Below, one piece after another: positions 1 through 64,000 of a DNA stretch of 64,000 nt (position 1 is its first letter; each line of letters begins with the position of its first letter). The notes beneath the pieces are model-generated. The model saw only the letters and a program-made list of their open reading frames with translations. It was not told where the DNA came from and ran no database searches. The stretch covers positions 1 through 64,000 of the forward strand of contig JAUVXW010000024.1 in NCBI GenBank assembly GCA_030603385.1, in the 5' to 3' direction. A program made the translations under genes and the position numbers. This stretch comes from Promethearchaeota archaeon (lineage in GTDB: Archaea; Asgardarchaeota; Lokiarchaeia; Sigyniarchaeales; SOKP01).

Positions 1-1
1 T

Positions 2-664
2 TTTGAGGAAGAAATTTATTATAGAAAAGCTAGAGAAAAGGGGATAAATTTCATACAATATAAACTTGAGAATCCCCCTATATTAAAGAACATTAATAAT
101 AACTTAATATTAGATGTTTTTGATGTTTTAACAAGAATGAAATTTGAACTTTCTTTAGACAAGATAGTTCTTGCTTCACCCTTAATAGCATGGGAAGAAA
201 ATAAAAAATTATCTGAAATCTTAAAAGTCCCCATAGATAGCAATGGATTCTTTTTTGAAGCACATCCCAAATTAAGACCAATTGATTTCGCAACAGATGG
301 AATTTTTGTTTGTGGAACTGCTCAAAGTCCTAAAAATATAACAGAATCTATAAGTCAAGCTCTTGGAGCGGCATCCAGAGCTTTAATACCCTTAATGAAC
401 GGTAAAGCTGTTGTTGATGGTGCTACTTCATTTTTACCAGAATACAATAAAAATTTATGTAGTGGTTGTGAAGTTTGTATTACAGTTTGCCCATACAAAG
501 CAATTAATAAAAATGAAGCAGATGAGATTGAAATAACTCAAGTTCTTTGTAAAGGATGCGGAGTTTGTGGAGCTACTTGTTGTAATCATGCTATAATAAT
601 TAGACACTTTACAGATGAGCAAATTCTATCTGAAATATATGCATATGGAGGTAGAGAAGCATAA
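2..664 (+). CDS. hdrA: HdrA-like heterodisulfide reductase subunit A, C-terminal part (5'-truncated by window)
   Basis: Frame is open from nt 2 (YYRKAREKGI); FFEAHPKLRPIDFATDGIFVCG and two CxxCxxCxxxC ferredoxin motifs; paralogous to the C-terminus of 1438..4455. Confidence 0.9.
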   Translation, partial: FEEEIYYRKAREKGINFIQYKLENPPILKNINNNLILDVFDVLTRMKFELSLDKIVLASPLIAWEENKKLSEILKVPIDSNGFFFEAHPKLRPIDFATDGIFVCGTAQSPKNITESISQALGAASRALIPLMNGKAVVDGATSFLPEYNKNLCSGCEVCITVCPYKAINKNEADEIEITQVLCKGCGVCGATCCNHAIIIRHFTDEQILSEIYAYGGREA

Positions 665-1425
665 TGAGTTTTGAGCCAAAAATTTTAGGATTTCTGTGTA
701 ATTGGTGTTCATATGCAGGTGCTGATTTAGCTGGTGTGAGTAGGTTCCAATATCCAACAAATATTAGAGTAATAAGGATTATGTGTAGTGGTAGAGTTGA
801 TCCTAAATTTATTTTTAAAGCTCTTCAAATAGGAATCGATGGATTAATTGTAATGGGTTGCCATCTTGGCGATTGTCATTATATTGAAGGAAATTATGAG
901 GCAGAGAAAAAATTTAACATGGTTAAAAGATTTCTTAGCTTCATAAACCTTGATAATAGAGTAAGGTTAGAATGGGTTTCTGCTTCCGAAGGTAAAAGGT
1001 TTACCGAGGTTGTTAAAGATTTTACTAACCAAATTAAAGAACTTGGACCATCTCCACTCAGCGGAGATAATCCTGATAAAATCTTACTCGAAAAGTTAAT
1101 TGCAATTGAAATGGCAGCGGGTAGTGATAGAATTAGAGCGCTAGTCGGAAGACAAAGAAAAATTACAGAAGAAGAAAATGTATACGGAGAGAAAGTACTT
1201 CTAGAGAATTTTAATAATATACTCAATTCAGCAATTAAAGATGAATTTGAGCGACATCAAATATTATTATCTTTAGAAAAAGATTCCAAGTCAGTTAAGG
1301 ATTTAGCAATTGAATTAGAAATAGATCCAAGTGTTATCTTAGAACACATGTTACTATTAAAAAATCGAGGTCAAGTAGATTTTGGAGAAATTATTGGAAT
1401 TACACCAATGTTTATCAGGATGTAA
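664..1425 (+). CDS. mvhD: MvhD/FlpD [2Fe-2S] subunit with C-terminal extension ending in a putative winged HTH
   Basis: FLCNWCSYAGADLAG, CSGRV, GCHLGDCHY motifs; about 120 extra aa ending KSVKDLAIELEIDPSVILEHMLLLKNRGQV. Confidence 0.88.
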   Translation: MSFEPKILGFLCNWCSYAGADLAGVSRFQYPTNIRVIRIMCSGRVDPKFIFKALQIGIDGLIVMGCHLGDCHYIEGNYEAEKKFNMVKRFLSFINLDNRVRLEWVSASEGKRFTEVVKDFTNQIKELGPSPLSGDNPDKILLEKLIAIEMAAGSDRIRALVGRQRKITEEENVYGEKVLLENFNNILNSAIKDEFERHQILLSLEKDSKSVKDLAIELEIDPSVILEHMLLLKNRGQVDFGEIIGITPMFIRM

Positions 1426-1437
1426 GGAGGATAAGAT

Positions 1438-4400
1438 ATGGAAAAAATAGGAGCTGTAATGGTTGTAGGCGCTGGTATAGGTGGTTCCCAAGCCTCTTTA
1501 GATTTGGGAGATTCAGGTTTTAAAGTCTATTTAATCGAATCAACAACTAGTATCGGTGGTGTTATGGCACAATTAGATAAGACATTTCCAACTAATGATT
1601 GTGCAATGTGTATAGTAAGTCCAAAGTTAGTGGAAACAGGACGACACCAAAATGTTGATTTGAGTATTAATTGTAAAATTCTAGATGTCTCTGGAGAGGC
1701 AGGAAACTTTACGGTAAAAGTAAAAAAGAATTCTTTATTTATTAATCCAGATGTGTGTACTGGGTGTGGACAATGTGGGATTGCATGTCCAGTTGAAGCA
1801 ATTGATATGTTCAATGAGGGTTTAGCAAAATATGCTGCGACTTCCGTAAAGTACCCCCAAGCTGTCCCGCTTGTCTATGCCATCAATAAAGATATCTGCA
1901 TAGGATGTGGAGTATGCGCTGGAGTTTGTAAAGCCAAAGCCGTAGAATACGATCGAGAGGATGAAATTGTAGATATCAATGTTGGGGCTATCGTATTATC
2001 ACCTGGTTTTGATGAATTTATTCCTCCAAAAGTTAATAAATATGGTTATGGTAAATTTAAGAATGTTGTAACGAGTATTGAGTTTGAGCGTATATTAAGC
2101 GCTAGCGGTCCTTTTGCGGGAAGAGTTTTAAGACCTTCTGATGGAGACATACCAGAAAAGGTAGCTTTCCTTCAATGTGTAGGATCACGAGACTATTCGG
2201 GAGAAGGACAGCCATATTGTTCTTCCGTTTGTTGCATGTATACTGCTAAGGAAGCTGTAATTGCTCATGAACATCAACATGAAGTAAAACCCACTATTTT
2301 TAGTATGGATATTAGAGCCTATGGAAAAGACTTCGATAAATACATAATTAGAGCTCAAGAAGAATATGGTATCCGGTATATTAGGAGTCGGATTTCTTCT
2401 GTAGAAGAAAATCCCGAAACAAAAGATCTTCAACTTCGATATGAAACAGAAGATGGGAAAGTAATTGAAGAAGACTATAATATGGTGGTTTTGGGTGTCG
2501 GATTAAATCCCCCCGATGATGCGGAATATCTTGCTGAAAAATTTGGAATTGAATTAAATGAATATAAATTTGCTGCCACTGATATTTTTAATCCTGTACA
2601 GACTACGAGACCAGGTATTTTTGCATGTGGAGCATTTTCTCAGCCCAAAGACATTCCTGAAACTGTTACACAAGCAAGTGCAGCTGCTGGATGTGTGGAT
2701 CAACTTTTATATGATAAAAGAGATACCTTAATCACAGAAAAAACATTACCACCGGAGATTTTTGTGGCGGGACAACCTCCTAGAATTGGTGTCTTTGTAT
2801 GTCACTGTGGAATTAATATAGGTGGATATGTAGATGTTCCAGAAGTAACAAGATATGCAAGTACTCTTCCCAATGTAGTCATGGCGGATAGAAATTTATA
2901 TACCTGTTCTGCTGATACACAAGGGATAATAAAAGAAAAAATAGAAGAATATCATTTAAACCGTGTAATTGTTGCATCTTGCACACCAAGAACTCATGAA
3001 CCTCTATTCCAAGAGACGATACGTGAAGCAGGATTAAATAGGTACCTATTTCAAATGGCAAATATTCGCGATCAATGCTCATGGGTTCATATGAAACAAC
3101 CTAAAGAAGCTACGCAAAAAGCAAAAGACCTCGTGAGAATGGCAGTTAATAAAGCAAGGCAACTTGCTCCAATAGATAGAATAAAACTTGGTGTTACAAG
3201 GAAGGCAATGGTTATAGGTGGAGGTATTACTGGTATGGTCGCAGCCCTAAATTTTGCGAGTCAAGAAATTGAAACTCACTTAGTTGAAAGAGAAGCAAAA
3301 TTAGGAGGTTTTGCCAACCATATATATCATACACTTGAGGGTGGGGATGTTCAAGCTTATTTAGCAGACATAATTGATAAAGTAAAATCGAATAAATTTA
3401 TTCACGTTTATACTGATGCCGAAATTGAAGCCATAGGCGGATATATTGGAAATTTTAAGTCTACAGTTGCTTACGGTCCAAAGAAAGAGAGAGTAGAATT
3501 TGATCATGGCATTGTTATTGTAGCTACTGGGGCTAGTGAATATAAACCAAAAGAATTTCTTTACGGTCAAAATGATAATGTGATTTTACAATCAGAATTT
3601 GAAAAAATCCTAAATACAAATGGAAAAATCAAAGATAAGAAATCTATTGTAATGATTCAATGTGTAGGTTCTAGAAATGATGAGCATCCTTATTGTAGTA
3701 AAATGTGTTGCGCGGAGGCTATTAAAAACGCGCTATTAGTTAAAGAACTAAATCCATCAAGCGAAGTTGTAATTCTCTTTCGAGATATCAGAACCTATGG
3801 ATTTAAAGAAAAATATTATAGAAAAGCAAGGGAAGCAGGAGTTATTTTCCTTCGATATGATGAAAATAACCTTCCTGAAATTAGTACAAATGGATCTTCA
3901 TTAAAAGTGGATGTTAAGACCGCAAAAGCGGGAGACTTATCAATATCCTCAGATTTATTAGTATTAAGTGCAGGCATAGTTGCATCTCACGAGAAAAATG
4001 AAGAACTTGCTAAAATGTTAAAAGTACCTTTAAATAATGATAATTTTTATTTAGAAGCCCACGTTAAGCTTCGTCCAGTTGATTTTGCGACTGAAGGAAT
4101 ATTTGTCGCTGGAATGGCACACTGCCCAAAAACTATAGAAGACTCAATTTCACAAGCCAATGCTGCTGTTTCAAGAGCATGCACAATTCTCTCTAAAGAT
4201 GAAATTGAAGCAGAAGGTAAAACAGCTGTAATTGATATGTCTCGGTGTATCGGGTGTGGCATGTGTATAGAGAATTGTGCTTATAATGCGATAGAACTAA
4301 TTGAAGATAGAAGATTCGGCCTCGTAGCGTCTATTAATCAAGTACTATGTAAAGGATGTGGAGCATGTAGTGGGAATTGTCGATGTAGTGCCATCGATAT

Positions 4401-4455
4401 ATTAGGCTTTACTGCCGAACAAATCTTTGAAATGATAACTGGCCGTATAGGTTAA
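1438..4455 (+). CDS. hdrA: Large HdrA-like FAD/Fe-S flavoprotein (tandem HdrA modules)
   Basis: GAGIGG, LDKTFPTNDCAMCI, QCVGSR twice, FVCHCGINIG, ferredoxin motifs; SD AGGAGG upstream. Confidence 0.93.
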   Translation: MEKIGAVMVVGAGIGGSQASLDLGDSGFKVYLIESTTSIGGVMAQLDKTFPTNDCAMCIVSPKLVETGRHQNVDLSINCKILDVSGEAGNFTVKVKKNSLFINPDVCTGCGQCGIACPVEAIDMFNEGLAKYAATSVKYPQAVPLVYAINKDICIGCGVCAGVCKAKAVEYDREDEIVDINVGAIVLSPGFDEFIPPKVNKYGYGKFKNVVTSIEFERILSASGPFAGRVLRPSDGDIPEKVAFLQCVGSRDYSGEGQPYCSSVCCMYTAKEAVIAHEHQHEVKPTIFSMDIRAYGKDFDKYIIRAQEEYGIRYIRSRISSVEENPETKDLQLRYETEDGKVIEEDYNMVVLGVGLNPPDDAEYLAEKFGIELNEYKFAATDIFNPVQTTRPGIFACGAFSQPKDIPETVTQASAAAGCVDQLLYDKRDTLITEKTLPPEIFVAGQPPRIGVFVCHCGINIGGYVDVPEVTRYASTLPNVVMADRNLYTCSADTQGIIKEKIEEYHLNRVIVASCTPRTHEPLFQETIREAGLNRYLFQMANIRDQCSWVHMKQPKEATQKAKDLVRMAVNKARQLAPIDRIKLGVTRKAMVIGGGITGMVAALNFASQEIETHLVEREAKLGGFANHIYHTLEGGDVQAYLADIIDKVKSNKFIHVYTDAEIEAIGGYIGNFKSTVAYGPKKERVEFDHGIVIVATGASEYKPKEFLYGQNDNVILQSEFEKILNTNGKIKDKKSIVMIQCVGSRNDEHPYCSKMCCAEAIKNALLVKELNPSSEVVILFRDIRTYGFKEKYYRKAREAGVIFLRYDENNLPEISTNGSSLKVDVKTAKAGDLSISSDLLVLSAGIVASHEKNEELAKMLKVPLNNDNFYLEAHVKLRPVDFATEGIFVAGMAHCPKTIEDSISQANAAVSRACTILSKDEIEAEGKTAVIDMSRCIGCGMCIENCAYNAIELIEDRRFGLVASINQVLCKGCGACSGNCRCSAIDILGFTAEQIFEMITGRIG

Positions 4456-4477
4456 AAAAGAATTTAGGTTAAAGAAA

Positions 4478-4927
4478 ATGACAGAAACAGTTTTGGAAAA
4501 GAAAGTTGATGAAAAATGGGAACCAAAGATCATTGCGTTCTTATGTAACTGGTGTTCTTATGCCGGGGCTGATCTGGCGGGCGTAAGTAGAATTCAATAT
4601 CCTCCAAATATAAGAATTGTTAGAGTTCCCTGTTCTGGAAGGGTGAACCCTTATTTTATTATAAAGAGTTTAACGGACGGATGGGATGGCGTAGTAGTTT
4701 CAGGTTGTCATCCTGGTGATTGCCATTATATCAGCGGAAATTTAGTTGCTCGAAGGCGTTTTGCTATATTAAAAGAACTCTTAGAATTTTTTGGGATTGA
4801 ACCCGGAAGAGTTAATTTTATGTGGGCATCTGCGGCTGAAGGAGAACGCTTTGCTGTGTTGATTAGGAAAGCTACGAAAATTGTTAAGGAATTAGGACCA
4901 AATACAAAATTTCAAAAGGAGTGGTAA
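4478..4927 (+). CDS. mvhD: MvhD/FlxD [2Fe-2S] subunit
   Basis: FLCNWCSYAGADLAG, PCSGRV, GCHPGDCHY. Confidence 0.92.
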   Translation: MTETVLEKKVDEKWEPKIIAFLCNWCSYAGADLAGVSRIQYPPNIRIVRVPCSGRVNPYFIIKSLTDGWDGVVVSGCHPGDCHYISGNLVARRRFAILKELLEFFGIEPGRVNFMWASAAEGERFAVLIRKATKIVKELGPNTKFQKEW

Positions 4928-4930
4928 GAA

Positions 4931-5941
4931 ATGGGTATTGAAACAGAAAACAAAGAAATTGAAGACTCGATGAGAGATGAGGCTAAGAAGTTACTTAGTG
5001 AGAATCAAGTAGATGTTGTAATTGGATATTCTCAAGGTACTGTGCCTTTAAATTCCACCATGGTTATTATTAGGAAAGAAGAGGACGTAGACAAGTTAAT
5101 CTGGAATAATTTATGCTATATTAATTTAGCAAGATATTTAGCCCCATTAATGCCCCAACTTTGTGATTCAGAGGGAAAACCTTTGAAAATTGGGATTGTT
5201 GCTAAAGGTTGTGTTGGTAGGGCAATAAACATGCTAGCTGTGGAGAAACAGATAAATCTAGAAAACATTAAGATGATTGGGATTAATTGCAATGGAAATG
5301 TTAACAGAAGTAAAATTGATTTGGAAATAGGGGAAAAAGAGATTCTTGATGTCTCTGTATCTGGAGATGATATCATCGTGAAGGGAAAAGATTGGGAGAA
5401 GAAATTTCCCTATGATCAATATATTAATGAATTATGTAAGGTTTGTCAAGTAAAATCCCCTTCAGCTACTGGAGAAACATGTGTAGGTGAATGTCAGGAA
5501 ATAGAATCTATACACGATGAATTTGCGGATATTGATGATTTTGAATCAAAAACCACTGAGGAGAAATGGGAAGAAATTAAGAGTTCTTTAGAAGTTTGTA
5601 CTTTATGTTATTCATGCCGTCAAGCCTGTCCAGTTTGCTATTGCAACCTCTGCTTTGTAGATCAAAATTTACCTATATGGTTTGGAAAAACTACTGAATA
5701 CACTGATATATTCACATTTCATTTAATCCGCGCAACACATATAGCGGGTAGGTGTGTAGCATGTGGAGCATGTTCATCAGTATGTCCAGTTGGTATTGAC
5801 CTAAATATTATCACGAGGAAATTGGAGAAAATTGTGAAAGAAAGGTTTGATTTTACATCAGGTCTTAATGCAGAAACTCTCCCTCCTATGATGGATTTCA
5901 AAATGGAAGATGAACAAGAATTTATGTTGGAGGAAGATTAA
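4931..5941 (+). CDS. FlxC-like 4Fe-4S protein (FrhB/FdhB-like)
   Basis: CTLCYSCRQACPVCYC, GRCVACGACSSVCP; position after mvhD. Confidence 0.8.
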   Translation: MGIETENKEIEDSMRDEAKKLLSENQVDVVIGYSQGTVPLNSTMVIIRKEEDVDKLIWNNLCYINLARYLAPLMPQLCDSEGKPLKIGIVAKGCVGRAINMLAVEKQINLENIKMIGINCNGNVNRSKIDLEIGEKEILDVSVSGDDIIVKGKDWEKKFPYDQYINELCKVCQVKSPSATGETCVGECQEIESIHDEFADIDDFESKTTEEKWEEIKSSLEVCTLCYSCRQACPVCYCNLCFVDQNLPIWFGKTTEYTDIFTFHLIRATHIAGRCVACGACSSVCPVGIDLNIITRKLEKIVKERFDFTSGLNAETLPPMMDFKMEDEQEFMLEED

Positions 5942-5957
5942 AAAGGTGAACTAAAGA

Positions 5958-7019
5958 ATGGAACAAAAAATATTAAAGAAGGATGAAATTGGAAAATTAT
6001 ATAAAGAATTCGAGAGTGAGTATAATTTTTATGCTCCGATTAACCAAAAAGGAAACATAGTTTTTGAGAAGATCGAAAATCCTGAAGATATTGTACTTGA
6101 TTACTTAAATTCCAAGATTCCACCAAAAACAGTATTATTTCCACAAATGGAAGTATTATTTGAATACACTTTAGACGAAAAAGATGTTGAAATCACTGAT
6201 AGACAAGATTTAGATCAAAAAATATTGATATTTGGAATCCGCCCTTGTGATGCATATAGTTTTGAATTAATGGCCAATTTCTTTTCATTTCACGGAAACT
6301 GGGAAGATGAGATCTATTTAAAGAAAAAAGAAAATACAACACTTATTGGAATTGGATGTAATAGTCCAAGAACTACATGTTTTTGTACATCTGTAGGGGG
6401 AAACCCTTTTAACAAGGAGAACATGGATGTATTTTTGACAGATTTAGGGGAAACATATTTGGTTGAAGGTATCAGTGAAAAGGGTAAGGAGATTGTTAAG
6501 AAATTATCATGGCTCTCTGATGCCGCTGATAAAGATGTGAAAAAATCTCAAGAATTAGCCAAACAAGCTGAAGAATCAATAGTTACAAAGATGGATACTG
6601 ATAAAATCGTAAGCAACTTAGAAACAAGTTTTGAACATCCCATATGGGAGGAGATCAGTGAATCATGTATAGGATGTGGTTCTTGTGCTTATTTATGTCC
6701 AACATGTACCTGTTTTGATGTCATAGATGAAACAGACCAGTACAATAACCGAGGTAGAAGAATTAGAATCTGGGATACCTGTCAGTCATGTCTCTACACG
6801 CTTGAAACGAGTGGACATAACCCTCGAAATACTAAAATCCAACGATGCCGTAATAGAATAATGCATAAGTTCAGTTATTATCCTACGAATTATGACTTAT
6901 TGGGCTGTGTAGGATGTGGTAGATGTATTACTGTATGTCCAGCTAACAATGATCTTCGAACAATATTAAGTAAAATAGAAAAAATAGAAAAAGAGGAGGA
7001 TGAGAAAGTAGTTGCCTAA
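5958..7019 (+). CDS. FlxB/AsrA-like 4Fe-4S dicluster protein
   Basis: GIRPCD, CFCTSVGG, CIGCGSCAYLCPTCTCF, GCVGCGRCITVCP. Confidence 0.85.
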   Translation: MEQKILKKDEIGKLYKEFESEYNFYAPINQKGNIVFEKIENPEDIVLDYLNSKIPPKTVLFPQMEVLFEYTLDEKDVEITDRQDLDQKILIFGIRPCDAYSFELMANFFSFHGNWEDEIYLKKKENTTLIGIGCNSPRTTCFCTSVGGNPFNKENMDVFLTDLGETYLVEGISEKGKEIVKKLSWLSDAADKDVKKSQELAKQAEESIVTKMDTDKIVSNLETSFEHPIWEEISESCIGCGSCAYLCPTCTCFDVIDETDQYNNRGRRIRIWDTCQSCLYTLETSGHNPRNTKIQRCRNRIMHKFSYYPTNYDLLGCVGCGRCITVCPANNDLRTILSKIEKIEKEEDEKVVA

Positions 7020-7851
7020 TCCGTATATTCCTTATCTAACTAGAGTTAAATCGATAGTTGGGGAAAATAAAGCCAATGATATAAAAACTATCGAGTTAGA
7101 ATTTAAAAATGAGGAAGATTACAAGAAATTTGATTATATTCCAGGACAATTTGCCGAAATTAGTGTAATTGGAAAGGGAGAATGCCCTATAGGGATTGCT
7201 TCTTCTCCAACTGAGGAGGGGACAATTAAATTCACGATAAAAAGGATGGGAACCGTTACTTCTGCGTTTCATGGTAGTGAACTTGGAGATATCATTGGAG
7301 TAAGAGGGCCTTGCGGAAATGGTTGGCCAGTTGAAGATATGAAGGGAAAGAACATCGTGGTTATTGGTGGAGGTTTTGCATTCTCAACATTACGATCACT
7401 GGTATTATATTTACTTGATGAGAAGCATAGAAAAGATTATGGAGATATTACTGTAATTTACGGAAACCGAGATCCTGGAGAAGTCCTATATACAGATGTA
7501 TTAGACGAATGGAAAAAAAGAGACGATATTAAAGTAGTTTTGACAATTGATCGTGAAGCGGAAGGATGGACCGAAGAAGTAGGATTTGTCGCACCCATTG
7601 TTAAAAAAGTGTCTCCAAAATCCGATAATGGAGTCGCAGTCATCTGTGGACCTCCAATAATGATTAAAACTACAATCGCTGTCATGGAAGAACTAAATTG
7701 GGGCCCGGAACAGATTCTCAATTCACTAGAGGCGAGAATGAAGTGTGGGATAGGAAAATGCGGGCGCTGTAATATCGGAAACAAGTTTATATGTACTGAC
7801 GGACCAGTTTTTTCTCTTGCTGAGCTCAAGGAACTGCCTGATGAATATTAA
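7012..7851 (+). CDS. FlxA/AsrB-like FAD/NAD-binding [2Fe-2S] oxidoreductase
   Basis: PGQF, RGPCGNGWP, GGG, CGPPIM, MKCGIGKCGRC...C.DGPVF; TTG start. Confidence 0.88.
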   Translation: MPNPYIPYLTRVKSIVGENKANDIKTIELEFKNEEDYKKFDYIPGQFAEISVIGKGECPIGIASSPTEEGTIKFTIKRMGTVTSAFHGSELGDIIGVRGPCGNGWPVEDMKGKNIVVIGGGFAFSTLRSLVLYLLDEKHRKDYGDITVIYGNRDPGEVLYTDVLDEWKKRDDIKVVLTIDREAEGWTEEVGFVAPIVKKVSPKSDNGVAVICGPPIMIKTTIAVMEELNWGPEQILNSLEARMKCGIGKCGRCNIGNKFICTDGPVFSLAELKELPDEY

Positions 7852-7901
7852 AATCGTTTAAAAAGTAGTTATACTATTTTTATTGTTATTTTTTCTTTTT
7901 C

Positions 7902-9185
7902 TTATTTTCTTTCATATGATTCCGCTATATGTGGAATTAAAAGATATACTGCTGCTAGATACAAGGGTATCAAGGATAGTTCAACGAAAATTGATATTAT
8001 AAAAGGAAATTGGGGGCTAATAAGATCCATGACTATTCCTCCTAAAAGTGGTCCAATTACGGCGCCTAAAAATGCAAAAAAATCACCGACTCCAAAAATC
8101 TTCCCCCTATGTTCAGTAGAAATTCTACTATATAAGTTTTGGAAAATCAAACCAGCAGACATCCCAATGGCCATATCAAACAATAAAAGAAACGAAAAAG
8201 TCCATATGTTAGCGGCATTAATTAAAAACCAAGTCATTAAAGCACCTAATAAACTAGTTACTGTTATTCCTACTAATGGGTGAAGTTTATCGACTAAAAC
8301 ACCTAATTTAGGAGCAAGAAGAGTTGCTAACAATCCAGTTGGCAGGTATGCCCAAACAACTAGATTGATGTTACTTTCTATATTTTTTAATATATAGAGA
8401 TTTAAATATGGTCTGGCAATGTTTCCATTAATACTTCCTAAAAAAAGAAGAGCAATCAAAAACATCGCCCCAATAATCATTGATGGTGAAGTAAAGACTT
8501 TTTTTTTTTGAGATTTATCATTTGATATATTATTAATATCCTCATTATCTAACTTATAAAACTTAATAGATTCATCTACTTTACGGTAAAAGATTATTCC
8601 TGCTATAAAATTTGCGATCCCATATATCGGAATGGCGCCATAGATGACTATAGGATTATTTGTGAAGGCACTTGTAACCATTAAAAGAGTAAATCCAAAT
8701 ACACCCCCTATAATTTGACCTACTGCGTTTATGGAATCTCTCTTTCCATATGCTTGAGAGCGGTGATCCTTACTTGATTTCTCAGCAACAAACATATTAA
8801 AGGGAACCCAAAAAATACCTGCCATATGCCCTAAAATGAAATATCCAATCCCTAAAAGTAAAATATGGTTAGTAATAAACGAGGCATAAATAATAAAATA
8901 AGAAATTGCTCTCCCAAATGATCCTATTAAAACAAGAGAAGTTCTTGATTCTATACGATCAGCAATAAATCCTATATAAAAGCCACTTATCATACGACCT
9001 ATAACATTAGCCACGAAAATTAAACCAATTTGGAAGTAAGAAGCACCCATGTTTTCTTGGGCAATAATACTAATCCAAAAACCTAAGAAAAAGAAACCTA
9101 AACTATTTAAGATGATGATCGTTAACATTTGATTGTAATCGCTGGTAAAGCGATTCTCATCTATCTTAAATAATCTAAATTTCAT
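7902..9185 (-). CDS. MFS transporter
   Basis: About 12 hydrophobic segments; GFIADRIE and GVLVDKL motif-A-like loops; HRGKIFG. Confidence 0.85.
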   Translation of the reverse strand: MKFRLFKIDENRFTSDYNQMLTIIILNSLGFFFLGFWISIIAQENMGASYFQIGLIFVANVIGRMISGFYIGFIADRIESRTSLVLIGSFGRAISYFIIYASFITNHILLLGIGYFILGHMAGIFWVPFNMFVAEKSSKDHRSQAYGKRDSINAVGQIIGGVFGFTLLMVTSAFTNNPIVIYGAIPIYGIANFIAGIIFYRKVDESIKFYKLDNEDINNISNDKSQKKKVFTSPSMIIGAMFLIALLFLGSINGNIARPYLNLYILKNIESNINLVVWAYLPTGLLATLLAPKLGVLVDKLHPLVGITVTSLLGALMTWFLINAANIWTFSFLLLFDMAIGMSAGLIFQNLYSRISTEHRGKIFGVGDFFAFLGAVIGPLLGGIVMDLISPQFPFIISIFVELSLIPLYLAAVYLLIPHIAESYERK

Positions 9186-9276
9186 TAAATTCTGAAATTA
9201 TGGATTAAATTTATGGTTTTATAAAAGAAGAGTCTTACTTTTATGTAAAAACTGAACGGTAAGGAAAGTTTAGCAG

Positions 9277-10251
9277 TTAAATTTCAAAAATATTTCCTGT
9301 GTTATATAAGGTTCCCTCTAATTCAAGCTGAATCTGTCCTCCTGATGCGATTTCTACAGCGTAATTTATTCCTTCCAAAACTCGAGTCATCATAAATTCA
9401 TAAGCTGTAAAACAATCTTCAATTGGAGTCATAGTCTCACCCGCATAACAACGAGACATTGCCGGTATCAGTTCTGGAATAAAATCTTGGCTTATCATCA
9501 TCTCTTCGGCATCAATCATCGCTTCCTGGGCAATTGTGAAAGGTTTATAGACATCCATTTGAGCAAACATTATTCGACAAACAAAAAGAGACGCTTTAAT
9601 TTCCTTCATAATGAATTTTATTCTATTTTTATCATCTAAAAACTTCTTAAATGTTATAGCATTAATAATATCTTCATTAGTAATAGTATCTGAAGTATCC
9701 ATTAATTTCCTAACTCTCTCTGACATCCTTTTTGAAGATAACATTAATTTGAGATTCATTTTATTCTTTTTGTAATAATCCCTATAAAAAGCAGAAAGAA
9801 ATGTATGAGCACCCATATTATTTTGGTCTTCAGCAGGATCTAATCTAAAATTATTATTTTTAAATTCGTCCATAAAGTGCTTAATAACTAAGAATTTTAA
9901 TTTTAAACGATGTAATGCTAGATATAGACATAACCTCGTTTTAGTATAAGCTACAACATTGCCCATTCTAAACCTATCATGATGATCACGTTCATACATA
10001 ACAATAGGTTTTAATTTACTTACAATAACATCTATAAAATATTCAATAATGTGTTCAAGAGGTCCGCATTCTATTACGTGAAATTTCTCGATGAGTCTTT
10101 GGCTTGATGGCTGACTTTGCGGTAATTCTTTAATATCATTATAATTGTAAAATTCAAGAAATAGAGATGTTAGTGCTTCCATTTCTAAAACTGTCCGGCA
10201 AGGAATAAACACTTTATTTAAGTCATACAGGATCGTGCTACTTTCTGGCAT
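9277..10251 (-). CDS. Hypothetical soluble protein
   Basis: 324-aa ORF with AGGT SD-like sequence upstream; no motif recognised. Confidence 0.75.
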   Translation of the reverse strand: MPESSTILYDLNKVFIPCRTVLEMEALTSLFLEFYNYNDIKELPQSQPSSQRLIEKFHVIECGPLEHIIEYFIDVIVSKLKPIVMYERDHHDRFRMGNVVAYTKTRLCLYLALHRLKLKFLVIKHFMDEFKNNNFRLDPAEDQNNMGAHTFLSAFYRDYYKKNKMNLKLMLSSKRMSERVRKLMDTSDTITNEDIINAITFKKFLDDKNRIKFIMKEIKASLFVCRIMFAQMDVYKPFTIAQEAMIDAEEMMISQDFIPELIPAMSRCYAGETMTPIEDCFTAYEFMMTRVLEGINYAVEIASGGQIQLELEGTLYNTGNIFEI

Positions 10252-10436
10252 ATGAAAAATACCTTTCGATAATAAGTTTGAGTTAATTAATAATAACCCT
10301 CTATCTTAACAAATAATATTCTAGATTTTCTTTAAAATAAGCTTTGCGATTGAATCTAAAAAATGCAAGATATTTAATGCTGAGATAAAAGAAATATAAA
10401 TGAAGCTCTTGAATTAAACAAATATTAGACTTATAT

Positions 10437-11012
10437 TTAGTCAATTCCAAGAACTTCAGTGATAACCATTTTTTGTATTTTCGCGATTCTTTTAATTTCC
10501 TCTTTATCACTTGGATTCATTACAATAATTCGAATCAGAATCAATCCCATTTTGCTAAAACGGGGTGCCGACACGACAATTTCATTATTTTTCTTCTTAT
10601 AAGCCATTCCTCGTTTTTGAAGAATGATTTCTATATCTTGGCCGTATTTTTGTTTGGCTTCAAGGTCATTCAAAGTAAAATAACAATCTTGGTTTCTAGC
10701 GAAAAAAGTAATTGACCAGTAGACACTATCAGGTACTTTTGCCTGAATCCTCAGTGATTTTCTGCGAACATCATAGATACAAGCAGAAACCATAGCATGG
10801 GGTGTTGGATAAGGAACAAGTCGGGATGCTGCTGAAGTTACAGGCCCATGTAGAAACACATTTGGTGTGCGATAACTCGGGAATCCTTTTAGTCGCTTAT
10901 CCGTAAGATTGTAAGTATATAGGGTTATTCCAAGGATGTATAATAACCTTGATAGAATAAGAGTTATTATGATCCAAACCATAATCTGAATAAATATTGC
11001 TGTCATAGTCAA
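10437..11012 (-). CDS. DUF1254-like membrane-anchored protein
   Basis: N-terminal TM; PTP...SACIYDV...P..YWSITFF pattern; overlaps the DUF1214-like gene. Confidence 0.6.
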   Translation of the reverse strand: MTMTAIFIQIMVWIIITLILSRLLYILGITLYTYNLTDKRLKGFPSYRTPNVFLHGPVTSAASRLVPYPTPHAMVSACIYDVRRKSLRIQAKVPDSVYWSITFFARNQDCYFTLNDLEAKQKYGQDIEIILQKRGMAYKKKNNEIVVSAPRFSKMGLILIRIIVMNPSDKEEIKRIAKIQKMVITEVLGID

Positions 11013-11587
11013 TCCTCACGAATAATTTGTGGTAGATTTGTATTTTCACTATTTTCGATCATCGAAGGCATGGGATTATAACAGCGTAGAGTTATTCGAA
11101 AATTCCCTTTTTGATCACCTAAGGGTATCCAATTGCCAGGTTGTTCTTCGGTTGAGAGTTTTATCACCCACGATCCGTCTGTCTCACGCTTAATATCAGT
11201 TTTGGAAAAAGAAAATCGGTCATATTGATTAGGAATGAAATAACCATCTCGATTTACAGATAGACACCACCATCGCGTATCGGGATCACTACCCTCAATC
11301 CTATATTTATGATTGTATGTAATCCGGTTGCCTTTAGAATCTAATTCAGCCCCCCAGTAAATAGCTTCATCACGATTCATCCCAAATCCGGCATGCTTAG
11401 CGATTCTAGCTCTATGAACTCTTAAAGCTTCTTTACTACCTTCCCCTCGTCGATTTGTTTGCCAACAACCATTCCTTATAATATCATATTCTCCCGTTGT
11501 AGCACGACGGAGTTGATACCAATACCAAAAATAGGCCAAGCATGCTGCTACAATGGGACTTGATATAATCAATATGAATAGAATCAT
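11009..11587 (-). CDS. DUF1214 domain protein
   Basis: EAIYW...DSKG, YRIEG, WWCLSV, DGSWVI, PGNWIP, FRITLRCYNP. Confidence 0.75.
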   Translation of the reverse strand: MILFILIISSPIVAACLAYFWYWYQLRRATTGEYDIIRNGCWQTNRRGEGSKEALRVHRARIAKHAGFGMNRDEAIYWGAELDSKGNRITYNHKYRIEGSDPDTRWWCLSVNRDGYFIPNQYDRFSFSKTDIKRETDGSWVIKLSTEEQPGNWIPLGDQKGNFRITLRCYNPMPSMIENSENTNLPQIIRED

Positions 11588-11850
11588 GATACTTACTTTC
11601 TCTTTTTAATTTAAAAATTGCTATTTATAAGATTTAGTCAAATAAAAACTTATTATAATATAGTTAAGAGAAATGATAAGAAAGTAAATTTAAAATCCAT
11701 TTCCCTAAGCAAATCATTTTTAATTACCTTTTGTCATTGGCTATATGCTTAGTCGTGTACGTGATTAATAATACCTATCTAATATAAGAATGAATAAAAT
11801 CAATAAAAAAAAGATAGAAAAAAAATCAAATAAAATTAAAGTTTTATAAT

Positions 11851-12021
11851 ACAGCACTGAAAAGAAGACGTGTAAGTGTGCGCGAGATCGTTGAGTTGCT
11901 TCATCCGGGTATCGATGTATCGGATCTTCTGAACTTGGGAATGAATGATGACCATATCGGACCTTACACCAGAGTCCTCACTGAAATCTTGAGAAAAATG
12001 GGATACCCCATCCATTTTTGA
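11851..12021 (+). CDS. Small unannotated ORF or gene fragment (TALKRRRVSVREIVELLHPGIDVSDLLNLGMNDDHIGPYTRVLTEILRKMGYPIHF); start uncertain
   Basis: Open frame spanning a GC-rich patch; helical, protein-like sequence; GTG at 11878 or ATA at 11830 are possible starts. Confidence 0.4.
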   Translation, partial: TALKRRRVSVREIVELLHPGIDVSDLLNLGMNDDHIGPYTRVLTEILRKMGYPIHF

Positions 12022-12079
12022 GTTTGGCATTGTTCACTAAATCTGTCGCCCCCAAACATTTAAATAAGAAAAGAGGTTT

Positions 12080-12535
12080 ATGATTCATATGAGAGATAAA
12101 CGAGCAATTATTATCAAAAGCCCAAGATTACAAAAAATTAGAAACAACTTAAGAATTATTTTGATGAAAGCTGTAACTCAAAAATTAATTGAGTTACTAC
12201 ATGAACGTGAAAAGTTAAAGATTACAGTTGGAGGAATCCGTCAAACTATAGATGATTTACCCTCTGTTGAGCTAAAAGAATTTAGAGCCCTTCAAGAACA
12301 GGAAAACATGCTAAGGGATCTAGCAAATAGATCAATCTGTAAGTGCATAGCATGTGGCAACCCTGACCGAGACATGGTCTACAATAAAGCCTATTATGCG
12401 TGGTATTGTACCGAATGCTACGGGATGGAACACGATTACGCTAAGGAACTGCGGCAAAAACGTGGGGAAACGGGCAGGAAACCTAAGGGACACGAAGAGA
12501 AGGCCATCGAAAGCCACTCCAAGACCTTTTTATAG
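12080..12535 (+). CDS. Hypothetical protein with a C4 zinc finger
   Basis: CKCIACG...WYCTECY; GAGG SD upstream. Confidence 0.7.
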   Translation: MIHMRDKRAIIIKSPRLQKIRNNLRIILMKAVTQKLIELLHEREKLKITVGGIRQTIDDLPSVELKEFRALQEQENMLRDLANRSICKCIACGNPDRDMVYNKAYYAWYCTECYGMEHDYAKELRQKRGETGRKPKGHEEKAIESHSKTFL

Positions 12536-12770
12536 TCATTTTTCTTTTCCTTTTGTTTATAGCTCTTTTCTTATATTTTTTATGGTATTTCAATTTTAGA
12601 TTTGAATTTATGAATGTAACTGAAAATCAATTACAGTTTGCTCTTTTTTATATGGTAAAATCAAGGTTTATCTGAATATTTTCAAATCAAATTATAACAT
12701 TTGAATTGTAGATTTTAACAAACAATAAAAAAAAGTGTAAATAAAAAAAACTTTAAGATTTGTTGCTAAA

Positions 12771-13916
12771 TTAGAAGCAGCGGTGAATCACTTGTGGACC
12801 CATCTCTTTGTACTCGCGGCGGGTCACCCACATTCTATGAAACGTCTTTAAGGAGCTCAAAATTGAGCCACCAATCCATACGGAATACATACGCTCTGGT
12901 GGGGCAATGATCTTTACGTCGACACTCTCTGGGATTTGCTCCTTTATTTCCTTTGTGAGTCTTTCTTTAATTCCCGGGAACATCGTGCTCCCGCCTGAGA
13001 GAACGATGTTTGAATAAAGATCTCGGCGGAGGTCTACATCACACTCGGAAATGGCGCCAACAATCACATCATCAAGTGGCTCCAACTCTTTCCCGATGAC
13101 ACTTGGGTTAAAGAAGCATTCAGGTGCTAAAAATCGCTCTACGCCGACGTTGATGGTCTCTCCATCAGGGAGCATGTAGCTTTTCTCCATTCCGGCAACC
13201 TTCTTCGAGAGCATCATTTCTTTTTCCGGATCTATCGCGACGTAGCACAACTTTTCTTTTATATCCCTGACAATCTGTTTTTCCGCAGAGGTCGTGAACG
13301 AGTATCCCTTTTGCCTTAGAAGTCTTTGTAAGTAGGTGGTAATATCTCGACCAGCAAGATCAATTCTCTGGATAGCATGACTTAAAGCAAATCCTTCGAA
13401 AATTGGTACAACGTGAGAAACACCGTCACCAATATCGATAACACACCCAGTAGTACGACCAGAAGCATACAGTGATAAAACTGCTTGCATTGCTACATAT
13501 AAAGCAGGTGTATTGAACGTCTCAAACATAATTTCAGCCATTTTTTCTCTGTTTGGACGTGGATTTAATGGTGCTTCTGTCAAAAGTACTGGATGTTCGC
13601 TAGGATCAATACGAAGATCTGTATAGAAAGTATAATGCCAGATCTTTTCCATAGCGGTCCAATCCTCTATGATACCATGTTCAACAGGGAACATGAGTTT
13701 CAAAACACCTTTAAGCTGCATGGCTTCTTCTCCAATGTAGTATTCCCGTGTATAATGCTCGACATCTGTCATTATAGACTCATATTTTGGATAACCAATA
13801 AGAGTTGGGAAAACAGAACGAGGTTGATCTTCTCCGGCGAAACCGTTTTTCGAGATTCCTGTACCGTTATCCACCACAAGGGCCTTGGCGTTTAAAAAGC
13901 TTTCTTCTTCTGCCAT
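12771..13916 (-). CDS. Actin (Lokiactin-type Asgard actin)
   Basis: [79 protein letters not shown]-terminal HRCF. Confidence 0.97.
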
Positions 13917-14063
13917 ATTTTATTATCAGCCTATTGTTTTAATTTTAATTATTTTGGATTATATTTTATATTACTTGTGGTAATTTTAATTTTTATATTT
14001 TTATCAAAAAACTGTTTTTTTTGATTGTAAAATACAAAATTTAATAATCTAATAAATTATGTA

Positions 14064-14078
14064 TTTATAAATTTTTTT
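14064..14078 (-). promoter_or_regulatory. Candidate BRE/TATA box for actin
   Basis: Minus strand reads AAAAAAA-TTTATAAA about 150 nt upstream of the ATG; the AT-rich background weakens the call. Confidence 0.3.
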
Positions 14079-14199
14079 AAACCAGAAACAAAAACTACCC
14101 TATTTTTAAAGGAATTATAAATAAAGTATGAAATCTCGTGAAGTATCTGATTGGTAAATTAGCGTATTACAATCTAATCATATTTTCGTCATATTATGA

Positions 14200-14253
14200 T
14201 TTTACAACAAAGAGTGTAAAAATTTTTCGAAATCGAAAAGAATTGTTGTAAAA
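14200..14253. repeat. Nested inverted repeat in the actin/LRR divergent spacer
   Basis: TTTTACAACAA (14200-14210) / TTGTTGTAAAA (14243-14253) enclosing TTTTCGA-AA-TCGAAAA. Confidence 0.6.
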
Positions 14254-14360
14254 AAATGTAGTCTCCGACTTTATTATTTATGGCTTAATCCCCTAAAAGA
14301 TATTTATTTCACAAAATAGATATAAAAATAATTAGGTAAAAATTATTAATTATTGTTGAA

Positions 14361-15794
14361 ATGGAATTGAATCCCGATTATATTAAAGAAAATCTATCTG
14401 AAATTGGAAAAAGGGAGGGTTTAAATCTATTAAGAGAGCTTATTAATAGTTCGAATGATTCTAATATACGTAAGAAAGCATTAGAGAACTTTGGAATGAT
14501 AGAAGATGACAACAATTTCTCATTTTTCGAACAAATATTCCTTTCTGATGAAAATCTTGATATTAGATTGATTGCGGGTAAGATACTAAAAGACAAATAT
14601 TTAACTCACAAGAAACTTTCTCGTCTTCTTGAATATACGCTAAAGGAATTAGATAATGTAGACCAAAAAATTTTTGCGATAAGAACTCTAAACTCAATGG
14701 ATAGTTTTAAAACGCGAAAAATTTTAACAGAATATCTAAAAGAATTTATAAAGATAAAATTTAAGGATAAAAATTATAACCTCCAACTTACCTATGATTA
14801 CAAACTACCAATCCCTGCAAATATTATTGAAATTTTTATTAATCTAATTTTAAGCGACTTTTATGAATATAAATGTCGATATTTTGTTTCGCTTAGAAGA
14901 GGAAAGATTGTTGCGTTAAATTGTGAAAGTTCTAACCTAAGAGAAATATCAGATATATATGGATTTTATTTACTAAATAGTTTGGAACATCTTTCATTAC
15001 AGAGAAACAACCTTCGAATAATCTCAAATCTTCAACATTTAACGCAATTAAAAACTCTAAATTTATCTCATAATAAATTGGAAAAAATTGAAAACCTCCA
15101 GAGTTTGGGTAAATTAGAAGAGTTACATTTATCAAATAATAAGATATATAGAATAGAAAACTTAGAATCATCCCCAAATTTAAAAAAATTGACCCTTAGT
15201 GATAACTCAATTAAACTTATCGAAAACTTAAATTCTTTGATTTGGTTAGAAGTTTTAAATTTGAGTCATAATGATATCTCAAATATAAATAATATGGATA
15301 AATTAGTGAACTTAAGAAGATTAAACCTTTCCTCCAATAGAATTGAAAAGATGGGAGGTCTTATTTGCCTAAAAGAATTGATGTGGTTATATCTAAATGA
15401 TAATAATATATCTCAAATTGAAGGTTTATCAACTCTAAATAAATTGAAAGGATTGTATCTTTCAAATAATATAATTGAAAGAATTGAGTCATTAGAAGAT
15501 TTATTCAGTTTAAAGAAATTAGAGTTGTCTAATAATAAAATCAACAAACTGGAAGGTTTGCAAAATTTAGGAGAACTGCAGGAATTATACTTAGATAATA
15601 ATATTATAAAAAAAATAGAGTGTTTGGAAGGTCTAAATAGTTTAATAATGTTACATATTGGGAGAAACGAAATAGAAGAATTTAGAAAGGAAAGTGTAGA
15701 AAGTCTGAGAAACTTGAATTTTTTATTTCTTAATGAAAATCCTTTAAATCAGAAGAGTTTTGTAGAATATCAAAAAAGAATTAAATTCCCTTAA
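14361..15794 (+). CDS. HEAT-like N-terminus plus SDS22-like leucine-rich repeat protein
   Basis: About 12 22-aa repeats LxxLxLsxNxIxxIexL; N-terminal IRKKALENFG / IRLIAGKIL HEAT-like segments. Confidence 0.9.
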   Translation: MELNPDYIKENLSEIGKREGLNLLRELINSSNDSNIRKKALENFGMIEDDNNFSFFEQIFLSDENLDIRLIAGKILKDKYLTHKKLSRLLEYTLKELDNVDQKIFAIRTLNSMDSFKTRKILTEYLKEFIKIKFKDKNYNLQLTYDYKLPIPANIIEIFINLILSDFYEYKCRYFVSLRRGKIVALNCESSNLREISDIYGFYLLNSLEHLSLQRNNLRIISNLQHLTQLKTLNLSHNKLEKIENLQSLGKLEELHLSNNKIYRIENLESSPNLKKLTLSDNSIKLIENLNSLIWLEVLNLSHNDISNINNMDKLVNLRRLNLSSNRIEKMGGLICLKELMWLYLNDNNISQIEGLSTLNKLKGLYLSNNIIERIESLEDLFSLKKLELSNNKINKLEGLQNLGELQELYLDNNIIKKIECLEGLNSLIMLHIGRNEIEEFRKESVESLRNLNFLFLNENPLNQKSFVEYQKRIKFP

Positions 15795-15833
15795 ATAGGT
15801 ACAGTAAATCTTTTCATCTTATAATATAAGGAG

Positions 15834-16400
15834 TTATTTATTTTGATATAAATAATCATCAATCCAAAGTTCCATTAGAACCTCGTCATAATATTTTGCA
15901 TCCATATAAAACTGTTTTTTTCTAACGCCTATTACTTTAAATCCAATTTTCTTATAGAGATGTAACGCTCTTTTGTTTGTCGAAAAACAACTCAAAACAA
16001 TTTTTTCTTTATTATCTAATTTTTTAAATTCTCGAATTGCTATATCAATTAAATTAAAACCAATCCCTAAATCTCGATATTTTTTCTTTACTATAATTCC
16101 TAATATCCCAACATGTAGACCGGCATCCCATTCAGAATGGGAAATTTCACATTGTCCAATGATGTTATAGGGAGGTTTAAATTTATGATCTTCAGCTATA
16201 ATACAAATTTCTTTTTCATTTTTAATTTTACGATACCAAGAATCTTTTTCTAGCCTAGATCTAACAGGAAAAAATATAGGTAAATATATTCCTTCTTCTA
16301 CTACCTCATTGAAATTATTCCAAACACCCTCAATATCTGATTTGCTTAGATGTCTGATTACGATTTTTTCTCCTGTTTTTAACTCTAAAGTCTTATTCAT
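15834..16400 (-). CDS. GNAT family N-acetyltransferase
   Basis: VKKKYRDLGIG, NKRALHLYKKIGF. Confidence 0.9.
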   Translation of the reverse strand: MNKTLELKTGEKIVIRHLSKSDIEGVWNNFNEVVEEGIYLPIFFPVRSRLEKDSWYRKIKNEKEICIIAEDHKFKPPYNIIGQCEISHSEWDAGLHVGILGIIVKKKYRDLGIGFNLIDIAIREFKKLDNKEKIVLSCFSTNKRALHLYKKIGFKVIGVRKKQFYMDAKYYDEVLMELWIDDYLYQNK

Positions 16401-16445
16401 TACTTAAATATAAATTTTTATAATTAAATTCCTTATGGTAATATT

Positions 16446-16871
16446 ATGGAAAATAAAGATGATGAATCCGTTAAAAAAGAAGAAGAAAAAGAAAAACAAA
16501 AAAAGAAGCTTGTTGCTAAAGATTTAGTTACGTTAAAGCATGTAGAAGTTAAAAAACAAGAAATTAGTCCAGAAACAAGAGATCTTGCTCAAACTCTAAA
16601 AGAAAGTTATATTGAACATGATCAATTTGAGAGACTCACAAATGATGAAATTACAATCCTTGAAACATTCATGGGTAAAAGACTTTTTTTAGAGCGAATA
16701 GCTATTATCGTCAACCAATCAAGGATACCATTAGGGATTCCTGGTTTTAAAAAAGCAGAATTTGAAAAAATCTTAGATGACCTTATCTCTAAGGGTTATA
16801 TTGAGTTTGATGTAGTTGGAGATAAAAATGTGTATTTTCTTACAGAGAGAGGTAAATATCGGGTTCAATAA
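16446..16871 (+). CDS. Hypothetical winged-helix protein
   Basis: LDDLISKGYIE...YFLTERG wing motif. Confidence 0.65.
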   Translation: MENKDDESVKKEEEKEKQKKKLVAKDLVTLKHVEVKKQEISPETRDLAQTLKESYIEHDQFERLTNDEITILETFMGKRLFLERIAIIVNQSRIPLGIPGFKKAEFEKILDDLISKGYIEFDVVGDKNVYFLTERGKYRVQ

Positions 16872-16956
16872 ATAACCTTGATATATTGCATTTATTAAAT
16901 AAGAACAGAAAATAGCTTTTTTAGTATTGATTTTTGAGATTTTTTTAATCCATAAG

Positions 16957-17259
16957 CTAATCTTTTTTTAAGATTAGCTTGTTTATTAGAATGTCTTGAT
17001 ATTCCCCATTTGGATTTTCTCTTCTAATCGTTAAGGGTAATATTCCAGATTTTAGCTCTAACATAGCGATCTTTATAGGGTCGATCAGATTTTTAGGCTT
17101 ATTGATAAGGATAGGAGCCCCGTAACTTAATTGCAGAGCTCTTGCGCCAGTTATGCGCGCTTTTTCGTATCTAGTTAAAAATATTGGTCCAATCTTAACG
17201 TATTTTCTAACTTCTTTATAAATCTTGCGTAATTCTCGAGATTCTAAAAAACTAGACAT
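16957..17259 (-). CDS. rpo6: RNA polymerase subunit Rpo6 (K)
   Basis: LTRYEKARITGARALQLSYGAP, LPLTIRRENPNG; ATG at 17259 preferred. Confidence 0.95.
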   Translation of the reverse strand: MSSFLESRELRKIYKEVRKYVKIGPIFLTRYEKARITGARALQLSYGAPILINKPKNLIDPIKIAMLELKSGILPLTIRRENPNGEYQDILINKLILKKD

Positions 17260-17347
17260 GGTTGTAGTAACCAAAAAATCAGTAATTAGATTTTTAAAAT
17301 ACAGAATATCATATAACTTTTTCTATAATAAAAGTATATATAGTAAG

Positions 17348-17482
17348 TGCGCGAGGAGGGAAGTATTCAAACCGAAAAAAATCTTCGGAATTTTGAACCC
17401 CCGACCATCGAGATGTACATGTTAAATCATTGTAAATTTACACGGTGTGAGCGTGTCGTTATAGCCACTAAACCACTCGCGC
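17348..17482 (-). tRNA. tRNA-Val(CAC) with two non-canonical introns (17407-17438 at position 44/45; 17363-17392 at position 58/59)
   Basis: Acceptor GCGCGAG/CTCGCGC plus discriminator A, D arm GTTTAGTGGCTATAAC, anticodon arm ACACG-CTCACAC-CGTGT, T stem GGGGG/CCCTC; removing both inserts gives 73 nt with variable loop AGGTC and T loop TTCAATT. Confidence 0.9.
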
Positions 17483-17672
17483 TTATTTGTATTTAAGAAT
17501 AATGCGCTATATGAATTAAATCTTTTCTTAATCTATCATAAAATCTAATTTATTAAAATATTAGTAATTCGATTTAAGAACATGAGCATTTTTTATTGAT
17601 CTTATTAAGTCTAATAGTTTATATATATAATTTTAATTCTTTACTTCAAAGCGATAATAAGTAATTCTTCTG

Positions 17673-19985
17673 GTGATATCAGTCTCAACAAATAAAGATT
17701 TTATTTCTCATCCTTTAATCAAGCCAAATCTTGTCTCACGTAGAGAGTATCAAGAAAAAATTTTTATCAATTGTTTAAATAATAATTGTTTAGTTGTAAT
17801 TCCTACTGGTTTAGGAAAAACTGTTATCGCTTTAATGCTTGCTGTGTATAGACTAACAGAGATGCCAAAATCAAAAGTTATTTTTTTAGCACCTACAAAA
17901 CCTTTGGTAGAACAACATCATAAATCATTTCTAGATCTTACATTATTTCCGCCAGATTCATTACAATCTCTTACTGGTGCGATATCTCCTGAAAAAAGAA
18001 AAGTTATCTGGAACCAAATAAAAGTAGCTTTTATGACTCCTCAAGTCCTACAGAATGACTTAATTTCCAGCTTGTACTCAATTAAGGAGGTTTCATTAAT
18101 CATATTTGATGAATGCCATAGAGCAGTTGGGAATTATGCATATTGTTTTATTGCGAAAAAATATATGGAGAATACGGGAATTCATCAGATATTAGGTCTT
18201 ACAGCTAGTCCAGGTTCCACTCTAGAAAAAATAAATGAAATTAAAGAAAATCTATTCATAGATCATTTAGAGATAAGAACAGATAAAGATATTGACGTAA
18301 AACACTATGTTCAGAAAGTAGATAATGAATGGATTAAAATATCCTTACCTAATGAATTCTTGGAAATAAAAAGAATATTAGACGAGAAATTGAAAGAGAT
18401 CTACAAATGGCTAAAAGAAAAGGATTTACTTAATTCATTTGATCTCAATAAAATTACTCGAAAAAATCTGCTTCAATTAAATAATACAATTAATAGGAGG
18501 ATATCAGCTTCGCGAGACGATAATGAGAAATTTGAGATGTTTTATGCTAAAAAACTGCAAGCTAACGCTATAAGGATATCTCACATGTCAGAACTTCTTG
18601 AAACACAAGGAATTAATGCGTTAAAAGATTACTTAGAAAAAAATGAAGAAAAAATTAAAAGTAACACAGCTAACAAATCTCTTAAGGAATTATTTGCAGA
18701 TAAAAATTTTAAGAAAGTACAGGAATTAACATATAAGATTCAATCTAAAGGCATTGTTCATCCTAAACTTGAGTATTTAAAAGAGATATTAACTACCCAA
18801 TTACAGGAAAATAAAGGGTCAAGAGTTTTAGTTTTTGCCCATTTTCGAGATTCCGTTAATAATATTGTAAGATATTTTAAAGAAGATAACATCGTTAAGG
18901 CACATAAATTCGTTGGTCAAGCACATAAAGGATCTGATAAAGGATTAACACAAAAAGCACAGATTAGACTTCTTGAAGAATTCAAAGAAGGGATTTATAA
19001 TACCCTTGTAGGGACTAGTGTTGCTGAAGAAGGTTTAGATATTGCTGAATGTGATTTAGTTGTATTTTATGATGTTGTTCCAAGTGCTATTCGCTCAATT
19101 CAGAGACGGGGTCGTACAGGTCGTAAAAAAGAAGGGAAGGTTCTTATTTTAATGGCAGAAGGAACAAGAGATGAAGGGTATTATTGGGCTGAGAAAGCAA
19201 AAGAAAGAAATATGAGAGATAGTTTGAAAAGAATTAAAATGTCTGAAGATGGTACTAAGAAGGGTCAGTCAAACCTACTTAACTTTATTGAAAAAACAGA
19301 AAATGATAAAGCTTTAAATCAAAAAATCACGAACGCTGAACAATTTGAAATAGTTTGTGATAATAGAGAAACAGCTTCTTCAGTTGTGAGGAATTTATCA
19401 TTGATGGGAATTAATCTGAAATTAGAACAATTATCTGTTGGTGACTATGTAATTTCAAAACGAGTTGGTATTGAGAGAAAAAGTTCACAAGATTTTACTA
19501 ACTCTATAAAAGATGGAAGGTTGTTTAAAGAATTAAAGGATTTAACAGATAACTATGATAGAGCCATATTAATTTTAGAAGAAGATCCATTTAAGAATTC
19601 AAGTCTTAGCGAAAATGCTATTTATGGAGCAATTTCATCGATAATTTTAAACTTAGGAGTGACAATATATAAAACAAAGGATGCTAAAGAAACTGCAATG
19701 TTTTTATATCAGTTAGCTAAAAAAGAGCAATCAGATAGCAATACAACATTGAAATTAAGGTTTGATAAAGCTCCAATTGAAACTTCTCGTCTTTTAGAAT
19801 ATCTTATTGCAGGGATCCCAGGAATTAATACACTTAGAGCTAAAAATTTATTAAAAGAATTAAAAACGTTACAAAATATTTTCTTAGCAGATATACCTGA
19901 CTTAACAAAAATTGAAAATATTGGAAAAAAAATTGCTCAAGAAATATATAAAATTAGCAGATATAAATACAAGAATGATCATTAG
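17673..19985 (+). CDS. hef: Hef (FANCM-like SF2 helicase + ERCC4 nuclease + HhH)
   Basis: PTGLGKT, DECHRAVGNY, TASPG, QRRGRTGR, GDY...ERKS, C-terminal HhH. Confidence 0.95.
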   Translation: MISVSTNKDFISHPLIKPNLVSRREYQEKIFINCLNNNCLVVIPTGLGKTVIALMLAVYRLTEMPKSKVIFLAPTKPLVEQHHKSFLDLTLFPPDSLQSLTGAISPEKRKVIWNQIKVAFMTPQVLQNDLISSLYSIKEVSLIIFDECHRAVGNYAYCFIAKKYMENTGIHQILGLTASPGSTLEKINEIKENLFIDHLEIRTDKDIDVKHYVQKVDNEWIKISLPNEFLEIKRILDEKLKEIYKWLKEKDLLNSFDLNKITRKNLLQLNNTINRRISASRDDNEKFEMFYAKKLQANAIRISHMSELLETQGINALKDYLEKNEEKIKSNTANKSLKELFADKNFKKVQELTYKIQSKGIVHPKLEYLKEILTTQLQENKGSRVLVFAHFRDSVNNIVRYFKEDNIVKAHKFVGQAHKGSDKGLTQKAQIRLLEEFKEGIYNTLVGTSVAEEGLDIAECDLVVFYDVVPSAIRSIQRRGRTGRKKEGKVLILMAEGTRDEGYYWAEKAKERNMRDSLKRIKMSEDGTKKGQSNLLNFIEKTENDKALNQKITNAEQFEIVCDNRETASSVVRNLSLMGINLKLEQLSVGDYVISKRVGIERKSSQDFTNSIKDGRLFKELKDLTDNYDRAILILEEDPFKNSSLSENAIYGAISSIILNLGVTIYKTKDAKETAMFLYQLAKKEQSDSNTTLKLRFDKAPIETSRLLEYLIAGIPGINTLRAKNLLKELKTLQNIFLADIPDLTKIENIGKKIAQEIYKISRYKYKNDH

Positions 19986-20109
19986 ATTAAAATAGATATA
20001 TAATCTCTATTTGATTAAAATGATAAAAAAGATTTTTAACGTTTTTAATAATTATTAATTATATTATTGAATTTAATTAGATAAATAAACAACCCGTGCA
20101 AAATAAAAT

Positions 20110-20694
20110 ATGATAAAGTTTAAAGTCGTTGTTGCTGGGGCTAAAAATGTAGGAAAAACTTCACTAATTCGTCGATTTGCTACAGGCAAATTTGAAATAT
20201 CTACATTATCTACGATAGGAGTAGATTTTGAGACAAAAAAAGTAATTGTCGACGATACAGAGATATTGCTTAATATTTGGGACTTCGCAGGTGAAAAGAA
20301 ATTCCGACTTTTATTTCCTTCTTATGTTTCAGGTGCTTCCGGAGCTTTAATGTTATACGATGTTACTAATCAAGATTCCGTAAAGGATCTTTATGATTGG
20401 ATAAATGTAATATCGTCTGTTCCTAATTCGCCCAAAACAAAGATATTAATTGAGGCAAAAACCGATTTAAAAAGGAAAGTTAAAAAAGAAGAAGCACAGC
20501 AAATTTTTGAAAAATTCAATTTTCAAGGAGAATTATTAAATACATCCTCCAAAACAGGTGAGAATGTTGAAAAAGCATTTGAGATGTTAGGACGCGAGAT
20601 ATTAAAAAAATCTCTACAAAAATGCACAAATTGTGGAGAAATGTATCCAATTGAATTAAAATTCTGTCAATATTGTGGCTCAAAAACAGCCTAA
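20110..20694 (+). CDS. Rab-like small GTPase with C-terminal zinc ribbon
   Basis: GAKNVGKTS, STIGVDF, IWDFAGE, TSSKTGENV; CTNCG...FCQYCG. Confidence 0.92.
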   Translation: MIKFKVVVAGAKNVGKTSLIRRFATGKFEISTLSTIGVDFETKKVIVDDTEILLNIWDFAGEKKFRLLFPSYVSGASGALMLYDVTNQDSVKDLYDWINVISSVPNSPKTKILIEAKTDLKRKVKKEEAQQIFEKFNFQGELLNTSSKTGENVEKAFEMLGREILKKSLQKCTNCGEMYPIELKFCQYCGSKTA

Positions 20695-20938
20695 ATGTTT
20701 TTTTTTGTTGAATAATTTAAAATTAGCCATGTCTTCTTTATTCCTCATTTATTCAAAGATTATCATTTTTTATATTCCTTTAATATGACTTCAAAAATCT
20801 CATCTGTTCGAGGAGTTTTTCTTCGAGGGGTAATACACTTTAAATTCATCCAAAACTTTGCTTAAATTGCAAAAAATTTAAATATTTAAAAATTAGATTC
20901 TTTATCTACGGAACTTTAAATTAATAATATTGAGAAAA

Positions 20939-21717
20939 ATGGATGTAAAACAAATGATACCACCAGAGGGAAAAGCTTTAGTATATGTTGTGCGTCCCAA
21001 TAGAGCTGGTGGATTAATTAAATTTAAATTTCATATTGATGGAAAACACGTAGGTACTACAAAAGCAAGACGGTTTCTTTATTCGGTATTAGATCCAGGT
21101 CCTCATCTATTTATGTCAAAATCAGAAAACGAAAGTGAAATGCAATTAAATCTTGAAGCTGGAAAAACATACTTTCTTAAACAGAAAATAAAACTAGGAG
21201 CTTTAAAAGCTAGGAATGAATTAATTCAGGTTAATGAAAGTGAAGGTCGAGAAATGTTGCAAAAATGCAGGTTAGGAGATCAAACTGAGAAGCTAATTAT
21301 CGCAAATACAAAACCTTGCATTAACTGTGGTAAGCAAATAGCAATAGATGTTAAATTCTGTACTCATTGTGGTGCTAGCCAGATAAAAGCTGAGGAGCCA
21401 ATTACCGCAAATACAAAACCTTGCATTCACTGTGGTAAACAAATAGCAATAGACGTTAAATTCTGTGCACATTGTGGTGCTAGCCAGATAAAAGATGAGG
21501 AGCCAATTACCGCAAATACAAAACCTTGTATTCACTGTGGTAAACAAATAGAAATAGAATTTAAATTTTGCCGGCATTGTGGTGCTAGCCAGATTGAAAC
21601 TGAGGAACAATTTACCGTAAATACAAAACCTTGTATTAACTGTGGAGAGAAATAGAATTAGATACTGAATTTTGTCCGCATTGTGGAGTTAAACAAATAC
21701 CGACTATAGACATGTAA
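20939..21717 (+). CDS. DUF2846-like domain plus 4 zinc-ribbon repeats; frameshift near 21650 truncates the last repeat (called ORF stops at 21655)
   Basis: GKALVYVVRP...LDPGPH...AGKTYF; CxxCG-x9-CxxCG repeats; shifted frame continues IELDTEFCPHCGVKQIPTIDM*. Confidence 0.75.
21295..21700 (+). repeat. 105-bp intragenic tandem repeat, about 4 copies
   Basis: CG(C/T)AAATACAAAACCTTG recurs at 21301, 21406, 21511 and 21616. Confidence 0.93.
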
Positions 21718-22084
21718 TTTTTTTTTTCTACTTATTACCATTTTTATAAAAATAAAGGCAATTAAATCTTTGGTAGCATCATCCCATTTTTAACCGATTC
21801 AAATTACTGTTTTCTGTTATAATCAAACATTGTCACCACACACATTTTTTTTATTTTTGTTTACATTATACTTGTATCTATCTATTCAGGGAAGAAAATA
21901 AAAAGATAATCCATAAAAAAGCATTAGAATTATTTATTTCGACTTTAAAAAATGGGTTAGATCCTTCAGATTTAGAAATTAAAAACTCTGGAACCTTATT
22001 AATCGTCTTTTTCACTTCATAATTTAAATTCATAAATTTAATAAAATCATGAAAATTTTATAATTTAAAAAAAAGGAATATCAA

Positions 22085-23177
22085 ATGGCTTATAACATCA
22101 AAGATGATATAAATGAAATAATAAATCGTATTAAAAAAGAAAATATCTCATTTAAAGACAGAAGAATTTTAATAACTGGGGGTGCTGGTTTTCTGGGCTC
22201 TTGGGTTTGTGATGTTCTAGTTGAGCAGGGGGCATACTGTATCTGTCTAGATAATTTATCTTCAGGTAAACCTGAAAATGTACAACATCTCATGGAAAAA
22301 GACAATTTTCGTTTTATCAATCATGATATATCTTATCCAATATATTTTGGAATGAGTTATCACCCTTTAGGCATATGTGTAGGGGACATTAAAAAAATTG
22401 ACATTGTAATGCATATGGCAAGTAGAGCCTCTCCATTTGAATTTCAAAAGGAACCAATATCTATTCTTAGAAGCAATACTCTAGGAACTCTGAATTCTTT
22501 AGGGATCGCAAAGTTCCATAATGCAATTTTCTTTTACACTAGCACATCTGAAGTTTATGGAAATCCACCGAAAGAAGCAATACCAACTCCAGAGACTTAT
22601 TTCGGGCACGTAAATCTTGCTTAAGGTTTCTTACAAGAACGCATACCCCGTAGGTCCCAGGAGTTGTTATGATGAATCTAAAAGAGCAGGGGAAGCTTTT
22701 ATAAAAGCTTATGAACTTCAACATCAAATGAGAACAAAGATAGTGAGAATTTTTAATACTTCTGGACCTAGAATACGCCATGGTCCCGAATTTGGAAGGG
22801 TAGTTCCAAATTTCATAAATCAAGCTTTGAATGATGAGGATATAACTATCTTTGGGGATGGATCACAAACGAGATCTTTTATTTATATAGTAGATGAGAT
22901 TGAAGGTATTCTAAAAATGGTTTATAAAGATGAAGCAAATGGAGAAGTTATTAATTTAGGCAATGATAAAGAATACACTATTTTAGAATTAGCCAATATT
23001 ATCAAAGATTTGACAAACTCTAACTCTAAAATAGTATTTAAACAATTACCTATAGATGATCCTGTACGTAGATGCCCTGATATTACCAAAGCAAAAAAAA
23101 TCTTAAATTGGAAACCTACAACTTCGTTGGAAGATGGACTTAAAAAAACTATTGCCTGGTTCAAAGATAATGGATGA
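22085..23177 (+). CDS. UDP-glucuronate decarboxylase-like extended SDR, join(22085..22613,22645..23177), 353 aa after removing a 31-nt insert
   Basis: ITGGAGFLGS, HMASRASP, TSTSEVYG in the first ORF; GPRSCYDESKR (YxxxK), RIFNT, GDGSQTRSF, DDPVRRCPDI in the second; the join restores YFGHVNPVGPRSCY. Confidence 0.9.
22614..22644 (+). other. Candidate BHB (tRNA-endonuclease-type) intron in an mRNA
   Basis: ATCTTGCTTAAGGTTTCTTACAAGAACGCAT; hairpin plus relaxed BHB; carries an in-frame TAA; excision restores the frame. Confidence 0.78.
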
Positions 23178-23691
23178 TACAAACAATAACAATATAAAAG
23201 AGAAAATTAAATCCAGTAAAAAGGAATTTGATACATTACTTAAAATCTGTTTAATTACTGGAATTATAATTATATCGGGTTTTATTATCTATCAAGCTTT
23301 TAAGCCTGAACCGGGTTATGTTACTTTCGGTATTTTAAATAAGAATCAAGAAGCGGAGAATTATCCGACCGAAGCTTCTATTAATGACGATATTTCTTTT
23401 TATATTACTGTTGAGAATTACTTAGATCGAGATTTTTCCTATCAAATTCAGATTAAGAAAGGAGATAATATGACTTCTATGAATCTCATTTCTGGTTCTG
23501 ATGGCACTCTTAATTTTACAATAGGAAATTTTACTTTAAAAAATAAGCAGAGCTGGCTTTCAGAAAAATTGAATGTTTCTTTCTCAGAGGTAGGGGAAAA
23601 TCAAATAATAATAGCGGAATTATGGCAAATTAAAAATACAGAAATAGAGTTTTACAATATTCTTTGGCTACGACTTAATATAACCTCTTAA
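23170..23691 (+). CDS. DUF1616-like membrane-anchored protein
   Basis: TM segment followed by YVTFGILNKNQEAENYP...VENY; ATG at 23170. Confidence 0.7.
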   Translation: MDDTNNNNIKEKIKSSKKEFDTLLKICLITGIIIISGFIIYQAFKPEPGYVTFGILNKNQEAENYPTEASINDDISFYITVENYLDRDFSYQIQIKKGDNMTSMNLISGSDGTLNFTIGNFTLKNKQSWLSEKLNVSFSEVGENQIIIAELWQIKNTEIEFYNILWLRLNITS

Positions 23692-25064
23692 TTTTTTCCC
23701 CCAATAATTTGCACATCCTTAACTCTTACATAAGGAGCTTGAAAGGCACCATAAATTTTAAATTCTTTTGACACAGCCTTAATATTTTTGAATAGATCCA
23801 ACAGTTTTATACCAATCATAGTTTCGTTTAAAGGTTCTTTAACTTCTCCATTTATAATTAAGTTTCCATGAAGAATTAAGCCAGAAAAATCGCCAGTGGA
23901 AATATTAGGGGTATCCCCAGTATAATCAAACAAAATTCCTTCTTTTACATCCTTTATCATTTCTTTTATGGTAATATCACCATTGGGCATTATAAAATTC
24001 GTTGCCCCTATAGAAGGGATGGAATTATATGAACTTCTAGATGCATTTCCTGTACTCTCAACACCTTCTTTACCTGCTGTATAACTATTATGTAATAGGC
24101 CTGTTTTTAGAAATTTACCTTTTTCAAAGATTTTTTTATTTTTACAAGGGACACCTTCTCCATCGAATACCGCAGATCCAACAGCGCCATCGATCAGCCC
24201 ATTATCTTCAATATCTAAATATTTTGAACCAATTATTTCATCTCTTTTATCTACAAGAAAAGTTCTTTTGTATTGGAAGGATTCTCCATTTATAGCTGAA
24301 GCAATAGGTCTCATTATTAACTGTATAGTTCCTTTTGGGCTTAGAATAATAGGAACTTTCATACTTTTTATTTTTTTCCTATTGAGATTTCTTTTAGCTT
24401 CTTCAAGGGCAGTTTTAGCTACATCAAATGCTTTTAATCTTTTTAAAGTTCGTTCAGATTGCCAGTCATAACCATCTGAGGTTTCTTTGCTTACTTTATC
24501 TTTAACAATGATATGTGAAGAGAGTGAACAACTTGTATCTTTTCCTGAAACTTCTAATCCATTTGAATTAAATATATTAGTTTTAGTATAATTGGTGATA
24601 AAACTTCCAGATTGTGAGATTGCTAGTTCATCCTGTTCACAAACTTCAATTAAGATGTTTACATAACTCATGGAATCTTCTAATTGCAAAACTTTCAGAT
24701 TCTTATCGAATAAGCCTTTTACTATGGGATAATTTTGATAAGAACCAGGTAAATCATAAAAGTCAGGATCAGGGGTACTTACGTTCATCATTTTTAGAGC
24801 AGTATTACAAAGTTCATTAACTGTTTTTTTCTCTAATTTATTTGAGAAAGCAAATCCTAAAGCACCCTTTTTATTGATAACTCGGACAGAAACACCATTG
24901 TCCTCTCCAGTTTCGCTATTTTTTACTGAATTTTCTTCAATTTCAATACTGATATATTTATTCTTTTCAAAAAAAATTTCAGCACATTTTAATTCATGAG
25001 CATTTTGCTCAATTATCTTTAGACCATACTTTGCCAAACCAAATACGTCAGAATCACTTTCCAT
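23688..25064 (-). CDS. pmbA: PmbA/TldE family protein
   Basis: FDGEGVP, STGNASR, STGDFSG; no HExxxH. Confidence 0.88.
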   Translation of the reverse strand: MESDSDVFGLAKYGLKIIEQNAHELKCAEIFFEKNKYISIEIEENSVKNSETGEDNGVSVRVINKKGALGFAFSNKLEKKTVNELCNTALKMMNVSTPDPDFYDLPGSYQNYPIVKGLFDKNLKVLQLEDSMSYVNILIEVCEQDELAISQSGSFITNYTKTNIFNSNGLEVSGKDTSCSLSSHIIVKDKVSKETSDGYDWQSERTLKRLKAFDVAKTALEEAKRNLNRKKIKSMKVPIILSPKGTIQLIMRPIASAINGESFQYKRTFLVDKRDEIIGSKYLDIEDNGLIDGAVGSAVFDGEGVPCKNKKIFEKGKFLKTGLLHNSYTAGKEGVESTGNASRSSYNSIPSIGATNFIMPNGDITIKEMIKDVKEGILFDYTGDTPNISTGDFSGLILHGNLIINGEVKEPLNETMIGIKLLDLFKNIKAVSKEFKIYGAFQAPYVRVKDVQIIGGKN

Positions 25065-26510
25065 TTAATTCAACCCTCCTACTGTAATATCTTCTATACG
25101 AATATAAGGTCCACCATCACAAACCCTAACACTTTGACCTCCTTTTCCGCACATTCCATCAGAATAATCAATTTCTTTTCCAATTGCTGAAATTTTATTT
25201 AATGCTTCAAGAATCATTCCACTTAGAGAAACATCTCTCATTAATTCCTTTTTCTCTCCATTTTCAATCTTGTACGAAAATTTACATTTAAACTGAAAAT
25301 TTCCAGTAGATGGATTAGTATAGCCATATTGAAAATCCTCACAAAGAATTCCATTTTTAGTATCTTGAATTATTTCTTCTATGCTCCAATCTCCCGGTTC
25401 TATAAAGGTAAATCCCATACGAACTTGAGGTCTTGAAGAAAAAGATGATGATCTTCCATGACCGTTAGGAAGTGTGTCCATTCTCGAGGAAGTTTCTAAA
25501 TTATGTAAGTAACTCTTAAGAATTCCATTTTCAATAATGATAGTTTTTTGTGAAGGAATTCCTTCATCATCTACGAAATAACACCCAAACAATTCATAAG
25601 GTAAATTATAAATTTTACCTTGACCCATAGTCGGATTATCTATTATATTAACTTTTTCTGAGGCGACCTTCTTACCAATTTTCCCTTTTAATATACTTTC
25701 GTTGTTCAAAACCATATCTGCTTCAACTGCATGTCCGAATGCTTCGTGGATCATCGTACCTGTTAATTTTGGATCAGTTATAATTGTGAATTTACCTCCA
25801 ATTGGAGATTTTGCTTTTAACAAGTCGACAGCCTCTTTTGCTGATTTTTTACTCAAATTTTCTGCTTTTTCTGTTTTTATGATTTCAAACCCTCCAATAC
25901 CTCCTACAGAATTTATAGCTCTTTGAATTATTCCATTGTCTTGAGTATAAACCAGACTGAACAACCTTAAAAATGATAAGTCTTGAAAAATGTGGTTATT
26001 AAAAGAATTAATCAATAAACTATTAGCGTGACCATCACTATATAGAGTATGAGTATTTTTTACTTTTGAAGAGTATTCAGAGGCAATTTTTTCATGATTT
26101 TTAACTAGATTTATCTTCTCTTCAATGTCAACATCCTCTAATTTTTCTCTAGCCCGCGCTTTGAATTCTTTAATTAAAGGATCACGTGGTACTATTTTGA
26201 ATTTATTTTTACATAATGATTCTGATAATCTTGCTAGTTTAATTGCTTTCTGGAATCCGTTTATTATTGCTTCTCTATTAAGATCTTTTAAAACGCAAAA
26301 ACCCCAACCTCCATTAATAAAAGCTCTGATTCCACATTCGGTAATATAATGAGAAGATATTTCCTTACTTTTTAGATCTGTAAAATCTAATGTTGTACCA
26401 CGACCTACTCCAGTTCTAACATCCCAATATTCAATTTTGTCTCTAGAGATGCTATTCAGTTCTTTTATTAATTTATCATCTATGTCCTTTAAATCATCCT
26501 CGAAATCCAT
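25065..26510 (-). CDS. tldD: TldD metalloprotease
   Basis: HEAFGH, DDEG, NGHGR, CGKGGQSVRV.DGGP. Confidence 0.92.
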   Translation of the reverse strand: MDFEDDLKDIDDKLIKELNSISRDKIEYWDVRTGVGRGTTLDFTDLKSKEISSHYITECGIRAFINGGWGFCVLKDLNREAIINGFQKAIKLARLSESLCKNKFKIVPRDPLIKEFKARAREKLEDVDIEEKINLVKNHEKIASEYSSKVKNTHTLYSDGHANSLLINSFNNHIFQDLSFLRLFSLVYTQDNGIIQRAINSVGGIGGFEIIKTEKAENLSKKSAKEAVDLLKAKSPIGGKFTIITDPKLTGTMIHEAFGHAVEADMVLNNESILKGKIGKKVASEKVNIIDNPTMGQGKIYNLPYELFGCYFVDDEGIPSQKTIIIENGILKSYLHNLETSSRMDTLPNGHGRSSSFSSRPQVRMGFTFIEPGDWSIEEIIQDTKNGILCEDFQYGYTNPSTGNFQFKCKFSYKIENGEKKELMRDVSLSGMILEALNKISAIGKEIDYSDGMCGKGGQSVRVCDGGPYIRIEDITVGGLN

Positions 26511-26660
26511 ATTTTTTTCTCAGTTTTATTTTAGTTTCAATTTAATTCTAAGGAATTTTGATTAAAGATGTTTCATAAAAGAATTGTAGAAAACTATCTT
26601 AAATACCTTTGTTTTTTAAGTCAGCTACTTAACTTAAAACATATCTTCAAAAAAAAGTAT

Positions 26661-26858
26661 TCAAGGTTTTGTCTTCAGCTCTTTAATAATTGTAATTGCT
26701 CCTTTTATTGTACATATTTTAGAAAACTTTGTAGAATTTTTGAATGAAAATGAATGATTACATTTCCAACATTTTTTTGTTTTAATAACTTGGTTCGTGT
26801 AATACCACGCCCCACATCTATAACATCGAAAAAAAAAGTATTTTTGTTTATTGTACAT
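26661..26858 (-). CDS. Small zinc-ribbon protein (DUF1922-like)
   Basis: FRCYRCG...KTKKCWKCN. Confidence 0.7.
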   Translation of the reverse strand: MYNKQKYFFFRCYRCGAWYYTNQVIKTKKCWKCNHSFSFKNSTKFSKICTIKGAITIIKELKTKP

Positions 26859-27071
26859 ACAAAAAGGATTAAGTGAACAAAAAAATTTAATTTAAATTAG
26901 CCAGAAGATTTACTGATTTTTAATGTCTACTGTAGCACGTTAACATATTTCTAATTATTTAAAAAATGAATTACTCGATATTTATCCAAATTATTTTATC
27001 TTAAATAAAATAAGATATATTTCTTGATGAATCATTATTTTAATTATAAGTAATAAAAAAAAGTAGAAATT

Positions 27072-28430
27072 ATGGATCACAAATTTATTCATCCTATCGA
27101 AACTAGGTATCGAACTGATATTGCTGATTTATTTACTGAGGAAAAAAAGTTAGAAAATTGGCTGAAAGTTGAAGGTGTTTTAGCGGAAGTCCATGCAGAA
27201 TTGGGAAGTATTCCTAAAGAAGCTGCGAAAGAAATAAGCATGAAAGCTAGTTTAAATTACGTTAATTTAGAAAGAGTGAAAGAGATCGATAAGGAAATCC
27301 ACCATGATTTAATGGCAATGATAAAGGCTTTGGCTGAACAGTGTGAAGATGGTGCCGATAAATACGTTCATCTTGGAGCTACTAGTTATGATATTGAAGA
27401 TACTGCGACTTCTTTACAGTTAAGAGAAGCTTTAAACTACATTAAAACTTCATTATTGGAATTATTGAAAATTTTAATAAAAATAACGGAAGAAAAAAAG
27501 GAGCTAGTATGCATCGGAAGAACACATGGGCAACATGCGATCCCTACGACGTATGGGATGAGATTTGGAGTATGGGCATATGAGATAAATAGACATCTTG
27601 ACAGGATATCTGAAGTCTTAGAACGTATATCTTATGGCAAAATGTCAGGTGCTGTCGGTACCATGGCGAGTTTTGGAGAGAAAGGGATTGAAATACAAAA
27701 ATTAGTTATGGAAAAACTTGAGTTAAATCCTGTTCTTATTGCCAACCAAGTGGTTCAGAGAGATCGTCATGCTGAAGTTATATTTTTAACCTCATTAATT
27801 GGACAAACTTTGGCTAAAATCGCAAGGGAAAATCGAGTCCTTCAGAGAAATGAAATAGCCGAGATGTTTGAACCATTCAAAAAAAAGCAAGTCGGAAGTT
27901 CTACAATGCCGCATAAGCGAAATCCTCATAAATCAGAGAGAATTTGTAGTATAGCAAGAATAATTAAATCCAATGTTATCCCTGCTTTAGATAATATAGT
28001 TTTAGAGGATGAAAGAGATATTACAAACTCGGCATCTGAAAGAGTAATTATAGTGGAAAATTTTATATTATTAGACTACATAATTAAGGAATTAGTGAAA
28101 AATCTTGAAGGTATTGAGTTTGATGCAGCTAAAATTGAAGAAAATCTAAATCTTACTAAAGGAGCATGCTTAACTGAAAAAATAATGGTTCAGCTTGTCA
28201 ATAAGGGAATCGGAAGGCAGGAAGGACATGAAATTTTAAGACAAGCTGCAATATTAGCAAGAAAAGAAGATCGGTATATGAAAGATATTTTATATGAAAA
28301 TAAAAAAGTCACAAATCTATTCTCAAAAGAAGAACTATCTGATTTATTTGATGCTCATAAATATATAGGTAAAGCAATTGTGCAAGTAGAGAATCTAATA
28401 AAATTTCTTAAAAATAAATACAATTGGTAG
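27072..28430 (+). CDS. purB: Adenylosuccinate lyase
   Basis: HLGATSYD, GRTHGQHA, GSSTMPHKRNP. Confidence 0.96.
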   Translation: MDHKFIHPIETRYRTDIADLFTEEKKLENWLKVEGVLAEVHAELGSIPKEAAKEISMKASLNYVNLERVKEIDKEIHHDLMAMIKALAEQCEDGADKYVHLGATSYDIEDTATSLQLREALNYIKTSLLELLKILIKITEEKKELVCIGRTHGQHAIPTTYGMRFGVWAYEINRHLDRISEVLERISYGKMSGAVGTMASFGEKGIEIQKLVMEKLELNPVLIANQVVQRDRHAEVIFLTSLIGQTLAKIARENRVLQRNEIAEMFEPFKKKQVGSSTMPHKRNPHKSERICSIARIIKSNVIPALDNIVLEDERDITNSASERVIIVENFILLDYIIKELVKNLEGIEFDAAKIEENLNLTKGACLTEKIMVQLVNKGIGRQEGHEILRQAAILARKEDRYMKDILYENKKVTNLFSKEELSDLFDAHKYIGKAIVQVENLIKFLKNKYNW

Positions 28431-28439
28431 CCAAATAAA

Positions 28440-29621
28440 ATGGCTGAAAATAATAATATTTATCCTAAATTGGGAGTTTCCTCTAAAAAAGAAGATGTTC
28501 ATAAAGCCATTGAAAACTTAGATAAGGGACTCTTTCCAGGAGCATTTTGTAAAATTGTAGAAGATATAAATGGTCGAAAAGACTATTGCTCGATTTTCCA
28601 TGCAGATGGAGCAGGTACTAAATCAAGCTTAGCTTATATGTATTATAAAGAAACGGATGACATATCTATTTTCAGAGGCGTTGTCAGAGACGCTGTAATT
28701 ATGAATATAGATGATATTTTATGTGTAGGGGCAACTGGGAATATGTTCTTATCGAATAATCTTGGTAGAAATAAAACTTTTATTTCAGGAGAAATACTTT
28801 CTACAATTATTGATGAGTATTATACCTATAGCGAAAAACTGACTGATCTTGGTTTAAAGGTTATAGTGTGTGGTGGAGAAACCGCTGATGTAGGTGATGT
28901 AGTTAAAACTCTCATCCTAGATGCATCAGTATTCACTAGTATGAAGAGAGAGGATGTTATCAATGCTATTAATATTAAAAACGATGATGTAATAGTTGGA
29001 TTAGCAAGTTCAGGAAAAGCGTCCTATGAAGAGGAATATAATAGTGGAATAGGAAGTAATGGATTAACTTTAGCAAGGCATGGAATGCTTTCGCATGAGT
29101 ATTATACTAAGTATCCAGAATGTTATAATCAAGACTTAAATGAGAAACTTGTCTTTTTTGGTAGAAATAAATTAACAGATCCAATAAAAGGTTTAAATAT
29201 GAATATAGGAAAGGCGTTATTATCACCCACAAGAACGTACGCGCCAATATTAACAGAAATTTTAAAAAGATATAGAATAAAAATTCATGGGATCATTCAT
29301 AATACTGGAGGAGGTCAAACAAAGAACCTAAATTATGGTAAAGGTATCAAATATATCAAAAACAATCTATTCTCTCTACCTAAAATTTTTGAGATTATTC
29401 AGACTTCATCAGAAACTCAATGGAAAGAAATGTTCAGTGTTTTTAATATGGGTCATAGAATGGAATTGTATTGTGAAGAAGCTTTAGCAAAAGAAATTAT
29501 AAAAATTGCTAAGAAGTATAACGTCGAATCTAAAATTGTTGGATATTGTGAGAAATCACCATTGAAGGATAAAAATATTGTTGAGATTAATTCTGAATTT
29601 GGTTCATTCAAATATAGTTAA
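28440..29621 (+). CDS. purM: AIR synthase (long PurM type)
   Basis: HADGAGTKS, GGETADVGD, SNGLT, HNTGGG, FNMGHR. Confidence 0.9.
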   Translation: MAENNNIYPKLGVSSKKEDVHKAIENLDKGLFPGAFCKIVEDINGRKDYCSIFHADGAGTKSSLAYMYYKETDDISIFRGVVRDAVIMNIDDILCVGATGNMFLSNNLGRNKTFISGEILSTIIDEYYTYSEKLTDLGLKVIVCGGETADVGDVVKTLILDASVFTSMKREDVINAINIKNDDVIVGLASSGKASYEEEYNSGIGSNGLTLARHGMLSHEYYTKYPECYNQDLNEKLVFFGRNKLTDPIKGLNMNIGKALLSPTRTYAPILTEILKRYRIKIHGIIHNTGGGQTKNLNYGKGIKYIKNNLFSLPKIFEIIQTSSETQWKEMFSVFNMGHRMELYCEEALAKEIIKIAKKYNVESKIVGYCEKSPLKDKNIVEINSEFGSFKYS

Positions 29622-29632
29622 AGTTACTGAAA

Positions 29633-30583
29633 ATGACTAAAATTTTTGATGTTATTTGTATTGGAGCCGCCTTAGTTGACATGGTCGCTCAAATTGAAAG
29701 GTATCCAGAAAATGATGACGAGGTCTTTGTTTCTGATCTAAAATTATTATCTGGAGGGGCTGCTGCTAATACTGCTTATGCTTGTGCAAAATTAGGATTA
29801 AAAACTGCTTTTGTTGGAAAATTGGGGAGAGATGATGTATTTGGATTAAAAATAATAAATGATTTTAATGATGTAAAGGTAAATACTGAATTACTTAAAT
29901 ATTCAGATGAGTATAGAACTGGATCTGCCTATGTAGCATTGAATAAAGAAGGAGATAGAAGAATATATGCTCACAGTGGTGCTGCGAATTATCTTTCAAA
30001 AGAAGATATCAAAGAAAATGAACTATCTTTCACAAGTATCATCTTTTTAAGTAGCTTGAAAAATATAGAACCTTTTATTGAGGTTGCTATAATCGGAAAA
30101 AATAAAAAAATACCTGTTATTCTAAATCCGGGTATGTTAATAATTGAACAGGGGTTTATTAACATTAAAATCCTATTAGAAAAAATAGATATACTCATTA
30201 TATCTCAAAGAGAATTTGAAGTTCTTCTTGATCTTAAAAATAAAAAAATAAATCCTAATATGGTTAGGGAAGAAGCAGATAATTTGTTTTCTTTAGGAAT
30301 AAATGTTGTTGTAATAACTAAAGGTAAGAAAGGTGCCTTAATATTAACTCACGGAAATGCTGAGTTAATTCCACCTATTAAAACGAATAAAGTTGTAGAT
30401 ACTACAGGAGCAGGAGATGCGTTTTCAGCTGGTTTTATGTATGGATTTATTCAAAATCAAAGCTTTAAATTTGAAGATCTTAAACGAAATGTAAGAATAG
30501 GCAATTTTATAGCAGGTAAATGTATTGAGAAATTAGGCGCAAGAAATGGAATTCCCGAAGAGGAAGAAATAGAATTAGAATAA
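29633..30583 (+). CDS. PfkB/ribokinase family kinase
   Basis: GGAAANTA, DTTGAGDAF. Confidence 0.92.
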   Translation: MTKIFDVICIGAALVDMVAQIERYPENDDEVFVSDLKLLSGGAAANTAYACAKLGLKTAFVGKLGRDDVFGLKIINDFNDVKVNTELLKYSDEYRTGSAYVALNKEGDRRIYAHSGAANYLSKEDIKENELSFTSIIFLSSLKNIEPFIEVAIIGKNKKIPVILNPGMLIIEQGFINIKILLEKIDILIISQREFEVLLDLKNKKINPNMVREEADNLFSLGINVVVITKGKKGALILTHGNAELIPPIKTNKVVDTTGAGDAFSAGFMYGFIQNQSFKFEDLKRNVRIGNFIAGKCIEKLGARNGIPEEEEIELE

Positions 30584-30655
30584 ATTAAGTTAGTAATCAC
30601 AAAGTTTTTAATTTTTCAATTTAATAATTTTTTATCATAAATTGAGTGAATAGAT

Positions 30656-31738
30656 ATGGTTTTTTCTGACGCAAAGAAAAGGATAGCGAAAAAAAGGTTT
30701 ACATTTTTTCTTTACGATGTTGCACTTGTATTTGTTTTTTTATTTATCCTTCTTATAATTCCCTTGTTTATAGTTCCATTGATAGCCGAGGAGGCTTCTG
30801 TTCTCTATGGGATTCTTTTCTATGTAATAAGAATGATAATGATTTTCTTAGGTATTCCTCTAATCTTGTATTTAACTAATCTAATATTTGAATTTCAGAA
30901 AAAAAAAGTTATAATCGATGAGGATATTTCTCCAGCAACAGGTCATTTAAAATTATTTAAGGTTACAAAAAAAAATTATAAATATCAAATCTTGTATGGA
31001 TTTTTAATTTTCTTTTTAGTTTTCTTACCAATAGATTTTTTCACTTACCTTTTAGTTCCAAAGATGATTGAATATCAAGCTTGGGCATTGGTATTAACAT
31101 CTACCAACTCATATCTACTTGCCAATAATTATTTTATATTTTTAATTTCTGTAATCATAATCCATATATCAGTATCGGTTACAGAAGAGACTATTGCGAG
31201 AGGTTTTTTAGCCAAACGAGGAAGTGAGTATTTTTTCGAAATGTCAGCTGTTATGATATCGTCTCTTTATTTTGGCTTAGGTCATTTTGCATATTTTCTT
31301 GATCCTATAAGTCAATTCTATCCATATTGGTTTCCGTTTGTATGGTTTATACAAGCGTTTGTTGTTGGCATTATTTTGGCACTACTGGTATTAAGAAAAA
31401 AGTGGATTCTCCCTGCTATAATAGCACATGCACTAAACAATATTGTTGCTGCGCATACGATCTGGAGTTGGGGGCAAGGTATTAGTTTTCAAGTAGTAGC
31501 TTTTTTCGTGTATATTCCTTTATTTATTATTGGTATATTGTTTATTATCGTTTGTTTATTACTAGTATGGCCATTTTCGAGTGTTAAGCGAGGAATTTTG
31601 AATGGATTTGCACTTTTTAAAACATATTTTAAGAGGGATACTGAAGAAAAAACAATAGGGGATACTTTATTCCGTGTATTTTTTGATATATTAATCGGAT
31701 GCCTAATTTTTCTTATGGGATTTTTAATTGCAGTTTAA
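30656..31738 (+). CDS. CPBP (Abi/CAAX) intramembrane protease
   Basis: EETIARG, FGLGH, AIIAHALNN; multiple TM segments. Confidence 0.9.
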   Translation: MVFSDAKKRIAKKRFTFFLYDVALVFVFLFILLIIPLFIVPLIAEEASVLYGILFYVIRMIMIFLGIPLILYLTNLIFEFQKKKVIIDEDISPATGHLKLFKVTKKNYKYQILYGFLIFFLVFLPIDFFTYLLVPKMIEYQAWALVLTSTNSYLLANNYFIFLISVIIIHISVSVTEETIARGFLAKRGSEYFFEMSAVMISSLYFGLGHFAYFLDPISQFYPYWFPFVWFIQAFVVGIILALLVLRKKWILPAIIAHALNNIVAAHTIWSWGQGISFQVVAFFVYIPLFIIGILFIIVCLLLVWPFSSVKRGILNGFALFKTYFKRDTEEKTIGDTLFRVFFDILIGCLIFLMGFLIAV

Positions 31739-31753
31739 AGGAGCGTCGTTTTA

Positions 31754-32272
31754 ATGAAGTTAGGGATAATTTCTGACACACATATAACCTCTAATACCGA
31801 AATTGATCAAATAACATCTCTTATCAGTCAATTAAAAAATGTTTTCAAAGATGCCGATAAAATTATTCATGCAGGAGATGTTTGTGAACTTTTTTTTCTA
31901 AAAGAGCTTGAAAAAATAGCTCCTGTTTCTTGTGTAAAGGGAAACGTAGATGAAATTGAGAATTTAGAACAATTTATTAAATTCTCTGTTAGTCGTTATA
32001 ATATTGGAGTAATCCATATATTACCTGAGAATCTTGAAGAATTTATGAAAGAACAAGATTTACACATTATCATTTTTGGACACACTCATATCCCACTTAT
32101 AAAGGGGACAAAATTTAATACACTGCTTTTGAATCCAGGTTCTCCTATGGAACCTAATGTACCTCCTCAAAAGCCAGGATTTCTTAAACCAGTAGCAAAG
32201 TCAACGGTTATAACATTAAAAATTGATGAGAATGATGTTATATCTACATTCATTATAACATTAAAGCTTTAG
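31754..32272 (+). CDS. YfcE/Vps29-family metallophosphoesterase
   Basis: ISDTH, HAGD, GNVD, GHTH, NPGS. Confidence 0.9.
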   Translation: MKLGIISDTHITSNTEIDQITSLISQLKNVFKDADKIIHAGDVCELFFLKELEKIAPVSCVKGNVDEIENLEQFIKFSVSRYNIGVIHILPENLEEFMKEQDLHIIIFGHTHIPLIKGTKFNTLLLNPGSPMEPNVPPQKPGFLKPVAKSTVITLKIDENDVISTFIITLKL

Positions 32273-32521
32273 AAAGTTTTTTAATTCATAATTTTGATAA
32301 TTCCATTTATTTGATTTGTATAAATAAACCATAGAAGTAGAATATAAATTACACTAGCGGAATTATGATAATTCAAATAATTTTAAATATTATTTAACTC
32401 ATATTAATTATACAAGGAAAGTTTATGCTTACGAATTATATTTGAATAATTATAAAATAGGAATTTATAATTATTTCCTTAAAATTACGAATCAATTAAT
32501 TTTATAAGAGTGTGCATAAAG

Positions 32522-32920
32522 ATGGTAAGTAGACTCGGTTTAGTACTAAAAGAACTTAATGACAATGGAAATTTTCGTGCTTCACTTTTTGCTACATCAG
32601 CAGGTCTAGTACTTGCCTCCCAAAAAGAAGAAGATATAGATGAAAGAGTAGTAGCAGCAATGGGATCTTTATTAAGCGATGCCGCGTATAAGGCTGCTGA
32701 GGAAATGGATTTATCTGAAGTTAGGAGTATGAAGATTAAATATAAAGATGACTACATAATAATGAGAAATATTTTAATGAAAAATAATAACACTCAATTT
32801 CTTTTAGCAGTTCTATCTAAGCTCCCTGAAAGTGAGGAAATTGAAAAATATATTGATCAACTTCTGGATTGGGCGGAAGAAAATAGTAAAGGGGACTTGG
32901 AAAAACTTTCTTCGCTTTAA
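32522..32920 (+). CDS. Roadblock/LC7 domain protein
   Basis: ATSAGLVLAS...DERVVAAMGS pattern; ATG at 32522. Confidence 0.8.
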   Translation: MVSRLGLVLKELNDNGNFRASLFATSAGLVLASQKEEDIDERVVAAMGSLLSDAAYKAAEEMDLSEVRSMKIKYKDDYIIMRNILMKNNNTQFLLAVLSKLPESEEIEKYIDQLLDWAEENSKGDLEKLSSL

Positions 32921-32962
32921 TATTATTTTTTACACTTATTTTTATTTTTTATAAGAAATTAG

Positions 32963-33079
32963 ATTAAATTCCATAATTCTATAGTAAGTGAATTATTTCC
33001 ATTAAAAAATGTAAGGGAAACTGAAGAATATTTAAATGAAGGAAAACAATTCGGAAAGGTACTTTTAGAAATCGCTTAA
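32963..33079 (+). pseudogene. C-terminal remnant of an MDR/zinc-binding dehydrogenase (quinone oxidoreductase-like)
   Basis: Reads SIVSELFPLKNVRETEEYLNEGKQFGKVLLEIA*, the typical MDR C-terminus; in-frame TAG at 32960 and no start codon. Confidence 0.7.
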
Positions 33080-33694
33080 AAAATTTAAAACTTCTTCAGC
33101 AACTTGTTCTTCATAATTTTGATAGAAATGGTCGGCACCATCGAAAATTTTACTTTTTTTTGGATAGAAGTAGAATTCATAATTTTCCTGAAAATGATCA
33201 AACCGAGCAACATCATCTCTATTTCCTTGAATAAATAATTTTGGCTTTGAAGTTTGGGATTTTTTTTTATATATTCCCATAATTCCCCACGGAAAAGAAA
33301 TAGAGATGAACCCAATAATTTTTTCTGAATAATTTACAGCTGAACATCCTATTGCTGCCCCATATGAATATCCGCATATGATAATTCTCTCAAAACTTTC
33401 TTTTATTAAATAATCAACACATGCATGAACATCACTTAATTCACCCGTTCCATCTGAATGAGATCCTGTAGATCCTCCAACACCTCTAAAATTAAACCTT
33501 AAACAAGAAAGATCATTTTCAATTAATTTGTTAAATACTCCAGAAACAACATTATTATACATATTACCCCCAAATTGAGGATGAGGGTGACATATTAACA
33601 CAATTGGTTTCAATTTACCTGATTTTGATTGAAAAAATTCAGTCTCTAGTTTAATTTCACTATTTGGTATGAATAGTTTTTCTGTAGCAACCAT
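33065..33694 (-). CDS. Alpha/beta hydrolase
   Basis: CHPHPQFGGNM, RFNFRGVG, GYSYG, GNRDD, GADHF. Confidence 0.92.
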   Translation of the reverse strand: MVATEKLFIPNSEIKLETEFFQSKSGKLKPIVLICHPHPQFGGNMYNNVVSGVFNKLIENDLSCLRFNFRGVGGSTGSHSDGTGELSDVHACVDYLIKESFERIIICGYSYGAAIGCSAVNYSEKIIGFISISFPWGIMGIYKKKSQTSKPKLFIQGNRDDVARFDHFQENYEFYFYPKKSKIFDGADHFYQNYEEQVAEEVLNFLSDF

Positions 33695-33750
33695 ATAATT
33701 TATTTAATTTTTAACTTATAATAATTATACCACAAATAAAAGTGCGAAAC

Positions 33751-34605
33751 ATGAGTAATTATAATCGGTTTATCATACAAAGAAAACTTAAGGAATTTAT
33801 TGAAGAGGATTGTCACTATGCAGATGTCTCCTCAAGTATTATCCCTGATTATGCTGAAACATCAGCAAGAATTATTGCTAAAAGTTCAGGATATATTTCA
33901 GGATTAGAAGAATTAACAATGCTTTTCGATTTATTAAATGTTTCTATGATTTTAAAAAAAAAAGATGGGGAAGCGTTTAATAAAGGAGATATCATTGCTG
34001 AATTAAAAGGAAAAACAAAAGATATTTTATTAGGAGAAAGAGTAGGACTCAATCTTATAACTCATATGAGTGCGATAACTTCAACAACAAAAAAATTCGT
34101 AGAGATAATAAAAAATACTGGAAAAAATGTAAAAATCGCATGTACCCGAAAAACTACCCCTGGAGTAAGGATTTTTGAAAAGAAAGCTGTTGAAATTGGA
34201 GGTGGAGATACACATAGATTTTCTCTAGACGAATTTCTCCTGAAAGATACTCATTTGAGGTATTATAAAGGAGATATAGAAAAAATTTTAAAAGATGTGA
34301 ATAAAATAGCTAGCTTTACAAAAAAAATCGAAATTGAAATTGAAAAAGTGGAAGATGTATTAGTTGCTGCGAAAAATGGGGCAGATATCATCATGATGGA
34401 TAATTTTAGTCCTGATCAAGTAGAGGACGCTATCAATTTATTAAAGCAAAATAATCTTCGAGATAATGTAATTATTGAGGTTTCTGGTGGGATTCATCCA
34501 GAGAATATCGTTGATTATTTGCTTTCGGAGCCTGATGTCATAAGTTCAGGTCAATTAACTCAATTTCCATCCGAACAAGTAGATTTTTCACTCCGATTTG
34601 ACTGA
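33751..34605 (+). CDS. nadC: Quinolinate phosphoribosyltransferase
   Basis: TRKTTPG, THRFSL, KDTH, MDNF, SGGI. Confidence 0.95.
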   Translation: MSNYNRFIIQRKLKEFIEEDCHYADVSSSIIPDYAETSARIIAKSSGYISGLEELTMLFDLLNVSMILKKKDGEAFNKGDIIAELKGKTKDILLGERVGLNLITHMSAITSTTKKFVEIIKNTGKNVKIACTRKTTPGVRIFEKKAVEIGGGDTHRFSLDEFLLKDTHLRYYKGDIEKILKDVNKIASFTKKIEIEIEKVEDVLVAAKNGADIIMMDNFSPDQVEDAINLLKQNNLRDNVIIEVSGGIHPENIVDYLLSEPDVISSGQLTQFPSEQVDFSLRFD

Positions 34606-34612
34606 AATAATA

Positions 34613-35005
34613 TTAATCGATAATTATTTCACGAATAGAACAGATAACATCTTTGATTTTGGCTAATTCCTTGTATAGGTCTTTGATTATTTCAATTTTA
34701 CCAACTAATAAGATTATTTCAATTTTTTTCTCCACTATACGCCAATCTGTTATGGTTTTAATGATTTGGTGAAATTGTGAATATAATTTAGAGATCTGAT
34801 CAATTGTTATTTCCTTGAAAGGATAAACAAGACTTATTGTCATTATTTTATATCCTTCTAAATTATCAAATTTTTCATGTTTTTCAATAAAATTTACTAT
34901 GGAATCTCTTAAAGCTTCACTTTTAGAATTAAATCCACTTTGATTTCGAACTCTTTCGAATCTCTCTAATAAATCAGAACTAACTTGTAAGGATATTATT
35001 GGAAT
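34613..35005 (-). CDS. NikR/CopG-like ribbon-helix-helix regulator with probable ATT start
   Basis: Called ORF extends upstream in frame as IPIISLQVSSDLLERFE...GFNSKSEALRDSI (RHH); no ATG/GTG/TTG before the upstream TAG. Confidence 0.8.
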   Translation of the reverse strand: MPIISLQVSSDLLERFERVRNQSGFNSKSEALRDSIVNFIEKHEKFDNLEGYKIMTISLVYPFKEITIDQISKLYSQFHQIIKTITDWRIVEKKIEIILLVGKIEIIKDLYKELAKIKDVICSIREIIID

Positions 35006-35093
35006 TTTTTTCTCTCCCTTTTTTATTATCTTTTTCTATTTGTATAAGATCATAAAAATGTGTTTGAATATAATCTTTATACCTATCTTCATT

Positions 35094-35924
35094 TTATAGA
35101 AATTTATTTATAAAGTTAATACTCTGGGGTAAATCTTTTGCTGTAGATATTTCAATAACAATTGGACCTTGGTAATTATAGTTTTTAATAACTTCAAAAA
35201 TCTCATGAAAATTCACTTTTCCAGTTCCTAAAGGAGGATGAGTATCTGAAGTTTTACTAAAATTATCTACAATGTGAATGTTTTTAATAATTTTACTAAA
35301 ATACTCCCACAAAATCTTCACATTACCGTCACATGTGAAAAAATGGCTTGTGTCATAAGTAATATTGAGATCATTGTGATCAATTTTTGAGAAAGTATCT
35401 TTTATATCATTTTCATCAAGCATAATATGGCAATTCTTTGGCATATTTTCTAAACAAATGTTAACATCTGAGTTATTTATGGAATTTAATAATTTATGAA
35501 TTGATTTAGCTAATTGTACCTTATTATAATCTCTAATTGAATTTATCAGAAAATTCGCTAATCCCGGATGAATAGTTAAAAGGTTGACACCGATATCCTG
35601 GCAAATTTTTGCTGTCTTTGAATATGATTCTACTGATGCGTTAGAGATGAAGTCATTATGGGTACATAAATTTACATCTATAAATGGCCCATGTATTTGT
35701 TTTTTTAGTGAATAAGCATTAACAAGATTAATGAATTTTTGTTTATTTTCATCTTTAATAACTTCTGGAGGATCTAGAACTAATTCAACAATTCCAATAT
35801 CATTATCTTCAGCAAAATTGAGACAATCCTCAGACGCTTTAAGGATTAAATCAACCAAATTCTCATAATTCTTAGAAAGTCCATATTCGATAATATGCCC
35901 TAAAGAGCTAATACCTAATTCCAT
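35094..35924 (-). CDS. Sugar-phosphate isomerase/epimerase (xylose-isomerase-like TIM barrel)
   Basis: HGPFID, HPG, LENMP, DTSH, HIVDN, HPPLGTG. Confidence 0.88.
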   Translation of the reverse strand: MELGISSLGHIIEYGLSKNYENLVDLILKASEDCLNFAEDNDIGIVELVLDPPEVIKDENKQKFINLVNAYSLKKQIHGPFIDVNLCTHNDFISNASVESYSKTAKICQDIGVNLLTIHPGLANFLINSIRDYNKVQLAKSIHKLLNSINNSDVNICLENMPKNCHIMLDENDIKDTFSKIDHNDLNITYDTSHFFTCDGNVKILWEYFSKIIKNIHIVDNFSKTSDTHPPLGTGKVNFHEIFEVIKNYNYQGPIVIEISTAKDLPQSINFINKFL

Positions 35925-36632
35925 CTATTCCACTCCTTTTGGTTTATTTAATGTATTTTTTTTTCGCATACTACGCGGATAATTAGCAAATAAACTTTCG
36001 TATAATTTTTCAAATCTTTCAAGATTTTTCTTGGAAAACGTTTTTAGTTCTCCTATTTGTAGAGCTCCCCAATAAATCTTCGCTAATTTTTCCACTAGCT
36101 CCGCAAATTTTACAGCATGATCGATAGATTTACCACAGACTATCACACCATGATTCGCTAACAAAGCCGCATTTTTTGTTTTGAGTCCATCAAGAGCAGC
36201 TTGCCCAATTTCTTCAGTATGAGCAATTCCAAAATCAGAAACATCAATGGATCCCCCTAGAAAAATATACATCTCTTCCATTATGATTGGAATACTTTTT
36301 CGAATAGTTGAGAACATAGATGCGAAAGTTGAATGAGTATGGATGACAGATTTGACTTTAGGACGTGATTTATAGATCGCAATATGCATTTTTGCTTCAG
36401 TAGACGGTAGTTTTCCCGCACTCAAGGGTGTTCCATCAAAATTTAAATGTACCACTTCATCCTTTGTAAGTGTGGAATACTGATTGAATGATGGTGTAAT
36501 AAAAAATTCTTCTTTCTTACCATTCCTTAAACTTACATTACCTTCACCTGCTTCTACTAAGCCTTTATTGAAAATTGCTTTTGCACCATCAACCACTTCC
36601 ATCCGAAGCTTATCTTCTTTAGTTAAAGACAT
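35925..36632 (-). CDS. Class II aldolase (FucA-like)
   Basis: GNVS, PSTEAKMH, HTHS, NHG; ATG at 36632. Confidence 0.9.
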   Translation of the reverse strand: MSLTKEDKLRMEVVDGAKAIFNKGLVEAGEGNVSLRNGKKEEFFITPSFNQYSTLTKDEVVHLNFDGTPLSAGKLPSTEAKMHIAIYKSRPKVKSVIHTHSTFASMFSTIRKSIPIIMEEMYIFLGGSIDVSDFGIAHTEEIGQAALDGLKTKNAALLANHGVIVCGKSIDHAVKFAELVEKLAKIYWGALQIGELKTFSKKNLERFEKLYESLFANYPRSMRKKNTLNKPKGVE

Positions 36633-36804
36633 AAAATAAATAATTAAGAGTGTGTTAAAAATGTATTTCGAATTGAGAAACAATGTTAAAATCTAAATTA
36701 AGACTTTGTTTTATAATTCAAATTACTCTAATCTTATATATAAAATATAAAAATATCAAATATGATAATTTAAAATACTATTTTTAGTAGAAAATGCACG
36801 AAAA

Positions 36805-37887
36805 ATGAACCGGCTTATATTGCATTGTGATTTAGATTGCTTTTTTGCGGCTGTGGAAATGAGAGATAATCCACAATTTAGAAGAAAATCAGTCATAATA
36901 GGAGCCGATCCAAGAGAAGGAAAGGGTAGAGGGGTTATCTCAACTTGTTCTTACGAGGCAAGAAAATTTGGACTTCATTCTGGAATGCCTATTTCTCAAG
37001 CATACCTCAGATGTCCTCATGGAATTTATCTGAGACCAAATTTTAAGAAATATTCCAAGGCTTCGAAACAAGTTATGGAAATATTAAGTAGATATTCAAA
37101 AGATTTCCAACAAATAGGAAATGATGAGGCATATCTTGATCTCACAGATACATGCTTAAATTATAAGGAAGCAAAAGAAAATGCAAAAAAAATCCAAAGG
37201 GAAATATGTGAAAGTGTAGGATTAACAATATCGATTGGAATCGCACCTACAAAATCTCTAGCAAAAATTGCATCAGACTGCAATAAGCCAAATGGAATAA
37301 CTCTCTTTAAACCAGAAAATTTTAAAGTCTTATTAAAAGATATGGAAATCACGCGTGTCCCAGGTATAGGAAAAAAAACAAAGGTATATTTCTATAAGAA
37401 AGGAATAAAGAAGATTGGTGATATACTTAATATACCAGTATCTAAAATGGTTAATTTATTTGGGGAACATGGTAAATGGATCTGGAAAGTAGTCAATGGT
37501 TTTGACAATCGAAAGGTCAAGGAATTTCAAGAAGAGAGAAAATCAATTAGTGCAGAGAGAACTTTTTTAGAAGACACTAATGATTTTAATTCAATTTTTT
37601 CCAAATTAGGAGATATTAATGAAAAAATCCATAGATCAGTTATTAAACATCATATTGCTTATAAAACTATTTCACTAAAAATAAGATTTGAAGGTTATCA
37701 AACATATACACGTTCTAAAACCCTTCCTTTTCATATTCAAGACAAGGATAGAGTAATGGTAGTAATTTTAGAATTATTTAGAGAATTTTCAAACAATATG
37801 AAAAAAGTAAGACTTGTGGGTATTAGATTCTCTAATTTAGAAAGAAATCATAAAGTCCGACAAACTGATCTTTTTAATTATGCTTAA
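36805..37887 (+). CDS. dinB: Y-family DNA polymerase IV
   Basis: HCDLDCFFAAVE, SYEARKFG, DEAYLD, AKIASDCNKPNG. Confidence 0.95.
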   Translation: MNRLILHCDLDCFFAAVEMRDNPQFRRKSVIIGADPREGKGRGVISTCSYEARKFGLHSGMPISQAYLRCPHGIYLRPNFKKYSKASKQVMEILSRYSKDFQQIGNDEAYLDLTDTCLNYKEAKENAKKIQREICESVGLTISIGIAPTKSLAKIASDCNKPNGITLFKPENFKVLLKDMEITRVPGIGKKTKVYFYKKGIKKIGDILNIPVSKMVNLFGEHGKWIWKVVNGFDNRKVKEFQEERKSISAERTFLEDTNDFNSIFSKLGDINEKIHRSVIKHHIAYKTISLKIRFEGYQTYTRSKTLPFHIQDKDRVMVVILELFREFSNNMKKVRLVGIRFSNLERNHKVRQTDLFNYA

Positions 37888-37939
37888 TTTAGGAGTTCAA
37901 TTTGAATTATTTTTGATTTTTAAATTCTAGAAAAAATAA

Positions 37940-40045
37940 TTACCTTATTATAGCCTGTATTTCAAAAAGATAATTTTCTAATGAAGCTGATGTTCTGCTT
38001 GTAAGATCAATTTGATGTGCCTTTCTTTTTAATTCTGATTCAAAGTTATATTCACTCAGAAGCCATAATAATTTATGTATCTCAATAGTTTTCTTGAAGT
38101 TATTATCAATTTCATAATATTTTGAATACGCATTATAGAAAGCATCATAAAAAGACGGGAGATTTAAAGGTTTTAGAATTAAGTAATCTATTTTAATGAA
38201 GTCTTGAGCTCTGCTTCCAACACACCAATCATCAAAATCTACTAATCCATTCAAATTAATTAAACCTTGGTCTTCTTTAACGATAACATTTTGACTATGA
38301 AAATCATTATGTAACAATACAAATTCATTTTCTTCTTCAATTAGCGCCTTGTTATCTCTAAAATAATCCCTTATTTCAATTCCAAAATCAATCTTATTCT
38401 TTTTTGCTTCTTGCAATTCAGTTTCTAATTGATTATTAAAATATTCTGGATATGATACTTTTTTATTTTTTCCAATATTGCTAATACTTCTAAAAAAAGA
38501 TTCAAATTTTATTGTGTGTAAATTTCCTAAATGTTCTCCCAAATTTTCAAATATGTTTATAAATTTTTTAGTATTCAGGTTTTTTCCTTCATTAATGTAC
38601 TTATTAATGAGTTGAAATAAAGGTTTGCCACGAATATATTCTTGTGCAGAGAAAATATAAGGAATCACTTCCTTAGTCTCATCATAATAAATTAAATTAC
38701 TTACTGGAATAATAGGAGGTTTTTCCTTATCAAAGATATAAGCTCCAGTTTTAGAGTTTATAATTGCTTTTACTTTTTCTCTTAGATTAAGGTCATGAGG
38801 TGTTAAAGTCTTATCTAAAAATGGAAATAAAAGTTTTTGTTTAACTAAATTTTCAAATTGAAAGAATTTACTAGTTCGAAATCTGAAAACTAATTGGCTA
38901 TTTTCGAACTTTACTTTATAAATCGTGTTAATATCTGATCTATAAGGACCTGTTATTTTTCTTACTTTACCTTGTTGAACTAAAATATCAATTTTTGAAA
39001 ATGTCTCAATAATATCTTGAAATTGATATAGATCTTTTCTACCAATAGAATATAATTGATAAATTTGTTTGTTATGAAGTAGGTAATTAACAGTAGCTTC
39101 GATTCTTTCCTTACTTATAGGATCAATTTCAGTTTGTAATTTTGAGGTGATGAAATTAACCTCTTCATCAGTTTTTGATATTAATTCTCCATACAAATGT
39201 AAAAAAGCATAAATTAAACCACGTCTCTCTTTGCCTTCCTCAGTTTTAATATCGTAAATCTTAGCTCTAATATCATTTATTTGTTCTTGTAATTGTAGAA
39301 GCTCTAAGAGATTATCATTCACGGCATAATAGTATATTTTTGAACACATATTAACCAAGTTACTTATACTCGATACAATACCACTATATTTTCTCTGGTT
39401 TAATGGAATTAGTTGAAAAAAGTTTTGAGAGTTTTCTTCCACCCCGCAGAAAACTGAGAAATTTTCATTCATTAATCGTAAATATGATTTGCAGATCTTA
39501 ATATTATAAAATGAATCATTTAATCCCCTTAAATTAGGGAATTCTGTTAATTTTTTTAACCAATTCGGTTCAATCTCATTTTTAACAAATTGAAGAGGAT
39601 TATTGTACAAATATATTTGATTCCTAGGATTAATAGATCCTAAAATATTTTCAAAATATGATCTTATGCCTTCTGATGATAAGTTTTCTGAAATGGGGGG
39701 AGGTATCATATAATTAAGTTCGTCAAAATTTTTTCCTAAATTTTCAATCTGCTGTATTATTTCATCGGCATCGGCACCATAAATTCCAACAAGAATAGGA
39801 ATTTTTTTTGCAGTTAATTCCATTGCTATATCAATAAGTTTAATTTTTTCTTCTATTTTACTTGAAAATAGAGGTCTATCCCCCATACTCCCGAAAAGCA
39901 GGAGAGCGTTGGCGTCGTTTGTAAGAATGTGACGGATAAGAAGTGAATTTAAGTTTTTAATAATCTCATTATTTCGATTGAAGAAAGTAATAGCGTTACA
40001 TATAACACCATTGATTTGTTGCATTTTAAACTCCTTTTCTGACAC
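37940..40045 (-). CDS. Degenerate DapA/NAL-like barrel fused to an APH/choline-kinase-like phosphotransferase
   Basis: N-terminal FGSMGD, YLYNNP, GLNDS; C-terminal LHNDFHSQN...VDFDD. Confidence 0.8.
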   Translation of the reverse strand: MSEKEFKMQQINGVICNAITFFNRNNEIIKNLNSLLIRHILTNDANALLLFGSMGDRPLFSSKIEEKIKLIDIAMELTAKKIPILVGIYGADADEIIQQIENLGKNFDELNYMIPPPISENLSSEGIRSYFENILGSINPRNQIYLYNNPLQFVKNEIEPNWLKKLTEFPNLRGLNDSFYNIKICKSYLRLMNENFSVFCGVEENSQNFFQLIPLNQRKYSGIVSSISNLVNMCSKIYYYAVNDNLLELLQLQEQINDIRAKIYDIKTEEGKERRGLIYAFLHLYGELISKTDEEVNFITSKLQTEIDPISKERIEATVNYLLHNKQIYQLYSIGRKDLYQFQDIIETFSKIDILVQQGKVRKITGPYRSDINTIYKVKFENSQLVFRFRTSKFFQFENLVKQKLLFPFLDKTLTPHDLNLREKVKAIINSKTGAYIFDKEKPPIIPVSNLIYYDETKEVIPYIFSAQEYIRGKPLFQLINKYINEGKNLNTKKFINIFENLGEHLGNLHTIKFESFFRSISNIGKNKKVSYPEYFNNQLETELQEAKKNKIDFGIEIRDYFRDNKALIEEENEFVLLHNDFHSQNVIVKEDQGLINLNGLVDFDDWCVGSRAQDFIKIDYLILKPLNLPSFYDAFYNAYSKYYEIDNNFKKTIEIHKLLWLLSEYNFESELKRKAHQIDLTSRTSASLENYLFEIQAIIR

Positions 40046-40265
40046 TACAAATATAACTTGAATTTCAATAACAATATGTGGATATTAGTCTCTAAGTGTA
40101 AATATGATTTTTGAACAATTTTATTATCCGAATTATACCTAAAAATTTATAATTTTCTTAATAATAATCACTTATTAAATTTAAATAAATTTGATATATT
40201 GTTTAAAGAAGCTTGTTTCAAATTTCTGAATAGAACTGTTAAAGATGTATAAATAAAGATGTGTT

Positions 40266-40898
40266 CTATGTAAGATACTTTCTAGCGATTTTTCCTCTAG
40301 GTGATTCTTCTTCAAATAATATCGCTTGAAAAGAATAGATTTTCGTATCTAAATCTTTCCAAGAGTCTGCTGGGAGCATAGCTTTTTGACAAGTATGATC
40401 GAGAAAAGTTTCGACATCCCAATTCCTATCATGATCTACGGGAACTTGAGGAAGAAGTAATCCCCTTCGCCACCCTTTTTCTACAATAAGTCCATCTCTT
40501 CCGATTACGATTTTATCACGATATTCTTTTGGATTGTTTACTATGATTAACTCTGGAGGCGTCAATATTGATAATTCGATAATAATATTATCCAATTCTT
40601 CAAGTGTTACGGAAGGGAATCTAGGATCTTCAATAGCAGAGCTAATTGAAACTTTATGGATAACATCATAAAGAGAGTATTTAGGTTCAATATAACCGAT
40701 GCAACCTCTTAACGGATTACCAGATACTCCATGTTTATTTAAGGTAACAAAAGCTCCATATTTATCATTGAATTTTTCTTTTATATATTCAGTAACAGGA
40801 ATTACTCTATCGTTTTTTAGAAAAAATTCAATGTTTTCTCGAGCAAATTTAATTAGCACTTGACCATCTTCTAGACTAAATTTCTCTTCATAAGACAT
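40266..40898 (-). CDS. AMMECR1 domain protein
   Basis: GAFVTL, LRGCIG, DPRFP, GLLLPQV. Confidence 0.93.
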   Translation of the reverse strand: MSYEEKFSLEDGQVLIKFARENIEFFLKNDRVIPVTEYIKEKFNDKYGAFVTLNKHGVSGNPLRGCIGYIEPKYSLYDVIHKVSISSAIEDPRFPSVTLEELDNIIIELSILTPPELIIVNNPKEYRDKIVIGRDGLIVEKGWRRGLLLPQVPVDHDRNWDVETFLDHTCQKAMLPADSWKDLDTKIYSFQAILFEEESPRGKIARKYLT

Positions 40899-40951
40899 AT
40901 TCTGCTTTCCACAATCGATTTGAGTTATGTATTATTATATTGTTTAGACAT

Positions 40952-42352
40952 TTATACTTTATAGCTTGCTCTTATAATTTTTCCATTTGAAATAATATTT
41001 TCATTATTTATTTCAGTTCCTCTTAAAAATACTTTCCAAATCTGAACAGCTGAATTACAATTTTCAAATGGGGAAAATTTTGCTTTTGTTTTGAAATTTT
41101 GAGATCTAATTGGAAATTTAGACACCTTATCGATTATCATTAAATCAGCATCATATCCTTCTTTAATAAAGCCTTTATTTTTTAAATTAAAAATTTTAGC
41201 AGGATTTTCAGAAGAAATTTTAACGAAATTTTCTAATGAAAGGTTGTAGTTAAAAACATTATTTAGTATCATTAATGGGTAAGTTTCAAAACCGGGGAAT
41301 CCAGAGGGTGCATCTAAATAATCTTGGGATTTTTCTTTTGAGGTGTGAGGTGCGTGATCAGTTCCAATTAAAGACACCTTGTCATCCTTAAGTTCATTAA
41401 ATAAAAATTGACTATGTTCAGAACTTCTTAAAGGAGGTAGTACTTTGCCATAATTATTTTCATTTAATATAATTTCGTGAGACAAAAGTAAGTGATGAGG
41501 AGTAATTTCAAAAGAAATTTTTAAGCTGTGTTCTGATTTTAATGCCTTTTGAATCGCTAAATAGCCTTGAATGCAACTTACGTGGCAAAAATGAACAATT
41601 GGATAATTTTTTGGGTTTAATCTATTAATGTTAATATGTTTTTTATAATTTTCAATTACAAACTCAATATACTTTTCCTCCATTTCGACTGGATTTAATC
41701 TATCGTGTAATTCTAAAGTATTATATTCTTGAACCTTGAATTCATTAAGAATTCGATCCTTTTCTTTATCGGAGATTGAGAAAGCAGCATGAATAAATAA
41801 CGGAATTTGGTATGTAGAAGAAATATTAAGAATTTTTTGAATATTTTCGGTATTATCCCAATCTATATCATTTAAAGGGTTAAGTGGGTAAATTTTAAAT
41901 CCAATTGCTCCTAATTCCATAATCTTTTTTATTTCATTCTCATCAATTTCTTTAGGTACACCTGCTATGAATCCAACATCCACATTAATATTATTTTGTG
42001 CTTTTTCCATCCATATGTTGACTTGTTTTCCTGAAATTGCGGGAGGTTTTGTATTTGGCATATTGAAAACTGTTGTTATTCCAGAATAAGCAGCTGCTTT
42101 GGTTCCGGTAAAAAATGTTTCTTTATCACTTTGTCCCATATCACGCAAGTGAGAATGAATATCAATTATCCCTGGTAAAATTAATTTATTTTTACAATCT
42201 AGTACCTTATTACCATCGTTCTTTTCAAATAATTTTTTATAATCCTTCTCATCAGGTGTATATTTAACTTCTACAATAATACCATTATTGATAAGAATAG
42301 CTCCTTTATGTACTAAACCTTCAGAAAAAATTTTTGCGTTTTTTAGAATCAT
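40952..42352 (-). CDS. pyrC: Dihydroorotase family amidohydrolase
   Basis: PGIIDIHSHLR, MPNTKP, HVS, TPHHL, TDHAPH. Confidence 0.88.
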   Translation of the reverse strand: MILKNAKIFSEGLVHKGAILINNGIIVEVKYTPDEKDYKKLFEKNDGNKVLDCKNKLILPGIIDIHSHLRDMGQSDKETFFTGTKAAAYSGITTVFNMPNTKPPAISGKQVNIWMEKAQNNINVDVGFIAGVPKEIDENEIKKIMELGAIGFKIYPLNPLNDIDWDNTENIQKILNISSTYQIPLFIHAAFSISDKEKDRILNEFKVQEYNTLELHDRLNPVEMEEKYIEFVIENYKKHININRLNPKNYPIVHFCHVSCIQGYLAIQKALKSEHSLKISFEITPHHLLLSHEIILNENNYGKVLPPLRSSEHSQFLFNELKDDKVSLIGTDHAPHTSKEKSQDYLDAPSGFPGFETYPLMILNNVFNYNLSLENFVKISSENPAKIFNLKNKGFIKEGYDADLMIIDKVSKFPIRSQNFKTKAKFSPFENCNSAVQIWKVFLRGTEINNENIISNGKIIRASYKV

Positions 42353-42366
42353 AAATATTTTTACTC

Positions 42367-43023
42367 TTATAGAGTCTCTTGATGATCTTTTCGAAAATTA
42401 ATATATAAAATTTTATTTTCTATTGGTTTAATTTTAGAAAGAGATAAAAAATTTATATTTTTCATTTGTCTAAATCCATTGATAAGATCAGATTTTTCAT
42501 TAGAAGTATTAAAAGTTGGAATTATATAGAAATTTGATTCTTCTACTAATTCCTTTTCTTCATTCAAAGTTTGAACTGCTAAATCCTCTTTTATAGATTC
42601 AATATCATTTATTATGAAATAAACTTTTCCCTCTATAATAGATTTAAAATAGTGAATAAATGATGAATCCTTCAGAAATTTTATAACATAAATGCCTGGT
42701 GTGGATTCCATTTTATCTGTTTCTTTTATAGCATCAATTCCTCTCACTTTGTTTAAAGCTTTTAGAAGAAGTAACGCTTGAGATCTTTCATCAGGACCTA
42801 AGTATCTTAATTTATTTCCTATAAAACTTACAAGTAAATTCTCTTCTTGGAAATATACGTGTAAATTATTATTTTTCCTAATGGAATAAGATAGACAAAA
42901 AGTCTCTCTTATACATGAACACAACTCATAAACTTTTTGAGGAGTAAGACCTTTATCAATCTGTTTTTTTGTGTAATAAATGATTTTTTCGAAAAGTAAT
43001 AAGAAATTTACCAACCTAATCAA
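42367..43023 (-). CDS. TrmY-like SPOUT protein, divergent
   Basis: CIRETFCLSYSIRK, LRYLGPDERS, STPGIYV; adjacent to srp54. Confidence 0.65.
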   Translation of the reverse strand: MIRLVNFLLLFEKIIYYTKKQIDKGLTPQKVYELCSCIRETFCLSYSIRKNNNLHVYFQEENLLVSFIGNKLRYLGPDERSQALLLLKALNKVRGIDAIKETDKMESTPGIYVIKFLKDSSFIHYFKSIIEGKVYFIINDIESIKEDLAVQTLNEEKELVEESNFYIIPTFNTSNEKSDLINGFRQMKNINFLSLSKIKPIENKILYINFRKDHQETL

Positions 43024-43048
43024 ACATAATATAAGTAAAAACTAAATT

Positions 43049-44422
43049 CTAAAATTTACCTAACTTCTTCATGAAGTCAGCACCCGCTTTTCCACCAGGT
43101 AAACCTGGCATTCCTGGAAATCCTTTGCCTTTTTTCTGCATTTGAAGGAATTTCTTCATGAATTTCTTCATCTGGTTATACTGATCGAGCATCTTGTTTA
43201 TTACAGAATAATCCGAACCCGAACCTATGGCAATCCTTCTTTTTCTTGTCTTCTTGATAATTTTCGGTTCCATTTTTTCTTCATGGGTCATGGAATCTAA
43301 GACAACTCTCCATCGTTCGAGGTTTCGCTCTGCATCGTCCTTTAAAGCGTCAGGGATGTTTCCTCCACCCATCATTGATAAGATTTGCTGGAACTTTCCC
43401 ACTTTCTTAATTTGGGATAGTTGTAAGTAAAGGTCTTCGAGGGTAAACCGTCCATGCATCATACGTTTAATGGTTTCTTCATCTGGACCAATTTCTGCTT
43501 CCTCAACTTTTTGGACTAATGATTCAATATCGGGTACACCAAGTAGAGTTCCTACAAATTTAGATGGTTCAAATTCTTCGAGATCATCGATTTTTTCTCC
43601 AACACCTATGAAACGAATCCCTGCATTTGTAGCTGCACATGCAGATAAAGCACCACCACCTTTAGCAGTTCCGTCTAATTTTGTAACAATTATACTTCCA
43701 AGACTTGTAGTATTTGAGAACGCTTGTGCTTGAGCAAAAGCTTGTTGGCCAAGAGTCCCATCAATTACTAAGCAAACTTCGTTTGGCTTTAACTTTTGTT
43801 CGATGATTGCCATCTCTTTCATTAATTCTTTTTCTTCCTTATGTCTCCCTGCTGTGTCTGCGATAATTAAATCATTTCCATCATTTATTGCTTTTTTAGT
43901 CTCTTGAACCGCAATTTTAATAGCATTTTTCTCATTTGGATTTCCATAGCACTTTACTCCAATTTGTTCAGTCAGCTGAACTAATTGTTCATAAGCACCA
44001 GGTCGCCAAGTATCAGTTGTTAAAGCAGCTACTTTATATCCTTTACTTTTGTAATATTTAGCTAATTTGCCGATTGTGGTTGTTTTACCAGATCCTTGGA
44101 TTCCAACAAGTAAAATCACATTCTTTTTCCCAGGCTTGATTCGAATTGGGGCTGGTTTTCCACCTAAAAGGCTAATAAGCTCATCATGTACTAATTTTAT
44201 TATAAAATCTTTCCGTTTTGCTTTTTGTAGTTTTGTATTCGTCGCTTCTTTTTTAATATTTTCCGTCATCTGGAAAACTAACTCAACCTTTACATCAGCA
44301 CTCAGGAGACTTCTTTGGAGATCCTGAATAAGGGCATTTATTGCGTCCTTATCCACTATTGGAAGGCGCCTAATTCTGCGTATTGCCTTATCTAATTGTC
44401 TTCCAAGGTTTTCTAAAACCAT
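43049..44422 (-). CDS. srp54: Signal recognition particle 54-kDa protein
   Basis: GIQGSGKTTT, DTAGRH, TKLDGTAKGGGALS, Met-rich M domain. Confidence 0.97.
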   Translation of the reverse strand: MVLENLGRQLDKAIRRIRRLPIVDKDAINALIQDLQRSLLSADVKVELVFQMTENIKKEATNTKLQKAKRKDFIIKLVHDELISLLGGKPAPIRIKPGKKNVILLVGIQGSGKTTTIGKLAKYYKSKGYKVAALTTDTWRPGAYEQLVQLTEQIGVKCYGNPNEKNAIKIAVQETKKAINDGNDLIIADTAGRHKEEKELMKEMAIIEQKLKPNEVCLVIDGTLGQQAFAQAQAFSNTTSLGSIIVTKLDGTAKGGGALSACAATNAGIRFIGVGEKIDDLEEFEPSKFVGTLLGVPDIESLVQKVEEAEIGPDEETIKRMMHGRFTLEDLYLQLSQIKKVGKFQQILSMMGGGNIPDALKDDAERNLERWRVVLDSMTHEEKMEPKIIKKTRKRRIAIGSGSDYSVINKMLDQYNQMKKFMKKFLQMQKKGKGFPGMPGLPGGKAGADFMKKLGKF

Positions 44423-44574
44423 TAAAATTTTACTCTAATTTTTTTTAATGTATTTGAAATAGTTCTCAAAAACTAATATTTTTTTTTGAAATAAAATAAT
44501 ATATTATAAAAGAAATGTCAAAATTAATTAAAAATATTTTGAATAAGAACAAACAAACTAAGGTGGAAATGTAA

Positions 44575-45003
44575 TTGTCTATTAGAAGAACAGAGATACA
44601 AAAATTAAAATCTGGGCAATACATCATGGTTGACGATGAGCCATGTATTATTAAAGCAACAGAGAGAAGTAAAAGTGGAAAACATGGACACGCTAAAGTC
44701 AGAGTCGTATGCGTCGGTCTTTTTGATAATAATAAACGCTCACTTACCATACCCTCGGGTCATATGGTTGAGATTCCCGAGATCTTAAAGGGTAATGCCC
44801 AAATCAATTTTATAGAAGATGCTTCGATAAATATTATGGATTTAGAATCTTATGAATCTTTCGATGTTGATTGGCCGAAAGAGGAGGATTTATCAAAGAA
44901 ATTGAAAGAACTCCAGGCAAATCCTGATAATATATCAACTGCTCAAGTGGATTATTGGCAATTAGCTGGGAAAACTCTAATAAATCGAGTTTTTACTAAC
45001 TAG
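44575..45003 (+). CDS. eif5A: Translation factor aIF5A
   Basis: SKSGKHGHAK hypusine motif; SD AGGTGG with TTG start. Confidence 0.96.
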   Translation: MSIRRTEIQKLKSGQYIMVDDEPCIIKATERSKSGKHGHAKVRVVCVGLFDNNKRSLTIPSGHMVEIPEILKGNAQINFIEDASINIMDLESYESFDVDWPKEEDLSKKLKELQANPDNISTAQVDYWQLAGKTLINRVFTN

Positions 45004-45118
45004 ATAAACTAAAAAATTTCAATAAAGTATAAACATTAATAATATTTTCCAAATAATCTTTTATTTTTTTGATAGATATATAAGGAGTTAAGATTTAATT
45101 AACAAAAGGCGCGGAATC

Positions 45119-46015
45119 ATGGAAAAAAAACCTATTGCTATTGCGTGTAGATTAGATTCAGAAAGAGCAATCAAATTGGCAAAGAGAGTCTTTGAGTTTT
45201 TAGTACAAAAGGGGGAAGTAGTCTATTTAGAAACTAGAATTGCTCCAAAGATTTTTCCACATAATGGTATGGATTTGGCGGAGATGAGTGCTGATAATAT
45301 AAAATTCATAATCATAATAGGTGGAGATGGATCAATTTTACGAGTTGCTAGTGGGTTATCACAAAGGGATCCCCCTCCTATTTTAGGTGTAAATGTTGGC
45401 TCTATAGGCTTTTTAGATGAATCGAACGAAAGAACAATCTTTAAAGATTTAATACAGGCATTAAACGGTGAATTTGAATGTGAGCTATGTTCAAAAATTA
45501 CCCCTTATATAGTTAAAAACTCTGAAGAAATTCGGTTGAATAACGCATTGAATGAGATTTTAATAGTATCTTCAAAGAGTTCCAAAGTACTACAAGTATC
45601 GGTAAGAATTAATGGCATTTTCCTAAACCGTAGCTATTTGGATGGTGTGATAATTTCTACATCAACAGGATCCACTGCTTATAATTTAAGTGCTGGAGGT
45701 GCAATTGTTAATCCTAATATGGAAATTATGCAGATAACTCCCTTAAATAGTTTTGCAGGGTCAGGATTAAAGCCAATTATACTACCTATAGATTCTGTAA
45801 TTGAAGTTCAGCTCCTACGACCCCGATTAGATGCAAAAATAGTCATAGATGGGCAAAGAACTATTAAGAAAATAGCACCTAATACTAAAATCAGGATTCG
45901 TAAGGCGAATTCTCATAATAAATTTATTCGGTTTAGTAAAAGTTATTATACACGCTTAAGAAAGAAGATTCTTTCTACAGTAAGAACGCCTATTGATGAT
46001 TCACCAGAAGAATAG
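45119..46015 (+). CDS. nadK: NAD kinase
   Basis: GGDGS, LNE, DG...STSTGSTAYNLSAGG. Confidence 0.94.
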   Translation: MEKKPIAIACRLDSERAIKLAKRVFEFLVQKGEVVYLETRIAPKIFPHNGMDLAEMSADNIKFIIIIGGDGSILRVASGLSQRDPPPILGVNVGSIGFLDESNERTIFKDLIQALNGEFECELCSKITPYIVKNSEEIRLNNALNEILIVSSKSSKVLQVSVRINGIFLNRSYLDGVIISTSTGSTAYNLSAGGAIVNPNMEIMQITPLNSFAGSGLKPIILPIDSVIEVQLLRPRLDAKIVIDGQRTIKKIAPNTKIRIRKANSHNKFIRFSKSYYTRLRKKILSTVRTPIDDSPEE

Positions 46016-46019
46016 TAAA

Positions 46020-46562
46020 ATGAAAGAAAAATCTCCAATTTACATTTTTGATACTAACATTTTCCTCACTGGCATTGATTTCAATTTAATTAAGGGAAAA
46101 ATCTATACTACCCCAAAAATAATCGAAGAAATTAAAGTAAGAAAATATAAGGATAAAAATAGAAATATTTTAAATAAAATTGAGGCTGCGACCATCAGTA
46201 AAAAGTTAATTCTTACTATACCTTCAGAAAAATATATTTATAGAGTAGAACAGAAATCCAAATCAACTGGGGATTATAAAGCATTATCAAAGGCAGACAA
46301 AGAATTAATAGCGCTAACGTTAGAACTAATAGAAAACCAAGATGAGGACGTTAAGATTTATTCCAATGATTATTCAATTGAGAACGTATGTTCTGAACTA
46401 AATATCCCTTTCTCTCCCTTGCATAAGGATGGGATTGATTCAAAAATCGTCTGGGAAGTATATTGTCCTTTTTGTAAAAGCATACATAAAGCTGAAGACT
46501 TAAATAAAATATGCGAGAAATGTGGATCTAAATTGAAAAGAAGACCCCTGAAAGTAATATAA
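46020..46562 (+). CDS. nob1: Nob1 PIN endonuclease with zinc ribbon
   Basis: FDTN, LSKADKE, SNDYSIENV, CPFC...CEKCGS. Confidence 0.9.
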   Translation: MKEKSPIYIFDTNIFLTGIDFNLIKGKIYTTPKIIEEIKVRKYKDKNRNILNKIEAATISKKLILTIPSEKYIYRVEQKSKSTGDYKALSKADKELIALTLELIENQDEDVKIYSNDYSIENVCSELNIPFSPLHKDGIDSKIVWEVYCPFCKSIHKAEDLNKICEKCGSKLKRRPLKVI

Positions 46563-46636
46563 TATATTAGTGGTAATTATATTAATTGTATCATATTTTA
46601 TTATCGCAGGTGAAAAAAAAAGGATTAATTGCTAAA

Positions 46637-47689
46637 ATGGGCGTTAAAATAAATGAATTAGTAAATGAAGTCAAACGATCGATAACATTTGAAAATCTGT
46701 TTAAAAAAAATATTGCAATTGACGCGTTTAATACAATTTATCAGTTTTTAGCTATAATTCGCCAAAAAGATGGAACCCCGTTAAAAGATTATCAGGGAAA
46801 GATAACATCACATTTATCTGGACTGTTTTATAGGAGTATCAACTTTTTAGAGCATAATATAAAACCGATTTATGTTTTTGATGGTATACCTTCTGAATTA
46901 AAACTTGATACAATAAAAGAGCGGAAAAAAGTTAAGGAAGAAGCTCAAAAAAAGATGATTGAAGCTCAAGATGCAGAAGATTTCAAAGAAGCTAAAAAAT
47001 TTGCCCAACGAACTTCAAAACTTGATGAGGATATGGTCAAAGAAAGTAAGAAATTGATTGAATCCATGGGTATCCCGATAATTCAAGCTACTTCTGAAGG
47101 AGAGGCTCAATCTGCTTATATGGTTGAAGCTGGAGACGCTTGGGCATGTGCTTCTCAAGATTATGATACATTATTATTTGGAGGAGAGCGTTTAGTTCGT
47201 AATTTTGCTATTAGTCGAAGTAGGAAAGTAAAAGATACGACCGTGACTTTAGATATTGAGTATGTTTCGTTATCAAAATTCTTAAAAAATTTAGGAGTAA
47301 CCCGAGAACAGTTAGTTGAAATGGGCATCTTAATAGGGACCGATTTTTTCCCTGGAATAAAAGGGATTGGTCAGAAAACCGCTTTAGATTTGATTAAGAA
47401 ATATGATTCTATAGAAAATATCTTAAAGAGTAATGTTAAGGTTGGAAATAAAGAAATTATATTAGATCCAGAATTAGTAGAGCATGTCAAAAACATATTT
47501 TTAAATCCAGACGTTAAAAAAGATTATATAGTGCCAAAACCCAAGAAGATCGACTTTGAAAGAATAGAAGAATTATTAATAGAGCAGCATAATTTTTCAA
47601 GACAAAGAGTTGAAAATGCTTTAGAGAGATTAAGAAAATTGGATTCTAAGAAAACTCAAGTTTCTTTAGACGATTTTCTTAAGGTTTAA
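46637..47689 (+). CDS. fen: Flap endonuclease 1
   Basis: MGVKI start, DAFNTIYQFL, EGEAQ, SQDYD, GTDF, PIP box QVSLDDF. Confidence 0.96.
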   Translation: MGVKINELVNEVKRSITFENLFKKNIAIDAFNTIYQFLAIIRQKDGTPLKDYQGKITSHLSGLFYRSINFLEHNIKPIYVFDGIPSELKLDTIKERKKVKEEAQKKMIEAQDAEDFKEAKKFAQRTSKLDEDMVKESKKLIESMGIPIIQATSEGEAQSAYMVEAGDAWACASQDYDTLLFGGERLVRNFAISRSRKVKDTTVTLDIEYVSLSKFLKNLGVTREQLVEMGILIGTDFFPGIKGIGQKTALDLIKKYDSIENILKSNVKVGNKEIILDPELVEHVKNIFLNPDVKKDYIVPKPKKIDFERIEELLIEQHNFSRQRVENALERLRKLDSKKTQVSLDDFLKV

Positions 47690-47773
47690 TTGAATAACAA
47701 AAAGGAAAAATTTTTACGAAATTAATATTTATTAATATTTAACAATATAATGGTTTCTTATAAATGAAAAATC

Positions 47774-50017
47774 ATGTCATCTAAGGACAATAATAAAGAA
47801 GGAGACAAACCAAATAGTGGAAATGACACACCGAGTGTTGTGTTACGAGTGCAAAAAGCTAAAAAAAGGGATATTGGGCGCAATATTATAAGAATCGATC
47901 AAAAAACAATGGAAAAATTAAACATTCAAACTGGTGATGTTATTGAGGTTGTTGGCAAGAAACAAAGTGCAGGGATTGCGTGGCCAAGCTATCCTCAAGA
48001 TAACGGTCTGGGAATTGTTCGTGTTGATTCAAGATTACAGAAGAACACAGGAACAAGGATTGACGATACATTAGAAATTCGTAAAGTTAAAGCAGAACCT
48101 GCTCAAAACATAGTTTTAGCACCATCTAGCGTTAAAATAAGAAATAATCCTAGATTCGAGAGTTTTGTAAAAAGAAAGCTAAATAATTATCCAGTTACGG
48201 TCGATGATTATATTTTCATATCCATAGGAATCAGTAGAGAAATTACTTTTAAAGTAATCAGTATGAGGCCTAATGCTGTTTGTATAATAAAACAAGACAC
48301 AATACTTAATATAAGCGAAAAAATTACTGAAGATGCTGAAGCAGGTGTCGGTTATATAACATATGAGGATGTTGGTGGATTAGATAGAGAAATTCAACGA
48401 GTACGAGAAATGGTTGAATTACCTTTACGTCATCCCTCTTTATTTAAACGATTGGGGATCGATCCTCCAAAAGGTGTATTACTAAGAGGACCACCTGGTT
48501 GTGGAAAAACTCTATTAGCGAAGGCAGTTGCTAATGAAAGTGAAGCACACTTCATATCTATTAATGGTCCCGAAATTATGAGTAAATTTTATGGAGAATC
48601 TGAGAAAAAATTACGTAAACTCTTTATTGAAGCTGAAGAGAAAAGCCCATCAATTATCTTTATTGATGAGATAGATGCGATTGCTCCAAAGAGAGAAACT
48701 GTTACTGGCGAAGTAGAACGACGAGTTGTTGCTCAACTTCTAGCTTTAATGGACGGCCTACATGGTAGAGGAAAAGTAATTGTCATTGGTGCGACTAATA
48801 GACCAAATAGTTTAGATCCTGCTTTGAGGAGACCTGGTAGATTTGATCGTGAAATTGAAATAAAAGTGCCGAATGAAAAAGAAAGGTTAGAAATATTTCA
48901 AATACACACACGAAATATGCCTCTTGATAAGAAAATTTCATTAAAGGAATTTGCTCAAATAACTCATGGATTTGTTGGAGCAGATATTTCTGCTGTAGCT
49001 CGAGAAGCAGCCATGTCAGCTTTACGAAGATATTTACCTAAGATAGATCTAGAATCAGAAATAATAGACCCAGAATTATTAGAGCAAATTGAGGTAACTA
49101 AAAATGATTTTGAGGAAGCTTTAAAAGAGGTCTTACCTTCTGCAATAAGGGAAGTTTTTGTAGAAGTTCCAAATGTCACATGGGATCAAGTAGGTGGCTT
49201 AGAAAAGTTAAAACAGCAATTGATTGAGGCAGTTGATTGGCCTTTATCGAATCCAACTATATTTAGTCGTATGGGAATAAGACCTCCAAGGGGCATCTTG
49301 CTTTATGGACCACCTGGTTGTGGTAAAACGCTACTAGCAAGAGCTGTGGCAACTGAGAGTAAAGCTAATTTTATTTCAATAAAAGGACCAGAACTTTTAT
49401 CAAAATGGGTTGGAGAAAGTGAGAAGGCTATAAGAGAAGTATTTAGAAAAGCAAAGATGGCAGCACCTTGTATTGTTTTTTTTGATGAATTCGATTCAAT
49501 AGCGCCAAGTCGAGGTAGACACACTTCTGATTCCGGAGTATCAGAAAAAGTCCTTTCGCAATTCCTAACAGAATTAGATGGATTAGAAGTGATGAAGGAT
49601 GTTGTTGTAATTGCTGCGACAAACCGCCCTGATATTTTAGATCCTGCATTGATTAGACCTGGGAGAATTGATCGCATATTATTAGTTCATCCTCCAGAAG
49701 AAAAGGCAAGATTTGATATCTTAAAAATATTCACTAAAGATATGCCGCTTGTCGCAAATTTGAAAATAGAAAAATTGGTAGAAATAACTGAAGGCTTTTC
49801 TGGGGCCGATATAGAGACTTGGTGTCGTGAAGCTGCAATGATAGCTCTTAGAGAAAATATCAGAGCAAGAAAAGTTACGATGGAACATTTTAAAGAAGCT
49901 AGAGGAGATATTCATCCCTCCATAACAAAAGAAGTTATAGATTGGTATGAAAAATTCGGTGAGAAATTGAAAAGTCGAAGAATTGAAGAATCGAAAGAAG
50001 ATAGGTTGTTCGTATAA
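47774..50017 (+). CDS. cdc48: Cdc48/VCP AAA+ ATPase
   Basis: Two GPPGCGKT Walker A motifs, DEID/DEFD, RPGRFD/RPGRID. Confidence 0.97.
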
Positions 50018-50087
50018 ATTTCCCAAAATTAATTAGAAAGAAAATATTATCAATCATAGTATACATACACATTTTAGGTGGTTTATT

Positions 50088-50354
50088 ATCGATCGTTGGA
50101 ATGAAAAACCAATAGTAAATTCATTGATTGATATCCTTATAAAAAATAAAGGAGAAATCTTAGATAAACGGCTCGAAGAACTTCTTAAGAAAGAATTTCC
50201 TTATGTTAATTCCTTGATTTTAGAAGAGTTATTTATGAAATTGGAGAGTATGGCAATAATTAACGTGTTTCGTGTCTCAAAGAACAAAAAAATGATAGTT
50301 TTTAATAAGCATAACAAGGCGATAAGAGAAGGGGTATCTACCGATTTACTTTAA
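50088..50354 (+). CDS. Small winged-helix protein downstream of cdc48; probable ATC/ATT start
   Basis: SD AGGTGG at 50076-50081; frame reads (I)IDRWNEKPIVNSLIDIL...; the ORF track starts later, at TTG 50124. Confidence 0.65.
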   Translation: MDRWNEKPIVNSLIDILIKNKGEILDKRLEELLKKEFPYVNSLILEELFMKLESMAIINVFRVSKNKKMIVFNKHNKAIREGVSTDLL

Positions 50355-51872
50355 TTGTTTATTTTGCCAATTTAAACAAATTTGAGCTAAAGAAATTTCT
50401 TCTGTATCAGATCTATATTCTCTTTCTCTAATATCAACAAAAATAGGATAATTGATGGCAGCCCCCATCAATAACATTTCACCTACGCCTAAACTTGATA
50501 TCATGTTAGCGTACTCTTTTGTAATTGCTTCAGAACTATCCATAAGATGTTTTAAATCATATGGATTTTTTATATTGAGTACCATTTTAGAGTTACATTG
50601 GGAAAGAGCTGTAGTGCTCAATCTTTTTGGTCTCTGACTTATTAAACATAAACAAGACATGAATTTTCTTCCTTCTCTGGCAATCATTTCAATTATTGGT
50701 TTAGAAATTGCTTTAGAGTGAGCAGCTTCAGGACAGAATTGATGTGCTTCTTCAATAATTAGTAAAAATGGAGGAACTTTATTTAATCTCCTTAGATAAA
50801 ATAAGCGATTACAAATATAATCTACTATAATTTGCTTCTTTCTAATACTAATTTCTTTTTGAAGATTAAAAATAGTAATTTTCTGTTTTTCAATAATGTT
50901 ATCCAAGATTGGGTTCTCTTGGGGGCCAAATAAAGTTAGTCGTTCTAAATCCGATAACCAACCTATTAATGCTTGTCGTGTGCTTTTATTTCCATCTAAT
51001 TCATTTTCAATTAGCTCAATAATATCTCCTATTGTATACTGATTTTTCTTTTTCTCATCTCTCTTTAACTTTTTGATAAACTTTGCGAGCTCCCTTACTT
51101 GAACATTTGAAATGTCTTCTTGATATTTTTTAAAGAAATATATAGGCATTTTAGGGACAGAGATTTGAAAATATGAGATATCTTGAATGCTTACTCTCTC
51201 TTTTAATTCAGGGACCTTATTCAAATATAAATATTCTCCATGAACATCGAACAGAATTATTGCGGGGGTACCATAATCCTCTTCTCTTTTTAATAACTCT
51301 TCTATGAGAACTGATGTGAGATAGCTTTTTCCACCTCCTGAAATCGAGAGAATTGCATAATGTTTATTCAATAATCGATTCATATTGATTTTTGCGTTAG
51401 TGTTGGTAACTTTTACTTTACCTAAATTTAATCCTTTTTCTTTATCAAGTCCTATAAACTCATTGAGAAGATCTTCTTCTACAATATATACTTCTCTTCC
51501 GGGACTTGCTGGATAGGTCATCCTCAAAATTTTGTCAATATTAGTTTTTGAATTATTCTTGAATTTTATTATTCCTAGACATTTCACAATAGCTATAGCG
51601 AATTCAAAATCTTCACTTGGAAAAAGACCCTTTAATATATTTGGATTATTATTAGTATTATAGGCTTTAATTGTTAAAGCATCGCTAAAATATTCATTTA
51701 ATAAGATAATACGATCAATAATTCCGATTAAAAACCCTTCATTAGATTCTGTATAAACAAATAATCCCTTTTGAATAAAAAATTTATCCGTTCTCTTGCT
51801 AATAACAAAAGGAAACTGAGATACATCCGGTAATTGAAGATAATTAAAAACTATTCCAGCTTTAATTACCAT
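50346..51872 (-). CDS. HerA/FtsK-family ATPase (DUF87)
   Basis: KHYAILSISGGGKS, FDVHGEY, IEEAHQFCP, REGRKF, SQRP; ATG at 51872. Confidence 0.9.
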   Translation of the reverse strand: MVIKAGIVFNYLQLPDVSQFPFVISKRTDKFFIQKGLFVYTESNEGFLIGIIDRIILLNEYFSDALTIKAYNTNNNPNILKGLFPSEDFEFAIAIVKCLGIIKFKNNSKTNIDKILRMTYPASPGREVYIVEEDLLNEFIGLDKEKGLNLGKVKVTNTNAKINMNRLLNKHYAILSISGGGKSYLTSVLIEELLKREEDYGTPAIILFDVHGEYLYLNKVPELKERVSIQDISYFQISVPKMPIYFFKKYQEDISNVQVRELAKFIKKLKRDEKKKNQYTIGDIIELIENELDGNKSTRQALIGWLSDLERLTLFGPQENPILDNIIEKQKITIFNLQKEISIRKKQIIVDYICNRLFYLRRLNKVPPFLLIIEEAHQFCPEAAHSKAISKPIIEMIAREGRKFMSCLCLISQRPKRLSTTALSQCNSKMVLNIKNPYDLKHLMDSSEAITKEYANMISSLGVGEMLLMGAAINYPIFVDIREREYRSDTEEISLAQICLNWQNKQLK

Positions 51873-51994
51873 TTTTTTATTTAGGCATAATTTGATTAAC
51901 AAATAAATTAAATTAATCATAAAAAGGTACAAAAGGAAATAAAAAAAATATAAGAGCCCAAAATTTCTGATTTAATTAAAAAAAATAGAGGATA

Positions 51995-52042
51995 TCATTT
52001 TTGGTTATTTTGCTTCTCAATTGCTCCAATTAGTCTTAGTAG
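51995..52042 (-). pseudogene. Orphaned alternative 3' end of the adjacent membrane-protein gene
   Basis: Reads LLRLIGAIEKQNNQK* versus the gene end ILRLIGAIEK*, using different synonymous codons. Confidence 0.75.
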
Positions 52043-52128
52043 TTTAAATCTTTCTAATCATTTATGTTTAATTTCGTATTATAAAAATAAATTTAGTATG
52101 TATAGTAGTATATTTAACGACAGCAAGT

Positions 52129-52734
52129 TTATTTCTCTATCGCACCAATCAATCGAAGGATTATATAATATCCATTCTTCCAAAAGTAAACCATAAAAAG
52201 TGCAATTCCAACTATTAAATAGAGGCCAATTCCGACAAATAATATCCAAGGTCCTGTACTTCCAAAAAGATCCACCAAAGTTGATGTACCTCCTGAAGAA
52301 ACAGTAATAAAATCTTGTACAATTGCATAAATTATTCCTATAATAATTCCAATTAAACTGATTAGTAAACCTCCTGCTGCAATTTTTACATCAGTACGGT
52401 TTTTATATTTTTCCTCAAGTTCTCGCTTCTTATATATAAACTTAATCAAGGATCGTGTTGACTTCTTAAATAATCCAAAAAAGAAAATCAACAAGAAAAA
52501 CAGGCCTGCTAAAAGTCCACCAATAATGGCTATTTGATATCCTAAATTAAGATTTAAAAAGAGTTCAAATTTTCCTGTAACTCCGATAAAAATATCTGCA
52601 AAAGTCCATACTACTCCTCCCAGACTAACTATGCTGGCAATAACTATCAAAATGTAAAAGATTGTTGCTATTAGATTTTGAATTTTATTATATTCTCTTG
52701 TAGGGCCTGAAGAAACTTCCTCCATTTCATTCAC
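52129..52734 (-). CDS. Hypothetical 4-TM membrane protein
   Basis: Four hydrophobic helices. Confidence 0.8.
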   Translation of the reverse strand: MNEMEEVSSGPTREYNKIQNLIATIFYILIVIASIVSLGGVVWTFADIFIGVTGKFELFLNLNLGYQIAIIGGLLAGLFFLLIFFFGLFKKSTRSLIKFIYKKRELEEKYKNRTDVKIAAGGLLISLIGIIIGIIYAIVQDFITVSSGGTSTLVDLFGSTGPWILFVGIGLYLIVGIALFMVYFWKNGYYIILRLIGAIEK

Positions 52735-52877
52735 ATCTATTTTATTAGAATTTTTTTAAGAGACGAAAATCTCGTCTAAATAACACTATATTTTTATGAT
52801 TAAAGAAAAAATAACAATTAAAATATATAAAATTGATGATTGTGAAGTAGATACAATTATTAAATAAAATTAGTGAT

Positions 52878-54416
52878 TTATTTTGCATCTATATTGTTAG
52901 ATATATCGTTTAGCTTTTTATATAGATTATTATTTTCTATAAAATTATACAGTTCACATGAGTATTTATAGAGCTCTTCATAGTATTTATGACGGTCTAC
53001 ATTAGAAAACCATTTCTTATCTATTTTACATAGATTTTCAGCAGCCTTTGCCATATCTGGAAATATTCCAGCCCCTGAAGCAGCAAGTATAGCAGCTCCA
53101 AGCGAAGTTGCTTCTTCGATAATATTTCTTACACATGTTATTCCTAAAACATCTGCATATATTTGATTCCATAAATCTGAACGAGATCCACCACCAGTTA
53201 ATTTTAATTCCTTTGGTTCAATTCCAATCTCTTTAAAAACTTCTATATTTTTTCGAAGTTCAAAAGCAACACCTTCCAATACGGCTCTATATAAATCCTT
53301 ACGCTGATGTCCTAACGCCAGCCCAAATAATACACCTCTAGCATGAGGATTCCAGTGTGGTGCTCCTGCACCTACTAAATGTGGTATTAATAGCAAACCA
53401 TTTGCACCTATTGGAGATTCTTCAGCTTGAGCAATCATAATATCATAAGGATCTTGACCTTTTTCTTCTGCAATCTCACTTTCAGCAAGACCAACTTGAT
53501 CTCTAAACCATCTAAGAGTTGCCCCAGAAGTAAAAATACTTGCTTCTTGAACCCATGTCCCAGGAACAGCATGACAACTACATAGTACACGCTTTTGGGG
53601 ATCGAAATTTGGTTTCGTTAAAAATGCGAGAATAAAGCTTCCAGTTCCAGTTGTGCATTTGATTTCACCAGGAGTAACAACTCCAACGCCTAAAGCTGCA
53701 GATTGTTGATCTCCTGCGCCAGTAACTACTAGTGTTTTTTTATCGAACAATGTTTCGTCTGTTACCATTTCTCCTATATCTATTCCGCTCTCTAATGTTT
53801 CCGGCATTTTATCTAAATCAATTTCTAATTCAGAGGCAATCTCATCTGAATATTCTAATTTATTAATATCAAATAACATTGTTCGTGAAGCATTTGAGAA
53901 ATCGGTGCAAAATTTACCAGTTAATTTAAAAACAATGAAATCTGAGACAAGGAGAAATTTATGAGTTTTTTGATAAATTTCTGGTTTTTTATCTTTAAAC
54001 CACAGGATTTTAGTAGCTGAAAAGTAAGGATCGATTGTTAAACCTGTAGTTTTATAAACCTTATCTAGACCTACTTTGTTCTTTATATATTCTACTTGGT
54101 CTATTGTTCTTCTATCTTGCCAAACTAATGCATTATGAAGAGGATTACCCTCTTTATCAACAGGTACAATTGTTTCTCGTTGGTTAGTAACAGAAAGACT
54201 AACAATATCAGTCTTATCAATTCCACTTTTCTTAATCGCTCTTTCTATAGTTTTCTTAAGAGAATCCCACCATATATTTGCATCTTGTTCTACAAATGAG
54301 GGAGAAGGGTAAAAACTTTGCCACTCTTGATAATCACTAGCGATTATTGTCCCTACTAAATCAAAAATATATGTTCTACAACCCGTTGTACCTAAATCCA
54401 ATGCAGCTACAAACAT
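52878..54416 (-). CDS. FGGY carbohydrate kinase (xylulokinase/glycerol kinase-like)
   Basis: DLGTTG, TNQRET, WQDRR, GDQQ, TGTG, GGGSRS; ATG at 54416. Confidence 0.93.
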   Translation of the reverse strand: MFVAALDLGTTGCRTYIFDLVGTIIASDYQEWQSFYPSPSFVEQDANIWWDSLKKTIERAIKKSGIDKTDIVSLSVTNQRETIVPVDKEGNPLHNALVWQDRRTIDQVEYIKNKVGLDKVYKTTGLTIDPYFSATKILWFKDKKPEIYQKTHKFLLVSDFIVFKLTGKFCTDFSNASRTMLFDINKLEYSDEIASELEIDLDKMPETLESGIDIGEMVTDETLFDKKTLVVTGAGDQQSAALGVGVVTPGEIKCTTGTGSFILAFLTKPNFDPQKRVLCSCHAVPGTWVQEASIFTSGATLRWFRDQVGLAESEIAEEKGQDPYDIMIAQAEESPIGANGLLLIPHLVGAGAPHWNPHARGVLFGLALGHQRKDLYRAVLEGVAFELRKNIEVFKEIGIEPKELKLTGGGSRSDLWNQIYADVLGITCVRNIIEEATSLGAAILAASGAGIFPDMAKAAENLCKIDKKWFSNVDRHKYYEELYKYSCELYNFIENNNLYKKLNDISNNIDAK

Positions 54417-54514
54417 AATTGAATTATTATCTATTATTCTTAATTTTAATAATAAGTTATAGATCAAATTATTTAATAAAATCCTTATTAAAGATTTTAA
54501 TAAAAAAGTATGTT

Positions 54515-55198
54515 TTACTTGATTTTTTCATATCCACAGTAAGGACACTTAAATTTAAGAAGCCCCACATTAAAGCCCTTTATCTCCGTGATCAATTTAT
54601 TACAATTTGGACAACGTGGAGAATACTCTGGAAACCATTGTCCTTTAATATTCGGCATTTGATTAAGCATAGTATTAAATTTCAGTTTTTCTAAATCTTT
54701 CTTATTTACTTGTAGTAATTGCTGTTCTTCGGCGATTGATTTTCCTTTAGGTGCTAAAACCATTAAGAATTTCATTTTTTTTGGATTATTGAGTAAAGAC
54801 AAAGTTCTTAATATAGCTTCTCTTTTATATTCTTTAAATAATTTTCCTAATTCTGGAGGGGCTAAAGCTACTAATGTTGCTTGGGAATCTTTTAATTCGT
54901 TTTTACCTTTTTGAAATAAAAATTGAAAAATCCTTCTTTCACTATCCATCCCCCATACAAGATTCCATGGCTTAATATCATAATCTTCACCACTTGGGCC
55001 TACAATTCGTTTGATGCTTTCAACCCATGAAAAATGTTTGAATTTATATAGATTTGAGAGTGTATCATCAAAAAATTCGGGTTCAATTACAGGAAATGTT
55101 TTAAATATATTTTTCAATGAATATAATTTAACTTCAGTTAAAGTTTTCAAATTAAGTGAATCCCATGGTGTCAAAGTAAAAATACTAAAGAAATCCAT
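54515..55198 (-). CDS. Hypothetical protein with C-terminal zinc ribbon
   Basis: CPNC...CPYCGY. Confidence 0.75.
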   Translation of the reverse strand: MDFFSIFTLTPWDSLNLKTLTEVKLYSLKNIFKTFPVIEPEFFDDTLSNLYKFKHFSWVESIKRIVGPSGEDYDIKPWNLVWGMDSERRIFQFLFQKGKNELKDSQATLVALAPPELGKLFKEYKREAILRTLSLLNNPKKMKFLMVLAPKGKSIAEEQQLLQVNKKDLEKLKFNTMLNQMPNIKGQWFPEYSPRCPNCNKLITEIKGFNVGLLKFKCPYCGYEKIK

Positions 55199-55315
55199 TT
55201 TTTTTCATTTTTTTTCATATTATAGGATATATTATCAATAGAGTCTATGTTTAAAAATTAATTTTATATTTTAAATTAACAATTTTTAAAAATTACATTC
55301 AATATAATATCTCGT

Positions 55316-56467
55316 ATGAGTTCAATTTGGGATACTAAGGCTGATGCTGTTCAAAAAGGAGATAAACTAAGAAATGTCTCTCCTTTGCATGATAAAACTA
55401 AAGTAGATGAAAACGGTTTCACCCACTATGTATTCAGTAAAAATTTATTCAATAATCCATGGTATATAATACCAGACAATGACTTAGGATTGTTTAAAGA
55501 CTTTTTAGATGGAGGATCACGGGCATATCCTTCTGATGGGAGCATTCCATGCGATGTCGTGGCAGGAGAAGCGCGAAGGATTATTAACAGAATAGTAGAA
55601 ATTTCAAATGAACCAAGCAACATTTATTATAAAGATGCATGTGTAACATTAAAGGATGGAAAATTTGAATTGGTTCGCGGGACTCTGAAATTATATTTAG
55701 GAAAATATACAACTAGAGATTGGAGAAGAAAACGCTTCACGGACGATATTGATTTCTGGTCCTTTCAGATCCATTTATTAGATCATGTGTTAAGGGAAAT
55801 GGGTTGGATTAAAAACAAAGAATCGGGAGAATGGGAAAAGAGTATAGGATGGATTAATCCAGATACGGGTGAAACTAGATATGAAGCGCTTTGTGCAGCA
55901 AATAATCTAAACCAACTACTCGATTTTGGTGCTGGAAGTTATCTAGAAGGAACAAAGCTTAGAGAGATTTTTAACAAAAAGTTAAAACGAGGACACGATG
56001 TTGACCTTAGTGATATAATCAATGTGGCATTATATAATGATGGTTCAATTGGTAGAAATAAAGATGAGTGGAATGAAGTATGGGTTTCTTTTGAAGCTGC
56101 AACTAATACTAGAAACACTAGAATTACTTCAAATATAATAAGTTTATGTCGGTATTCGTTAGGTATTGCTGATCATTTAGAAAGGCTTAGTATTGCTTTA
56201 TTCAACCATCATGAAAAAATTTTTGATAAAAAGGAGTATCCTGATGAAGCATTAAAGAGAATTTGTAGAAACTCAATCTATTGGTTGGAATATCTTGAAA
56301 AAGATGGTCCAGAAACAACCCGAAAGATGATACATGAGTTTTTACTTGAACAAATGGACGAAAAACCTATCCATGTAAAAAACTTGAGATCATTTGTTGA
56401 AAAAGTTTTAAGATTACTTAATTCTAAGTATGAATATCTCAAAATTGTATTTGAAGTTGAAAACTAA
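55316..56467 (+). CDS. Hypothetical protein with putative nucleotidyltransferase motif
   Basis: VRGTLKLYLG...RKRFTDDIDF and KKLKRGHDVDLSDI resemble the Pol-beta-fold DUF2204/AbiEii pattern. Confidence 0.6.
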   Translation: MSSIWDTKADAVQKGDKLRNVSPLHDKTKVDENGFTHYVFSKNLFNNPWYIIPDNDLGLFKDFLDGGSRAYPSDGSIPCDVVAGEARRIINRIVEISNEPSNIYYKDACVTLKDGKFELVRGTLKLYLGKYTTRDWRRKRFTDDIDFWSFQIHLLDHVLREMGWIKNKESGEWEKSIGWINPDTGETRYEALCAANNLNQLLDFGAGSYLEGTKLREIFNKKLKRGHDVDLSDIINVALYNDGSIGRNKDEWNEVWVSFEAATNTRNTRITSNIISLCRYSLGIADHLERLSIALFNHHEKIFDKKEYPDEALKRICRNSIYWLEYLEKDGPETTRKMIHEFLLEQMDEKPIHVKNLRSFVEKVLRLLNSKYEYLKIVFEVEN

Positions 56468-56490
56468 AATGGAATTTTTAATAAAAATCA

Positions 56491-56512
56491 TCGTGAAAGA
56501 TGCGTTTCACGA
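56491..56512. terminator. Hairpin between convergent genes
   Basis: TCGTGAAA-GATGCG-TTTCACGA, perfect 8-bp stem. Confidence 0.45.
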
Positions 56513-56525
56513 AGATTCACATAAT

Positions 56526-56786
56526 TCACTCTAAAGGTTCTACTTTCAGATAATCAACTGTAATTGTACTCTTTGTCTCAATTATATCTCCAGTTATCAA
56601 CACTTTTTTGTCTAGAAATTCGTGTAATTCAGGATCTTTTTCCCACATGTGAGTTTTTTTCCTAACTAGTATTTCTGACCATCTATTTTTGTAATCATCT
56701 ATTGGTTTAATAAAATATTGAGGTCCTTCCGATCGTGTCCCCTTTCCTTTTACTATCGCAAAAAGAATTCCTCTAATTTCATCCAT
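56526..56786 (-). CDS. Small hypothetical beta-rich protein
   Basis: 86-aa ORF; GKGTRSEGPQYFI...KKVLITG. Confidence 0.7.
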   Translation of the reverse strand: MDEIRGILFAIVKGKGTRSEGPQYFIKPIDDYKNRWSEILVRKKTHMWEKDPELHEFLDKKVLITGDIIETKSTITVDYLKVEPLE

Positions 56787-56802
56787 AGTTTAATTTTACT
56801 AA

Positions 56803-57957
56803 TTACTTTTGTTTAGAAAGATATCTTATTTTTACGAGTAAATCGCGTAATTCCATTTTATCGTTATCAGGGGTAATATATTTCTTTTTAATACCTTCAG
56901 ATAATGGAATTGTTTTGATTTTATTCCCTTTAAGGGACACCATATTTCCAAATTTACCTTCTAAAACAAGTTTCATTGCTGCCAGACCAAATCTTAATCC
57001 TAAGATTCTATCAAATGAATTTGGTGTTCCGGCACGCATAGTATGGCCAAGTACTACGCTTCGACATTCAAAATCTACCCCATTGTTCAGAAACTCTTGT
57101 TTTAAGTCATCTCTTAGGTTCATTTCATCAACAATTATTTGAGACATATTTAGTTTTACCAATAAAGGATTCCCAAAGGTATCTTTAGGTAATTTATCGA
57201 TTGTTTCTTTTGAAATAGTTTTAAAGTCTCTATTTAAAGATTCTAGATTTGGGTATGCTCCTTCTGAGGTAGCAATTATATGATATTTATAACCAGCATT
57301 AACTCTTTTTTTCAAGACCTCAATCACATCCTTTTCCAAATCAAACGGAGTCTCAGGGATTAAAATAATATCTGCTCCAGCAGAAATCCCACTGTACATT
57401 GTTAAAAATCCAGCATCTCTTCCCATGACCTCAACCACAAATACTCTCTGATGTGAACGGGCTGTTGTCGTTAGATTATCCATTGCGTTAGAGGCTAATT
57501 GTGTTGCACTCCAGAACCCAAAGGTATAATGTGTTCCAGCAATATCATTATCGATCGTTTTTGGGCACCCTACTACTTTAGCATTAGCAAATTTAAACAT
57601 ATTATCAGCTACACCTAGGGTATCGTCGCCCCCTATTGCGATTAATGCATCTATTCCTAATTCTTCAAATTTTTTAGCCAATTCTTTTGCTTTTTCTTCT
57701 TTTGAACTTACCCCTTTAAATGGGTTAGTTCTGCTCGTATATAGAATAGTCCCTCCAACAGTATGTAGGTCATCATGTTCAGAAATGTCAAGAGGTATTG
57801 TTTGGTTTTCCAAAAAACCTTTCCACCCTTTAAGGATTCCAACACATTCAACCCCAGCATCATAAGCTTTAAGCATAATACCATAGAGTACAGAATTCAA
57901 ACCAGGACAGTCACCACCCCCTGTAAGAATACCAATCTTTTTAATTTGATTTCCCAT
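56803..57957 (-). CDS. pfp: 6-phosphofructokinase (PfkA family), PPi-type signature
   Basis: GGGDCPGLN, GGDDT, PKTIDND, MGR. Confidence 0.88.
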   Translation of the reverse strand: MGNQIKKIGILTGGGDCPGLNSVLYGIMLKAYDAGVECVGILKGWKGFLENQTIPLDISEHDDLHTVGGTILYTSRTNPFKGVSSKEEKAKELAKKFEELGIDALIAIGGDDTLGVADNMFKFANAKVVGCPKTIDNDIAGTHYTFGFWSATQLASNAMDNLTTTARSHQRVFVVEVMGRDAGFLTMYSGISAGADIILIPETPFDLEKDVIEVLKKRVNAGYKYHIIATSEGAYPNLESLNRDFKTISKETIDKLPKDTFGNPLLVKLNMSQIIVDEMNLRDDLKQEFLNNGVDFECRSVVLGHTMRAGTPNSFDRILGLRFGLAAMKLVLEGKFGNMVSLKGNKIKTIPLSEGIKKKYITPDNDKMELRDLLVKIRYLSKQK

Positions 57958-58028
57958 AAACATTCACAATATTGAGAATTTGATTTTATTTTGATAATTA
58001 ACAATTATAATAAGGTCATATTTTATTT

Positions 58029-58598
58029 TTATTCTGACTTTTCTGTTCCAAGTTTTTCAAATTTATATTTCGACTTATTTTGTGGGATAATATAACTCCC
58101 TCCTTGAGGATCAGTCAATATCAATGTAAACTTATAATTTCCTTCTAATGCTTTCTTTAAATTATTTAAAATGTCATCAATTTCATCCAATTCTGGATCG
58201 TTATTTTCAAGACTTCTTCTATATATTGAAACAGCACTTTCAAATCTGTATAATATACCTTCTACATTAGTGTAATAAAAATCTGCTCTTGGTCCCGGTT
58301 CTACTTTTAATTCAAGTTCAGGAATTTCTAGCTTTCCCAGTGGCGAACGATAAATTTTTGATCTAAGATCCTCCTCATTTGTCACTTTCAAAGTCATAAT
58401 CCCTGGATCCATATTTGTTGTTAAGGGAATTATATCATTTTTATGAAAATTGCAATTTCCACATTCGAATTTTAATATGAGCATTTTATCTCCATCGGGT
58501 AGATCATATATGCTCTTAATAATATCAATAGTACCTATCTCACACGAAGGGCATTTAAATGAATATATAATTTCGCTATTTCTTTTCTCACTAGACAT
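58029..58598 (-). CDS. ZPR1 zinc-finger protein
   Basis: CPSC...CGNC, IPELELKVEPGP, NVEG, DPQGGSYI. Confidence 0.92.
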   Translation of the reverse strand: MSSEKRNSEIIYSFKCPSCEIGTIDIIKSIYDLPDGDKMLILKFECGNCNFHKNDIIPLTTNMDPGIMTLKVTNEEDLRSKIYRSPLGKLEIPELELKVEPGPRADFYYTNVEGILYRFESAVSIYRRSLENNDPELDEIDDILNNLKKALEGNYKFTLILTDPQGGSYIIPQNKSKYKFEKLGTEKSE

Positions 58599-58833
58599 AA
58601 GAATAATTTTAAATCAGCTTAAAATTAATCTGGTTTTATTTTAAAGTTTCTCTAAATTAATTCAAAATAATGATATTTAGAAAATAAACTATTTATTAGA
58701 ACTTTTTTTTAGATATAATAATCATAATTAAAAACTCTATATTATTGTTTAATATTGCAATTATTGGAGAAAAATCAAAAGAACTTTTAATCATATATAT
58801 TAGAAGAAATAAATAATAAAAAGATGGAGTAAG

Positions 58834-59412
58834 TTGTCTGAAGAACAAAAAATTGTAGAAATATCAATGCACTGTCGAGGAGGTCAAACATGCATAACTG
58901 CAAGTCAATTGTTAACTGAAATGGCATTTGAGGAAGGTTTTAAGGACACTATAGCAATTCCTATAATTGGTGCTGAGCGAAGAGGTGCTCCCATACAAGC
59001 ATTTGCAAAAATTTCGAAAAGCAAATCAATTAAAACATATGATAGTGTAGTAAATCCAGATTATATCTTATTGTTTGATACTTCATTGCTGGATATACCA
59101 AAAATAAAAGAAACAATAAAGGAGGGTACAACTTTAATTGTAAATAGTCCAGAATCTATTGATACTACTGACCTTCCTAAAAACATAAAAATTTTTATAG
59201 TTGATGCTACAGGAATTTGTATACAAAGAAACTTTATGCATTCTAGTGGTCCTATTCTGAATATCCCTATGTTAGGTGCATTTGGAAAAGTTACAGGATA
59301 TTATGATCTTAATATTATGGAGAAAGTTATTAAAAAAGAATTCGGAGAGGGGAGATTGGAAAAAAACATGAGGGTCGCTAAAGATGCTTTTGAAACGGTA
59401 AGGGAGGTTTAA
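58834..59412 (+). CDS. porC: 2-oxoacid:ferredoxin oxidoreductase gamma subunit
   Basis: [19 protein letters not shown]. Confidence 0.9.
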
Positions 59413-59413
59413 T

Positions 59414-59761
59414 ATGTCAAAATCTAAAAAGTGGAAAAAAATCAATAAATCCGTAAAAGAACGCCCTAAAGTTCAAGAATATAAAAATTGGGAAGAACTA
59501 CCACCTATTCCTATATCATTGCCAATCGATGGAAGTAGTGGTACAACAGGTGATTGGAGAACATTTAGACCTATTATCAAGGAAGGATGTAATCAATGTG
59601 GTATATGTTGGATGTATTGCCCAGAGGGGGTAATTAAGAGGAAGGAAGATGGTTCTTTTGAGATAGACTTAAATTATTGTAAAGGCTGTGGCATTTGTGC
59701 AAAAGAGTGCCCTTCAGATATTATAGAAATGGTAAGAGAGAGTGATATAGAAGATGGTTGA
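59414..59761 (+). CDS. porD: 2-oxoacid:ferredoxin oxidoreductase delta subunit
   Basis: TGDWRTFRP, two 4Fe-4S motifs. Confidence 0.92.
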
Positions 59762-61010
59762 AGCTCAAAAAGACTTTATACAAGAAAAAGAAACAAAAAT
59801 AATTAAAGGGAATGTAGCAGTTGCGTATGCTGCAAAATCAGCCCGAGTGCAGGTAATCGGCGCATATCCAATAACACCACAAACAACAGTCGTTGAAAAA
59901 TTATCGGAATTTGCAGATAATGGAGAGATGCCAGGAACACAATATATTAAAGTAGAATCAGAACATAGTGCTTTTGCTGCGGTAGTTGGTGCTAGTAAAG
60001 CTGGAACGAGAACCTTTACCGCTACTGCAGGTCAGGGAATTTTTTATGCTCATGAAATGATTCATTGGGCTGCGGGTGCCAGACTTCCAATTGTTGTTGC
60101 CATTGCTTCTCGCGGTCCTGCTCCCCCATGGAATATTTGGGCTGATTTCACTGATGTGTTAAGCCAAAGAGACACAGGGTGGATGTCTTCTTTCTGTGCT
60201 TCTCATCAAGAAATATACGATGAAATTTTAATGTCGTATAAGGTTTGTGAAGATCACGAAGTTTTACTTCCAAAATTTGTCGCTTATGGTGGTTTTATCC
60301 TATCTCACACCTCAAAACCAGTGATAATCGAAGATCAAGAACTTGTAGATAGATTTTTACCTTCTTTACCAGGTGAAGAAGGGTGGCCACATATATGGAT
60401 GGATCCTAAAAGACCGATGATGTTTGGAAATCTTATAATGCCATCGGGATTTTATTATGAATTTAGAATGAAAATTCATGATGCTTTCATTCAAGTAAAA
60501 GAAAAAATTAAAAGTGTTGCTAAAGAGTTCGAACAAATGTTTGGGAGAAGTTACGGAAATGGTTTAATTCAAGAATACGAAATGGACGATGCTAAAGTCG
60601 GTGTTGTAATATATGGTGATTTAGCACTACAGATGGAACAAGCTGTTGATGATTTAAGGGAAGAAGGATATAAAGTAGGCATGATAAAATTAAGATATTT
60701 TCGACCATTTCCCGTGGAAGACATCATAAACTCCGTCAAAAAAGTCGATACTATAGGAGTTATTGATAGAGCAACGGCATTCGGATCACAAACTGGAGGA
60801 CCAGTCAGTTGTGAAGTTAAATCTGCGCTACATGAAATAAAAGATGCGCCAAATGTTCTACCTATTATTAATGGTTTAGGTGGAAGAGAAGTCTCTCTTG
60901 AACAGCAAAAAAAGCAATTAAAAATATTAGTTAAACTGAATGAAACTGGAGAGTTGCCAAAAGATATTATTCATGGAACTCTTTGGGATGGATTATTGGA
61001 GGTTGAATGA
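59754..61010 (+). CDS. porA: 2-oxoacid:ferredoxin oxidoreductase alpha subunit
   Basis: [24 protein letters not shown]. Confidence 0.93.
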
Positions 61011-61013
61011 ATA

Positions 61014-61955
61014 ATGGTTAAATTAAAAGAAGCCTTAGATTCATGTCAAGAAGAATTCTTCCTTCCAGGAAATTCTTGTTGTGCTGGTTGTGGGCTTGAG
61101 ATAGCACTTAGGTGGGCAATAAAAGCATTAGGTCCTAATACAGCACTAGTAACACCTGCTTCGTGTTTAAATGTTGTGATTGGATTATGGCCCAAGACAG
61201 CACCTAATTTTCCCTTTACTAATATGGCATTTGCCGCAGCAGCCGCAGCTGCTACTGGTATGGAAGCTGCTTTTAAAGCTAAGGCATATAGATTTCCTAA
61301 TAAAGGATGGGATAATATAACATCATTGGTATTTGCAGGTGATGGAGGAACTGCTGATATTGGAATTCAAGGTTTAAGTGGCGCGGCGGAAAGGAATTCA
61401 AATATACTTTATGTGTGTTATGACAATGAAGCTTACATGAACACGGGGATCCAACGTTCTTCTAGTACACCCCATGGAGCGTTCACTACTACAACAACAA
61501 AAGGGAAAGAAAGATATAAGAAAAATCTTCCAGGAATATTAGCCGCACATGAAATACCTTATGTTGCAACATGTAGTATTAGTGAACCTCTTGATCTTTA
61601 TGATAAATTTAAAAAGGCTAAATCAATTAAGGGTTGTAAGTATATCCATATTTTAGCTCCTTGCCCTCCTGGTTGGGGTTATCAAAGTGAAGAATCAATA
61701 GAAGTGGCACGTTTAGCTGTAAAAACGGGCTCCTGGATCTTATATGAAGTTGAAAATGGTATCATGACACTATCTAAGAAAAGCAAATCATTATTGGATT
61801 CTTCAAAAAGAGCTCCATTAGTAGATTATCTTTCGAAACAAAAACGATTCTCACAAATATCTGAAAAAGATCTAATAGAGCTTCAAGAACACATAAAGCA
61901 TAATTGGGAACGAATTAATGTTGAATTAAGTTGCCAAGAACAATACCCAAAATAA
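61014..61955 (+). CDS. porB: 2-oxoacid:ferredoxin oxidoreductase beta subunit
   Basis: CAGCG, GDGG, DNEAYMNTGIQRS, PCPPGW. Confidence 0.93.
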   Translation: MVKLKEALDSCQEEFFLPGNSCCAGCGLEIALRWAIKALGPNTALVTPASCLNVVIGLWPKTAPNFPFTNMAFAAAAAAATGMEAAFKAKAYRFPNKGWDNITSLVFAGDGGTADIGIQGLSGAAERNSNILYVCYDNEAYMNTGIQRSSSTPHGAFTTTTTKGKERYKKNLPGILAAHEIPYVATCSISEPLDLYDKFKKAKSIKGCKYIHILAPCPPGWGYQSEESIEVARLAVKTGSWILYEVENGIMTLSKKSKSLLDSSKRAPLVDYLSKQKRFSQISEKDLIELQEHIKHNWERINVELSCQEQYPK

Positions 61956-61985
61956 TCTTTAAATTTATTCAATACTCTTTTTGTA

Positions 61986-63134
61986 TTATCGTCGTTCATT
62001 AGATCTAACCTTTTCTTTAAGCAACGGTTTTGGGATATCTATGGTTCCATTGATAAACTCTTCTGTTAAGCGATATGCCTGATCATCAGTATATTGGATT
62101 GGAGGATGTTTTGTAAAGTATGCAGAAGGGGAATATAGAACACCTCCTTCATTTCTATCAAGGGCTAATTTACAACATCTTATGGCATCTATTACAATAC
62201 CTGCAGAATTTGGTGAATCCTCAACTGAAAGGCGTAGTTCGAGGTTAATGGGAATATCTCCAAAAATATTACCTTCCATTCGGATGAAACAGATTTTATT
62301 ATCTTTTTGCCAAGGAACCCAATCGCTTGGTCCTATATGAATATTTTCATAACTTAAACGATCTGCTGTTTGTGATTGAACAGCCTCAGTTTTAGATACT
62401 TTTTTAGAGATTAATCTACTTCTATCAAGCATATTAAGAAAGTCTGTATTTCCTCCTGTATTGAGTTGATATGTTCGCATTAGTTTTACTCCTCTATTTT
62501 TGAAAAGATTAGTCAAAACTCGATGAATTATAGTAGCTCCAATCTGAGATTTGATATCATCTCCAATTATTGGGATTCCTTTCTTTTTGAATTTGATGCT
62601 CCACTTAGGATCACTAGCAATGAAGACAGGAATACAATTTATAAAACCAACTTCTGCTTCTAAAGCACATTCAGCATAAAATTTTGCAGCTTTTTCAGAA
62701 CCAACTGGTAAATAATTTATAACAATATCCACCTTAGAATTTTTAAGTTCTTGAACTATTTCTTTCTTTGTTGATTCTTTTTGAGTAGATAAAACGAAAG
62801 CATACTTTTCATCATAATTTTTCATATGTTCAACATAGCTATCTAATTTTCTTCCCATTTTGACAATAACGTTGGTATTTGGAATTTCTGCAAAAAATAT
62901 CTTAGTACAATTTGGTAGTTGAAAAATGGCTTCTGCAACATCCTTTCCCACTTTTCTTTGATCTATATCAAATGCAGCAACAACCTCAATATCTCCTGGC
63001 TTATAATTCCCAATATCCCAATGCATCAAACCAATGCAATTGTCTTGATTTTTACTTTTATAATATTCTATCCCCTGAATTAATGAACAAGCACAATTAC
63101 CAATTCCAGCAATTGCAATTTTAATTTTACTCAA
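61986..63134 (-). CDS. ino1: myo-inositol-1-phosphate synthase
   Basis: GIGNCA, YLPVGS, GDDIKSQ, GGNTDFLNM, DSPNSAG; SD AGGAGG with TTG start. Confidence 0.95.
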   Translation of the reverse strand: MSKIKIAIAGIGNCACSLIQGIEYYKSKNQDNCIGLMHWDIGNYKPGDIEVVAAFDIDQRKVGKDVAEAIFQLPNCTKIFFAEIPNTNVIVKMGRKLDSYVEHMKNYDEKYAFVLSTQKESTKKEIVQELKNSKVDIVINYLPVGSEKAAKFYAECALEAEVGFINCIPVFIASDPKWSIKFKKKGIPIIGDDIKSQIGATIIHRVLTNLFKNRGVKLMRTYQLNTGGNTDFLNMLDRSRLISKKVSKTEAVQSQTADRLSYENIHIGPSDWVPWQKDNKICFIRMEGNIFGDIPINLELRLSVEDSPNSAGIVIDAIRCCKLALDRNEGGVLYSPSAYFTKHPPIQYTDDQAYRLTEEFINGTIDIPKPLLKEKVRSNERR

Positions 63135-63156
63135 TCAAACATACCTCCTTTAATTT

Positions 63157-63468
63157 TTATGTTATATTGCTTATATTCGAATTATTTGCTTTTTTCATAT
63201 GCCTTATTGCTTGAATAGAATAAGTTATACTCGTGATGATTGCGTGAATACAAATTGAAAAAATAACAAATTTAAATTGACCAAAAATACCAAAAATTAA
63301 GATATGAAGGGTATAGATATTTCTTTCTAAAATCGAAACACCACATAATTTTTTCAAATAAAAAGGTTGATCTTTAATAAAAAATGGATTATTTGGTAAA
63401 ATAATAATGCCAATTAAATTAACGAAATGTTGATTTTCTAATTTGCTTTGTATGTTATCTTGTCTCAT
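63157..63468 (-). pseudogene. Probable internally deleted NTP-transferase/CDP-alcohol phosphotransferase gene
   Basis: KKLCGVSILERNIYTL (NTP-transferase-like start) joined directly to a hydrophobic tail LIFGIFGQF...; lies between the IPCT-like gene and ino1. Confidence 0.45.
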
Positions 63469-63469
63469 T

Positions 63470-64000
63470 TTATTCTTCCCTTTTATTCTTTTTTCCTTTA
63501 TGTGAGATATGCTTTGGAGGGGATAAACCAAAAGGATGTAAATTAGAAGAATCATTAAAAAGCTCTTTTAGCTGATGATATATTGAAGAATTATCTATAT
63601 CTACCCAAAGGACATTTGGAAAGTCAAAATAACCCACATTAAGCCCTGATTCTATTGCTAAAAGGATAACATTAGTTACCCCAAACTTATATGTATCTAA
63701 TTCTATTTCATGACAAATGTTTTGAATTGCTTTTGTCCTTAATAAAAATGCTCCCATGTCCAATCGGTTATATTTAGATATCTCTTTACCAATATCGATA
63801 ATAAAAGAATTAAGTCCGTATATTTTAGTAGCATCTTCTAATTTATAAGGGTCTTTTAAATTTATGGGATCTGTAGCTAAACAAACGTCATATCCCTTAT
63901 AATTCATTACCAATTGAGAAAAAATGTTTTCTGAGAAAATGTGGTCTGCCATTGATAATAATGTATATTCAGAGGAGATTGCATTCAAACCTAAGGAAAG
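63470..64000 (-). CDS. Sugar-phosphate nucleotidyltransferase (IPCT-like), 5'-truncated by window
   Basis: SMADHIF, LEDATKI, IGKEI..YNRLDMGAF, WVDID. Confidence 0.8.
   Translation of the reverse strand, partial: LSLGLNAISSEYTLLSMADHIFSENIFSQLVMNYKGYDVCLATDPINLKDPYKLEDATKIYGLNSFIIDIGKEISKYNRLDMGAFLLRTKAIQNICHEIELDTYKFGVTNVILLAIESGLNVGYFDFPNVLWVDIDNSSIYHQLKELFNDSSNLHPFGLSPPKHISHKGKKNKREE

What the first reader, a model, noticed from the sequence alone, without database searches (positions are those of the whole stretch)
22594..22656. Candidate bulge-helix-bulge intron inside a protein-coding gene of an Asgard archaeon
Seen in sequence: the UDP-glucuronate-decarboxylase-like gene is broken in the middle of a conserved motif (..TYFGHVN | PVGPRSCYDESKR) by exactly 31 extra nt containing an in-frame TAA. 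Both halves are otherwise intact. The RNA folds as follows. Outer exon-exon stems: GACUUA(22594-99)/UAGGUC(22651-56) and CGGG(22603-06)/CCCG(22647-50). Central helix: ACGU(22608-11)/ACGC(22639-42), 3 pairs plus an A.C mismatch, with a further C.C mismatch next to the 3' bulge. 3-nt bulges: AAA(22612-14) and AUA(22643-45). Intron hairpin: UCUUG-CU-UAAG-GUUU-CUUA-CAAGA. Established: archaeal splicing endonuclease (EndA) cuts after the 2nd nt of each BHB bulge. Applying that rule removes 22614-22644 and gives GTA AAC CCC = V-N-P, a 353-aa ORF with the family motif restored. There is no target-site duplication, and the flanking codons (GGG CAC, CCC GTA GGT CCC) are unusually GC-rich, as expected if pairing is selected. 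Archaeal mRNA introns are rare (the classic case is crenarchaeal cbf5), and I know of none described in an Asgard metabolic gene. Inference: EndA/RtcB-type mRNA splicing operates in this lineage and may gate nucleotide-sugar synthesis, analogous to non-spliceosomal HAC1/XBP1 splicing.
Basis: partly seen in the sequence, partly recalled or inferred. Interest (0 to 1): 0.95.

Follow-up and report, generated by a model that had tools for sequence, protein, structure and literature searches.

The report
tRNA-type mini-intron in Asgard sugar-enzyme gene
A 31-base insert shaped like a tRNA intron splits the UDP-glucuronate-decarboxylase-like gene of this Asgard (Promethearchaeota) archaeon, and comparison with 14 related species shows that it is a conserved intron almost certainly cut out of the mRNA by the tRNA-splicing enzymes, a kind of splicing that the papers I could search document for only one other archaeal protein gene (cbf5).

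Summary
The SDR/UXS-like gene at 22085-23177 (+) is broken by 31 nt (22614-22644). Removing them restores ...YFGHV-N-PVGPRSCYDESKR and a 353-aa ORF.

The interpretation as a bulge-helix-bulge (BHB) mRNA intron is strongly supported by comparative evidence:
- Of 129 orthologues in the same family, most are uninterrupted, with exactly one Asn codon at this site.
- 14 species in 4 genera carry a homologous 30-31-nt insert at the identical position.
- In these 14, both exons stay intact under strong purifying selection (dN/dS 0.03-0.09, synonymous sites saturated). The insert itself stays 71-94% identical, except in the two genus-g17 species (39-52%, or not comparable).
- Helices show compensatory changes, including an exon-intron pair.
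- 13 of 14 sequences fold on their own into hBHBh'.
- The exon junction falls after the 2nd nt of each 3-nt bulge.

The genome encodes two EndA paralogues (one lacks the catalytic His) and RtcB. It also carries ~30-nt BHB introns in tRNA-Val, rnhB and psmA.

The proposed HAC1-like regulatory role has no support.

This scan had already reported similar introns on other DNA of this genome and in other archaea.

The parts
22085..22613 (+). Exon 1 of the UDP-glucuronate-decarboxylase-like (extended SDR) gene. It holds the Rossmann GGAGFLGS motif and ends ...TYFGHV plus the first A of the Asn codon.
   Evidence: ORF and translation. Pfam Epimerase profile 1-126 and GDP_Man_Dehyd 1-140. 74-96% aa identity to the N-halves of the other intron-bearing family orthologues and 77-88% to the intron-less same-genus orthologues scored.
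22614..22644 (+). 31-nt BHB micro-intron (equivalently 22615-22645). It contains an in-frame TAA at 22622-24.
   Evidence: Absent from most orthologues, which have a single AAT/AAC codon here. A homologous 30-31-nt insert lies at the same site in 13 other species. Unique in the genome. 71-94% identical between species whose synonymous sites are saturated.
22645..23177 (+). Exon 2. It starts with the last two bases of the Asn codon, then PVGPRSCYDESKR (catalytic Tyr/Lys region) to the stop codon.
   Evidence: Translation. Pfam Epimerase 135-240 and GDP_Man_Dehyd 146-332. Best solved relatives are human UDP-glucuronic acid decarboxylase 1 (4gll, 2b69; E 1.4e-45), aligned from residue 141 or 163.
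22608..22611 (+). 5' strand of the central BHB helix (ACGU, end of exon 1). It pairs with 22639-22642.
   Evidence: Pairs 22609-41, 22610-40 and 22611-39 are kept in 13/13 distinct sequences, including CG->UA in G058. 22608-42 is A.C in 8 and A.G in 1 of 13 distinct sequences, and A-U in 4.
22612..22614 (+). 5' three-nt bulge (AAA). The 5' splice site lies after its 2nd nt (22613|22614).
   Evidence: The exon junction is unambiguous in G004 and G059, where the third bulge base is U. Unpaired in the MFE folds.
22615..22638 (+). Inner intron hairpin (h'): UCUUG/CAAGA plus UAAG/CUUA with loop GUUU.
   Evidence: GC->AU compensatory change at 22619-22634 in genus g22. AU<->GC at 22624-22631.
22639..22642 (+). 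3' strand of the central helix (ACGC, intron 3' end).
22643..22645 (+). 3' three-nt bulge (AUA). The 3' splice site lies after its 2nd nt (22644|22645).
22594..22606 (+). 5' strand of the exon-exon outer helix (GACUUAU 22594-22600 and GGG 22604-06).
   Evidence: MFE and RNAalifold. Pairs are kept in 12-14 of 14 sequences. AU->GC compensatory change in G102. Intron-bearing alleles score 5-6/6 pairs in 13 of 14, against 1-5/6 in all but one of the 19 intron-less alleles scored.
22646..22656 (+). 3' strand of the exon-exon outer helix (CCC 22646-48; GUAGGUC 22650-56).

Best explanation
The 31 nt at 22614-22644 are an archaeal bulge-helix-bulge (BHB, tRNA-type) intron inside the pre-mRNA of a UDP-glucuronate-decarboxylase-like SDR gene.

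Proposed mechanism:
1. In the transcript, the last bases of exon 1 (ACGU) pair with the 3' end of the intron. This forms a short central helix flanked by two 3-nt bulges on opposite strands.
2. An exon1-exon2 helix closes the motif on the outside, and an intron hairpin closes it on the inside.
3. The splicing endonuclease is probably a heterotetramer of the two EndA paralogues encoded on contigs C44 and C9. It cuts after the 2nd nt of each bulge.
4. RtcB (contig C39) joins the exons to give GUA-AAC-CCC (V-N-P) and a 353-aa enzyme. The intron is released, probably as a circle.
5. Unspliced mRNA would give only a 179-aa fragment without the catalytic Tyr/Lys.

History: the intron is old, being shared by four genera of the family. 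It has been lost precisely, or exchanged by allelic recombination, several times.

Shown: the anatomy, the conservation, the covariation, selection on the spliced ORF, and the presence of the enzymes. Inferred: the cleavage and ligation themselves.
For: 1. Empty sites. In intron-less orthologues, N-half and C-half matches are separated by exactly one codon (AAT/AAC). In G000 they are separated by 34 nt.
2. Recurrence. 129 of 135 family genomes have the gene. 14 species in 4 genera carry a 31-nt (G059: 30-nt) insert at the identical site. They come from independent MAG assemblies, e.g. CSMAG_2743 and binchicken_co150_570.
3. Intact genes. All 14 spliced CDSs are open and a multiple of 3. Pairwise dN/dS is 0.03-0.09 with dS above 1 or saturated. 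Between four very close genus-g22 genes (dS 0.11-0.15) it is 0.19-0.29. The intron stays 71-94% identical except in the two g17 species.
4. Structure. 87.9% of cells are paired against 30-51% when partners are slid. No shuffle of 500 reaches the observed pairing or covariation score. Compensatory changes occur at 4 pairs. One is exon His CAC->CAU with intron G->A in G058; another is exon-exon AU->GC in G102. RNAalifold recovers the same architecture. 13 of 14 sequences fold alone into hBHBh', and G004, G080 and G059 have a perfect 4-bp helix with two 3-nt bulges.
5. Splice sites. In G004 and G059 the only deletion that restores Asn cuts after the 2nd nt of each bulge.
6. Exon co-adaptation. 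Counts are intron-bearing versus intron-less alleles:
   - His CAC 12/14 vs 4/42
   - Val GTA 14/14 vs 21/42
   - Asn AAC 12/14 vs 10/42
   - Thr ACY 12/14 vs 3/42
7. Machinery. The genome has two EndA paralogues with N and C domains. One is most similar to the chain-B subunit of the solved entries 3p1z and 3ajv; the other lacks the triad His in the pairwise alignment. RtcB is full length. Asgard EndA is reported as (alpha-beta)2 with the L1 loop that gives broad specificity (PMC5829648).
8. Same class elsewhere in the genome. tRNA-Val(CAC) lies 5 kb upstream and is found only after two ~30-nt inserts are removed. rnhB has a 30-nt insert (GIDEAGR|GPVLGPL) with UGGU/ACCA and bulges AGA and AAA. 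psmA is split in three pieces.
Against: - No RNA evidence.
- In G000 the central helix has only 3 Watson-Crick pairs plus A.C. C22607 has no partner, so the motif is relaxed rather than canonical.
- The single-sequence fold is only z = -1.8.
- The register of the inner part of the outer helix is ambiguous because of the CCCC run (vs 30).
- One of the 14 (G075) does not give the BHB as its MFE fold.
- The 14 carriers fall in about 6 clades and are not independent, so the shuffle statistics overstate.
- The alpha/beta assignment of the EndA paralogues rests on sequence alone.
Confidence: 0.88

Rival explanations
1. Pseudogene: a random 31-nt insertion inactivated the gene, and the BHB-like fold is a coincidence.
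For: The gene is formally broken by a frameshift plus an in-frame TAA. The single-sequence fold is only marginally better than shuffles. A second SDR paralogue exists in the genome (C54:11663-12166, 34% identity).
Against: The same insert persists in 14 species of 4 genera while synonymous sites are saturated. Both exons have no further lesion, and dN/dS is 0.03-0.09. The insert is far more conserved than synonymous sites and shows compensatory pair changes. A real lesion looks different: the copy in G060 has lost the GxxGxxG region with a frameshift.
Confidence: 0.02
2. Translational bypass: the insert stays in the mRNA and the ribosome hops over it, as in phage T4 gene 60 or the mitochondrial 'byp' elements of Magnusiomyces.
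For: The size (about 30 nt), a stop codon early in the insert and a hairpin are also features of bypass elements (my knowledge of those systems, not tested here).
Against: Bypass needs matching take-off and landing codons. No codon next to CCC matches GUA or AAU in most carriers. The only GUA...GUA pair (G004, G080, G075, G059) would give V-Y-P instead of the invariant V-N-P. The covarying exon-intron central helix and the exon-exon helix have no role in bypass, but they are exactly what EndA needs.
Confidence: 0.03
3. Assembly or sequencing artefact, or a small mobile DNA element (MITE-like) caught in one MAG.
For: All the genomes are metagenome-assembled. One apparent interruption of the same gene (G142) did turn out to be a scaffold gap of Ns with duplicated flanks.
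Against: The insert recurs at the same nucleotide in 14 independently assembled species, with sequence divergence. There is no second copy in the 3.89-Mb genome, no terminal inverted repeats beyond the hairpin and no target-site duplication.
Confidence: 0.01
4. Split enzyme: the two halves are translated separately (the second from TTG 22617) and assemble without splicing.
For: An in-frame TTG lies at 22617 in G000.
Against: That codon is TTA in genus g22, and no start is conserved among carriers. The break lies between beta-strand and catalytic-Tyr elements of a single Rossmann-type domain. It would not explain conservation of the BHB or of the exact one-codon spacing.
Confidence: 0.01
5. A true BHB intron whose removal is regulated, so that splicing acts as a switch for UDP-xylose / nucleotide-sugar synthesis.
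For: Unspliced mRNA cannot give active enzyme, so any change in EndA/RtcB activity would in principle change enzyme output (inference only).
Against: There is no sensor, no condition-dependent data and no conserved partner. Sister species (G019, G002, G012, G104, G066) have the same gene without the intron. Similar introns sit in unrelated housekeeping genes and in tRNAs. Both points fit a constitutive, selectively near-neutral intron better.
Confidence: 0.05

Closest known systems
BHB intron in the cbf5 (pseudouridine synthase) pre-mRNA of Crenarchaeota (Watanabe 2002; Yoshinari 2006; Yokobori 2009, PMC2738675)
   Same: A short intron inside a protein-coding sequence, defined by a bulge-helix-bulge motif at the exon-intron boundaries. 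Hetero-oligomeric (alpha-beta) EndA is present. The distribution among relatives is patchy and read as gain and loss (PMC2738675 title and abstract).
   Different: A different host gene (a nucleotide-sugar SDR enzyme, not an RNA-modification enzyme) and a different phylum (Promethearchaeota/Asgard, not Desulfurococcales/Sulfolobales). Here splicing is inferred, whereas for cbf5 it was shown by RT-PCR and in vitro cleavage. In this genome it is one of several protein genes with such inserts (rnhB, psmA).
Non-canonical BHB introns of archaeal tRNA genes, especially the intron-rich tRNA genes of Asgard archaea (PMC11291895; bioRxiv 10.64898/2026.10.13.758758)
   Same: The same size class (about 30 nt), the same hBHBh' architecture and cut positions, and insertion at arbitrary positions. 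The same genome has tRNA-Val(CAC) with two such introns 5 kb away.
   Different: The host is an mRNA, so the exon strands of the helices must also encode protein. This shows as synonymous-codon bias, and even a Ser->Thr preference, in intron-bearing alleles. The papers I read describe tRNA introns only.
HAC1/XBP1 unconventional mRNA splicing (IRE1 + tRNA ligase/RtcB)
   Same: Spliceosome-independent endonuclease cuts at two small stem-loop sites in an mRNA, with RtcB-type ligation in metazoa. Removal of a short intron changes the reading frame (PMC13149111).
   Different: A different nuclease (IRE1 kinase-RNase, not EndA) and a different RNA motif. HAC1/XBP1 splicing is regulated by a stress sensor, and there is no sign of regulation here.
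Translational bypass elements (T4 gene 60; mitochondrial byps)
   Same: A short stop-containing hairpin insert inside a conserved coding sequence.
   Different: There are no matching take-off and landing codons. The helices involve exon-intron and exon-exon pairing with covariation.

Membership tests
Archaeal BHB (EndA-type) intron | hBHBh' motif: two 3-nt bulges on opposite strands, separated by a 4-bp helix and flanked by an outer and an inner helix | tested here: met
   MFE folds of 13 of 14 carriers give this architecture. It is canonical (4 bp, 3+3 nt) in G004, G080 and G059, and relaxed (3 bp + A.C) in G000 and most others.
Archaeal BHB (EndA-type) intron | Cuts at symmetric positions in the two bulges (after the 2nd nt) must give the functional product | tested here: met
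   Only this deletion restores V-N-P. It is unambiguous in G004 and G059. All 14 spliced CDSs are open.
Archaeal BHB (EndA-type) intron | Structure, not sequence, is conserved (covariation) | tested here: met
   87.9% of cells are paired against 30-51% slid. There are 4 pairs with double changes, including exon-intron CG->UA and 5 pairs in RNAalifold. Carriers are related, so the statistics are descriptive.
Archaeal BHB (EndA-type) intron | The host encodes the splicing endonuclease and an RtcB-type ligase | tested here: met
   PF01974 hits at C44:18795-19019 and C9:36254-36502; RtcB at C39:18568-19875.
Archaeal BHB (EndA-type) intron | The intron is absent from mature RNA (spliced junction, free or circular intron) | not testable with these tools
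No spliced-product protein is in the protein collection.
Archaeal BHB (EndA-type) intron | Cleavage of the motif by purified EndA | not testable with these tools
   Bench experiment.
UDP-glucuronate decarboxylase (UXS) / extended SDR | Rossmann GxxGxxG, catalytic YxxxK, and full-length similarity to characterised UXS | tested here: met
   GGAGFLGS in exon 1 and SCYDESKR in exon 2. Pfam Epimerase and GDP_Man_Dehyd are covered contiguously. Best solved relatives are human UXS1 (4gll, 2b69; E 1.4e-45). Sources name orthologues 'UDP-glucuronic acid decarboxylase family protein'. Activity was not tested.
Pseudogene | Relaxed selection and accumulation of further lesions | tested here: not met
   dN/dS is 0.03-0.09 at saturated dS, and no other stop or frameshift occurs in the 14 carriers.
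Translational bypass element | Matching take-off and landing codons flanking the gap | tested here: not met
   No conserved matching codon pair gives V-N-P.
MITE / insertion element | Multiple genomic copies and a target-site duplication | tested here: not met
   There is a single full-length copy in 3.89 Mb. The best other match is 16 nt at 94% identity (longest exact match 14 nt). No duplication is seen at the borders.

The most novel reading that the evidence does not exclude
This intron is one member of a genome-wide population of ~30-nt BHB micro-introns in Promethearchaeia. On this reading the introns colonise tRNA and protein-coding transcripts alike, persist for long periods, and are gained or lost between species by allelic homologous recombination (or by reversal of the endonuclease/ligase reaction followed by reverse transcription). 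The closest archaeal relatives of eukaryotes would then routinely need protein-enzyme mRNA splicing to express housekeeping and metabolic genes.
Probability: 0.35. Interest if true: 0.9.

Novelty: new member of a known kind. Interest (0 to 1): 0.75.

Why it matters
In the literature I could search, cbf5 is the only case of a coding sequence interrupted by a tRNA-type intron in archaea. The papers on Asgard introns deal with tRNA genes only.

This locus adds several things:
- It is a metabolic gene in Asgard archaea with unusually good comparative support: 14 carriers, empty sites in sister species, exon-intron covariation, a probable recent precise loss, and a recombination breakpoint beside the intron.
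- It shows that gene callers split or mis-annotate such genes.
- It shows that coding sequence can be shaped by the need to form a splicing motif.
- Together with the rnhB, psmA and tRNA-Val cases in the same genome, it shows that protein-enzyme mRNA splicing may be routine in this lineage. That bears on how introns and exon-junction constraints could exist before the spliceosome.

It also offers a simple test system: one 70-nt substrate, two EndA subunits and RtcB.

Tried and rejected

2. Indirect search for spliced transcripts. I searched the 5.8-billion-protein collection for full-length proteins matching the N-half.
   - The best full-length hits are only 88% identical to G000.
   - None equals the spliced product of any carrier. 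The nearest are 94.9% to G067 and 92% to G073.
   - The two nearest Logan contigs are syntenic, intron-less alleles without the pairing-biased exon codons.

3. Genome-wide structural scan. I required BHB pattern + inner and outer helix + fusion of two >=70-codon frames, and compared the result with a decoy pairing rule.
   - There was no enrichment: 357 real against 454 decoy sites, and the same at every stringency.
   - Tightly packed adjacent genes dominate the hits.
   - The two best other hits in this window are POR alpha/beta and an AIRS-like gene followed by a PfkB kinase, not introns.
   - The scan also missed rnhB and psmA. I therefore give no census.

4. Repeat or MITE: blastn-short of the insert finds no second copy.

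5. Rfam: nothing at the locus.

6. A 'second intron' in G142 is a run of Ns with duplicated flanks. The short frame in G060 is a deletion of the Rossmann motif. G072 and G056 are contig ends.

7. Translational bypass and a split enzyme were considered and rejected (see rival explanations).
Full report
**Observation**

An ORF starting at 22085 encodes the N-terminal half of an extended short-chain dehydrogenase/epimerase and stops at TAA 22622-24. The C-terminal half continues in another frame to 23177.

- The two halves cover contiguous parts of the Pfam profiles: Epimerase 1-126 and 135-240; GDP_Man_Dehyd 1-140 and 146-332.
- The closest solved relatives of the C-half are human UDP-glucuronic acid decarboxylase 1 (4gll, 2b69; E 1.4e-45).
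- Deleting 22614-22644 gives CAC GTA AAC CCC (H-V-N-P) and a 353-codon ORF.
- Deleting 22615-22645 gives the same product, because both border bases are A.
- The minimum-energy fold of 22590-22660 is an outer exon-exon helix, a short central helix, 3-nt bulge AAA, an inner hairpin and a 3' bulge.
- In this species the central helix has only three Watson-Crick pairs plus A.C. The fold is only weakly better than shuffled sequence (z -1.8; 11 of 200 shuffles), so the single sequence does not prove anything.
- The insert has no second copy in the 3.89-Mb, 30.7% G+C genome.

**Comparative evidence**

The gene is present in 129 of 135 genomes of the same family. In the uninterrupted orthologues, tblastn matches of the two halves are separated by exactly one codon, AAT or AAC.

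Fourteen species carry an insert of 31 nt (30 nt in G059) at exactly this codon:
- genus g1: G000, G004, G080, G075, G073
- genus g22: G122, G124, G118, G113, G102
- genus g21: G069, G067
- genus g17: G058, G059

Two of them can be matched to named public MAGs from different projects (CSMAG_2743, binchicken_co150_570). The relatives are labelled Promethearchaeota/Promethearchaeia. This excludes an assembly artefact.

After in-silico splicing, all 14 genes are open and in frame.
- Between carriers with substantial synonymous divergence (dS above about 0.6), dN/dS is 0.03-0.09, and synonymous sites are largely saturated (pS 0.6-0.8). Between four very close g22 genes (dS 0.11-0.15) it is 0.19-0.29.
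- The intron remains 71-94% identical, for example 94% between G000 and G075 at pS 0.63. The exceptions are the two g17 introns: G058 is 39-52% identical to the others, and the 30-nt G059 intron could not be compared.
- The gene is therefore functional in all these lineages, and the insert itself is under constraint. This excludes a pseudogene.

**Structure and splice sites**

With partners slid by 1-3 columns the figure is 30-51%. No shuffle of 500 reaches the observed pairing or covariation score.

Double (compensatory) changes occur at:
- 22619-22634 (GC to AU in genus g22);
- 22624-22631 (AU/GC);
- 22609-22641 (exon His codon CAC to CAU together with intron G to A in G058);
- 22595-22655 (exon-exon AU to GC in G102).

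The outermost central pair 22608-22642 is A.C in most carriers but A-U in G004, G080, G075 and G059.

RNAalifold finds the same architecture and prefers GGG 22604-06 with CCC 22646-48 for the inner part of the outer helix. Folded alone, 13 of 14 sequences give hBHBh'. G004, G080 and G059 show the textbook form: a 4-bp helix and two 3-nt bulges.

In G004 and G059 the third base of the 5' bulge is U. The only deletion that restores Asn then cuts after the second base of each bulge, which is the canonical EndA position.

**Exons adapted to the motif**

Codon counts, intron-bearing versus intron-less alleles of the family:

| Codon | Intron-bearing | Intron-less |
|---|---|---|
| His CAC | 12/14 | 4/42 |
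| Val GTA | 14/14 | 21/42 |
| Asn AAC | 12/14 | 10/42 |
| Thr ACY at -6 | 12/14 | 3/42 |
| Val+2 GTA | 13/14 | 13/42 |

The outer helix GAGACY-UA/UAGGUC has 5-6 of 6 pairs in 13 of 14 carriers, against 1-5 of 6 in all but one of the 19 intron-less alleles scored. The carriers fall in about six clades, so these counts are descriptive, but they go the way pairing predicts.

**History**

- On a maximum-likelihood tree of the spliced genes, intron presence needs at least 6-7 changes.
- G104 has no intron. It is nested among four nearly identical intron-bearing g22 genes and still has the full exon-exon complementarity, which fits a recent precise loss.
- The G000 gene is a mosaic. Up to about 40-50 nt downstream of the intron it is 86-100% identical to intron-bearing G073. 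From there on it is 94-100% identical to intron-less G019.
- Allelic recombination therefore moves this region between species, and it can explain the patchy distribution.

**Machinery and context**

The genome has two EndA paralogues of about 200 aa, each with the N and C endonuclease domains.
- The C44 protein is most similar to the chain-B subunit of the solved entries 3p1z and 3ajv.
- The C9 protein has no His at the triad position in the pairwise alignment. This fits an (alpha-beta)2 enzyme, the type reported for Asgard archaea with the L1 loop that confers broad specificity (PMC5829648).
- RtcB is full length.

Other introns of the same class in this genome:
- Five kb upstream, ARAGORN finds tRNA-Val(CAC) only after inserts of 30 and 32 nt are removed. 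Rfam sees it below threshold.
- rnhB (C17:18113-18742) carries a 30-nt in-frame TAA-containing insert. Its removal restores GIDEAGR-GPVLGPL, with central helix UGGU/ACCA and bulges AGA and AAA.
- psmA (C17:41819-42434) is in three pieces with 32- and 29-nt inserts.

Earlier notes of this scan list further cases in this genome and others. I used them as leads, and I rechecked only rnhB, psmA and tRNA-Val.

**Rivals**

- Pseudogene and artefact are excluded as above.
- A mobile element is unlikely: single copy, no target duplication.
- Translational bypass is unlikely: no conserved take-off/landing pair yields V-N-P, and the covarying exon-intron and exon-exon helices have no role in hopping.
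- A split enzyme is unlikely: the TTG at 22617 is not conserved.
- A regulatory, HAC1-like role cannot be excluded, but nothing speaks for it. Close relatives lack the intron, and similar introns sit in unrelated genes.

**What is missing**

A search for proteins equal to a spliced product found none. My structural genome scan could not separate introns from adjacent gene pairs. Splicing is therefore inferred, not observed, and I cannot say how many coding genes of this genome carry such introns.

**Comparison and novelty**

The mechanism is that of the cbf5 pre-mRNA intron of Crenarchaeota (PMC2738675) and of non-canonical tRNA introns. This locus passes every membership test that can be made in silico.

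In the searchable literature, only cbf5 is cited for coding-sequence BHB introns, and the Asgard intron papers treat tRNA genes only. I classify the locus as a new member of a known kind. Its interest is raised by the lineage, the quality of the comparative signal and the evidence that it belongs to a wider set.

Noticed in passing
window 17348-17482 (-): tRNA-Val(CAC) is interrupted by two ~30-nt inserts (17363-17392 and 17407-17438) at non-canonical positions. ARAGORN finds the gene only after both are removed. Rfam scores the unspliced region below threshold (25.6 bits against 29).
   Followed up: yes
window about 22085-23177; breakpoint near 22690: The G000 gene is a recombinant mosaic. 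The 5' ~600 nt (exon 1, intron and the first ~40-50 nt of exon 2) are 86-100% identical to intron-bearing G073. The rest is 94-100% identical to intron-less G019.
   Followed up: partly
L051 (G104:C75:59195-60385): This intron-less allele is nested among four nearly identical intron-bearing genes. It still has the full exon-exon complementarity (GAGACCTA...TAGGTC), which looks like a recent precise intron loss.
   Followed up: partly
G000:C17:18113-18742 (L070): rnhB has a 30-nt in-frame insert with TAA between GIDEAGR and GPVLGPL. Its BHB is canonical (UGGU/ACCA, bulges AGA and AAA) but the outer helix is weak.
   Followed up: yes
G000:C17:41819-42434 (L078, L079): The proteasome alpha-type gene is split in three pieces. 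A 32-nt insert at 41993-42024 (GUAC/GUAC, bulges UAA and UAA) restores ...ADARVLIDRARV.... A second insert of about 29 nt lies near 42135-42165.
   Followed up: partly
G000:C39:2115-2300 (L071): The Elf1 zinc-ribbon match starts only at profile position 15, and the N-terminus (MGRRKRK...FTCPD) lies in another frame just upstream. My strict 4-bp filter did not pick the proposed borders.
   Followed up: partly
L048 (G060:C79:7540-8900) and L047 (G142:C1:34700-36050): Two other interrupted orthologues are not introns. G060 lacks the GxxGxxG region and has a frameshift (a real lesion or a misassembly). G142 has a run of Ns with duplicated flanks (a scaffold gap).
   Followed up: yes
window 20930-21655 (+): The upstream gene encodes a DUF2846 domain followed by four near-identical zinc-ribbon repeats (NTKPCI[NH]CGKQI...CGASQI). 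In syntenic contigs of relatives (L160, L161) the upstream neighbour is instead an Arf/Ras-family small GTPase.
   Followed up: no
window 60979-61008 and 29620-29651 (+): These BHB-like folds would fuse long frames, but they lie between separate genes (POR alpha/beta; an AIRS-like gene and a PfkB kinase). They are false positives of a structure-only scan.
   Followed up: yes
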